Both the position numbers and the translations under genes were made by a program. A DNA stretch of 64,000 nt. It comes from Eledone cirrhosa (lineage: Eukaryota). Below the pieces are notes generated by a model that made no database searches, was not told the DNA's origin, and worked only from the letters and a program-made list of their open reading frames with translations. This document shows, one piece after another, positions 1-64,000 of the stretch; within the stretch, counting starts at the first letter, position 1; the number at the start of each line of letters is the position of its first letter. The stretch lies in NCBI GenBank assembly GCA_964016885.1, contig OZ024743.1, positions 312,232,001 to 312,296,000 of the forward strand. Direction: 5' to 3'.

Positions 1-3000
1 ACAAAAATATTGAATATTTCTTTCAGAATTGCTTTGTACAATGTTGAAATCTTTTGATAAAGCAGAACCACTCAAAGGATTTAAGTCTGGCATATGTTGC
101 AACTTAGAATTAAGGTTTGTATAATAAGGTTCTAGATTCACCTGAGTGCTAGAAGTAGATGATTCTGGTTTTTGCAAAAAGAATAATTCTTTGGATAAGT
201 TACTATATTTATTCCATTTAGAATACTCTGTATTAGTTTCTGACAGATATGTTTTGGTCATATTTTCTTGGTATAATTCTACACAACTTGAATTAGAGGC
301 ACCTGGAATATTTCTACTTTCTTCATAATTGGCAACTTTGTTTAATTCCTCTTCTTCAGTCTGTAGATGGTCTTTTTTATGATGATTAGAACGTTCACTC
401 TTTGATAAACTTTCAGAAAGTACTCCTATAGATGTTGCTCTTTCTTCTTCTTCTTCACTGCTGCTACCATAATTATTTAATAACACTACATTAAATGGTA
501 TATATTCCTTAGTTCTATCTTCTGGTACATTACGTAAAGCCCTACCACTGAATTCACCTAATTTCTGCTCCCTATTATCAATGTTTTTCCCAAGGCCCTC
601 TTGTTCCATTTCATCAGAAGAAATACATGGAAACAAATGTTCAGTTTTACTTAACAAATTACCCAAACATTGAGTTTTATGTGGCTTTGTGCAAGAATAA
701 ACTGAATGCCCCAAATTAGAGAAATCTGCATCTTCTATTTTCTTAGAAGGAGATATTCTATCTACATATCTTGTATTATAAGTATCTTCAAAACTGTTAA
801 CCATAATTCTATCTCCAACTCTACTTTGTAATGCATCTTGGAACAATGATAACCTTTGAAGATGAATATCACTTTGTACTTCAGGAAGGAATTGGTTTGG
901 TGAAAAACTCACTTGGTTTATTGGAGGGAAACTGCAGAAATTCTGTACAGTTTCAGATAATTCAGTAGAATTACTTCTTTGGTAAACAGAAGCAGTGTCT
1001 GTCAAACTGATTGGCTGTTTGTATTGTTTTTCTGTGAAATATTCAGTAGAAGTTGATTCTTTGGAATGCAAGTCAGAATTTAAACATAAACTAGAATTTG
1101 GTATATCTATAGTGTCAAACTTTCCAGTTTTATACAAAATAGCATCATTAGATTCACTTTCAGTATCAAAATTAAAAACAAAGGGTTTTTTTGCTCTATC
1201 TTCATAATTATTATCAAATCTATAAATCTCAGTAGAGTCATTCTTTGAAAGAATATCACATTCTTGAACATTGATAGTAGTTGAAATGGGAATTGTATGA
1301 TTCCATGAGACACTAGGTAAATGAACACCAATTTCCCCAGAATCATCAAAGAAAGTATGGGATTGATCTCCAGGCATAAGCTTCTCTGTAGAATAAGATT
1401 TTAGGTTTAAATTTGGAAATTTTAACTCAGTAAAATCTTTTGAAATTTTCAGATTGGATTTTACATAATTTTCAGCACTCCTGTAAGTCTGAAGAAAAGA
1501 TGAAGAAGTCAGAAACTTTCGCTCAACAAAATTATGAAGATGTTCGTTTTGTCTTTTGGACAAAGTTTGTACATTAGCAGATATTTCAGATAGCTGCTTC
1601 ATATGATTATTTAATATTACATCATGATTTTCTCTAAGTGAAGTATATTTCTTCTCAGATTCCTTTAATAAACTAATACCATCTATCCTGCAAGGGAAAC
1701 TTTCCGTCACTGTCAAATGGTTCTCCAAAACTGGTATTTCTTCAGGTTTCTCAGCTTTTGTTGTTGCCAAATTTCCCCCTCCTACATTTGAACCTCTATC
1801 TTCACCCTTTTCTCCAGTTTGTATTTTATCTAGAGACTTCTTTCTCAACAAATTAGAAAGCTTTGATGATAATGAATGGTGAGATTCAGCCATTAGTTTA
1901 TCTTTCAGTGTTGTAGTATCATCGGGAAATTGTTTATCACAAAATTTTTCTCTAAAACTTGATAGTTTGGAATCATTTGGTGAAATCAGACTCTCACTAA
2001 TTAGAACTGAACATTTTTTGGTTCCAACTGAAGAAAACTGTCGAATTGACTTGGAAGATCTGAATTGATCTAAAATAGATCGAGTGGGAGGTTTCATTTC
2101 AGATGGAACTCTAGTCAAATCAGTTCTCATTTTGCGGAAAGCTGATGGAAGTGCCATTTTTGTTGCATGATAATGTTCCTTGTTGGGAGATATGAATCCT
2201 TTCCAACTAGTAACATTTGACTCACTTGGTTTGTATTGAAGAATTTTACCATTTCCATGAGGACTTGAATCCTTTTTTCTCTGGGCTGAGATGTTTCTGT
2301 TGGTATCTTCAGCACACTTGACTCTCTCATTTGAAATGGGATCTTCTTCCACTGTACTGGGGGTTTCAGTAAATGTGCTTATAGAATCCGTCAATAATTC
2401 TGTACAAGAGTTCAATAAGGTAGTGGAATTAGGAGATGATTTAACAAGAGGAGTTTCATTATCTTCAGTTAACAACACATGAACATCTTCAGTTAACTCA
2501 TCAGTATCTTCAGTTAAATATTCATTCTCGTTTGGATCTTCAGAATTATGCTGTAATCGGTCCTCAACCAAACAATGATTGATAATTTTGTTGTCATCAT
2601 CATCATTCTTAGAAAACTTTGAGGGAATATCATCATCATCATCATTGTATTGTTCATGCAAGCTGGTTTTAAAGAGGTGTCGTTTAATTGGCAGGGACTT
2701 AAGGGCACGGGATTTCACATTATCATATAATTGGTCTTCAATATTATCATCAATATCTTTATCTGGGTCTCTCATTTCAGATTCTAAAGGTGACAGTCTA
2801 CCATTTAGTTGAATCTTAGAATCTTTCTTTAATTCTGAAGCCAGGGAGTCTACAGTCATAAGGTTTTCTTTCTTTATAAAATCCAAACACATTTGTTCCA
2901 CAGTATGCAACAGTTGTTCCATTTCAATAAATTCGACCATGGTTTTAGCTGGGTCAAAGGTTATGTCATATACATTTAAAGGACACTTAATGTTCAATAG

Positions 3001-3691
3001 AAAAATAGGATATTTGTTAGATAATTTAAGAGGGCTTAGCTTTACCCCATACTCTGAAGTCTGCTTCTGTTTAACAATCAAAGACTTTTTAAGAACTTTA
3101 TTTACTACTTTATGAATCTTCGTATTTAGTATGAGGCGGTTATTTATGTAGATAAACTGAATATCTTTCCTACAATGGCTATCTCGTCCAATGTATCCAC
3201 TGAGTGAAAAATAACCAGAATTATGAGAAACATCACAGAGACTTTGTGACTTAGAATGACCAAAAAGATAAGAGAATGTATTCAACAAGCTACTCGTTTT
3301 GTGTGTCTGTAGCAGAGTAGAACCAGTGACGTCATTGCGAAGAGTTATTGATAATTTGGGCTGTAACAACGACAATGCTTGAACACGGTGACAAATATTT
3401 TCAAGCTCTAAACTTAACCTAATTGATTTTTGTCGTACAGGAAGGTTGTAGAATAAGTTATGCAGTGTAATGGTCGTTCCTGCACTAGGACGTGGATGTT
3501 TTGATTCTATGGTAGGTAAAGGCTTCCCGTGTTGGAAGATCTTATTATAGGTCTGAGCCGAGAGTTGTGTACGAGTGTTTATCTCTAGCAATGAAGAAAT
3601 GGTACAGAGACTAGCCAAAGCTTCTCCTCGGTATCCAAAATAATTCAGAGAATCCAGATCTTCCAGACTTTGACATTTACTGGTTGAATAC
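1..3691 (-). CDS. MLH3: MLH3 large coding exon (rest of the GHKL ATPase domain, transducer domain, long low-complexity linker); runs off the window edge
   Basis: Acceptor tttttgtag|G at 3692/3691. The frame continues from the upstream exon as R-YSTSKCQSLEDLDSLNYFGYRGEALASL (MutL GxRGEAL motif). It was open at every spot-check down to position 1. It is presumably missing from the ORF track because there is no stop in the window. A very large early coding exon is typical of MLH3. Confidence 0.9.
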
Positions 3692-4009
3692 CTACAAAAA
3701 ACATAAGTCAACATTATAACAACCACAAGAACTGAGAAATTCTTAAAATATTTCAACAAATCATTTTTTTCATTCTCCAAGGTGCTACTCAATATGATAG
3801 AACCAAAGCCCATGTGTTTGCAAAGTGAAATCCTTAACCACACAGCCATATCTGTACTTATTAATAGTCTGTGTAAGCATGAAAAATGTAATTATATTAA
3901 AAATAACACTTTAGAGATTTAACTTTTTTGATACCAAATTGTCTGAAACTGCCCCTGATTCTATGATCTTTTCTGTTTTAAAGTGTTCATCAATGTCATT
4001 ATCATCGTT

Positions 4010-4440
4010 GTCCATGTTTGCATGGGTTGAATGGGTCTTTTCTAGCTTAGCCTCATTGTGTTTTGAGATTATTTCTCATCACTTGTGCCCAGGTTTTCCA
4101 TCTTTCTCTACTGCAGCTTCATTTCATTATGGTCACTTGTGTCCATACCACAGCAATCTTCTCTCTTGCATACTATCTGATTCCTTTTATGCTTAGTTTT
4201 TCTTTCAGATCTTCCATGCTTTGCTGTTCATGTACATTAACAGTATACAATCATCGGAGCATGCTCAACTTGTTTCAGTCCAGCCATTATATATCTTTAC
4301 ATTCACTGCCCATGTCTTACTATCATGCAACAACACATTGCACATGCAGGCGTCTTCCAGCCTGCCTTTTGCTCATAGGGAGAAACCCATTGGCTTTTAC
4401 TCCTCCCTTCCTTCTTCTGATGACTGAGTTCTGAAGCTGG
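4010..4440 (-). mobile_element. Degraded 3' fragment of an RTE-type LINE in the MLH3 intron
   Basis: Reverse complement resembles 21990-22460 (ggtttctccctatg..aaaagg, ...catgcaaacatgga..gatgataatgac). Confidence 0.6.
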
Positions 4441-5039
4441 CAAATTATTGCAGCAACACCAGGAATTCTTTTAGAGCCAAGTACCCCAACTTAGACCTAC
4501 CTCTCTAATACCCACATACATGCACCACATCCTCCCCCAAACCCCCACCTTTCACATGATACACCCCCTCTTGTCCAACCCATGCATACAAACTTGGAAA
4601 ACTGGACATGCTTTCCCACAATGCTGCTGAAATTGTTAAAAGCTCTCAGTTCACTCTGTAAGGTGGTCATGCTGGTGACAACAAATGCCCCTAGTCTACC
4701 AAGTAAGGTGCTCATGCTAGTTACATGAGAAAAGAACACCTGGTCAACTCTGTACACTAGTCCTGTTGGTGACACAACAAAAAGCACTGTATCCATCATG
4801 TCAGTTGGTTGTTTTGGTGCCACAATAAAAAGCACCCAGTCCACGAAATAAATGTGGTTGGCATAAGGAAGGGAATCTAGCTGTAGAAACTAAGCCAGAA
4901 ACAGTTCTGTATGAGCAAGGCATGGTCATCTGATCTGGCTAGTCTCTGTACCATTTCTTCATTGCTAGAGATAAACACTCGTATCATGAAAAAATAGACA
5001 ATAAACGATGATGATGATTAAAACATTTAACTCTCTTAC

Positions 5040-5254
5040 CTTTGTCCAACTTTATCAAGCTGTTCAGCAGCAATGCCACACCCATTGTCCACAACCTGAA
5101 TACGGAAACAGGAAAAATCAACTCGAACAGCAATACACTTAGCACCAGCATCAACTGAATTGAGCAGTAATTCTTCAACACATTGAGTGACACTAGTTAT
5201 AGCTACCCCTGACCGAATACAGGATTGAACACTGGCTGGTAGCTGCTTAATCAT
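5040..5254 (-). CDS. MLH3: MLH3 first coding exon (MutL N-terminus)
   Basis: MIKQLPASVQSCIRSGVAITSVTQCVEELLLNSVDAGA...VVDNGCGI. Kozak-type GCCACCATG start. Donor AG|GTAAGA at 5040/5039. Acceptor ttctttttttcag at 5268-5280 shows there is an upstream non-coding exon. Confidence 0.93.
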
Positions 5255-5329
5255 GGTGGCAGCTCATCTGAAAAAAAGAAGCAGATATTACTTATTTATG
5301 TGTCTGTTTTAGATGTTTGCTGTGTACAT

Positions 5330-5640
5330 CATCATCACCGTTTAATGTCCATGTTTGCATGCTAGTATGGGTTAGCCAAGTTGTCCCATTGAGACAAGTT
5401 AGATCAGGTGACCATGTCTTGCTCATACAGAACTGGATTTGGCTTGGTTCTACGGCTGGATGCCCTTCATAATGCCAACCACATTTACAGTGTGTACTGG
5501 GTGCTTTTTATCGTGATGCCCCCCCCCCCCCCCCACAATCACTTTACAGTGATACACTATACCCTTGTATTTGTAAGTGGCGACTAAAAGGGTTGATGTC
5601 AGGAATGGCATCTAGTCATAAAATACTACCTCAAAATTCT
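5330..5640. mobile_element. RTE-derived short repeat
   Basis: Contains ctacggctggatgcccttc..aatgccaacc, a motif I recognise from RTE 5'-UTR-derived repeats. Confidence 0.5.
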
Positions 5641-5933
5641 TGTTGTCTATTATATATATATATATCTGTGTGTGCGTTTAAGACCATCTTAGAAGAAGAA
5701 TGCACTGCCCAACATAAGATGGTTATATTATATATCCAATCCTACATAAACAAAGTGTCCTTCCTTTAAGACAGTAGATGATATTTGAAAGATATTTGAC
5801 TACTATTTCTAGCAGGTTAAGCAACTGCATAGAAGATATCGTTGGGTCATTCATGACGTAAATATGTGTCAGGAGGAGGTAAGTTTTGAGTAAATGTAAT
5901 GTGTAAGCAGACGTGAAATGTAAACACCACAAT

Positions 5934-6070
5934 AGCTGGTATATGCTCAGGTCAGATGTAAAATGTAGGCCCCCACCAAAGCTGGTAACAGGTTCAGATC
6001 AGATATAAAATGAAAGACCCACCAAAACTGGTGATAGGCTCAGGTCAGCTATAAAATGAAAGACCCACCA
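5934..6070. repeat. ~53-bp tandem repeat, ~2.6 copies
   Basis: Repeated ctggt..aggctcaggtcag.tataaaatgaaagacccaccaa. Confidence 0.75.
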
Positions 6071-6747
6071 ATAAACAACCATCCGATTATTGAACCAACT
6101 AATCGAAAATTTGTAATAAATTGAAATGAAAACCAACAGGTGCATACGTTTTTATTGACAACATGACCCTCCTAAAGTATAACTATATGTTTCAACAAAC
6201 GTTTTCAGATAAGAAATCATGCAAAACAAATTAAAAAACGAAGTATATATATATAATAAAATTAACGGGGGTTGCTGGTGTTAATCAAACGGTCGCGGCC
6301 AGCATCTAGCTCACTCAATGAATTTGCCAATATATGATTTGAAATCAGAAGGTAAAGAAATACCACAGTAGCTAAATACCACAAGTTATTGTTTCCGACG
6401 TTCTACCTACTGAAAAGGATTTGTGTGTTCATTAAGGTCCAAATAGATTTTGGGGAAATCATATCACATCTGTTAGTTCATGTTAGTGTATAAACAAGTG
6501 TATGTCTGAACGAAGCATGCGAAATGTATTCGGTGAATTAGTAAATCCTTGAGCTTTTTCTTTGTCCGTTGTCATGTAATTTCAGTATTATATGTAAGGA
6601 CAGACACATTTAGTATTATATTTTTTTAGGTAAGTCCCAATAATGAAAGAATACCTTTTCGTTAACTATATTACAAAATCAATTAATTATTGCTAGGAAC
6701 CTAATAAATATAATACTCAACGAAATAGTTTATTCATTCGATATCTA

Positions 6748-6904
6748 CGAGGGCCGGTTGAAAAGTTCATACGTTGATTAAGATACTCTCATGGAATGAC
6801 CAAATGAGAAACAATGCTGTTGTTAATAAGAATAGTTGAAATAAATGCTTGCAAGAATTCACAGCTCTTCATAGTCAGCCTATGCTCTTTTCAGCCGACA
6901 CTCG
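6748..6904. mobile_element. Mariner-type MITE
   Basis: TA|CGAGGGCCGGTTGAAAAGTTCATA ... TATGCTCTTTTCAGCCGACACTCG|TA: ~24-bp imperfect TIRs with a TA TSD. Confidence 0.75.
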
Positions 6905-7189
6905 TATTGTCAATAATAACTGTACTTTTGCTAAGCTTAGGTCGTATATTAAATAGCGACATGCACGTGAAACTACAACAGGGGACTGACTAACACTATG
7001 TAGGAAACAGTAGTAAAAAATAAGACAGAATCCCTTAAAGTGCACGAAGTAGATATCTTCTGTTAACACAGCTAACATGTAAACAAACATTTGTCTAATG
7101 AAAACGACGTTTTATCATAGCAAAGCAATGGCCACACCAAATATTTCATAATTTGATATAAGCACAGTTAATAGTAGCATGTGTTGTAA

Positions 7190-7330
7190 TACTTACTGGT
7201 TATTGTTAACAGTTAAGATATTTCCCATTTTAATTTATTAAACATTTGTCCAGAGATTACATCTCTTTGCTGCGTCCACATGTGGCCATGTTATGTTTGT
7301 TTGCGCATGTATCACCGTTAACTTCCGGTG
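7190..7330 (-). promoter_or_regulatory. Candidate MLH3 promoter / non-coding first exon
   Basis: ETS/GABP-type CCGGAAGT at 7321-7328 and donor-like CCA|GTAAGT at 7197/7196, in the last non-repetitive DNA before the repeat field. Inference only. Confidence 0.3.
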
Positions 7331-7951
7331 TAACATATCTCACTACAGATGAAATTGTAGGCCTATTCTTGGTTCTACAGATGCAACAGAAGGCCTATTA
7401 TAGGCAGTGTCTTTTGATTGGAAATATAGTAACAAAAAGGGTTAAGTCGGTAACAGTGAAATATACGTGGCAACAAGAAAAATAAAATAGAAAAGAAAAA
7501 AAGGAATTAAGTAACGAAAGAAGGAGAGGGACACTGTAGCGTACTTAGAGGAGAGTGGGGTTCAGGCGACACTTTTGGGTCTGCTGTTGGCTATAAGAGT
7601 TCTTTTAAGAGTTGGCTATAAGAGTTCTTTTAAGAAAGAGATGGGAGCACAACATCCCGGAATGGACAGGCATGAGGCTGAGTGCAACCAAAAAAGAAGG
7701 CAGAGAGGCGACAGGAATACAAGGAACTGATTACCAGGTCTTCCTAGGCACCCCAACGGCACCAGACTACGGGACAGATAGATATATGGTGAAAAGCACA
7801 TACATTTTATTACAGTTGTATACATTTACAGTAGAATAACGTTGCAAATATGTTTTAAATATATACATAAATAACATAAGAAATGTGTAAATAACTCCAA
7901 AAATTGCTCGCAATTCGTTCAGAAGGACAAATATGTCTAAACCGTGTATAA

Positions 7952-8359
7952 TAATTGTTTCTACTTTTGGCACAAGGCTAGCGTATTCCAGTGTATTACT
8001 CGTACTTTATTTTATCGACCCCGTAAGGATGAAAGGCAAAGTTAACCTTGGTGGGATTTGAACTCAGTCCGTAAAGGGACGTAACTGTGCTGCAAAGCAT
8101 GGCGTCCGACCCTCTACCGATACTGCCAATCCACCATAATAATGGTTTCTTATATAGGCACAAGGCCAATAATTGTTGGGGAGGGGAAAGTAGATTAAAT
8201 CGACCCCAGTGCGTGACTGGTACTTTATTTTATCGACCCCGTAAGGATGAAAGGCAAAGTTAACCGCGGCGGGATTTGAACTCAGATCATAAAGGGACGT
8301 AATTCTATGCTGCAAAGCATGGCGTCCGTCCCTCTACCGATACTGCCAATCCACCATAA
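7952..8359 (-). mobile_element. Two tandem copies of a tRNA-derived SINE (Nin/Deu-type central domain)
   Basis: Minus strand has A-box TGGCAGTATCGG, B-box GAGTTCAAATCC and gcctttcatccttacggggtcgataaaata. Same family at 19445-19580(-), 23985-24085(+), 34687-34785(+), 41330-41520(-), 55615-55800(+) and 59950-60095(-). Confidence 0.85.
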
Positions 8360-9822
8360 TCTATATATATAAAACTGAGGTTGTCTGTCTGTCTATCGAT
8401 TTTTGGCACACATCTCCTCTTAGAATCTCTCACGGAATTGCACCGAAATTGCTATACTTGTACATTGAGCCCTAGCGAAGACATCGGAAAAAAAATATTT
8501 CAAATTGACCCGCCCTATCTGACGAAATCTCTATATATAAAACTGAGGTTGTCTGTCTGTCTATCGATTTTTGGCACACATCTCCTCTTAGAATCTCTCA
8601 CGGAATTGCACCGAAATTGCTATACTTGTACATTGAGCCCTAGCGAAGACATCGGAAAAAAAATATTTCAAATTGACCCGCCCTATCTGACGAAATCGAA
8701 TATAATGTATCGATTTTTGAGCGTAAGTGATCAGTTATTTCCCTTTGTTCTGTTTACATTCAGCGTAGCGTCTTACGTTCTCTTTACATTTTCTGCGTGC
8801 AAAAATTAAAAAAATGATTTCCCTTTGTTCTGTTTACATTCAGCGTAGCGTCTTACGTTCTGTTTACATTTTCTGCGTGCAAAAATTAAAAAAATTACGC
8901 TGGCAAAAATTAAAAAAATTACGCTGGCTTTCTCAGCGTTTAAAATGACATTAACACAATACACGAACAGTTGTCGAGCCAGCAAAATTTTGACCTGCAA
9001 AATTCATCAGTTCGAACACTAAGCTTCCGTTTTGCTTCATTTCCATTTAAAAGCCTTTTAAAACAATATTTTTACTTGAAAACAAGTCTATTTAAAGACT
9101 ACGTAAAACAAGCAAATATTTCGTAAAAAAAAGCAAAAATTATATAAGTTTATTTAAAATATATGTATCTGTAAATTTCGTTAGGCGTGCAGACAGACAG
9201 TCGTGCAGACAGATAGTCGTGCAGACAGACAGTCGTGCAGAGAGGTGATATACGCGTGCAGACAGATAGTCGTGCAGAGAGGTGATATAGGCGTGCAGAC
9301 AGACAGTCACGCAGAGAGGTGATATAGGCGTGCAGACAGATAGTCATGCAGAGAGGTGATATAGGCGATTATTTCCCTTTTATGGAATGAGCAGACGATT
9401 AGCGAATGTGCAGACGATTAAGTAAATCTTTAGTAGAGTGAATTGGAATCTCCAGTTTGTTTAATAGCTTCATTTGCACTGTACTGCCTTTGTATGCTAC
9501 AACGCTTTAAAAGTTCGGCGAGTTCATTACTTCGTAAGTTATTGATATTTATTTTTTTATTACGACGGTTAGCAAACTTTCCCTATTAAACGTTTAAATT
9601 AATTTTACGGTCTTATAAGGCTGAATTTACTTTAATTCGGGTTATCGTTATGTTTTCTTAACTTCATAAAGCATATTGTTGGTTGAGGGAATATTAATCA
9701 AAAACACCACATGCAAGTCTGCACAGTAGACACTACAGTTTTTAAGCCAAAAAAGAAACTTAACATTGTAACTTTAACACAGCTACTGAGCGACCCCGAG
9801 CAACGCCGGGCTTTACTGCTAG
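8360..9822 (+). mobile_element. Non-autonomous Helitron with internal duplications and a (GACA)-rich minisatellite
   Basis: 5' TCTATATATATAAAA. 3' hairpin CCCGAGCAACGCCGGG followed by CTAG|T. The 5' ~170 bp is duplicated at ~8530. Minisatellite at 9185-9370. Confidence 0.85.
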
Positions 9823-9825
9823 TAA

Positions 9826-10301
9826 TCTATATATATAAAACTGTGGTTGTCTGTCTGTCTATCGATTTTTGGCACACATCTCCTCTTAGAATCTCTGACG
9901 GAATTGCACCGAAATTGCTATACTTGTACATTGAGCCCTAGCGAAGACATCGGAAAAAAAATATTTCAAATTGACCCACCCTATGTGACGAAATCGAATC
10001 TAATGTATCGATTTTTGAGCGTAAGTGACGAGTTATTTCCCTTTGTTCTGTTTACATTGAGCGTCTTACGTTCTGTTTACATTTTCTGCGTGCAAAAATT
10101 AAAAAAATTACGCTGGCTTGGTTGTCTGTCTGTCTATCGATTTTTGGCACACATCTCCTCTTAGAATCTCTGACGGAATTGCACCGAAATTGCTATACTT
10201 GTACATTGAGCCTACAGTTTTTAAGCCAAAAAAGAAACTTAACATTGTAACTTTAACACAGCTACTGAGCGACCCCGAGCAACGCCGGGCTTTACTGCTA
10301 G
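9826..10301 (+). mobile_element. Second, internally deleted Helitron copy in tandem
   Basis: Same 5' TC terminus and the same 3' hairpin + CTAG terminus. Confidence 0.85.
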
Positions 10302-10403
10302 TACAATATAAATTCATGAACAAAAATGATAAAGGAAAGAAAAAAGTGAGGCGGGCAATTCACCACCAAGTGTGACAATCTGCAACACCCCACACCTTGG
10401 GGG

Positions 10404-11050
10404 TTAACTGTACACTTTCAGGCAAGCCAACACGCTCGCAGCATTACGACGGGTGATGGCGAGGCTAAGGCGGTGAAATAACCAGGCACCCTCAGGGGCA
10501 TCACCTGACACCTCAGTAAGGTGAGCCTCCAGTGAAGACAAGAACTTCGCTGTCAGTGGCCCAACTCCACCGAACGTCTCAAATGCCACAGTCTGAAAAA
10601 AATAATTGTTTGATAAGTCCTGGCATTTCCGAATTTTATTCCGTTCGACAGCGGAAGCAGAGACTCCCATATTCACCATGATATTGGAGAGAGCAAAAGA
10701 GTCACTGACTGTGACGTCCCAGATAAGACACCTGCCTCTCACCCAGGGACAAAGGGTATGACCGTCTGGTCTCTTCCCATCACTTCTGGATAAACCAGCC
10801 GACTCTCAGAACTGTGGGGATATTAACCCAAGCCAGGGCCCGTTTGATGATCAGGTTTAGCTCGGTGTGACGGGCAAAACTACCTGCATTCAGGCGGCAA
10901 GACTAACCATGTAAACCTGTGGAATCGAGGGATCTACCACAGCGGCATCTCAGACCCCGACAGGCGTCGGCTCTCACACGAAGTGCAATGGGGATGCAGA
11001 GTTCGTCCTGACTGAGAAGGCCACCAATGTTGGCCACAGGCAAGGCATCA
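10404..11050 (-). mobile_element. CRE-clade non-LTR retrotransposon 3' fragment (Zn-knuckle and REL endonuclease)
   Basis: GRCLIWDVTVSD...VAFETFGGVGP...WLFHRLSLAITRRNAASV, with DGKRPDG upstream. Confidence 0.8.
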
Positions 11051-11509
11051 ATCCAGTCCCACGCGAACTTTGCGCTAGCAGAAAGTAAGCAGCACCTAGA
11101 AAATTGATCGAAAAGATCAAAGAGACAGTTGAAAGTTTCCTTCGAACGCAGATTGTGACATACTCTCTGATTACGTCTATTCTAATCAGTAACTGGAACT
11201 GACAAACCCAGCTCTCTCCACTGTAGTAAAGCTTCATCCAACTCCCTTGAGGAACTAGTCCAAGTTGGGAAGGAGAGGATGTCACCTACTATAGTAGTTT
11301 CTTAATAATATTACAATTTGTTTATAATTCTTACAGAATGAAAATACAAACACATATAATAAATACAATTAATTATTGCTAGGCACCCCACAAATATAAT
11401 GAACAAAGATACACGATCAAAGCGAGAGGTAAAGAAAAGGAAAGAATACAAGCGAGAGGAAAAGAAAAGGAAAGAAAACAAACAAACACAAAAAAAAACA
11501 ACCACCAAT

Positions 11510-12050
11510 TCACCACCAAGTGTGACAATCGGTTACACACCACAGAGTCAACAGAAAATTTTGAGGCAAGCCAACACATCACAGCATTACCGCACGTGAT
11601 GGCGAGGATCAGGCGCTGAAACAACCAGGCACCTCGACGTGCATCACCTGACATCTCGGTAAGGTAAGCTGCCAACGATGATAAGAGCGGTGTTTCAGTT
11701 GCGCCCCGCGGATAAAGTGACTAAGTTATTGCCGTGGAGAATGGCCATTGACACCCGCTGCTACAGCTACCCGACATCACGGGGCTCTTTTCTTAGATGG
11801 GTCTTTCCGATTATACGAAGGAAATCAGAAGTGCGGGGGATGAAACACTTAAGGTCTCAACGGAGACCGGTACAAAGAGGAAGCGGTTGGTTAAGCCCTG
11901 ATATTAGTTATCTTCCCCTCTTCTGCGTTGCGGGCAGCTGTGTTCAGGTTTGCAGCCGAAGCGACGAGGTAGGTTGGAGGCGGAGAACGAGTTGCAATAC
12001 GTCGTCCCCCAGATTAGGGATTTATCTCCTTCGGATGAGAAGAGGGTTAT
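11510..12050 (-). mobile_element. Two further CRE-like 3'-end fragments
   Basis: GAWLFQRLILAITCGNA (11550-11675) and PRTSDFLRIIG...QRVSMAILHGN (~11720-11840). Confidence 0.6.
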
Positions 12051-12067
12051 TTCGTCGGCACTATTTT

Positions 12068-13150
<1,083 letters not shown>

Positions 13151-13154
13151 CCAT

Positions 13155-13368
13155 TGTTTTCTCAGATGTGAGAAAAACCACAGACCCTCCATCTCAACTC
13201 TACTTTTGAAAAGCAGAAGAACTGCAAAACCGGTAAAGGAACCAAATAAATATATATATTTTTTTAAAAATAAGACTCCAGTTGCATTTTCGTTTTCATC
13301 TTTTTTTCTTTATACTTTCACTCGTGTAGGACACCTCGGTTATTTTTCATTTTGTAAAAAAACCTCAC

Positions 13369-13375
<7 letters not shown>
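13155..13375 (+). mobile_element. Short PLE-like pLTR family with U3-A8 hammerhead (copies 41765-42140, 57320-57440)
   Basis: Shared cagatgtgagaaaaaccacagac...ctcactttctaa(TA)n. Tiny 5' hairpin ttttctca-gatg-tgagaaaa. Confidence 0.75.
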
Positions 13376-13434
<59 letters not shown>

Positions 13435-13551
13435 TTAATATAGAAATGGCTTCTACAGGACTAGAACTGTTTCATTCGGGAGAAATCATCAGGAAGCCCT
13501 ATTTATATATATAAATATATAAAAGAATAGAGGTGTAACACACGAGTTATG

Positions 13552-14076
13552 ATATATTGGTAAACGGAAAAGAAAATGCTGACAAATTGTGTACCTTGAA
13601 AAATAGTTTAATTAGGAATAAGTGAAAATTACTAATAGTATTGGTTAGTATTCAGTTTTGGTTTCAAGTTTTACCGGTTGCGCATTTCTAATGCTTTTCA
13701 AAAATAATTTTGAGATAGAGCGCCCGTGGTGTTTGCTCTAATCTGATTAGTTTTGGAAATTCTACCTGTTTTATGTGAAAAAAGTGGCTCCAGATGTATT
13801 AAAATAAGTTTCGCGCCAATTCGTGTTGCAAAAATTCTTGTGGTCAAAACAATTTTGATTGGTCGGTAGAGGTCATGTGAATGTTAAAAATTGATTTTGC
13901 GCCAAATGTAGGTTTGTGTCGGCTGATTGAGAAGTCACTGAAAAATAAGTCTTTCAAAACAAATATGTGTGTGTGTGTGTATGTAGTAGTAGTAAAGAGG
14001 TTCGTTGTTGTGATAATGGTCAGCAGAGATGTGTGTGCGAACCGCAGCCTGTTGACAGTTCAAATGCCTATTAAGA

Positions 14077-14153
<77 letters not shown>

Positions 14154-15008
14154 CAGAGTAATTCGTGGTAGACGGATGGTCAGTAGGAATGTGTCTGTAA
14201 GTGTGTGGGGATATTTTAACATGTTAAAAGATAGTTTTCAGCTCTTGTCTTATACGGAGAAGTGTGTGTGTGTGTGTATATGTCTCTGTGTATGTTAATG
14301 TACGCGTGTGTATGTGTGTGTGTATATATGTGTGTGTGTGTGTATATATGTGTGTGTGTGCGTGAGAATGTGTGTGTGTGTGTGTGTGTGTGGGTGGACC
14401 AGTATTTTTGTGATACTGGTAAAATGGTGTACATTATTCGATATTTTCAGTAAAAACGATTCTCTCAATAGAACATCAAAAACCTTAATAATAAAAGGTG
14501 TGAAATGATATATAGTATTGGCATAATACCAAGGTGTGTGTGAGTGTCCAGATTGTACGTACTGCAAGGGGAATCCATTAGGCCTTGCCGTATTGGCAAG
14601 GCCTAATGGATTCCCCTTGCAGTACGTACAATCTGGACACTCACACACACCTTGGTATTATGCCAATACTATATATCATTTCACACCTTTTATTATTAAG
14701 GTTTTTGATGTTCTATTGAGAGAATCGTTTTTACTGAAAATATCGAATAATGTACACCATTTTACTAGTATCACAAAAATACTGGTCCACCCACACACAC
14801 ACACACATATATACACACACATATATACACACACATATATACACACACACATACACACGCGTACATTAACATACAAAGAGACATATACATACACACACAC
14901 TTCTCCGTATAAGACAAGAGCTGAAAACTATCTTTTAACATGTTAAAATATCCCCACACACTTACAGACACATTCCTACTGACCATCCGTCTACCACGAA
15001 TTACTCTG

Positions 15009-15093
<85 letters not shown>

Positions 15094-15609
15094 TCTTAAT
15101 AGGCATTTGAACTGTCAACAGGCTGCGGTTCGCACACACATCTCTGCTGACCATTATCACAACAACGAACCTCTTTACTACTACTACATACACACACACA
15201 CACATATTTGTTTTGAAAGACTTATTTTTCAGTGACTTCTCAATCAGCCGACACAAACCTACATTTGGCGCAAAATCAATTTTTAACATTCACATGACCT
15301 CTACCGACCAATCAAAATTGTTTGACCACAAGAATTTTTGCAACACGAATTGGCGCGAAACTTATTTTAATACATCTGGAGCCACTTTTTTTCACATAAA
15401 ACAGGTAGAATTTCCAAAACTAATCAGATTAGAGCAAACATCACGGGCGCTCTATCTCAAAATTATTTTTGAAAAGCATTAGAAATGCGCAACCGGTAAA
15501 ACTTAAAACCAAAACTGAATACTAGCCAACACTATTAGTAATTTTCCCTTATTCCTGATTAAACTATTTTTCAAGGTGAACAATTTGTCAGCATTTTCTT
15601 TTCCGTTTA

Positions 15610-15620
<11 letters not shown>
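13552..15620. repeat. ~2.07-kb palindrome (arms ~1.04 kb, 5-nt spacer), PLE-like fold-back insertion
   Basis: Centre ggccttgcc-gtatt-ggcaaggcc at 14581-14603. Arms mirror each other, including internal (GT)n tracts. Mirrored ORFs appear in the ORF track. Confidence 0.95.
15466..15501 (+). ncRNA. Hammerhead-like motif with U3-A8 core (mirror copy 13669-13704, minus)
   Basis: UUU-UUGAAAA-GCAU-UAGAA-AUGC-GCAA-CCGG-UA-AAA. GAAA reads GCAA in both arms, so it is probably inactivated. Confidence 0.6.
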
Positions 15621-15683
<63 letters not shown>

Positions 15684-15686
<3 letters not shown>

Positions 15687-15845
15687 CGAAGGAGGTGTGG
15701 TAAGGAACCAGATGGACCATAACGCACCAGAGTACTCAATACTTAGGGTAGTAGAGTGGGTAATAGGAAAATGTTTAACCCCGACGGCAGAGCTCAAGCC
15801 GTTTCGACGGCTATTTCTGGATTAGCCGTCGGGGTTAAACATTTT

Positions 15846-15850
<5 letters not shown>
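15684..15850 (-). mobile_element. Mini fold-back copy of the 42.7-kb PLE 3' end, between (TA)n tracts
   Basis: Homologous to 42722-42860. Inverted repeat ataggaaaatgtttaaccccgacggc / gccgtcggggttaaacattttcctat. Confidence 0.8.
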
Positions 15851-15921
<71 letters not shown>

Positions 15922-15926
<5 letters not shown>

Positions 15927-16130
15927 ATAATAATAAATTTGAAGACTAAAATCCAAAGAGGGCTCGATAAGGATAAATATATATCAAATATATAAGAACC
16001 ATGGACCAAATATTTATTAAAATAACAGATTAAAGTTTAAGCAAAGAATCGCTGCTTTCACCCTTAACGGGATCTTCAGAAGATCCCGTTAAGGGTGAAA
16101 GCAACGATTCTTTGCTTAAACTTTAATCTG
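15922..16130 (-). mobile_element. Fold-back pLTR fragment (same family as 56520-56770; decayed copy ~27150-27240)
   Basis: Near-perfect palindrome 16026-16130 centred on 16078. Confidence 0.8.
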
Positions 16131-16136
16131 CCCCAG

Positions 16137-17940
16137 TAGACCCATAAGAGGTAGACCCCCCACCATAACCTCAATGGCAAAAAAGACTCCCATGGGAAGG
16201 TGGATTGTGTACCAAAGCTATACGGACCCCCCAAAACAATGATTAGGTAAGAAAAATGGTCGCACATGCAATAGGGGCTCGTATCAAAACTACCCCAAAG
16301 GGCCACATATTCAAATTGAACGAGAAGATCTACACCCAAAATGAGGGAGCAGCCATTGGCGTCAGCATAGCTGGTGACGTTGCCAATCTTTTTATGGTAT
16401 GGTGGGAAAGGTGACTCAAAGATCTCCTTGATGAGAGCTCCATAGACCTCATCATGTACTCTCGTTACGTAGACCACATCAATATAGTAATAAGGACATC
16501 CCCACAAGAGAGCACTAACAAATTTGATTTAGAACGTAACACAATGGAAAGCATCCAGCAGATAGCTAATTCCATACATCAGAGTATATAACTCTAACTA
16601 TCGACAACCCTTCCAAACACCCTAACAATAGACTACCTGTATTAGACACGGAACTCTGGATTAACACTATAGACGAGAGAGCCCAAATTCTCCACTCACA
16701 CTATGCTAAACCCATGGCCTCTAAATACCTGATACTCAAAAACTCAGCAATGTCCAGTAGTGCTAAGTTTAATATTCTGATCGCAGACTTGGTACGAGTG
16801 ATGAAGAACGCGTCCCGCATGTGTGACCCAACAGAAATGGAAAGACACATCCAACACTTCATCAACCGCATGCAGTTCTCTGGCTACAACCAAATAGACA
16901 GAATCAGAGTATACGAAGGAGCCACGGAGAAGTATAAGACCCTCATAGAACTGGACATGAATGAATTTGCCCATTATACAGGAGCAAATCATGGAATAGC
17001 TTAGATAGGACTAGACAAAAGATAGGGAAATCCACCTCATGGTACGACAACCAGAGATACCAGAGTGTCATGTTTGTGGACACTACCCCTGGAGGGAAAT
17101 TAGCTAACCAGTGTAGAAAGGCCCTGAGAAAGACCCACTTAAAGATTAAGGTGGTAGAAAAGCCAGGAACCACCATAAAATCCCTGATCAGCAAAACCTA
17201 CCCTTTTAAGAAAACCCACTGTACTAATAGGAAATGTATCATATGTAAAGTAAACCCCCAGATAAACTGTAAAACTAGAAACGTAGTCTATAGCATAAGA
17301 TGTACAGAGGGTACTTGCAGAAACATGACAACAACATACATAGGCTAGACAGCTCGTAGCATAGGTGAAAGGATAGACCAACACCGGGGGGAACTAAAAG
17401 GACGAAAAAAAACGGTTCAGTACTATACGAACATGCCAGACAACAACACGACGGTAACATAGACAACATAGAAATTAGAATAATATCTAAACATAGAAAT
17501 GACCCAGCAGATAGGCAAATCATAGAGGCCAGCGAAATAGAACTTAGAAGGCCAAGGCTAAACAGAAAAAATGAATGGAATAACAACAACACCCAAACAA
17601 ACAACACTGACCTAAGAGAAGTATAAATAAATAAATAAATAAATAAATAAATACATACACAAGCACAATAACAACAAACACATATAAACACACACTAGAA
17701 AACTAAGATAGAATACAATAACCAATACACAGTCACCCAAACACGAACACACATCAAACAAAACACTATACACACACGCAAACGCATGCGCAGAGAAGAC
17801 AAAAAACAACAACAAATAAATAAATAAATAAACAGACTAAATAAAAATGGCGTAGGCATACAATGCAACGGGTGGAAACATAATAGCACCACTGACGATG
17901 TTGCAGATGTGCAACGAAAGAACTTTGTTAGACTATATAT
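16137..17940 (+). mobile_element. Degraded PLE (RT C-terminal half, GIY-YIG, 3' hammerhead); possibly Hydra clade
   Basis: HYAKPMASKYLILKNSAM...RMQFSGY; VMFVDTTPGGKL; CTNRKCIIC..NCKTRNVVYSIRC..TYIG. Stops and frameshifts present. CUGACGA-U-GUUGCA-GAUG-UGCAAC-GAAA at 17892-17919. Confidence 0.8.
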
Positions 17941-18129
17941 ATGTGTTTGTGTCTATATTGTATCTGTATTTTTGACCGTTGGTCAGTCAATGGTAACATT
18001 GAGGAATAAATTAAATTAACCGATATAAAAGACACAGAAGCGAAAACCAACCAAACAGTGAGTGTGTTCTGTTATTAATTCTGGCAATATTATTACACAA
18101 ATATGACCCTCCCCAAGTATAACAATATA

Positions 18130-18445
18130 TATGACCCCTTAGCCTTTGTCAAGGCAGAATTCTAGGAGAAGGAAAACTCTGATATAACACCTGCAACCCT
18201 GATGGTATCCAATGATGTTGACTTGTTATTCTTTTTGGTAAATATCATCTTTGTTAAGAGAGTGGGACTGGCTTTGTGCAGTGCCTTTGCTCACTATAAA
18301 AGCTTCATGGCATTGCTTTATATCTGGAGATCTCTCTGCACTTGTCATCACATGGTACCATGGGCCCAGCAATATGTGTCAATAATTGTCACAAGTGTAG
18401 TGTTTGTACCAGAGTTTTCAAGTCGCCGGCTGGACTAAAAAGTGA
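18130..18445 (-). mobile_element. Fragment of the repeat seen at 48090-48410
   Basis: Near-identical sequence with mirrored spurious ORFs (MVSNDVDL...). Confidence 0.85.
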
Positions 18446-18559
18446 CACATGCCAAGAGTTTCCCATTCCCATCTCCGAACAGGGCTCAATTTCAACAAAG
18501 CCCTGCTAACTTTAAATAGCAGGGCTAGAAAGGGACTCTTAACGTGTTTGCAAATCCAT

Positions 18560-18835
18560 GGGTTAAAATGTGGGTAAAGTAAGGCGTGGGTAAAGTAATA
18601 TCGTGGGTTAAAAACTGTGGGTAAAGTAAAGTCGTGCGTTAAAACTGTGGGTAAAGTAAAATCGTGCGCAAAAACTGTGGGTAAAGTAAAATCGTGGTTT
18701 AAAACTGTGGGTAAAGTAAGCGCTGGTAAAAACTGTGGGTAAAGTAAAATCGTGCGTAAAAACCGTAGGTAAAGTAAAACAATGGGTTAAAACTGTGGGT
18801 AAAGTAAAATCGTGGGTTAAAACTGTGGGTAAAAA
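18560..18835. repeat. ~30-bp minisatellite, ~9 copies
   Basis: Unit aaaactgtgggtaaagtaaaatcgtgggtt. Confidence 0.9.
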
Positions 18836-19659
18836 TCATGAAATAAATAGTGGATTGTGGATAAAATTAATAAAATTCATAAAACTGTTTAATCTTTCAA
18901 TAAATATCAGGGTGCCAATACACTTGCAAGGAAGGCACACATTCCCAGAGATAGTGTGTGCTACATAAAACTACTACACTTTAATGAAAGGACCAGCGTT
19001 CTAATTCGTAGAGCAATTCATAGGGATAGACTGAAAATATAACTAGTATAGACCGGGCCCTCACTGTGGAAATTCTTATCCAAGAATCAACCCTCACACA
19101 ACAACAACATGTATATAATTGCCCCATCAGCAATGTTGATAAGGAAGTGTGTACAAAATAACATATATCAAATCTGTTAGCTCATACATTGGAAACAAAT
19201 TACAGATCCGGATCAAAGAACACATCCACAAAAAATGCTTTTTCTGTTGAAAAAACAAAACAAACATCTACAGAAATTCCACGGCGCTAAGGGGATTTTG
19301 GGGCTTAAACCCCTCCATTAATGTGGAAATTTGTTGAATGGTCTTGATTTTTACTACACTGATTTTGTATTGACTCTAAATATGTTAGTCATACTTTTAA
19401 TTACTTTCTTAGTCTTGTATCGGTGGTACAATGCATGAGCTAATAATTATTTCTACTTTTGGCACAAGGCCAGCAATTATCCCTGTGCATTACTGGTACT
19501 TTATTTTATCGACCCCGTAAGGATGAAAGGCAAAGTTAACCTCGGCGAGATTCGAACTCAGACTGTAAAGGGGCATAATTCTAGCACCACCCCTATTTCC
19601 AAAACTGTAATGGCAGCTGCTTTTACTGTTAAATAAAAACATCTATAGAAATGCCACAC

Positions 19660-22518
19660 CCAAGATATCAAAGTCAGCCGCAGTGAAGGCTACTCATCCA
19701 GGAGGGCTGTGACTTCGATAAATAACGACTGCAAGGGGCAGACGTAGGGTTCCGTAAGCTGAAGTGAAGGCAACCAGTCTAGAAGAGTAGACACTCCAAA
19801 TAGAAATTGATATAGGGCGGAGAGGACTCTTGTGTTCAATAAGATAACCTCTTTAGTGCTGATGGCACGAATAATACACCCAGTACATACTGTAAAGTGG
19901 TTGGTGGTAGGAATAGCACCCAGCCAGAAAAATCCTGCAAAAATATGACAAGCACAAATACGATTTTCACTAATTGCATATACAGGGCTAACACTAGTCA
20001 TGTTAGAGCTTTGCACAGTAGTGGGGTGGCTACAGTAGCCATGTGCTGGAACCCATCGACAGTCATCAAGTAATCGCACAGCCTTTTTCCCTTTCAGGTA
20101 CATCGAACTTCTACTCTAGGAAATAACAACAATTGTCAAGGTACAAATCTCAATGTTGGCACCCTGAAAAGTAAATCAGGTGAAATTGTGGAACTGTTAG
20201 AGGGAAGGGAAGTAGATTATGCTATGTACAAGAAGTGAGATGGGGGGTGGGGGGGGGGGTGCCTCGGCGAGACTTATCCCAGAGATATTAACTTTACTGG
20301 GTAGGAAATAACGATGAGGTAGGAGGTGTAGGGATCTGATTAGCTGGTGAATGAATGGATAAGATGATAGAAGTAGTTAGAGTAAGTGACAGAATCATCA
20401 AGCTTAGAATATTTGTAGGAAATAGAATGGTGACATTTACATCTATCTTTGCTCCGCTGGCAGGACTAAGTAAAGACCAAAAGGACAGGTTATATGAGGA
20501 ATTTTACAGAAAACTTCAGGTACTAATGAACGAGACCTCGACATCCTGGCAGGCGACTTTAATAGATATGTGAGGCAGTACCAGGACGGATTCAGTGGAA
20601 TTCACGGCAGCTATGGTTATGGCTCAAGAAATGAAGATGAATTGAGGCTCCTGCAATTCTGTGACACAAATAGACAAACCCTTTGCAGCACAAATTTTAG
20701 AAACCAGCCACCTGATTCATGCAAAATCAGTTGAACACACAAGCCAAAGTGATTGCCTACTTGTAAGACAACGAGATAAACGGACAGTAATAAACACAAA
20801 AGCCTTTCCTGTGGAAGAATGTACCGCCCAACACAAGTTAGTATTTAGCGACATCAAAATAAACACAAGACAGAACACGAAACACAGGGAAATGTATGGA
20901 AACGGAGAGTTTGGACGCTAAGGGACCGTTCAGTTAAATATAGGTTTAAAAAGCCCTCCTGAATGCAGTAGATGAGAGGGGTGACGAGCTAGGTATATAT
21001 AACGCAGAGACAACTGGAAATTCCTATGTGACGAACTTTTGCAAACTACTGACGAAATTTGAGGCTGAAGTAAAGCGCCAGCCAGACAGAGGGTGAGCTG
21101 CTGGTGGAACAGCACAGTGGATAGAGTCATAAAAGCCACGATACAGGCATGGAAAGAGTGGAAAAATAGGGGTAGCAGAGACCAGTACCAGATCACTAAG
21201 AGAGAAGCTATACGACAGGTATACACATCTCGGAGAGAGGTTGAAAAAAGAAAGTTTGCCAATGTCTTGAGACGTGAGGATCAGAGATGTGAAGTGTTTT
21301 GCATCGCAAGACAGTGTGTTAGTGTAAATCGAGATGTTGAGGAAAATGTGTTTAAAACGACTCTGGTGCACTTAGAAAGATGCCTCGAAATGTTACTGCG
21401 AGAGATTGATGAATGTAACGAATGAAGAGGAGGAAGAGAAAGTACTTCAACTTACCAAACAGAAGACCAGCTACGGAATTTGACAGTTGTACGGTCAATC
21501 AAAGAGATGAAGAATGGTAAAGCTGTGGGACCGTTAGAGATAGTTGCTGAATCCATTAGAAAATATGTTCCGACTATAGAAACGGAATTTGGAATCAAAA
21601 GGTATGAGAGTAAACTTAGCCAAAACTTAAGTGCTAGTGAGTAGGAAAGAAGATAAGACACTGATCCCTTCAAGGAAGCGGCCCTGCTCCATTTGTAGAA
21701 AAGGAGTAGGCATAAACTCCATACGATGTACACAATGTAAATATTGGGTAACAAGAGATGTAGTGGAATAACCGGTAGACTAACAAAAGGAAGACATTGT
21801 ATGTAGATGTACAGGGGTAATCAAAGGGAAGAGCGGCAGTGATACAAACTTCTTCAAGTCAAAGGAAGGGTCCATGGAAGTGGTTGACAGCTTCTGATAT
21901 CTAGGTGACTTGATCAGCAAGTGGAGGAGGATACACTGAGAGCATAATAGCTAAAATAAGGATAGGATTGAAGAAGTTTAGATAGCTACTCCCACTGTTG
22001 AGAACAGAAGGTTTCTCCCTATGTACAAAAGGGCAACTGTTTGGTACCTGTGTGCGAAGTACGATGCTACATGGTAGTGGAACATGGTTAGTGACTGAAG
22101 AAGACATGTGTAGACTGGAGAGAAATGAAGTTGCCATGCTTCTTTGGATGTGCAACGTAAATGTGAAAGAAAGGCAGAGCTTGGATGAGCTGAGAGATAA
22201 GCTGGATTTAAGAGGAATCCGAGGTGGTGTACAGGAGAGAAGACTGTGTTGGTACGGGCATGTGATGCGCATGGATGATGATCGATAAGTGAAGAAGTGC
22301 CAAGAAAACCCAGTGAAAGGAAGCTGCAGTAGAAGTAGACCAAGGAAGACACGAGCAGAGGTAGTGAGAGCTGACCACAAATCGCTGAGACACACAGAGG
22401 AGATGACAAAAAAAAACGCGGCAAGTGGAGAGATGCTGTGCTGAAAAGGACCCGTCCAACCCATGCAAGCATGAAAAAGAAAACGGATGTAAAAACTATG
22501 ATGATGATGATGACTATG

Positions 22519-22520
<2 letters not shown>
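19660..22520 (+). mobile_element. Degraded RTE-clade LINE (APE endonuclease; RT core largely deleted)
   Basis: LNVGTLKSKSGEIVE, VQEVRW, VRVSDRIIKL, AGDFN, RLCWYGHVMRM. (GAT)n tail. Confidence 0.85.
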
Positions 22521-22608
<88 letters not shown>

Positions 22609-22639
22609 ACGAAACCTTGCTTGCTTGAAAATCTAATCA

Positions 22640-23730
22640 CCCTCTTTATTTTTCAGGTAAAAAAACGAACTGATTAGACAACAGAAAGTCATGGAACAAC
22701 AGAATCGTTCCGCCATTTTGTTTTGGTGAGCGCGGGGCACACTGTCAATAAAATTGTTAAGTTGACGAAATTTCCCAAAGCAACAGTTTATCGTGTTTGA
22801 TAGGAAAGAACACAAGACTTGAAGTGATTCCAAGCGCAGTCCAATGTTTCTCGCTGACCTCAAAGATTCGATTGAAGCAAACCCATCCACATTCATGACA
22901 ACTCATTGTGTCTCTTTCTACGATGTCCAGAGCTGTGAACAGGGAGGGACCTTGGCATGACTAGCTATGTTCGACGACGCTGTCACCTCCTAACAGCCAA
23001 GGCCAAAGGAATGAGTGCCGAGAGATGCCTAAAGCTTCTGTCATTCAAGCATCAAGGTGCAGGAAAAACTCTCTTGTTTGTGGACGAGATGTTCACTGTG
23101 GACGCTGAGGTGAATCGCAGAAATTCCAGAGTGATTGCATACAACCCATCTGACGTCACACCTGTGATTGAGACTAAGAATCCTGCCTCTGTGATGGTAT
23201 TTGGAGCCATGGCGAGTGATGGAAATGTCATGGATCCACACTTCATTGTATCTGGCTTGAAGATCGGCACAAAGGAGTATCTGGACATCCTGAAGAACTC
23301 TCTGTTACCTTGGATGGAGCAGAAGTTTGGACTTTACAATGTGCTTATCCAGGATTCTGCACCATGCATGGGTTAAAAGCAACACAGGCCTTCCTTGGTG
23401 AGAAGGTGCCATTTTGTGTGAGGGCCAACATTTGGTCCAGTATTAGCCCAGATCTCAAACTTCTCGATTACTTTTTATGGGGTGTACTTCAAGCAAGGAC
23501 CAATAATTCACCACACTCGAATGTCAACAGTTTGAAGACCTGCATCGTGCGTGCGACACGCAAAATGAAAACAGCGGAGGTTGCGGCAGCTGCATAAAAA
23601 TTTCGTTCTCGTGTGGAGGCAGTAATTGCTCAAATGGGCGGCCATATTGATTGATAAATGTTTTTGTTGTAAGAAATATTACATTAAAATTATATCTGTC
23701 TGCTATCATTATTCAAACTTAGACCAATTA
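22640..23730 (+). mobile_element. Degraded Tc1/mariner (DDxD, maT-like) transposon
   Basis: LLFVDEMFTV...MVFGAMAS...IQDSAPC / WSSISPDLKLLDYFLWG. Frameshifted. Confidence 0.85.
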
Positions 23731-24249
23731 CATCAGTTGTCAAGTCAAGAGTATTCAAACTATACGGTCATATAAAAAGATCGACTCGTGGTGTGCGTAG
23801 GTTATGCCTGGAAGGAAAGTTGACTGGTAAGAGAAGCAGTGGCAGGCAGCCAAAACGATTGCTTGACAATGTCAACTTAAGGACTGGACTTGATCTTTGC
23901 TCTTTGAACTCTGTTGCTGGTGATCGAACTTTGTGGAGAGAGATATCTCATGTTTAGCGTCACAAGAAGAAGACTACCATTATTTTAGTTAACTTTGCCT
24001 TTCAACTTTATGGGGTCGATAAAATAAAGTACCAGTAATACACTGGGTAATTGCTGGCCTTGTGCCAAAAGTAGAAACAATTATTTTAGTATTTATAACC
24101 AGTTTTATGCATCGTAAAAATAGTCTCAATGAAAAGATCGCTAAAAAATTCCCCTTCAGAGAAGCAAATACATATAGAACATCTTATACCTTATAAATAT
24201 AATAGACACAAATATACAATCAAAACGAAAAAATAAGTTGATTTGGTAT

Positions 24250-25800
24250 TTAACTAATGTATTGGTATGCGATGGGCCCACATACAGCCCCGGCGGGCAG
24301 AATGGAGAAGGCATTTCCTCGCAGGACGGCAAGGGAGACGCGCTGGAAAAGCCACTCCATCTCGCGGGACTCACACCTGCGGCTGGCCAGCTCAGCGCCT
24401 ATGGTGGTGAGTAAGGAGGTAGCCCTGGAGCCGAGGACACCAGAAGTCTTCACTGCCAGGGGAACGACCGCAAACCTGTCGGAGAGCGACCGGTATTTGA
24501 GGAGTTTGGCCCCTTCAGCCCGACGTGCAGCAGAACCTGGGTCAGTCGCAGACTGCACCAGGTTGCGGCTGTAGAAAGTGTCGGTGCAAGTGGCATCCTA
24601 GACGAGGGGTTTGCCACCGCGGAACGGGAAGATGGTCATGCCATGTGGCCTTTTGCCGTCCTCTCGATCCAGCCCCACCGGCTCGAGCTGGGAAGGTAAG
24701 CCTGCAGCGTCCAAGCCATGCTTAATGACCTCGTTGAGGGCAGCATGGCGTGGAATGCGGCCGGCACTGTGGAGACAGGAAAGCGGGTGGAGGCCAAAAG
24801 AGTCCACGGTGGAACCGCAGCGACATTGGTGTGGCTGGCAGATCGGGAGGCCGAGCCTCAGGGAAACGCCGATTCGCAGGCTATGGTTGTCTAGCTGCGT
24901 GCCAGTGGAGAAGGAGGGCAGGGAATGGACCCAGGCACCACTGTGGGGTTTGGAGGCCGCACGAAAACAAGCAAGGCGGTGCTGATCGAGCTGGCGCGTG
25001 AGTCTGTCTGAGGCCAGGCTGCACTGGATGGCATCCCAAGTGCGTTGGGGGGGGGGACTTGACGTCAACAGGGGGAGAAGGAGGAGGGACATCTACTGGG
25101 CTAAGTCCCAGCCGGTCCCACGTCTCACAGCCGGCCTCACGTTCTCTGAACACAGAGGGTTCTGTTATGTTTTGAAGAACCCTGCTAACGATGACGCGGC
25201 ACGAGGTTACCGACAAAAGATACGCCGGCAAAGCTAGTGAGATCGGGGATCGGAGACCAAAGCCGCCATACCTGACAGGTAAAGTGGCCTGTTGCCACCC
25301 TATGTCGTCAAACTTGACGTTGCATATCCCCTTGGCTGCTGCTCGGATACAAGTATCGAGGTCAGCGAGGAGAGATGTCTGGGAGTAGCATGGAGCGCTG
25401 CGGAGTGTATAGAGGAGCTTCGGCATGGCGAAGCAGTTCCTCAGCAGAAAGAGAGCTGGGTGGCCGTCAATCAAGCCCAGTCGGCTCGTAAGAGTCTGGA
25501 GCTGTTGAAGCCTGGACCTGATGGTGGAGCGGATGGCCGGCGGGTGGATCGGTGACCCGAGGATGAGGACATCCTCTTTGGGGTCACCTGAACCTGGCGG
25601 AGAATGGACCGCACGTCCAAGACGGAGGCTGCAAAGCTCGCAGCTTCGAGGCTGACGTTCACCACCTCTGACTTGGCCGAGTTGACCTGCAGGCCGACTC
25701 CCGCCAGGGCAGGAATCACCGATTGAAGGTCATGGCAGACCGACCGTATGGGCCCGCCCAACTTAGCATCATCCAGATACCAAACGCTGAGCGGAGCCTT
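24250..25800 (-). mobile_element. CRE-clade non-LTR retrotransposon, 5'-truncated and frameshifted
   Basis: WYLDD; LLRNCFAMPKLLYTLRSAP; QATLPVRYGGFGLR; CRCG..VD..GLHPLSC; DGKRP; WLFQRVSLAVLRGNA. Confidence 0.9.
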
Positions 25801-25931
25801 CTAGTTTTAGGTTACTTAACTAAGACTATATCCCCAGGGAAAGATGCTTTTGAAGTGTTCTTATTTTAGATTATTTTACTGGGATCTACAGCACAGTGAT
25901 TTTGTATAAGATGTTCTATAGATACATATAA

Positions 25932-25962
<31 letters not shown>

Positions 25963-25975
25963 GATAGATAGATAA

Positions 25976-26020
<45 letters not shown>

Positions 26021-26255
26021 GATAGGTAAACACACACAACACATACACATATATAAATACACACACGCACACACTGACACACACACATATATATATATGT
26101 ATATATATATAAACACACACACATATATATATATATATAAATACACACACATATATATGTATATATAAACACACATACATACACATATATATATATTTGC
26201 TGTCGAAACAGTTGAAGCTTAGCCGTTTGGCATAAAACCTATAATAATATATGTA

Positions 26256-26298
<43 letters not shown>

Positions 26299-26299
<1 letters not shown>

Positions 26300-26720
26300 T
26301 AGCAGAGGTACCCGGCGTTGCTCGGGTATTAAATAGCAGTTATGTATACCATTTATGTCAATACTTCAGTGCTGCTTCGAAAACTATACTTTTACAAAAT
26401 CATCGGCTTTTTCCCAAAGGGGGTTCCTGCTCCCAGGGGTCCCCTACTCAATATGTGCCAATTCACATTCATATGTAGAACAAACGTAGCCCATGGGTCA
26501 AGTTTTGTGAAAATCGGTTGCGAACTCCAGAAGTTATGACGTTTTGTTGCATTGCACTGCAGTGTTAAAGTCGACTCCAAGGAAGTGGGTGAAGTGGGGT
26601 TATCTGCCGCGAGGCTCTATAATCAATATCTGGAAAAATGAAAGTGCCCATGAAAATCCGGAGTACATAAGTAACCTATGTCTTAAGTTTGGTAAAAATA
26701 CTGTAGAAATGCATGAGGCA
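26299..26720 (-). mobile_element. 3' part of a second non-autonomous Helitron family
   Basis: Minus-strand terminus CCCGAGCAACGCCGGG-TACCTCTG-CTAG|T. The body is unrelated to the 8.4-kb family. Confidence 0.65.
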
Positions 26721-27343
26721 TACACACGCACGTGCATGCGTGCGTCCGTGCATGCGCGTGTTTGTGTGTGTTTCTGTGTGTGTATGTATTTGTATGTGCG
26801 TATGTATATGTATGTGTATGTCCGTCGGCGCATACGTATGTACTGGCCTAAATCTTCACTATTTACTTTTACTATTTTAATAACCTCTGTCATTTTCGTT
26901 TTCAATTTTATTTACATCATTCTTAAACTCCGGAGCTGGAAATCATTCGGTTATTTTAAATAGAATATTAGTCTAACGACTCCATTTACACCATAAACTT
27001 AGTCTTGTCTTTGCATGAAATTGTTCTTCTCAGTCCACATAACGACGTATTATCCTCGCTTTTTTTCCGTTCATTTCCAGGGAACGTCTTCACGAACCAA
27101 AATATCGTCTTCCTGATTTCCTTCGGTTGCAACGTTTCTCGAAATATTTACTTCTGCGTTCACAGTTTAATTTTTTTAGATTCAGATGTTCCCGTTAATG
27201 TTGAATGCGGCGATTCTTTGCTTAAACTTTAATCTGTTCTTATAACAAATATATATATATATATATATAATGAAAAATTGAACAGGGACAGAACAGAGAG
27301 GCAGTACGATAAATGTTTATTAAATTCACGCTCAGGAGAGTGG

Positions 27344-27749
<406 letters not shown>

Positions 27750-27753
<4 letters not shown>

Positions 27754-30700
27754 GATAAATCTACCAAAATGTACGGTAGTGTCCAATCCGTATGAAGAAC
27801 TCAATGTAATCCGAATATCATGAAAAGAGAAGATGTATTAAAAAAAATTTTTTTCCGATGAAAAATACAGGAAAACAGAGTCAAGATAAATTAATAAAAA
27901 TAATGAATAAAAACAAAGAAACAGTTCCTTATATTAAAAAATTCATTATTTTACGATCGTTTCTAGGATATATATGTTTGTGTTGGTATGTATATCATAT
28001 AGATCTATGTAAAATTTTTACAAACTATCAGAGGGAATATACATACCTACACATATATATGCTGTCTTCAGAAATAATGATATTTGTTTATTGAAAAAAA
28101 CCAACAAAGATTTAAAATAATAGGTCTGTTTGGGAACAGGTTTTGAATTGACCAATAGGAAGGTAGTAAGTGGTCAAGATGGTAGAATAGTAGTAATAGA
28201 ACTTTAATTTAGGGGTAGAGGAAAGCAGATTTCAGTTTTGAATGAAAGAGTATGATGAATGAAAAGATTATTTTAGGGGTGAAAATAGGTCAAGTCGGTA
28301 AAAGGTACACGAAAAATTGATGTTATAAAAGAATAATGCTAATGTAAATATCTAAGGAGAATAAAATTTTACGTTAAATGTGTTAGTGAAAAATATCAAT
28401 CTTATTTAAAATATAAGGAATTTACATCTATAAAAAGAAAATAAATTAATTAAATTGATAGGTATATTTATATTGATAAATTTATATTAATTCATATAGA
28501 TATGATAAATAAGAGTTAGATGTAATTGAAGAGTGCTGTTAAAAACGAAGGGAAAATTAAAAAAATAATAATTATTATTATTGGGGGCGGGGGGTAAATT
28601 TATTAGTGAGAAATAACAAATTTATATAGATTATAAGGAACATAGAATCATAACCTGAAATTAAAATAGTTTATATGTATACTTATTGGTATAAATTTTA
28701 GGAAAAGATAGCCATAAAAGGGAAATAAAATTATGCAGTTCTGTAGTAGAATATTAATTATAGGTTAAGTAATTTAAAAAAAATGTTATTATAATAATTT
28801 CTAAGGTGTATATTAATTAGGTTTATAATATTTAAAAGTTCTTCTCAGTTTATGATTACATGATATAATTAATTCCTGTCGTTTATTTAATAGGATATCC
28901 TTAGATTTCATTATTTCAAAAAGTTCCTGGGAACATAATCTACATTCATATCTATTATTTTGATAAGGGGTGGCCCTTTTGAGCACACTCCAGGTCAGGT
29001 TATAATCTATATTCCTTTTTCTATAATTATTAATTATTTCAGCTAAAGATGTTGTATTAGCTAATGCGGCATTTTTAAAACTGTGTTTGTGAGTATTAAA
29101 TCTTACTTTAAATTGGTTAGAAGTAGCTCCTATATATGAATAAGTTGAGTCCTTAGTGTTAACTTTACATTTATATACTATGTTATTAATAAGGCAATTT
29201 CCTTTTAATGGGCAATTTGCTTTGTTTCTACAGTTACAACCTTTCGTGAATGCTGTATCAGAGGAGATAGTCAAATTAGGTGTGGAATTTTCACGACTTG
29301 TTGTATGTGAATGAGATGGTGGTTTACTGTGGTTTATTTTAGTATTATGGTTAGTTTGATGTATTGGTGGTATATTCATGTTTTTTTTTTACATGTATAT
29401 GCATTATAGGCACTTATATTTTGTTGTATATTTTTGGTTGTTGAGTAGGAGAATTTAACCGTTGATCTATTTAAAATTTGATGGTATTTGTGGTTTGGCG
29501 GGAAGTTTTTCTCTAGGATAGTAAAAAATCTTTTAGGTATATTATCTTTAATTTGTAGATTAAATGGAGCATTATACCAAGTAACTCGTCTATTACGGTT
29601 TCGATGTTGTGTATTATTTTTATAGGATGTATCCTGATGTTTATTAAGAGAATTATTATTAATGATTTTATTACACATACTTTTAGTTAGATTCATTGAT
29701 TTAGGTGTTTTAGCCTGTTTATTAGGAATTTTATTATTAACATATATTGGAGTATTAGGATGAATAGTTTTTTGAAAGTTACTATATTGTATATTAGAAG
29801 AGTTAGAGAAATTAAGTTTTATGTTGGTATTTTTGGGTATAGTGTGAGTGGCATTTAGGTGTGTATATTTCATTTGGTGTTTGTTGGTAATATTGGGTTG
29901 TATGTTTGTAGTGTTATTGGTACAAGGTATATATACTAATTTATTTTTGTGGCCACTTCTAGCTAAAGCTTCGTTATAAAAGGTCGCATTTATATCAAAT
30001 ACATCCTGGTTAGACGAAAGGTTAGAAATTCTGAGTGAGATATTATATGCTAGGTTTTTAAGGATAGATTTAGGGTGATTAGATTGTGAGTGTATGTAAT
30101 GTAAGTTTTGGTTAGGTTTATGGTAAGGTTGGTAGATACCCGTAGATAAGTCTAATGTTATATCAAGGAAATTAACTACTTTACTTGTGTTTTCAAATGT
30201 AATATCTAGACTATAATAGTCTTTGAGGAAAGTTCTAATAAGTTTTTTATTTTTTTCAATTTCTGATAGGCTAAGGTTATTGGAAAGAAGAAGACAGTCG
30301 TCACGATATAAACCACCTTTGAGGTGGGGAAAAGAAGCATTTATGTTAAATAGAAGAAAGAGGCCCACAAGATTGGTAATTTGGGCAGAATCACTTGAGC
30401 CCATAGTAATGTCGAATAGATTACTATATGTGTTTCTGGTCCAGTATTCTTTTTGAAATTCCAGTAGTGTTTGTCTAGCATGTGTGATAATATTAATGTC
30501 ATCCATAGTTAAGTTTGATCTATTTTTGGCAAATATCAAGGCTTTGTTCAGGAGTATAGGTGATATAGAGGAATAATAAGTATCTATATCGAATTGTAGA
30601 AATGAAGCAGAAGATTTATTTCTAATATTAGTAAACCAGTTAATTACCTGGGATGTGTTTTCCCAGAGTGGTAAATTAACATGTTTTATTAATTGTGGGA

Positions 30701-31400
30701 TGACTCTATCTAAAATATTTTTACTAATGATGCCAATATCAGATTTGGAAGGGCATATAAGCCTTATAGAAGGATTAGAGTTAAAGTTAGATTTGTGATC
30801 TTTCAGGTTAAAATGTGGTTTTTTCAGTGCCAAAGGTTCAGTTCTATCTTCAATATTAAGTCTATTTACTATGTTGTGTGTTTTGTTGTTGGTGTTGGTA
30901 AGTGCCGCATTGTTTGTTTATTTATAATTTTTCCTGAGTTCTTTATATATGAACTCATTGTAATTATCAATATCCATGTGATACAGATTTCCAGTTTTGT
31001 CAGAGTGGACATGGATTTTGTTAGATTTTTTTAGATCCAATAGAGTAGAATCAAGATCCTTTTGAAAATTAGATTTATACTTCTTAAATTTGAGGTGTTT
31101 GATGAAGTTAAAAAGGTCTTTCTCAAAGTTTTCAAGTAAGGAGTTGTGTGGTTGGTTTTTATATGTAGTGAAATCATATAAATATTTCTTATCAGTACAT
31201 TTTGTTTTTTTATCGAAGTGGTAGGCCCTCCATCTGACCCTTTTGATGAATTGGTTGGTTTTTTGTATCATAAGAAGTAAGAATTCATCCTTAGAAGGTA
31301 TTGGTATATTCTTTAAAGAAGTTCCCAAGTATTGTTTTTCCATTGTGATATGGATAATGGACAAGAAAAAGAGCTCAACTATATATATAGGGAGTTATAA
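27750..31400 (-). mobile_element. Near full-length Nematis-type PLE (RT and C-terminal GIY-YIG) with long 3' UTR/pLTR
   Basis: SLKNIPIP, SDKTGNLY, FDIDTYY, ITMGS, LYRDD, FLDITL, CNCR..CPL..NC, YIG, CRLC, LNKRQEL. One in-frame TAA at 30918-30920 and a frame break at the A10 run (29381-29390). Confidence 0.93.
27943..28080 (-). ncRNA. Type I hammerhead with ~100-nt stem II (second copy 33956-34093, plus)
   Basis: UCAUUAUUU-CUGAAGA-[long hairpin]-GAAA-CGAUCG-UA^AAAUAAUGA. 9-bp stem I and palindromic stem III. Confidence 0.8.
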
Positions 31401-31419
31401 AATTATATATATATATATA

Positions 31420-34143
31420 TAGCATGTGTGATAATATTATCACACATGCTAGACAAACACTACTGGAATTTCAAAAAGAATACTGGACCAGAAACACATA
31501 TAGTAATCTATTCGACATTACTACGGGCTCAAGTGATTCTGCCCAAATTACCAATCTTGTGGGCCTCTTTCTTCTATTTAACATAAATTCTTCTTTTCCC
31601 CACCTTAAAGGGGGTTTATATCGTGACGACTGTCTTCTTCTTTCCAATAACCTTAGCCTATCAGAAATTGAAAAAAATAAAAAACTTATTAGAACTTTCC
31701 TCAAAGACTATTATAGTCTAGATATTACATTTGAAAACACAAGTAAAGTAGTTAATTTCCTTGATATAACATTAGACTTATCTACGGGTATCTACTAACC
31801 TTGCCATAAACCTAACCAAAACTTACATTACATACACTCACAATCTAATCACCCTAAATCTATCCTTAAAAACCTAGCATATAATATCTCACTCAGAATT
31901 TCTAACCTTTCGTCTAACCAGGATGTATTTGATAAAAATGCGACCTTTTATAACGAAGCTTTAGCTAGAAGTGGCCACAAAAACAAATTAGTATATATAC
32001 CTTGTACCAATAACACTACAAACATACAACCCAATACTACCAACAAACACCAATGAAATATACACACCTAAATGCCACTCACACTATACCCAAAAATACC
32101 AACATAAAACTTAATTTCTCTAACTCTTCTAATATACAATATAGTAACTTTCAAAAAAAGTTAATATATGTTAATAATAAAATTCCTAATAAACAGGCTA
32201 AAACACCTAAATCAATGAATCTAACTAAAAGTATGTGTAATAAAATCATTAACAATAATTCTCTTAATAAACATCAGGATACATCCTATAAAAATAATAC
32301 ACAACATCGAAACCGTAATAGACGAGTTACTTGGTATAATGCTCCATTTAATCTACAAATTAAAGATAATATACCTAAAAGATTTTTTACTATCCTAGAG
32401 AAAAACTTCCCGCCAAACCACAAATACCATCAAATTTTAAATAGATCAACGGTTAAATTCTCCTACTCAACAACCAAAAATATACAACAAAATATAAGTG
32501 CCTATAATGCATATACATGTAAAAAAAAAACATGAATATACCACCAATACATCAAACTAACCATAATACTAAAATAAACCACAGTAAACCACCATCTCAT
32601 TCACATACAACAAGTCGTGAAAATTCCACACCTAATTTGACTATCTCCTCTGATACAGCATTCACGAAAGGTTGTAACTGTAGAAACAAAGCAAATTGCC
32701 CATTAAAAGGAAATTGCCTTATTAATAACATAGTATATAAATGTAAAGTTAACACTAAGGACTCAACTTATTCATATATAGGAGCTACTTCTAACCAATT
32801 TAAAGTAAGATTTAATACTCACAAACACAGTTTTAAAAATGCCGCATTAGCTAATACAACATCTTTAGCTGAAATAATTAATAATTATAGAAAAAGGAAT
32901 ATAGATTATAACCTGACCTGGAGTGTGCTCAAAAGGGCCACCCCTTATCAAAATAATAGATATGAATGTAGATTATGTTCCCAGGAACTTTTTGAAATAA
33001 TGAAATCTAAGGATATCCTATTAAATAAACGACAGGAATTAATTATATCATGTAATCATAAACTGAGAAGAACTTTTAAATATTATAAACCTAATTAATA
33101 TACACCTTAGAAATTATTATAATAACATTTTTTTAAAATTACTTAACCTATAATTAATATTCTACTACTAATGAACTGCATAATTTTATTTCCCTTTTAT
33201 GGCTATCTTTTCCTAAAATTTATACCAATAAGTATACATATAAACTATTTTAATTTCAGGTTATGATTCTATGTTCCTTATAATCTATATAAATTTGTTA
33301 TTTCTCACTAATAAATTTACCCCCCGCCCCCAATAATAATAATAATTATTTTTTTAATTTTCCCTTCGTTTTTAACAGCACTCTTCAATTACATCTAACT
33401 CTTATTTATCATATCTATATGAATTAATATAAATTTATCAATATAAATATATTTCGTTTCTGAATTTGTTTAGCAAGATTCTTTATCTGAAATCGTGTGT
33501 TGAAGTGAAACAACTGGTGCGTGTGTTTCTTATTGGCAACATGACCCTCCCAAAGTATAACAATATAAATATACCTATCAATTTAATTAATTTATTTTCT
33601 GTTTATAGATATAAATTCCTTATATTTTAAATAAGATTGATATTTTTCACTAACACATTTAACGTAAAATTTTATTCTCCTTAGATATTTACATTAGCAT
33701 TATTCTTTTATAACATCAATTTTTCGTGTACCTTTTACCGACTTGACCTATTTTCACCCCTAAAATAATCTTTTCATTCATCATACTCTTTCCATTCAAA
33801 ACTGAAATCTGCTTTCCTCTACCCCTAAATTAAAGTTCTATTACTACTATTCTACCATCTTGACCACTTACTACGTTTCTATTGGTCAATTCAAAACCTG
33901 TTCCCAAACAGACCTATTATATTAAATCTTTGTTGGTTTTTTCAATAAACAAATATCATTATTTCTGAAGACAGCATATATATGTGTAGGTATGTATATT
34001 CCCTCTGATAGTTTGTAAAAATTTTACATAGATCTATATAATATACATACCAACACAAACATATATATCCTAGAAACGATCGTAAAATGATGAATTTTTT
34101 AATATAAGGAACTGTTTGTTTTTATTCATTATTTTTATTAATT
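31420..34143 (+). mobile_element. 5'-truncated second copy of the same Nematis-type PLE, inverted relative to the first
   Basis: The 188-aa GIY-YIG ORF (32532-33098) is identical to 28813-29379. Starts with a perfect 32-bp palindrome at 31420-31451. TAA at 31796-31798. Confidence 0.93.
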
Positions 34144-34447
34144 TATATATATATATATATAGAGAGAGAGGGAAAGATGCTTTGTACGGCTTTTGGAGGA
34201 AGGAGTGACCAGCAGTACGTTGTTCTGTATTATTACGAAAAGGTGCAGCAGAGAATCCCGTGTGAACTAACAGTTCGGGAGGAAAATGCTTATCTCGAAC
34301 ATTCATTCGCCATCGTTCTTGTCAACGCTCCGTTTTTTGGTATTTGTTGGTCTACAGTTAGATGAATGGCGCACAAAGGGTTAATGTTTATTGGCAAGAA
34401 TTTTTTGAATAATAAAAGACGGGTTAAAGCAACCTACAATGTATCTG

Positions 34448-35281
<834 letters not shown>

Positions 35282-35475
35282 TATGAAAACAGGGAGAAAG
35301 AGACGAATATGAGGAAGAAAAATATATTTTTTTTTCCTTTTTATTGTCTCTCTCTCTTTTTTCTTGGTTAGAAAATGATTAAAACGAAATGTTTTACTTT
35401 GTGTGAAGTGTTAAGGTATTAGTTGATTTATTTACTATTTAACAATGGTATTTATTTATCTATTTATATATTTAA

Positions 35476-36400
35476 CTAGCAGTAAAGCCCGGCGTTGCTC
35501 GGGGTCGCTCAGTAGCTGTGTTAAAGTTACAATGTTAAGTTTCTTTCTTGGCTTAAAAACTGTAGTGTCTACTGTGCAGACTTGCATGTGGTGTTTTTGA
35601 TTAATATTCCCTCAACCAACAATATGCCTTATGAAGTTAAGAAAACATAACGATAACCCGAATGTTATAACAAAAGAGGATGCTGGGGATAGAAACTGCA
35701 CTGGTTATTTATTAACAAAGATCGAAAATGTAAACACTGCAACGCAGAGAAAAACATTAGCGTAACCAAATTATCAGTTATGTCTGTCTGCACGCCTATA
35801 TCACCTCTCTGCACGACTATCTGTCTGCACGCCTATATCACCTCTCTGCACGACTGTCTGTCTGCACGCCTATATCACCTCTCTGCACAACTGTCTGTCT
35901 GCACGCCTATATCACCTTTCTGCACGACTGTCTGTCTGCACGCGTATATCACCTCTCTGCACGACTGTCTGTCTGCACGCCTAACGACGAAATATTTGCT
36001 TGTTTTACGTAGTCTTTAAATAGACTTGTTTTCAAGTAAAAATATTGTTTTAAAATGCTTTTAAATGGAAATGAAGCAAAACGGAAGCTTAGTGTTCGAA
36101 CGTGTATTGTGTTAATGTCATTTTAAACGCTGAGAAAGCCAGCGTAATTTTTTACGTAAGACGCTCAATGTAAACAGAACAAAGGGAAATAACTGATAAC
36201 TTACGCTCAAAAATCGATACATTATATTCGATTTCGTCACATAGGGTGGGTCAATTTGAAATTGTTTTTTTTCCGATGTCTTCGCTAGGGCTCAATGTAC
36301 AAGTATAGCAATTTCGGTGCAATTCCGTGAGAGATTCTAAGAGGAGATGTGTGCCAAAAATCGATAGACAGACAGACAACCACAGTTTTATATATATAGA
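35476..36400 (-). mobile_element. Non-autonomous Helitron (8.4-kb family) nested in a PLE-like repeat
   Basis: TC...CTAG termini, inserted at A|T with no TSD. The empty site is visible at 61578/61579. Confidence 0.9.
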
Positions 36401-36408
36401 TTATTGTC

Positions 36409-36446
36409 TATTACCGGTTTCTGCATTTATATGCATTATCAAATGA
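36409..36446 (-). ncRNA. Hammerhead motif with U3-A8 core (second copy 61533-61570, plus)
   Basis: UUGAUAA-UGCAU-AUAA-AUGCA-GAAA-CCGG-UA. Stem I is short or bulged. Confidence 0.65.
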
Positions 36447-37071
36447 TAGTGAAATGTATTAGTGTGGTGTCGCACATGTTAAACAGAAAGAATAATGTTA
36501 TATACAAACAAGGTTTAAGAAGTGAAAAGAAAAAAAGAAAAAGGAAAAAAAACCGTGTATAATATGGAACGTAAAAATTCAATGTGGAAGAAAAGTTAAT
36601 ATTATTTACAAGCACAGTCATTGAAGTTAAGCAGTTCAAAATGTGTTAATATCGCAAGAGTGTTTAGCTGAACCATGGTTCCGTGAAGGAGGCAAATGGT
36701 GGACTGTGGTTTGATATGATTTCCCTTTTTAGAGAGTTAATATGCAGGGGGAAGTAATTCTTGCTGGGTGATATTTAATTTATTTAAGAAAAAGGATTAG
36801 GTAGGGTGTGAGGGAGGTAACTCTTGTAAATGTTTGATGGTTTGTTGCAGTTTTAGAAATTTCCGAATTTCAGGGCATTGAGTACTGGTTGAAATTTATT
36901 AATGAAATGTGTTTCCTTATTGGTGCGTTGGATTAAAGAAGCGTTGTCTATGAATTTGTAAATGGGGAACATTTTAAAGTTTGGAAGTTGGTTGAGAGCA
37001 CAATTGGCGATATGTTCACTAAATGCAATCTTTCTGTATTCCTGTATTTTAATCGTGTGCTTCCTCTCTCA

Positions 37072-37225
<154 letters not shown>

Positions 37226-37382
37226 GGATACTATTTATGGTTATGTATATACTAAAACTTTTTATAGTTATGTATATTTTAAACCCTAAACAGTGAAGGT
37301 CAGTAATTTATTACTACCTTATTACCAGTAAGATGAATAGCTCAATGTAATAACATCATTTGTTCTACAGAGCAGTTATATA

Positions 37383-38964
<1,582 letters not shown>

Positions 38965-38966
<2 letters not shown>

Positions 38967-39419
38967 GGAGGTGAGTTTTATTGAAGGACAATAAAACTAT
39001 GCATATATCGGACAAGTAGCACTCAACAGTTTATTAGACTGGAGTATATATAAGAAGAAATTAAAAGATGGTTAATAAAGTTCCATATATTTTATTATAC
39101 GCATTTCAAAAACAAATATCATCCTGGGACGATAGTTGCGTTCTCATCAGATAAAATAAGGTAACAGGATATGATGCCTAAAAAACACATGTGAACAAGG
39201 AAGTGTACATCAACATATGATAAATAAATATAAAAGGATATAGAAGATTGGAAAAAAAGGAAGGAAGAAGAAAAAGGGAAAAAGAAGGAGAAAATAACGC
39301 AGAAAAAATTTAAGAAGGAAGGAGGAGAGAGAAAGAGAAAGGAGAGAGAGACATTTAAACTGGAAACGCTGTCAAAACTGAAAAACAGCTGTGAATAACG
39401 GCTGGAAAAAAAAAAAAAA

Positions 39420-39453
<34 letters not shown>

Positions 39454-40850
39454 GGCTACTAAATAAATAAACTAAAAAATTGATGAGGTTTATGATATAT
39501 GATGTTTATGATTACAGATATAGAACCTAGGTATATTATTTATTTAGGGTTTATATACTAAAAGATTTATTAAGAGGTGTGAAAATGTATTATTAAAATA
39601 AAATAAAATAAGATAAAGTAAAGTAAAATAAAATTAAATGATTAATAAGCGTAGAAGACGATATAATGTCCTAGTGTGTTTAAATAGAATGTAATTGAAA
39701 AAATATTTCTGTGAAAAAGTATATATGTGTAGAAGGAAATAAATAAGGGTAGACCGATAATGTCAACAATTAAAAGTTTACTATTAAAAAATTACAGATT
39801 ATATATAAAAAAATTTATTATAGATTATATATAAAGGAATTATATATGTGGGAAAACTATTTAAATATTTAAATATTAAATTAATCCACAAGTAAATAAA
39901 GGAAAATGTTATAATTATTTAAGCGTAGAAAAAAGAAAAACATCTGACGTCATAATTTGTTTACAAAATCAACTAATGTTTATACTGATTAAATTGAAGT
40001 GATAAATGAGGAAAGAGAGCGGCTTAAAAAATATAATAATGAGAAAAAATAATATAAAGAAACATTAAATATGAACTATCTAAATAATATTTTGTATCAC
40101 CAAGTAGATAAAGGAATTTGCTAGAGTGATTTAAAAAGTAGAGGACCAAATAACGTCATAGTATGTTTAAGAACTTTGTAGAATGTACTGAAATATGCGA
40201 GAAAAAGGTATTTGTGTAAAAAACATATATATGTGTGAGAAAATTTTAAATCTTAACCATGGAATAAGATATAGGGTATTAGGTGTATACTTTGTGAAAT
40301 GACTTAAGAGATTTATGGATGCAGAGAGAAAATAAATCGGTGCGTCTATTTATTATAGGGTTGAAATTCGAGATAATGGTAAATTTTTCAGCTAGACATA
40401 AATTACAAGCCCTAGATATGGAAGCGTTAGAATATGGAGAAGCATTGCATATTTGACGCCAAGAAATTTTGTCATTCATGTTTTTGTCTTTTAAGGACCA
40501 GATGAGTTCTGAGAGTGCAGTGTTTGTTCTTTTAATTGGATATTTAAAAGAGGAAGAATGGTTATATAGTCTTGATTTAAAGGAAGTAGAAGTAGAGCCA
40601 ATGTAGGTATAAGAATTGGTACTAGTTAGCACCTTACATTCGTATACTAGATTTTTATCGAGACACAAATTATTAAGAGGACATTTAGTTCTATTAGGGC
40701 AGTTGCATTTACGATTAATGTGAACAGAGTTATTTGCAAGTGGCCCAGGATTATTTATAATAGGAATTGTAGTGGTGGAATTATCTAAAGGAGGTGCTAA
40801 TGTTTCCTGAGTTAGATTACTATTGAATTATCTTAATAATTGTCTATATA
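38965..40850 (-). mobile_element. Nematis-type PLE 3' part (GIY-YIG ORF 40279-~40800, 3' UTR, pLTR)
   Basis: CNCPNRTKCPLNNLCLDKNLVYECKV..YTYIG..RLYNH..CNLCLAEK..INRRTDLFSLCIH. Confidence 0.88.
39088..39158 (-). ncRNA. Type I hammerhead in a Nematis pLTR
   Basis: UAUUUUAU-CUGAUGA-GAACGCAACUAUCGUCC-CA-GGAUGAUAUUUGUUUUU-GAAA-UGCGUA-UA^AUAAAAUA. Confidence 0.8.
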
Positions 40851-41647
40851 AGCCTGTACACATACATGTGTACATAGACTCATACACATACACATACACA
40901 AACATGCTTACACACAAACACATTATGAGAATATTATGCATGAACACATCAATTACGTGTGTGTGTGTACACACACACACACATTTCACTCACAAAGTTG
41001 ATTTTTACATAAATATGAAAAAGTTTTACCAATAACCTTCATCGTTCTGTTAGTAATTAATATGCACTGAATACAATGTGTAACATATATATATAATTAT
41101 TTATGATTGATTTATTAATGAATATATATTTATATCTAAATCTGTTTATTGGAGATATTATTATCTAAATTAGGGCTAATGAGAGAGTGTAGGTCAGCCA
41201 GTACATATCTCCGTGGACCGGAGTACCAAAGAGGGCCTAATGTAATTTTGATGCCCTTTCCTCGTAAAATACACTAATTCCCATAGAAGTTTGAGAGAAG
41301 TTGGGAAGGTGGACATTAAACGATGATAATAATAATTGTTTCTACTTTTGGCACAAGGCCGGCAATTACTCAGTACATTACTGGTACTTTATTTTATCAA
41401 CCCCGTAAGGATGAAAGGCAAAGTTAAGTCGTCGGGATTTGAACTCAGATCATAAACGGCCGTAACTCTTTGCTGCAAAGCATGGCGTTCGACCCTCTAC
41501 CGATACGGCCACTCCACAATGATATATATATATATATATATATGAAAAACATGGGAAGAAAGAGGAAGACTGCGTGGTTGCACATGGGTTACATATGATA
41601 AAATTAGTCCCTCATCAGTGATTTGCCAACCATCATTGGTATTTCAT

Positions 41648-42172
<525 letters not shown>

Positions 42173-42184
42173 ATTAGAAAGTGA

Positions 42185-42225
<41 letters not shown>

Positions 42226-42503
42226 TCAGGTTATCAATAATGTAGTGATAATATATCGTTACGTTAGAGATGAACAGCGTACGTGCAGGTTTGTTCAACG
42301 AGTATATTCCGGAGAAAATGTAGAAAGGATGAATATAAAATGAAAGTGACAACTGATTATACATTTGCTATCGAATACTTGCTAACATTATATGATTACG
42401 CAAGCAGCGATACATAGGTATTCAGTCTGTTACAGAAACATATGTCAATACCTAATAAATTCCTTTTTAAAAAAAAGCACTTTCATTTTATATTCATCCT
42501 TTC

Positions 42504-42684
<181 letters not shown>

Positions 42685-42692
42685 TTCCTCCG

Positions 42693-42721
<29 letters not shown>

Positions 42722-42726
<5 letters not shown>

Positions 42727-45105
42727 CGGAGGAAATGTGGTAAGGAACCAGGTGGACCATAACGCACCAAAGTACTCAATACTTAGGGTAGTAGAGTGGG
42801 TAATATGACCGAGTAGGACCCCGACGGCTGATCTCAAGCCGTTTCGACGGCTAATTCTGGAGTAAACGAAAATTTTTATCCTGGTATTTGTATAGCCGAG
42901 CTTCTCAAGGGGTAATTCCATATATGGTAAAAGTGATTGTCACAAGGATTGGTCAAAAGTTTGTTGTTGAGACATAATAATTCTATCATGGCAATTTGTG
43001 GAGGGAAGGGGTAGCTGAACCTGCCAGTAGGAGAAAGAGGGAGAGGGGGTGGAGGAGACCCAGTCATGCATTGATAGTCCCGACTACAGCTGGGCATGAA
43101 GTCAAAGAAGATATTAGGGAGGGGGAGGGGGAGGAAGTCGAAACAATAAGTAAAACTATATGGGGTAAATGTATAGAAAAATACCGAGAGTGTTAAAAAG
43201 CAATTAAATGTAAAAAAAAAAAAATAAACAATTTCTGGTTACTACGACCTAAGGACAGCTATCAAGTCTCTCACTGGTACTGCTAGGCTAAAGAAAGGTT
43301 TACTAGGTGGGACGGAATTATAATGAGACCCTTTTAAGAGGTATAAGTAATAAACCGAGTATATCTTACGGTGACGGGTCAACAAGTGAGGGGCCAAAAT
43401 ACTAAAGAAACTACCACGAAATAAGAAATAAAGGTTTCTACCCCAGGCACAAGGCCAGCAACCACCCAGTGCAAAAAAAAAAAAACTAATACGAAATAAT
43501 AATTCAGAATCCCGAAAAAGAATACTAATACTATCTCTAAGGGTGCCGCCACGATACAAAAATTCTAGTGCATATACCCTTGACCTCGATAATGATCTGT
43601 ACTACCCATACAGGAAACCTAACGACAACCTGCACTACATCCACCGCCGGTCAAACCATCCTAGGAACATCACCAATAACCTGGTTAAAAACATCTCCCT
43701 CGGCATATCCCGTTTGTCAGCTAATGAGCAGATATTCGAGGAACACGCGCCTTATTACAACCAGGCCCTCAAGCGGAGTGGTTTCCGGGAGGAAATATCC
43801 TACTGTCCAGCTTCCATTAGCGGAACCAGCAGGCGACACCGCCGCTCACGCAATGTAACATGGTTCAATCCTCCCCACAACGCCGAGGTGACAACTCCTA
43901 TCGGGAAAATCTTCTTTAGGCTCATTGAAAAACACTTCCCACTACAACACCGCTACCACAACATAATTAACAAAAATACCATCAAACTCTCTTACAGCAC
44001 CACACCAAACTTTGCACAAAACATCGTCTCCTCTAACAACAAAACCTCAACCCCTATGGAAGAAATAACCTAAATAGCAGTGGAGAGCCGACCAGGGGGT
44101 ACAACTGTCCTGATGAATCCATTTCCCCCCTAGACAACAGATGCAGAGATCGTAATGTGATCTACCAGTGCAACGTGAGGACGGACACCTCCAACAAAGC
44201 TTATATAGGATTAACCGCGTGTGACTTCAAGACCCGGCTATACCAACACAGACATACCTTCCGAAACCCGGCCCGGCGTCACGCCACTACACTTTCGGGC
44301 CACATATGGGACCTCAAGGATAACAACATTACCTATGATCTCACTTGGAGCTTACTGTCCAGAGCCAACTCTTACACGGGAGGACGCCGTCCGTGCAATT
44401 TATGCTCGGAGGAAACTTTACAAGTGTTGTTTTCGACGGACCAACTCCTAAACAAGAAAGATGAACTGGTTACTGCATGTAAACACTGATTGCGTAGGAC
44501 TTACCTCGCCCTCAAACCCCATAATGACAGAGGGGGGGGGGGTTAGACTAGGGCTATAACACCCCACTTGCCGATTTCGTAATGGGTCACCCCTGCTTGC
44601 AAAGGTAGAGGTAAGATCTTCTTTTATATCTTTTTATCGCGTCCTCTATATTTCTTTCTTCCCCCCATCCCTCCCTAGTCCTTCCACCCCAGTCCTCTTT
44701 CTTTGTCGTCGTCCTTTTCATTTTCTCGCCCACCCGAGGCAGCCCCTCGGTCCTTTGTAGCCTCAGTACCCCCACCCCCTTCCTCTATTCTATGATAGAT
44801 TTGGCCGACTCCGCTTTTTATAGCAGATGTGTTAGACCCCGCATACTTGCCTTCTTATCCGATCGCTGCCCCTTTTCCGTGCTCTCTATATTTCTTAGTG
44901 GTATCTTTGCTTTAATTTCTCGTATATCAGTATTTATTTTTTTTTTTGGGGGGGGGATTCTGAATTAATTTTCCGTATCAAATTTTACATATACTTCGTA
45001 CGAGCATTTATGTAGTTTGCACTAGAATTTTTGTATCGTGGCGGCACCCTTAGAGGTAGTATTAGTATTCTTTTTCGGGATTCTGAATTATTATTTCGTT
45101 TTCAC
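42722..45105. mobile_element. Nematis-type PLE with 5' inversion (pLTR on minus 42722-43571; RT thumb and GIY-YIG on plus ~43575-44500)
   Basis: YPYRKPNDNLHYIHRRSNHP, VTWFNPP, KLSYS, AYIG, CNLCSEE. An ~80-bp inverted overlap lies at 43490-43571 vs 45018-45100. Confidence 0.88.
42818..42913 (-). ncRNA. Type I hammerhead with U3-A8 core
   Basis: ACCCC-UUGAGAA-GCU-CGGCUA...UAGCCG-UC-GAAA-CGGC-UUGAGAUCA-GCCG-UC^GGGGU. Confidence 0.8.
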
Positions 45106-45114
45106 ACTCAATCA

Positions 45115-45187
<73 letters not shown>

Positions 45188-45664
45188 AGTGCGTGTATAT
45201 GGGTATATAACGGAAATACTCCTATGTTTTACCGGCGAAGATTCGAAACCGAATCTGAGCTTTCTCGCCTCTGGGACTAACCATTATTGGAAAGTTCCCA
45301 CCATTGTCCTGCCAAGACAGCGATGATAAACGTACATTCTACTTGATCTCTCATCCCAGCTTCATGGGAGACAATATCCACATGGCTGATCATAAATCAA
45401 ACTCATATACACATCCTTCTAGCTATAAGGTTATTATAAATACACGGAGATAAGGAACCCATGAGCCAGAGAGACCGAAGCAAGCAGTCCGTGTTACGGT
45501 TCACCATATAGCAGACCTTTCACTATATCTCTCTCATGACCCTTGCTGGTTGTAACCTTCTCGGCCATAGACAGAGCCAGAGAGCCAACCATGCCTGCCT
45601 GACAGATTGAACACTACTACTACTACGACAATAATGTATTCTAAGAATAGGCACACACACACAT

Positions 45665-45883
45665 AGTAAGTTTATATTGCTTACATAGTTTGTTATAGGT
45701 GTAATGCTCCTATGTATCTCCTGAAATAGATTGATACAGGCTCTATATATATAGCTGTCACTTCCTGTCCCCCAACCCGAGAGGACAGCCCACGCATGAA
45801 CTTGATCACACCAAAAGGGTGTTGACCTAGAATTTGATCTTCAGTTGTCGCTGAAGGTCAAGGCGCGGACAGATTTCGCTACA
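45665..45883 (-). mobile_element. Partial solo LTR related to the 50.9-kb LTR element
   Basis: Minus strand begins TGTAGCGAAATCTGTCCGCGCC and matches 50929-51135. Confidence 0.85.
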
Positions 45884-45948
45884 CACACACACACACGCCC
45901 CCCCCCCAACCCACCCACCCACACACACACACACATACACATACACAC

Positions 45949-46340
<392 letters not shown>

Positions 46341-46353
46341 TATTTTGTTATCC

Positions 46354-46392
<39 letters not shown>

Positions 46393-46883
46393 TTTGTTAA
46401 AATAATCAAATTGAAATAAATTCAACAGTTAAACACACATAGGAATAATAAGAGCCAGAAGATTGACAAGTCAACCCCAAATCGACTTCTAAAGCATTTG
46501 GGTGTTTCATAAACTACATCCTCATTTTGTTTCTCATCTATCTAGAGTATATTTTAAGCTGTAATCCATGTTTCATTTCTATTGCACCTCATTTCTCCCC
46601 TCTCCCCATCTCTCTTTCTCTCTGTGATATTTGAATCTACTATGATTTGTGGTTACTTTATTCATATATATATGTTTTTGCATGTCAGATTCAAACTTAC
46701 AATCATTGGCATTATATATATATATATGTATATACATTTTGAGTATGTGTTGGTTGTTTACCGACACCTCAGTAAGCAGATTGGAGCACTTGACGAAGTA
46801 CGCAGGCTGGTTTGTTTACTTCGGAGTAATGTAAAATAAGTAAGTCAAATATGTAAAATTTGGCTTCGTTTATTATAAATTCT

Positions 46884-46936
46884 CTGCTATATATATTTCG
46901 GTGACAGCTATTATTGGCTGTGACCTCTTCAGGCAG
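46884..46936 (-). ncRNA. Type I hammerhead in an unclassified repeat (~46390-47100)
   Basis: CUGC-CUGAAGA-GGU-C-ACAGC-CAAUAAUA-GCUGU-C-ACC-GAAA-UAUAUA-UA^GCAG. Confidence 0.8.
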
Positions 46937-47189
46937 TCCGAATTGGTGTGGAAAAGACAGGTACACATGTTGTTGAAGTGTGTTCCACTCTGTCAATACA
47001 TCGATATGTCCAGCTCCTGGGTGTGTTGTTAGTCCTCCGAAGAACTGGAAACATGATTCCAGTTCCTCGGAGGAATAACAACACATCTCATCTATCTAGA
47101 GTATATATATATATATATATATATACATACATAGTGGCTGCCAACTCGTTTTCGAGTACGGCCACTACTTTATATCCATGTAGGAGAAC

Positions 47190-47818
47190 CTGGCAACATA
47201 TCCATGCATGATTTTTTGCTGATAGGCATGCAGTTTTTCATCCATGGATTCACTGCGATACTGCTGAGCGACATCCCTGGGTGTGAGTTTTTGATTATCA
47301 CACAGGGAATATCTCTCAAGGAGTTCCTTGCCAACTCTCATGATCTTATCTGTTTCATGCAGATAGACTTGCTCGAGAACGCTTCGAGGTTCGTAGATGT
47401 TGTCGGAGAGATATGATGCGACATTCAAATGTCTGGACTGATGTTAGGCCTCTGCCTCTCTGCTTACGTTTCAAGTAAAGGCGGTTTATGTCACTGTTGA
47501 TGTGGAAGTTTCCGGTGTTGTTCAGTATTTTTCGAGTTCCAACATCAACTGCTCGGATTTCGTCTATCGTCCAATTGAGTATTCCAAACGTTGGTATTAG
47601 GACAGGCACAGCAAAAACATTGTGAGCCACTGTTTTGTTTTGCGCAGAGAGTTCCGATGACCAGATCTTTCTTAATCGAGTGTAGTATTCACTGGTTACA
47701 CGTTCTTTATTACAGATACCATTATAGGATATGTTCTCATCTATCCCCAGGTATCTGTAGCAGTCCTCATCAGATATCGGTGAAACAGTTAGGCCATTGA
47801 TGACAATGTTGCTAGATT
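47190..47818 (-). mobile_element. R4/Dong-type non-LTR RT-thumb fragment
   Basis: YRYLGI...RLRKIWSSELSAQNK..NVFAVPVL..FGILNWT..RLYLKRKQRGRGL...KIMHG. Confidence 0.85.
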
Positions 47819-47895
47819 GTATGTATGTATGTATGTATGTATGTATGTATGTATGTATGTATGTATGTATGTATGTATGTATGTATGTATGTATG

Positions 47896-48494
47896 TCAGT
47901 TGGTGCTACTAGTAACATGTATCCCAGTACAACTTGTCTCATGGTCGGGTCGTTGGCGACTAAACTGGCAACCCCACCAAGGTTTCTTGGTGAGGAGGAT
48001 GACTTTGGACATCCTGCAGGACTAAAAAAAACCTGTCAAAGGGCACAGGAGCTCTTAAGAGTCAATGGCCATCCAAAATCACCGGGAGAGATGACCCCTT
48101 AGCCTTTGTCAAAGCAGAATTCTAGGAGAAGGAAAACTCTGAAATAACACCTGCAACCCTGATGGTATCCAATGATGTTGACTTGTTCTTCTTTTTGGTA
48201 AATATCATCTTGGTTAAGAGAGTGGGACTGGCTTTGTGCAGTGCCTTTGCTCACTATAAAAGCTTCACGGCACAGGCATTGCTTTATATCTGGAGATCTC
48301 TCTGCACTTGTCGTCACATGGTACCATGGGCCCAGCACTATGTGTCAATAATTGTCACAAGTGTAGTGTTTGTACCAGAGTTTTCAAGTCGCTGGCTGGA
48401 CTAAAAAGTCACACTCGTTCAGCGGATCGGTAGGGGTTCTCCTACATGGATATAATGTAGTGGCCGTACTCGAAAACGAGTTGGCAGCCACTAT
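47896..48494 (-). mobile_element. ~600-bp non-coding element flanked by (CATA)n
   Basis: Internal part repeated at 18130-18445. The 5' 60 bp is repeated in inverted orientation at 47130-47190. Confidence 0.65.
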
Positions 48495-48499
48495 GTATG

Positions 48500-48549
<50 letters not shown>

Positions 48550-48552
<3 letters not shown>

Positions 48553-49958
48553 AAAAATTGAACAGGGACAGAACAGAGAGGCAGTACGACAAATGTTTAT
48601 TAGATTCACGCTCAGGAGAGTGGGGGGTAGGTGGAGGACGACGTTTCGGGCATAAGCCCTTCTTCAGGTAAGAGTTCAAAAGGTGTGTAGGGGAGTGGTG
48701 GAGAGACATATAGCGAAAGGAAACGGTGCGAATGAAAAATTAACAAATAAAGACAAAAATATAATAAATAATAAATAAAAATAAAGCATGATCAAAATAC
48801 AAGGAATGAGAACATTTAAAAATAAAGGCATGATCAAAATAAACTGAAATTAAAAGGGGGGTAAACAGGTGGTGGAAGGGTGTGGGGTGAGTAGAGGTGG
48901 AGGCGGGTGGAGTGGGGAGAGGGAGACGGGGTGTCCGAGCGAGGAGGGCTGAAGGTGGTGTGTGTGGTTAGGTGTGCGTGTGTTTGTGTGTGTGTGTATG
49001 TGAAAGTGAGGGTTGGGGGAAGAACGGGGTTGCATGTTCAGGAAGGTGTGTGTGGGGGGTGTTTTTGTGTGTCGGAGGGTCTGTGCGTGTGTGGATAGGG
49101 GGTGGGGGGAGAGGAATCAGGGGGCTGAGGGTGTAAATATGTGGTGGGAAGCACGTGTGTGTGGTTTAAGCGTGTTGTGGGTGTGGGTGGCGTGTGGATA
49201 AAAAAATTTGTTTTGGGATGTGTGTGTGGGTGAGTTATATAGGTGATGGTGTTAGAGGATGGTTGAAAAGTGGTAAGTTACACGGATGTATGGAGATTTT
49301 GGTTGGAAGTCAAAACGCGTGTGGGTAATCCAAGAAGCGGTGGTCGGAAGAGGAGAGATGTGGGGTGCGCGCGCAACAGGAAGTGGTCAGCAGTGGGAGT
49401 GCTGTGGTCAGTGGGTGCTGAGACAGTGGTCGGAAGGGCATAGCAGCAGTCAGCGGAATGGTAGGGAGGCGAGGATGGGTAGGTGTGAGAGTTGGAGTGA
49501 GGAGGGTGTGTGTGTGTGTGTGTGTGTGTATTAGTAGGGGTGTTAGTGGGATGAGTGAGTGTGGAGTGGGGAGAGAAGGGTGTGTGTGGTTCTATGGAGG
49601 GAGTGTGGTGTACTGGTGTGTGTGTAGTTTGGTGAGGAGGTGTTAGTGGGTGTTAGTAGACGGGAGGTGGGGAGGGGTGGAATGCAGGTGTGAGTGGGGG
49701 TAGGGTGTGTAGAGTTGGTGGTGTACGAGGGTGTGTGGGTACGTGTGCGTGGGGTTGGAGGGTGTTAGTGATGTTAGTTGCGTGTGGGGTGGGTGGTGTA
49801 AGTGTGTGCGTGTGATAAGGAGGGGGGAGGAGGAGAAGAGGGGAGGGAAGGGATGTTAGTATGTTAGTTGGGGAAGGGTGGTTAGATGAGGGGTGGAGTG
49901 GGGGTGTTAGTATTGTTAGTGTGGGGTGGGCGGTGAAAAGGAGGGGTGTGTTAGTGGT

Positions 49959-49960
<2 letters not shown>
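48550..49960 (-). mobile_element. Low-complexity PLE 3' region with Neptune-style pLTR (3' end also at 27270-27345)
   Basis: Bounded by (TA)n, CA-rich body, hammerhead near the 3' end. Confidence 0.6.
48637..48669 (-). ncRNA. Minimal hammerhead
   Basis: AC-CUGAAGA-A-GGGC-UUAU-GCCC-GAAACGUC^GU. Confidence 0.75.
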
Positions 49961-49995
<35 letters not shown>

Positions 49996-50499
49996 TCTAG
50001 TTAAACTATAATTAGTTACCTACCTAGCTATGTGTGCTTACACACTTTTACAAATTATTCCCTGTGATTGTTTCATATGTTTATTTTAGATATATATATA
50101 TGTTAATCAATTTCTAGTTGATATAAAATGCTTGGATCTATTCATTGGAATCTTGGAGCATATTCTACAGTGGATATGGCGCATGTCTCTCCTACATGAC
50201 ACCCATAATCTTATTTTGTATATATATATATATACACAGTGTCGGACTGGGTCTAAAAATATTGGTTGCCAGGAGACGAAGGGCGCCCATCTACATATAG
50301 AATGCTGTCATTTAATTTTTATAATGAATAAATAACATTTTCAAAAAATACATAAGTGGAAACAAAACAGTGCAATCAAGTTTTTGCGGAAAAAATATCT
50401 CACCTTCTCCAATAAAAAATATTATGAATTTTGCGAAATACAGAGTCTTTCAACAATGATCTTTGGTCTTTCACGCTCACTCAATATATATATATATAT

Positions 50500-50920
50500 A
50501 AAAGAAAAACGAACACAGATATGAGTTCAAATCGTAAGGGACCAGATTCGCTAAGGTGAAAAGATTTATCACCCACTGGTGAGCATACATTGGTAATGCT
50601 ATTCACAATTAACATTACGAAACAACACCAAGTTGTCTGGGTGATCGGTAGTTACCACATTTCCGGTTTGTATTTATTTTCTTGATTTTTTCTTAAATTG
50701 AGACAAGCAAACCCAATTGTCTATAGTTAGTATTCTTTTCACCTTAGCGAATCTGGTCCCTTGCGATTTGAACACATATATGTATATATCTGTGTTCGTT
50801 TTTCTTTTATATTCAATTATAATATACGGCTCGGAAATATCTCTTTCTTAGAGCTATTTTGTTGTAAGAGACTATTTTGAGTTCCTAACTCATATACCTT
50901 TGATATATACCTTTGATATA
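50500..50920. mobile_element. Fold-back insertion with hammerhead motif at 50568-50645 (+)
   Basis: Inverted repeat 50500-50563 vs 50735-50808. AUCACCCA-CUGGUGA-...GUAAUG..CAUUAC-GAAA-CAAC-ACCAA-GUUG-UC^UGGGUGAU (A6G change). Confidence 0.7.
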
Positions 50921-50928
50921 TATATATA

Positions 50929-53534
50929 TGTAGCGAAATCTATCCGCGCCTTGAACCTTGAGTGACACCTAAAGATCAAATTCTAGGTCAACACCCTTTT
51001 GGTATGATCAAGTTCATGCGTGGGCTGTCCCTTCAGGTTGGGGGACAGGAAGTGACAGCTATATATAGAGCCTGTACCATCCTACTTTAGCCAGATACAT
51101 CGGAGCATTACACCTATAACAAACTATGTAAGGATTCACTGCTATCAATAGACCCCAGTGGTCTACAGCCAGAATCATCGGAGCATTACGCTAGCAACTA
51201 ACTATGTAAGGATTCACTGCTATCAATAGACCCAGTGGTCTACAGAAATACCCAGAGCGATTGGAGCCCTATTACTACAGAACACAAATGTGGAAGATTT
51301 ACCGTTGTTTGCAGGCCACGGTAGTTCACAGTTACGACAGACCATAACAGAGGTATACAAACCATCTCTCTCTCTCTCTTACTAACTACGGTCTCACAAC
51401 TACTACCACGGACTCCAAATTCCAACAACAACAACAATTATCTGTCGCTCGCTGTTTTCACACCACCAACAACAACAACAGACTGCAACAGCCTCACATC
51501 AACGACAAAATAATATTGTCAATCTTTGTAACTTATGGTAACTTGTTTATTGTACCTTTTAATTGATTCACGTGAAGTAAACCATATATAAACTAAAATC
51601 ATTTATTCATTATATTCTCGTTATTACACCTATTCTTATTATACTTGTTATTTCATCTAATAACCATGTTACCTCATCCAACATCTAACTATTACTTAAT
51701 TCATTTTAACCCTTCGTTAAATTGGTAAACCCCGACGTGATTTAAAAAAACAAAACAAAAAAAAAACGAACTGGTATTTAAAAAAAAATTAAAATAACAC
51801 GCAGCCTATTTGATCTGATCATGGTTTTATTTGCCAACCTCAGCAATATACAGTTACCAAACACTTCACCACTTGCTTCGTAATCTCCAACAACAACAAC
51901 AAACAATACTACTAGCTTCCTAACAAGAAAACAGAACTTTTTGTAAAGAACAATTATATAAATATTTTTTTACAGGTTGTATATGAATGTCATTTTTATT
52001 TTTTTTTATTCATTTTACTGTATTATATGCCTGTATGAATAACACGTTTGGCATCAAACACATATAATTTTCCTTGTCACACACCAACATGTTTATGTCT
52101 GTGGTATATTCTGGATTCGGTGGGGTCTCTGCGGGATCACCTTTCGATTGGTCAAGGTACGGCGAAAGCTATGAAACACATGATAATCAGCCCACGGTTA
52201 CTTTTAGCTCGACTCACTGAGCACGCAACTCAAAATTGCACACACTCATGTCATAGCATAAACCTCGACTCACGGGAAGGGAATCTTACGTATGATAATA
52301 CATTGAGATTCAACTGGTCAAGGTTCGACAATAGCTATTTAACACATGATAATCAAACCACGGTTACTAATCGCTCGACTCACTGAGCACGCAACTAAAA
52401 ATTGCACACACTCATCTCATAGCGTAAACCTCGACTCACTGAAGAGAATCTTACGTATGATGATACATCGAGAGAAATAGTCCTCTGTGTTATCATATCG
52501 TAATCCGATACCGTAACCCATCCATCCATACACAACAGTTCGAAATACCTGATCACAACTTTGTATTTTTACAGTTCCTTCTAAATGTTACACACACACA
52601 TGCATACTCAGTTATACTATTTTTTTTCTCTCTCTCCAAATTTCTCTACACTCAAAGTGCGAGCGCAGTACCCACATTTTGTGTGCTTTGGGACACGCTT
52701 CTAGGAATCAGATTTCGCTACCTATTTTATAATAGATCGCTGCTCCAGCATCGATCTGGGTAGGGAACTAATGTAGCGAAATCTATCCGCGCCTTGAACC
52801 TTGAGTGACACCTAAAGATCAAATTCTAGGTCAACATCCTTTTGGTGTGATCAAGTTCATGCGTGGGCTGTCCCCTCAGGTTGGGGGACAGGAAGTGACA
52901 GCTATATATAGAGCCTGTACCATCCTACTTTAGCCAGATACATCGGAGCATTACACCTATAACAAACTATGTAAGGATTCACTGCTATCAATAGACCCCA
53001 GTGGTCTACAGCCAGAAACATCGGAGCATTACGCTAGCAACTAACTATGTAACGATTCACTGCTATTAACAGACCCCAGTGGTCTACAGAAATACCCAGA
53101 GTGATTGGAGCCCTATTACTACAGAACACAAATGTGGAAGATTTACCGCTGTCTGCAGGCCACGGTAGTTCACAGTTACGACAGAGGTATACAAACCATC
53201 TCTCTCTCTCTCTCTTACTAACTACGGTCTCACAACTACTACTACGGACTCCAAATTCCAACAACAACAACAATTATCTGTCGCTCGCTGTTTTCACACC
53301 ACCAACAACAACAGACTACAGCAGTCTCATAAACCAACAACAAAAACATTGTCAACCTTAACAACTCTTGGTAACTGTTTTATATGTACTTTTTAATTGA
53401 TTCACGTGAAGTAAACCATATATAACCAAATCATTTATTTCTCTATTATTATTGTTATTTCCTCTAACAACTTTGTTATAATCATATCTAAATAACCACA
53501 TATAACCATCTAATTAGTTACTTATACCCTTCGT

Positions 53535-53538
<4 letters not shown>
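50929..53538 (+). mobile_element. Non-autonomous LTR element (LTRs ~50929-51720 and 52772-53538; non-coding interior ~1.05 kb)
   Basis: Both LTRs start TGTAGCGAAATC and end cccttcgtta. PBS TGGTAAACCCCGACGTGATTT (51723-51743) matches tRNA-Trp. Purine tract gggtagggaa precedes the 3' LTR. Inserted in (TA)n. Confidence 0.88.
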
Positions 53539-53561
<23 letters not shown>

Positions 53562-53568
<7 letters not shown>

Positions 53569-54532
53569 TATCCACGGTAAATTGTGGGGTTAGTCTGCAT
53601 GAAGAACTCAATGTAATCCATATGTTGAAAATGTTGTAGGTTAAAATAAATCCCGGAAAACAATAAAACATTAAAAAGAAAACAGAGTCATGATATAAGT
53701 TAAAACAATGAAATAAAAAATCAAGTCATTAGAAATATACTTCACTGTTTTACGATCGATTCTAGGTGATGATAATACATCGTAACTATACTTCGATATC
53801 GACCTATGTAAGGTTAGTTACAAAATATCAGATAAAGAGAATATTTACTTACATGCATATCACCACCTGTTTTCAAAAGCAATAATAATTTTATTCAAAA
53901 TTAGTAGTAAATTAGTATTATGTTTAGTTCTATGACCTTGTTTGGCGGTAGTTGAAGAACTAACCAATCAGATTGTTTTTTTTCCATATGATGTTAAGAT
54001 GAAAAATAAATCTCTTTAGTTGAGGTCATGACCCTTTGAAAGGAATGGTTGAATGGTGTTAATAACAGAATTACCATAAAAAATATATTAGGAAGAAAGG
54101 GATTGTCAAATTGATAGTTAAATGTGTGTATAGGTGTGTATATATATAAATGTGTGTATAGGTGTGTATATATATATATGTGTGTATAGGTGTGTATATG
54201 TAAATATATATATATATGAATATATGTGTATATGATTGTGTGCACATGTGTAGATGTATGTATATGTTTGCATCTATTTATGTGTATGTATAGTTTTAGT
54301 TGAGTATCAATATAACTATCTATAATGTGGGTACATGCACTTTGTGATCTATATTCACCTAAATCGAATAGAATGAAACGAAATTTCATTTCTCACTCTT
54401 AGTACGGCACTTACTTAAATGTAAGTATGTATGTATGTATACGTACATACATATATGTATACAGACGTACAGTAGTATGTATATATATACATACATGCAC
54501 ACATATATATATATATATGCACGTATCGGTTA

Positions 54533-54614
<82 letters not shown>

Positions 54615-54700
54615 CATGTATGTATATACACACATACATACTTACATTTAAGTGCCGTACTAAGAGTGAGAAATGAAATTTCGTTTCATTCTATTCCATT
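53562..54700 (-). mobile_element. pLTR/3' UTR of a sister family of the 28-kb Nematis element, with 5' fold-back
   Basis: Collinear motifs shared with 27750-28160 (atgaagaactcaatgtaatcc, aaacagagtca, ttttacgatcg.ttctagg, accaat). Inverted repeat ~54365-54430 vs ~54630-54696. Confidence 0.7.
53742..53885 (-). ncRNA. Long-stem-II hammerhead homologue with U3-A8 core
   Basis: UUAUUGCUU-UUGAAAA-CAGGUGGUGAUA...UUAUCAUCACCUA-GAAU-CGAUCG-UA^AAACAGUGA. Confidence 0.65.
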
Positions 54701-54711
54701 TATATATATAT

Positions 54712-55460
54712 ATGAATAAAGTGGTCCTTCATCAGTGATCTTCCAACCATCAGCGGTATTACTTCGCTTTAAAGACCATATGCCCCCGGTTGGTGCGAGC
54801 AACAGCTAAAAAAAGTCGTTGGGACACGTAAATAAAGGGAACAGCGAGAGTGTAAACAAACAAAGAAGGTGAAGCAACGAAAAGTGAGGAAGAACGAACC
54901 CTCTCTAACAGTCACTCTCTCTGTTAACCTCTTCCTCACCCTTCACTCACTCACTCTCTGTTACTACCTCTCCTCCGCCTCCTTCTTCCCGTTTGACCTG
55001 TGCGTAATTCTTTTCTTTCGCACGCTTGGTCAGGCTGGTTCGCCTTTTTTCTCTCTCTCGTCTACGATTTCACAGAACTTATGTTCACCGAATTCACAGG
55101 CTAGATTCCTTCTTCCTCCCGTTAGACCTGTACGGAATTCCTCCCTTGCTCACATTCCAACCAGGTTTGATGGTCTTTATTCTCTCTCGTTCACGATTTC
55201 ACCGAACTTATATTCATGGAAATTTGGGACTTGACTCGTTCTTCCTCAATTTTCGTTGCTTCACCATCTTTGTTTGTTTACACTCTCGCTGTTCCCTTTA
55301 TTTACGTGTCCCAACGACTTTTTTTAGCCGTTGCTCGCACCGACCGGAAGTATATGGTCTTTAAAGCGAAGAAATACCGATGATGGTTGGAAGATCACTG
55401 ATGATGGACCACTTTATTCATATGTAACTCATTTCCAACCACGCACACGTTTATTCTCAT
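54712..55460. mobile_element. Fold-back repeat family (also 55860-56250 and 41540-41650)
   Basis: Inverted repeat 54712-54897 vs 55236-55421. Conserved aagatcaCTGATGA.ggac block. Confidence 0.7.
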
Positions 55461-55505
<45 letters not shown>

Positions 55506-56464
55506 GAGAGATATATGTTTACATGCCAACACAAAAGCAAGAATGAAGCGTTCATTCTACTGACATGGGCTTTAAAAATGAGGCTTGTTTGCATAATTGC
55601 AAACGAATCGAATGTGGATTGGCAGTATCGGTAGAGAGTCGGACGCCATGCTTTCCAGCATAGTTACGTCCCTTTACGATCTGAGTTCAAATCCTGCCGA
55701 GGTTGACTTTGCCTTTCATCCTTACGGGGTCGATAAAATAAGGTACCAGTAATGCACTGGGTAATTGCTGGCCTTGTGCCTAAATTAGAAACAATTATTA
55801 ATATTCGAAAAACTCAGATTACATTTATTGTCTTCAGCCATGTAGAGCGAAAATTTATATTTCACTCACTCACTCTCTGCTTCTCCCCCTCTCTCACTTC
55901 CTCTCGTTTGACCTGTGTGAAATCCTTTTCTCGCTCACATCTCACACAGGTTGGATGGTCTGTATCTCTCCTCGTCTACGATTTTACAGAACTTTAGTTC
56001 ACAGATATCACGGACTTGTTTCTCCTCTTCCTATCTTTCCGTTGCATTACCATGTTTGTTTGTTTACATGTCTCGATCGCTTCACCCTATTTTACGTGTC
56101 CCAATAACTTTCTTTAGTTATTGCTCGCACCAACCAGAGGTATATGATCTTTAAAGCGAAGAAATACCAATGAAGGCTGGAAGATCACTGATGAAGGACT
56201 AATTTTATTCATATGTAACCCATATGCAACCACGCAGCACGCCATTTTTCAAATATATATATATATAATTAGTTGACCAAATGCTTTGCTTAATTGTTTT
56301 ATTTATTATTTTTTTTAAATTTCTTCTTTCTCTTAGACTTCAGATATTTTTTGAAAGCAAAGCATTGGCCCCTAAGATACTACAGTGGGCCCTGCAATGC
56401 TACTGCGGGCCTCTGCGATGCTACCGCTACCATTGGGCAACCCGGCAACCTGGCCAGTCCGCCA

Positions 56465-56519
<55 letters not shown>

Positions 56520-56526
<7 letters not shown>

Positions 56527-56770
56527 TAAAATAACAGATTAAAGTTTAAGCAAAGAATCGCTGCTTTCAACCTTAACGGGATCTTCTGAAACTAACCTTT
56601 ACTTAGTTAGTTTCAGAAGATCCCGTTAAGGGTGAAAGCAGCGATTCTTTGCTTAAACTTTAATCTGTTATTTTAATAAATATTTGCTCTACGGTTCTTA
56701 TATATTTGATATATATTTATCCTTATTGAGCCCTCTTTGGATTTTCGTCTTCAAATTTATTATTATTACT
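56520..56770 (+). mobile_element. Fold-back pLTR insertion with hammerhead-like motif at 56609-56659
   Basis: Inverted repeat 56520-56595 vs 56606-56682. AGUUU-CAGAAGA-UCCC-GUUAA-GGGU-GAAA-GCA..UGC-UU^AAACU. Confidence 0.75.
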
Positions 56771-56906
56771 ATATATATATATATATAAAGACTTTTCCTA
56801 CTATATCAAGCGTAAAATAAGTAATATATTTCTTCGTTGTACTGTGTCGTTTACTCTGTTATTTCTGTTTGCCTTTTGCACACGTGCACACACACACACA
56901 CACACG

Positions 56907-56996
<90 letters not shown>

Positions 56997-57444
56997 TATA
57001 TGCAATCTATTTTTAGGAACGTTGAGCAGAAACTGACTGGAGTTTTCACAAACAACAGGTGTGGGTTTTCATTAAAGTAGACATGTGAGCAGTATCAGTG
57101 TCTTTCAGTAAAGAATTAACTACAGAATACCTTTAGAGACGGAATAGGTAATCATTTAGAAGAACCGAATAGAAGACGCATGGTAACTGATGTGCTAGGG
57201 GTGAGAATGACAGCCATCAACCGACTAAATTACTTTAACCCCCCCTCCCCCAGCAGTTCGAGCCACTCTTTCCACATAAAACGGAAAGAACTTTCGAACA
57301 CGAACCAGGAGACAAAACACAAACCCTCCATCTCAATTTTACTTTTGAATAGCATAAGAACTGTGAAACCGGTAAAGGAAATAAATAAATATTCTTAAAA
57401 AGACTCCAGTTGCATTTTAGATTCCTTTTCCTTATATATATATA

Positions 57445-58712
57445 CAGGGTGGGGCATAAAAACTGCAAATAGTTCTTAAAAAAAACATTTATTTCAAGAT
57501 CTGACTTCAACAAATAGTAAGAAATATACTATTAAACAACTGCACAAAAATTTATTCGAAATGCTTTCCTCTAGCTCTCACTACTGCTCGAAGTCTTCTA
57601 GGAAAGTCTTCGATGGCTGCACGAACAGTTTCCATGGGTATTTTCTCCCATACTTTATTCAGTTTTGATTTTAGTGTTTCAATATTTTGGCTAGGCTTCA
57701 CTCTCAAGAATTGACCATAAAGAAAAATCGAGAGGGTTGAGATCTGGTGATGTGGAAGGCCACTCTTCTTTACTGATCCATGCAGGACAATGGCCTCTAC
57801 ACCACTGTTGTGTTACGCGAGCAGTGTGGCTCGTCACTCCATCTTGTTGGAGAGTCCAAATGTCATCGCCATAAACAGAAGTGCGTCATGGCATCAGTGC
57901 TCCTTCCAAAATATCCTTCATGTAAATTTATTTGTTAATTTTAACTCCTTGAGGCACAAAAAACAGAGGAGACTTCCCTCTTTTAGAAATGGCTGCCCAA
58001 ACCATCACTGATGCTGGTTTCTGTGTTCTGAACACTCTTCCTACACTTGAAGGAATTGATTTGAGACTTTTTGCAAGTACTCCATCATTTTGGTGATGGT
58101 GAGACTGGTGCACAGTGAATAACTTCTAATCTGTAAAGATGATGTTTTGCAGCGTGCCATCCTTGATACGGTTCAATAATAGTTTACTTCTGGAGAGCCT
58201 CTTTTCAATTTTGGCTGCAGAAAGAAGCTGCCTCTTTTGGAACTTATAGGGTGACATCCCCAGATCATCTCCACATATCCTCCGCATAGTTCTCGGCGAT
58301 GTTTCTGCTTCTTCTGCCATTTTTCTCATGGATTATGTCTTATTTTTTCCCTCACACTTTTAACGAGTTTTGGTGTTCCTGAGGTGCGAGGGCGTCCGGA
58401 TTGAGGTCTGTCTTTGATTGAGGAAGTTTCCTTAAATCGATCGATTGTCCTTTTGATCAACATTCTATTGATCTTAAGAATTTTACCCAGTTTAAATATC
58501 TCGGGTGGAGTCAGGCCTTTTTCATGCTTCTCTATTATGAACTTTCTTTTCAATTCTATGGACATTGCAAATTGTTAATGGCGTAATGTTCTGAAAAATA
58601 GTTAATATGGTTATAGTGCATGGATTTGATACAAATATATTAGTTATATTAGCAACATAATGTATTTTTAAATTGATTTAAAACTTTGTAACAGGAATGA
58701 TGCCCCACCCTG
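57445..58712 (-). mobile_element. Full-length but disrupted Tc1/mariner (maT/DD37D-like) transposon
   Basis: TIRs CAGGGTGGGGCAT / ATGCCCCACCCTG with TA flanks. SGRPRT, IIFTD, VMVWAAIS and WP..SPDLNPLDF motifs. Frameshifts and stops. Confidence 0.92.
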
Positions 58713-58721
58713 TATATATAT

Positions 58722-58753
<32 letters not shown>

Positions 58754-59007
58754 GTGTACGTATATATATATATATATATGAACGCCAGACACTAGTATTT
58801 CAGAATTTCTTTTATTGCTTATGTACTTGGTGCTGAGATATCAATGACATTAGGCGAACTTAAATATCCATAGCGTAACTTATGTATGTTTATTATACAT
58901 AAATATTTATATTCTTTCATAAATATATTTCTTTTATGAACCACTCTATGTTAGTGCGAGTGCTAATTAATCCTAACCAATCTCGGTACATCACTCAACT
59001 ACTTTAA

Positions 59008-59211
59008 CCCTTTAGCATTTAGATTACTCTATATATACTATTGTATTTTCATAGTAAAGTCTTTACCATAATATCAAATCTATGAGATTTTGATATTATT
59101 TATTTTGAGAACAATACCTTAACATCACTATGAGTGACCTGTTATGGCCGGTTTAAACAGAAAGCGGTGAGAGAGTTCTGGCCGGATATGGCCGGTTTAA
59201 ATGCTCAAGGG
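59008..59211. mobile_element. piggyBac-type MITE
   Basis: TTAA|CCCTTTAGCATTTA ... TAAATGCTCAAGGG|TTAA. Subterminal repeat tatggccggtttaaa occurs twice. Confidence 0.8.
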
Positions 59212-59334
59212 TTAAACGTGCGCCTCACACTCATGACGGATTTGGCATATATTATCTCACTGACCACGAACATACCACCTATATACCCTCTATCACTTTC
59301 TCTATATTATTATTTTCCGTTTCCTCTTGTTCAG

Positions 59335-59640
59335 TGGAGGCACGTGACCTACTGGTAAGGGTGTTGGACTTTCGATCATAATGTGGCTCAATTGCTGCAC
59401 TGGGTTGTATGCTGTGTTCTTGAGCAAAACACTTCATTTTACGTTGCTCCAGTATACTACAAAATTTTACGCTGCTCCAGTATACTACAAAAAATGTGTA
59501 CGAGTAATAGCTTGTGATAAACTTGTGATAGACTGGCGTCCAGTCCATGGGGAGTCTTGTACTCTCAGTTGCTTCATGCTATGGAAACAGGGATAAGCGC
59601 CGGTCTGATGAGTCCCCGGGCTCGAGACAGACTTTAGATT
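59335..59640 (+). mobile_element. tRNA-derived SINE (second family)
   Basis: tRNA-like head, gtgttcttgagcaaaacactt central block and a 3' stem-loop. Confidence 0.65.
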
Positions 59641-60104
59641 TCTTCAATGTAACTCTAGCCTACCTCTCTACGTGGTATGTTGACTCGGTGTGTTTTATAT
59701 ACATATATTTTCCAAAAGGAAAATTATTTTCACACAAGAGTTACCTCTCTTCCATTAAGTCATCATTTTATGCTTCTCTTTTTCTTTCATTCTTTCACCG
59801 AGACGTTTTGTTAAATCTCCTTCTGCCATGTTATCACATATTCACCTGGTGATATGACTAACAAATATAGCTTACACTTATGCTTGCTTGTTAGACCATG
59901 AAATATTTGGTTGCAATGAATTTTCGCATGTACGAATCATATTAAATTAATAATTGTTTCTACGTTAGGCACAAGGCCAGCAATTACCCAGTGCATTACT
60001 GGTACTTTATTTTATCGACCCCGTAAGGATGAAAGGCAAAGTTAACCTCGGCTGGATTTGAACTCAGAATGGCAAGGGCTGTAACTCTATGCGTCAATAA
60101 TAAT

Positions 60105-60444
60105 GACCACACAGCAGAATGTGATAAGTGTAGAATTTGTGGCATGAATGGAGAAACTGTATGGCATATTTCTAGTCATCACTAGCTCAGAAAGAATAAA
60201 AGAAATGTCATGACAACATAGCAAGGATAGTCCATTGGGCACTTTGTGGCAAATGTGCACTTGACAGAGCAGAAAAGTGGTATAAACATAGCCCTGAGGG
60301 TGTTATCAAAAAAGATGATGCAAAGATCCTGTGGGACTTTGTGATACAGTGTGACCATGAGATTGAACATAGAAGACAAGATATTGTATTAATTGAGAAA
60401 ACAAGCAAACAGCGTTGGATCATAGATATAGTCTGTCCATCCTC

Positions 60445-60445
<1 letters not shown>
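60105..60445 (+). mobile_element. R4/Dong-type Zn-knuckle and REL endonuclease fragment
   Basis: KCRICG..GETVWHI..HDNIARIVHWALC..KILWDFVIQCDHEIEHRRQDIV..IIDIVCP. Confidence 0.85.
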
Positions 60446-60492
<47 letters not shown>

Positions 60493-60569
60493 AAAGGTAA
60501 ACAGAAATAACAACACAATCGGTACAGTTTATGGAAGGGATATAGCAGAAAGAGGGTCTTATATATATA

Positions 60570-61430
60570 TATTATGTTAACGCCTGATATAGCAGGAAGA
60601 GGGTCTTAACGTTTCAGACGATAGTCCTTCATCAGAAAAAAGAATGAGAAATAAGATAGATTGAGGGGACGGGTGGGTTGGAATTGAAAAAAATGTCTTT
60701 AGATAAAAATAACAGATCCATTCATGTTGACATCTCTTGCAAAACTGTTGGTGCTGGCGTTTTGTGTATGATTTATTTTTTTTAGAAAAGTGGATGATGG
60801 AGCGCGTCTACCTGGATGAAGCAGGAAGCCATGCGAAGGGAATGGGTTTCGAAATCGTCGTCCTGGCTACAGAGTCGACGAAGACGGGGCAATTGGGAAT
60901 AGGGTATGGAGTGTTTGGGTGTGGGTTGATGGGAGGAAGTGAAGTCGAGGTAAGATTGGGAGTCTATTGGTTTAATGAAGATGGAAGTAGAGAGGGTGTG
61001 GTGAGAGTGATTAATAGATAGAGAGATATCTAGAAAAGCGACAGAAGAATCAGAGACGGAGGAGGTGAAATTGAGAGCAGGATGGAAAGATTGGACAAAA
61101 GAAAGAAAACAGTCGAGCTGTTCTGGTGATAGAGAGGTGGCGCCGATACGGTCGTCGATATAACGACCGTATCGCTCAGGAGTCGGTCCAGCGTACTGAG
61201 AGAAGATCTGAGCTTCGACGTAGCCAACAAACAAGTTGGCATAGTTTGGACCCATTTTGGTTCCCATCGCTACCCCAGCGTCTTGATGATAAAATTCACC
61301 CGAAAAAGAAAATCCATTAAGGGCGAGAAAAACCTCAGCCAGACGGAGAAGAGTGGTAGTGCTGGGGTAAGGGGTAGGGCGTAAATCTAAAAAATGTTAG
61401 AGAGTGCGGAGGCCGTCATCATGAGGGATG
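60570..61430 (-). mobile_element. Neptune-type PLE, 5'-truncated; RT joined directly to the pLTR (GIY-YIG missing)
   Basis: MGTKMGPNYANLFVG..RYIDD..FLDISL..YLDFTSSH..SIPYSQL.RLRRLCS. Confidence 0.88.
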
Positions 61431-61432
61431 AC

Positions 61433-61471
<39 letters not shown>

Positions 61472-61473
<2 letters not shown>

Positions 61474-61765
61474 ACATGTGGAGAGGAAGCATATGTTTAA
61501 CATGTGCGACACCACACTAATACATTTCACCATCATTTGATAATGCATATAAATGCAGAAACCGGTAATAGACAATAATTAAATATATAAATAGATAAAT
61601 AAATGCCATTGTTAAATAATAAATAAATCAACTAATACCTTAACACTTCACACAAAGTAAAACATCTCGTTTTAATCATTTTCTAACCCAGAAAAGAGAG
61701 AGAAACAAAGAAGGAAAAAAAAAAATTTTCTTCCTCATAATCGTCTCTTTCTCCCTGTTTTCATA
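61472..61765 (+). mobile_element. Short hammerhead-bearing repeat (empty-site counterpart of 35283-36490)
   Basis: Matches the reverse complement of the sequences flanking the 35.5-kb Helitron. Confidence 0.8.
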
Positions 61766-61769
61766 TATA

Positions 61770-64000
61770 TCTATCTAAGGCGGGTAAAATTCCCGAGATC
61801 CATGGACGAGTTCTCTCCAGCGGTCTCTGTCTCTCATTATCGCTGCCATGTCCTGCGTCTCCAACAGACCAGTGTCTGTCCTTAGGGCATCAACATACGT
61901 TAACCTTGGTCTTCCTCTTCTAGTGTGTCCATGTAGGGGCTCCCAAAGGAGCACTGAGTGCAATGTCAACTCTGGATGTCGGTGAGCATGTCCAGCTAAC
62001 CTCAGTCTCCTCTGTATCACTTTTGAGCTGACTTTTGGGATGCTCCCATACAGCTCTGAGTTTTTCATCCTCAGTGTATACTGATTAATGTTCAGAGCCA
62101 TCCTCAGCATTCTCGTGTAGCACCCATCCACCATCTGAGTGAGTTTCTTGGTCAGTGTCCAAGTCTCAGACCCATACAGCAGCACAGACTCCACTACAGC
62201 AATGAAGAGGCGGACCTTCAGGTCTCTACGAAGGTCCGACTTCCACACCGATCTCAAGCTGTGGCACGCCGCCCAGGCCTTGCTCTTCCTCTCAACCACA
62301 TCATCTTCCGTATTCCCAATCTCTGCTCCCAAATACAGGAAGCCCTCAACCAGTTCTAGCGGCTTCCCGCCTACATTAGTGATCCCCTCTGGTTTCTCAA
62401 CATTCTCTACCAGATATTGTTTTAGTCTCATTCATTCTCAGCCCCACACTCATCGACACAGTCTCAACCTCCCGCATCAAATACTCTGCCTCCTTCACTG
62501 TATTTGTCACTAAAACTATGTCGTCGGCAAATTCAGCATCCGATACCTTTTTCGCCCTAACTCTCCTGCTCTGAGCCGGTGCTACAGTAAAGCCAGAGTC
62601 CTGGTGTTTCTCCAGTGCAAGGCGCATACAATAGTCCACTACGATGATAAAAAGGTAGGGAGCCAATGTATCTCCCTGGAGCACTCCAGCCAGTACCTCA
62701 AAGAACTCTGTCATCCCATCAGGTGTAATGACTTGGGCTTTGGTGTTGGTGTAGAGCAGTGATATCAGGTCCACTATCCTCTTGGGGATTCCATAAGCCT
62801 GTAAGATCTTCATCAGGCAGTAACGGTCCACAGAATCAAAGGCCTTCCTAAAGTCAATGAAAACTATGACCGCAGGAAGGCACTTTTCTCTAGCTCCCTC
62901 TAATATCCTCCTCAGCATCAGGATGTGACTGGTGGTTGATCTACCCTCTCTGAAGCCGTTCTGGTTGTCCCTGAGCTTCTTCTTCATCTCAGGCTAGATC
63001 CTGTTAAGAATCATCCTGTTGAGGGTCTTTGTCACAAGTGACGTCAGTGAGATCCCCCTGTAGTTGTTGGTGTTAGAGAGATCTCCCTTCTTTGGCACTG
63101 GGACGATGTTACTGATCCTCCACTGATTCGAGGCAACTCCTCTCTCCAGTGCCCCGTTACAGAACCCCAGGATGATATCATCAAAATCACACCTCTTCAT
63201 CACCTCTGATGCCACTCCATCTTCTCCATGAGCCTTGCCCTCCTTGACCCTCTTCTTGGCTCTCTGAAGCTCCTCTCTGGTGAAGGGCTCTATCTCAACA
63301 TCCAGTTCCTCAAACAGCCGCCTGATCTCCCCAGTGCTCTGGGCTGTGGGGGGTGGCTCTCCTAGTAGGGTCCTAAAATGGTCTAGCCATTTCCTCTTCC
63401 TATCCTCGGGCCCCGTTCCCTGGATCTGACTTGAACACCTTCTCTTCCTCCCTGTGATCCCGTCAATGATCATCCAGCTCTCCTTACATCCAGATCTGTC
63501 AACCGCTCTCTCCACACTTCTGATCTTCTCTATCAGTGCCTCCTCTCTGACCTCAGTGTAAGCGGTACAGAGCTCTTCCCTCATCACCTCCCCAGTCTCC
63601 ATCCTCTCCTCCGTAGGATCAGCATAGAATTGGTCCTTGGCAGCTTTCAGGTGTTCTCTGGCTGCACACACTTTTGGGTTTGCAGAGCTGACGTGCTTCC
63701 CTTTGTTCTTTTTCCTCGGCACCAGGGTTTCACTTGCTTCCGCCACTGCATTGGTGAAGTGCCCGTACCTCCTCGTCACACTCTCCTCAGTCCATCCAAT
63801 CTCTCTCTCCTCTGACTCTCCACACAGAGCACTAAACCTGTTTCTCACTTCCACTGTGAACCTCTCCTGTAGCTTATCATCTTCCTTGAAAGCTCCCCAG
63901 TCATAGATTGTTCTCCGGGGCTGAGCCTTGCTCTTTCTTAAGCTCACCCGGACCTCACTCATAACAAGCCGGTGGTCACTACCCAGTGTACTGAAATAGT
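61770..64000 (-). mobile_element. Young RTE-group LINE (RT and C-terminus), continues past the window edge
   Basis: PVPKKGDL..NYRGISL, QNGFR.GRST, FIDFRKAFDS, GVLQGDTLAPYLF, FADD, LLYGSETW, RLAGH. Only one TAG (62994-62996) and one frameshift (~62430). Confidence 0.93.

Follow-up and report, generated by a model that had tools for sequence, protein, structure and literature searches.

Two hammerhead ribozyme motifs, A and B, in the window (the whole 64,000-nucleotide stretch of Eledone cirrhosa DNA analysed here) are confirmed by sequence comparison as real and related; both are type I hammerheads, and each lies in a Penelope-like element's 3' pseudo-LTR. Taken together, the results make it likely that A and B belong to sister families of the Hydra clade, that U3-A8 is family-wide in family A, that the ribozymes cleave as dimers, that their stem II has been expanded, and that hairpins further downstream position the reverse transcriptase (RT). 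The motifs and their parts are located as follows.

53742..53885, minus strand: hammerhead A, type I; stem I pairs 53885-53877 with 53750-53742, and the predicted cut is after A17 (53751).
53870..53876, minus strand: core strand UUGAAAA of A, read from the sequence, with U3 at 53876 and A8 at 53871.
53763..53869, minus strand: stem II domain of A, 107 nt.
53801..53832, minus strand: apex of stem II of A, UCUGAUA-N-UUUGUAA ... UUACAUAGAUC, shared with B.
53751..53762, minus strand: GAAU of A (GAAA in the family), palindromic stem III CGAUCG, U16.1 and A17.
27943..28080, minus strand: hammerhead B, with CUGAAGA (C3 at 28071), a 101-nt stem II (28064-27964), GAAA, CGAUCG and UA.
28032-28002, minus strand: apex of stem II of B.
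33956..34093, plus strand: hammerhead B2, a second copy of B that the earlier note does not mention, its stem I differing by one U-A to U-G change.
53563..54120, minus strand: copy A, an ORF-less, 5'-truncated 3' pseudo-LTR fragment ending in (TA)n; its 5' limit is approximate.

Along A, the first strand of stem I is followed by UUGAAAA, stem II, GAAU, CGAUCG, UA and the second strand of stem I (9 bp). The cores of B and B2 are canonical and that of A is a U3-A8 variant (YUGANRA ... GAAA ... UH with a 3-8 pair). Folding placed three stems around the core in both A and B, with stem I open, and the folding z-scores were -4.33 for B and -3.60 for A, with none of 200 shuffles equally stable. A strict hammerhead descriptor found 5 matches in the window, whereas all 20 locally shuffled windows gave 0. 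Neither motif was matched by any Rfam hammerhead model at E up to 10, as would be expected for a stem II of about 100 nt. The earlier note on this DNA had described both motifs with their stem III, stem II, apical hairpin and two different cores, and all of these are present on the minus strand; its placement of both in pseudo-LTRs also held, both being on the sense strand of Penelope-like elements, within the 3' pseudo-LTR.

The two cores occupy equal positions in homologous sequence, with alignment scores far above those of shuffles and the end hairpin shared downstream. The local alignment of A with B scored 207 versus 55 +/- 9 (maximum 92) for 200 dinucleotide shuffles, and stem II alone scored 58 versus 24.6 +/- 4.5, a value reached by 0 of 1000 shuffles. 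The collinear flanks claimed before are clear on the 3' side (103 versus 42 +/- 6; 0/300 shuffles as high) and weak on the 5' side (46 versus 34 +/- 5; 8/300 shuffles as high).

The host element is best read from B, which has both a coding region and an inverted partner copy.

28813..31343, minus strand: RT and GIY-YIG ORF of element B, Hydra clade, in three pieces (stop at 30920-30918, frame change near 29380).
31432..34146, plus strand: duplicate of element B in inverted orientation and truncated at the 5' end, about 98% identical, which carries hammerhead B2 and ends 4 nt before hairpin 1.

Hammerhead B lies about 740 nt downstream of this broken ORF, in which the break is a TAA stop. Unit B (about 31410-27756) starts in (TA)n just before hairpin 2, measures about 3.65 kb, of which the 3' region takes up 1 kb, and exceeds the size below 3 kb that is typical of Hydra elements; each of A, B and B2 ends in (TA)n. 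No ORF was found in copy A. The pieces of the ORF of B were not recognised by Pfam, a search among longer proteins gave no match, and no Hydra relatives were found in viral contigs. The ORF carries RVRWRA, SDKTG, FDITMGSSDSAQITNLVG (RT4(B)) and FDITMG and is without GxKF/Y; its linker CNCRNKANC corresponds to CxCX5C and CRLC ... CNH to CxxC/CxH, with one cysteine inside the GIY-YIG motif, as judged by eye. In the available text of Craig et al. (2021; PMC8557442), the Hydra clade is marked by an RWK-type motif, DKT, a divergent RT4(B), CxCX5C and CxxC/CxH, has no GxKF/Y and no CCHH, inserts into (TA)n and is generally shorter than 3 kb, and the Nematis clade is marked by a CX2-5CxxC linker and DKG. 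By these residues, element B is a Hydra-clade element. The earlier note had called the elements Nematis-type, an assignment that now has almost no probability: the ORF of B lacks both CX2-5CxxC and DKG, possesses the Hydra marks RT4(B), DKT, CxCX5C and CxxC/CxH, and the twin hairpin motif described below is visible in the published Hydra consensus text as well. Family A would be placed in the Hydra clade by its homology with B, and the hairpin motif points the same way. The head-to-tail units, each with a type I hammerhead, that make up a non-LTR retrozyme were not found for A, which is a single fragment in the window.

Other mobile sequences also occur in the window. Two further Hydra-type endonuclease or RT remnants lie at 40279-40827(-) and 43432-44489(+); the former is 37% identical to the endonuclease of B and lies upstream of the hammerhead at 39150. 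A segment of about 130 nt at 33430-33560, in the 3' region of B2, is absent from B, has a partial match at 6121-6264 and is probably a small inserted element. Remnants of other retroelements at 16570-17348(+), 60782-61396(-), 24598-25729(-) and 61775-62993(-) include what we take to be non-LTR RT pieces, an RT piece of Poseidon or Neptune type and a piece of a Penelope-like element with GIY-YIG. The segments 50928-51625 and 52771-53459, immediately downstream of copy A, are direct repeats of one another (about 700 nt, 92% identity, 78-nt subrepeats inside) and may be long terminal repeats belonging to a further element. The window also holds hammerheads of at least seven other families, with stem II from 13 to 56 nt, at 35061(+), 39150(-), 38295(-), 46932(-), 37464(-), 42908(-), 41968(+) and 41871(-). 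Among them, both copies of the 37464(-) family read CCGAAGA (U4C); 42908(-), with UUGAGAA and a stem III of 6 bp, could work as a monomer; and the 41968 family has UUGAAAA and a palindromic ACCGGU stem III. In 38295(-), the 50-nt stem II ends in the apical loop ACUCC, which equals the 5' strand of its own stem I and could compete for the 3' strand GGAGU.

The exchange of the 3-8 pair between A (U3-A8) and B (C3-G8), as proposed earlier, is seen directly in the sequence. Among the alignable pairs, 64/66 cells are paired (97%) versus 33-47% when the alignment is slid, and both unpaired cells are private changes of copy A. The two-sided changes in the three rows are the 3-8 pair and one pair of stem I; stem I has one two-sided change (two with the family letter at 53748) and three one-sided ones. 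The observed covariation was equalled by 52/500 shuffles and is not significant with two families and three rows. At positions 5-12 from the base of stem II, 6/8 pairs differ on both sides; the base arms of A and B are unalignable by sequence, and those of B are a self-complementary (AU)n run. The compensatory change put forward for the stem II base is thus sound in that the arms exist and pair, and weak as covariation because the arms cannot be aligned and include the (AU)n run; stem I is the better covariation evidence. Selection on the fold, also claimed in the earlier note, is very likely, the statistical weight given there to two families being overstated (52/500 shuffles).

The recurrence of the exchanged pair in other families supports the 3-8 covariation better than the statistics of the A/B pair. 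U3-A8 recurs in unrelated motifs of the window, at 42908(-) and in the repeat family 41968(+)/41871(-). For a wider comparison, a metagenome set of 78 Hydra loci was taken from the best 80 of 339 confirmed stretches. When positions 3 and 8 were left free in a scan of these 78 loci, 47 distinct sense-strand motifs from 52 loci were returned, and 46/47 of them were Watson-Crick at 3-8 (best 80 of 339): 45 had C-G, one U-A (L020) and one U.G, the last inside an ORF and lacking a folded stem II. In the antisense control there were five matches, among them a genuine inverted copy that has U3.G8 (L061); this single-sided state means that half of the swap can arise by decay.

Whether the swap in A belongs to the family or to the copy was addressed with reads. 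Family A was surveyed in two contig sets (from one sample) and two RAD read sets against 53566-54120 at 80% likeness; 40 of 199 differences were listed, the weakest of these at about 46-50% in the best run, and the RAD reads begin at only about 30-50 places and are not independent. Reads and contigs indicate that the family is high-copy. At 53759 (A>T), 415/418 reads give the family GAAA instead of the GAAU of copy A, and at 53748 (T>C) the C-G pair of stem I is regained in 397/432 reads. The GAAU and the stem I mismatch of copy A are private decay, as the earlier note had supposed for GAAU, and the core and stem I of the family majority are intact. In stem II, 53866 (C>G, 242/246 reads) brings the family nearer to B (CAGC) with C.C in place of G-C, and 53803 (C>T, 342/352 reads) makes it match the B apex (UUACAUAGAUC). 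The family letters at 53803, 53856 and 53791 change G-U to A-U pairs and that at 53796 gains a pair; variants at 53800 and 53785, in about half of the reads, disrupt predicted mid-stem pairs. Read depth climbs over a 21-nt block at 53599-53641, where loose ends come from other families sharing the block, which implies more relatives of A and B in the genome.

Neither 53876 (U3) nor 53871 (A8) is among the differences listed (40 of 199), with about 130 and 80 reads in the bin, and from this we infer that U3-A8 is the majority state; it looks family-wide in family A, and a C3-G8 minority below about 45% may exist compatibly with the differences listed. It is improbable that U3-A8 in A is instead decay, that is, two independent transitions in a dead lineage whose ribozyme is unselected. 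C>T and G>A are the most frequent substitutions, copy A has several private lesions, the single-sided U3.G8 copy L061 exists, and the states at 53871 and 53876 are deduced from their absence among the differences listed (40 of 199). Against this, the other private lesions stand out as near-fixed differences in the reads (94-99%) and the two core positions are absent from rows reaching down to about 46%; GAAA and stem I are regained in the family majority; and U3-A8 is found in unrelated families, including a large Schistosoma family with about 1,300 matches in the available text of Cervera and de la Pena (2014; PMC4209133). The same sources show that the core swap is already known, including in Penelope-like hammerheads, and is not new: U3-A8 is natural and active in vitro as far as reported in the accessible text of Perreault et al. 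(2011; PMC3088659), and occurs in Penelope-like elements (PMC4209133). Its occurrence in A merely confirms a known tertiary pair.

The stem II domain is far longer than in relatives, 101 nt in B and 107 nt in A, the Hydra-like motifs of the window having stem II of 20, 26, 30, 36, 50, 56, 101 and 107 nt. The metagenomic Hydra motifs have stem II domains of 9-25 nt (47 motifs, 78 loci, best 80 of 339), and the free scan of the 78 loci (best 80 of 339) found no sense-strand domain above 25 nt. A relaxed scan of 18 of the 26 motif-less loci (best 80 of 339) found no long or variant hammerhead. Long-arm relatives were sought with a core-gap-stem III pattern in metagenome contigs and with an apex pattern in viral contigs, with no match in either, and five 17-mer matches in bacterial genomes were discarded as chance, all being without core or stems. 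A long stem II in retroelement hammerheads was not found in the paper texts consulted; both the very long stem II and the end-marking hairpin appear to be undescribed. At four to ten times the length usual in Hydra motifs, the long arm would be the largest stem II found in this analysis for a Penelope-like hammerhead, and it would offer a natural experiment on the function of such arms.

At its base, stem II of A and B has in common a C10.1.A11.1 mismatch, two base pairs and then C.C (in A, in the family majority); the same closing mismatch is found at 38295. A 10.1-11.1 mismatch is frequent in Hydra motifs, with U.U in 22/44 (best 80 of 339 set). At the other end, the apices of A and B fold into the same hairpin, the sequence of which is invariant between them and therefore gives no information on pairing, and the flanking helices stay paired despite sequence turnover. 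The long stem II would represent a lineage-specific expansion that kept a stable helix and a conserved apex. A SECIS element has a UGAN/NGAN quartet, an 11-12 bp helix and an in-frame UGA, and a kink-turn a 3-nt bulge with a C-stem. Neither identity was retained for the apex: there is no Rfam match, the upper helix is too short, the ORF break is TAA and the G at 53803 is uninformative.

The apex, perhaps the whole arm, might also be a DNA promoter module of the pseudo-LTR, looped out so that the ribozyme tolerates it, a reading that we regard as tentative. The apex never varies and holds TGATA(G/T) and TTACATAG, words that we take to be GATA-like and bZIP-like, and ATTGG, presumably a reverse CCAAT, is kept about 85-90 nt upstream of the core in both families. 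Pseudo-LTRs are promoter carriers according to the available text of PMC6765202 and PMC3846280. Against a module acting as DNA, both apices give the same hairpin, and the helices beside the apex keep pairing though their sequence has changed.

Common to A and B downstream of the ribozyme are GACUCUG and a block identical at 21/21 positions that contains UUGAGUUCU. This region holds one of a pair of hairpins, of which the following were located.

53603..53688, minus strand: hairpin 1 of family A, ACUC ... GAGU-U-CU, with the loop expanded to about 74 nt.
27796..27881, minus strand: hairpin 1 of family B, ACUC ... GAGU-U-CU, with the loop expanded as in A.
31370..31395, minus strand: hairpin 2 motif of element B, about 30 nt before the ATG.

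In the metagenomic Hydra loci (best 80 of 339), GCUCY-N5-16-RUYGAGCACUYU occurs twice between the ribozyme and the ATG, the first time about 40-60 nt and the second time about 100-130 nt beyond the cut site; the second motif stands about 20-45 nt before the ATG. The motif gave 129 sense versus 14 antisense matches in the 78 loci (best 80 of 339). In the same best 80 of 339 set, TTGAGYNCT is present in 28/42 ribozyme-downstream stretches versus 0.17 expected, GCTC accompanies GAGC in 86/105 distinct 3' arms (14 are without a 5' arm), and the hairpin arms are invariant. The spacer length ranges between 5 and 16 nt, except in A and B, where it reaches about 74 nt. Within the window, ACUC/GAGU forms the arms in A, B, 34611(-), 27595(+), 39045(-), 42797(-) and 15757(-); the arms at 37373(-) are GCUC/GAGC, and those before the ATG of B are ACUC/GAGC, so that hairpin 2 of B has an A.C mismatch. 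Most window families thus show a compensated G-C to A-U change (ACUC/GAGU), which is a single covarying pair. It may have been a single event; the three endonucleases of the window group together (94/91) in a tree of the analysed sequences drawn with no named references. The tail segments are no stabler than shuffles (z -0.09 and -0.28), and a second ribozyme in the tail was rejected for want of a stable fold. The words 'hairpin', 'stem-loop' and 'GAGC' do not occur in the main text of PMC8557442, and the twin hairpin is not described in the open-access literature covered, including the available text of PMC3846280 and of bioRxiv 10.64898/2026.07.22.740005.

The ends of element copies coincide with these hairpins. 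End mapping yielded 20 rows, and copies were counted when they end inside the contig and have a two-hairpin reference. All 8/8 mappable copies (L023, L026, L044, L046, L056, L061, L065 and L066), from seven families of the best 80 of 339 set, stop 2-5 nt before a hairpin. Left out were four contig ends (including L073, 3 nt before hairpin 2), four reciprocal rows of the same events, and L058/L063, which break at 116 and neither of which has a second hairpin, related families having that second hairpin at 122-125. A possible exception is L008/L010, also left out as lacking a two-hairpin reference, which diverge 37 nt beyond hairpin 1. Among copies in the window, the distance from the end to hairpin 1 is 4 nt for B2, 2 nt for the 35061 copy and about 8 nt for the 38017 copy, all of which stop before it. 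Family-A molecules enter (TA)n at 53693, 4 nt before hairpin 1 (20 and 23 contigs, 29 reads), and loose ends at this position were found in the sets X1, X2 and X5. The shared position of the hairpin relative to the ends settles the positional homology of A and B. Some 5' ends, those of the L025, L026 and L065 units and of the window unit at 31410, also lie in (TA)n, 8-13 nt before a hairpin; such ends, near unit-length copies, could come from a circular template or from homing into the own leader of the element.

The twin hairpin probably positions the RT and explains the optional tail, as far as the mapped ends can tell. Each hairpin downstream of the cut site would set the RT start 2-5 nt upstream of it, and because copies end 2-5 nt before either hairpin 1 or hairpin 2, the optional 'tail' would equal the spacing between the two. 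If the 3' end is the RT start, then with (TA)n targets that lack the motif the signal would be read on the RNA. Opinion is evenly balanced on the fuller reading, also drawn from sequence, that a clade-wide duplicated hairpin binds the telomerase-related RT in a template-boundary-like manner and specifies two 3' ends, that stem II and the hairpin 1 loop of A and B grew by 60-80 nt with the arms kept or compensated, and that the apex is a new conserved module serving as a tertiary contact or protein site. [quoted passage not shown] The motif is nearly invariant, which suits protein recognition of sequence, only one pair covaries, some 5' ends lie 8-13 nt before the hairpin (L025, L026, L065), and the Penelope tail is reportedly needed for endonuclease recognition, as cited in the available text of PMC11167929. 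However, the ends are fixed to the motif and the (TA)n targets are without it, so that they would be set on the RNA; the variable spacer (5-16 nt and about 74 nt) fits a hairpin better than a dimeric DNA site; and the G-C to A-U change is compensated. Penelope-like elements are the sister group of telomerase RTs, and a motif that positions the RT would address internal start choice and tail formation. Being short and clade-wide, with a fixed 2-5 nt offset, it makes the RT start testable in an existing in vitro assay and would give curators of Hydra elements a boundary rule.

In the proposed mechanism, A and B would be the ribozymes of two sister families of Hydra-clade Penelope-like elements, and family A would have fixed U3-A8 for C3-G8, keeping the tertiary pair that the core needs. 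With a stem III of two base pairs and the palindrome ACGAUCGU, cleavage would occur mainly as a dimer of two pseudo-LTRs or two transcripts, perhaps assisted by protein, and would process a tandem precursor RNA. For B, the energy of the active dimer (-78.2 kcal/mol) is the same as the free cofold minimum, and two free monomers (-66.8) are 11.4 less stable. For the decayed A, the active dimer is not favoured (-73.8 versus -74.2 for two monomers and -77.6 for the free cofold). The palindromic stem III and dimer cleavage have been described in PMC4209133, with which the review PMC6765202 agrees, in the text available from both.

Several properties of A and B are those of known Penelope-like hammerheads. 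As far as the available text of PMC4209133 goes, these are likewise type I, placed in the pseudo-LTR on the sense strand and have a short palindromic stem III, and in the Cercyon hammerheads of Schistosoma U3-A8 replaces C3-G8 in some families. Helix II is there 7-8 bp with G10.1-C11.1, whereas in A and B a C.A mismatch closes a domain of 101-107 nt that also contains a C.C mismatch and the apex. The same core swap is found in PMC3088659, with no tie to Hydra elements or a long stem II in its accessible part. Other Hydra-clade hammerheads share the place, the (TA)n targets and the inverted 5'-truncated partner copy, but the Hydra rows seen of File S2 (PMC8557442) all have C3-G8 and a loop 2 of 3-10 nt, unlike A and B; the long arm and the CGAUCG stem III are found in A and B and in none of the other Hydra hammerheads compared (File S2; best 80 of 339). 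In the Poseidon element PAc, as described in the available text of Frangieh et al. (2024; PMC11167929), the RT has an internal start and two such starts delimit the tail; the RNA that is required extends to the 3' side of them, the hammerhead is protein-assisted, and insertion in vitro does not need ribozyme cleavage. The Hydra elements would resemble PAc in that two RT starts downstream of the ribozyme define the tail. PAc starts in an AC-rich stem-loop inside the ORF, whereas in Hydra elements the untranslated leader holds the twin motif, with one copy following each of the ends, and the tail measures about 60-70 nt and about 130 nt in A and B.
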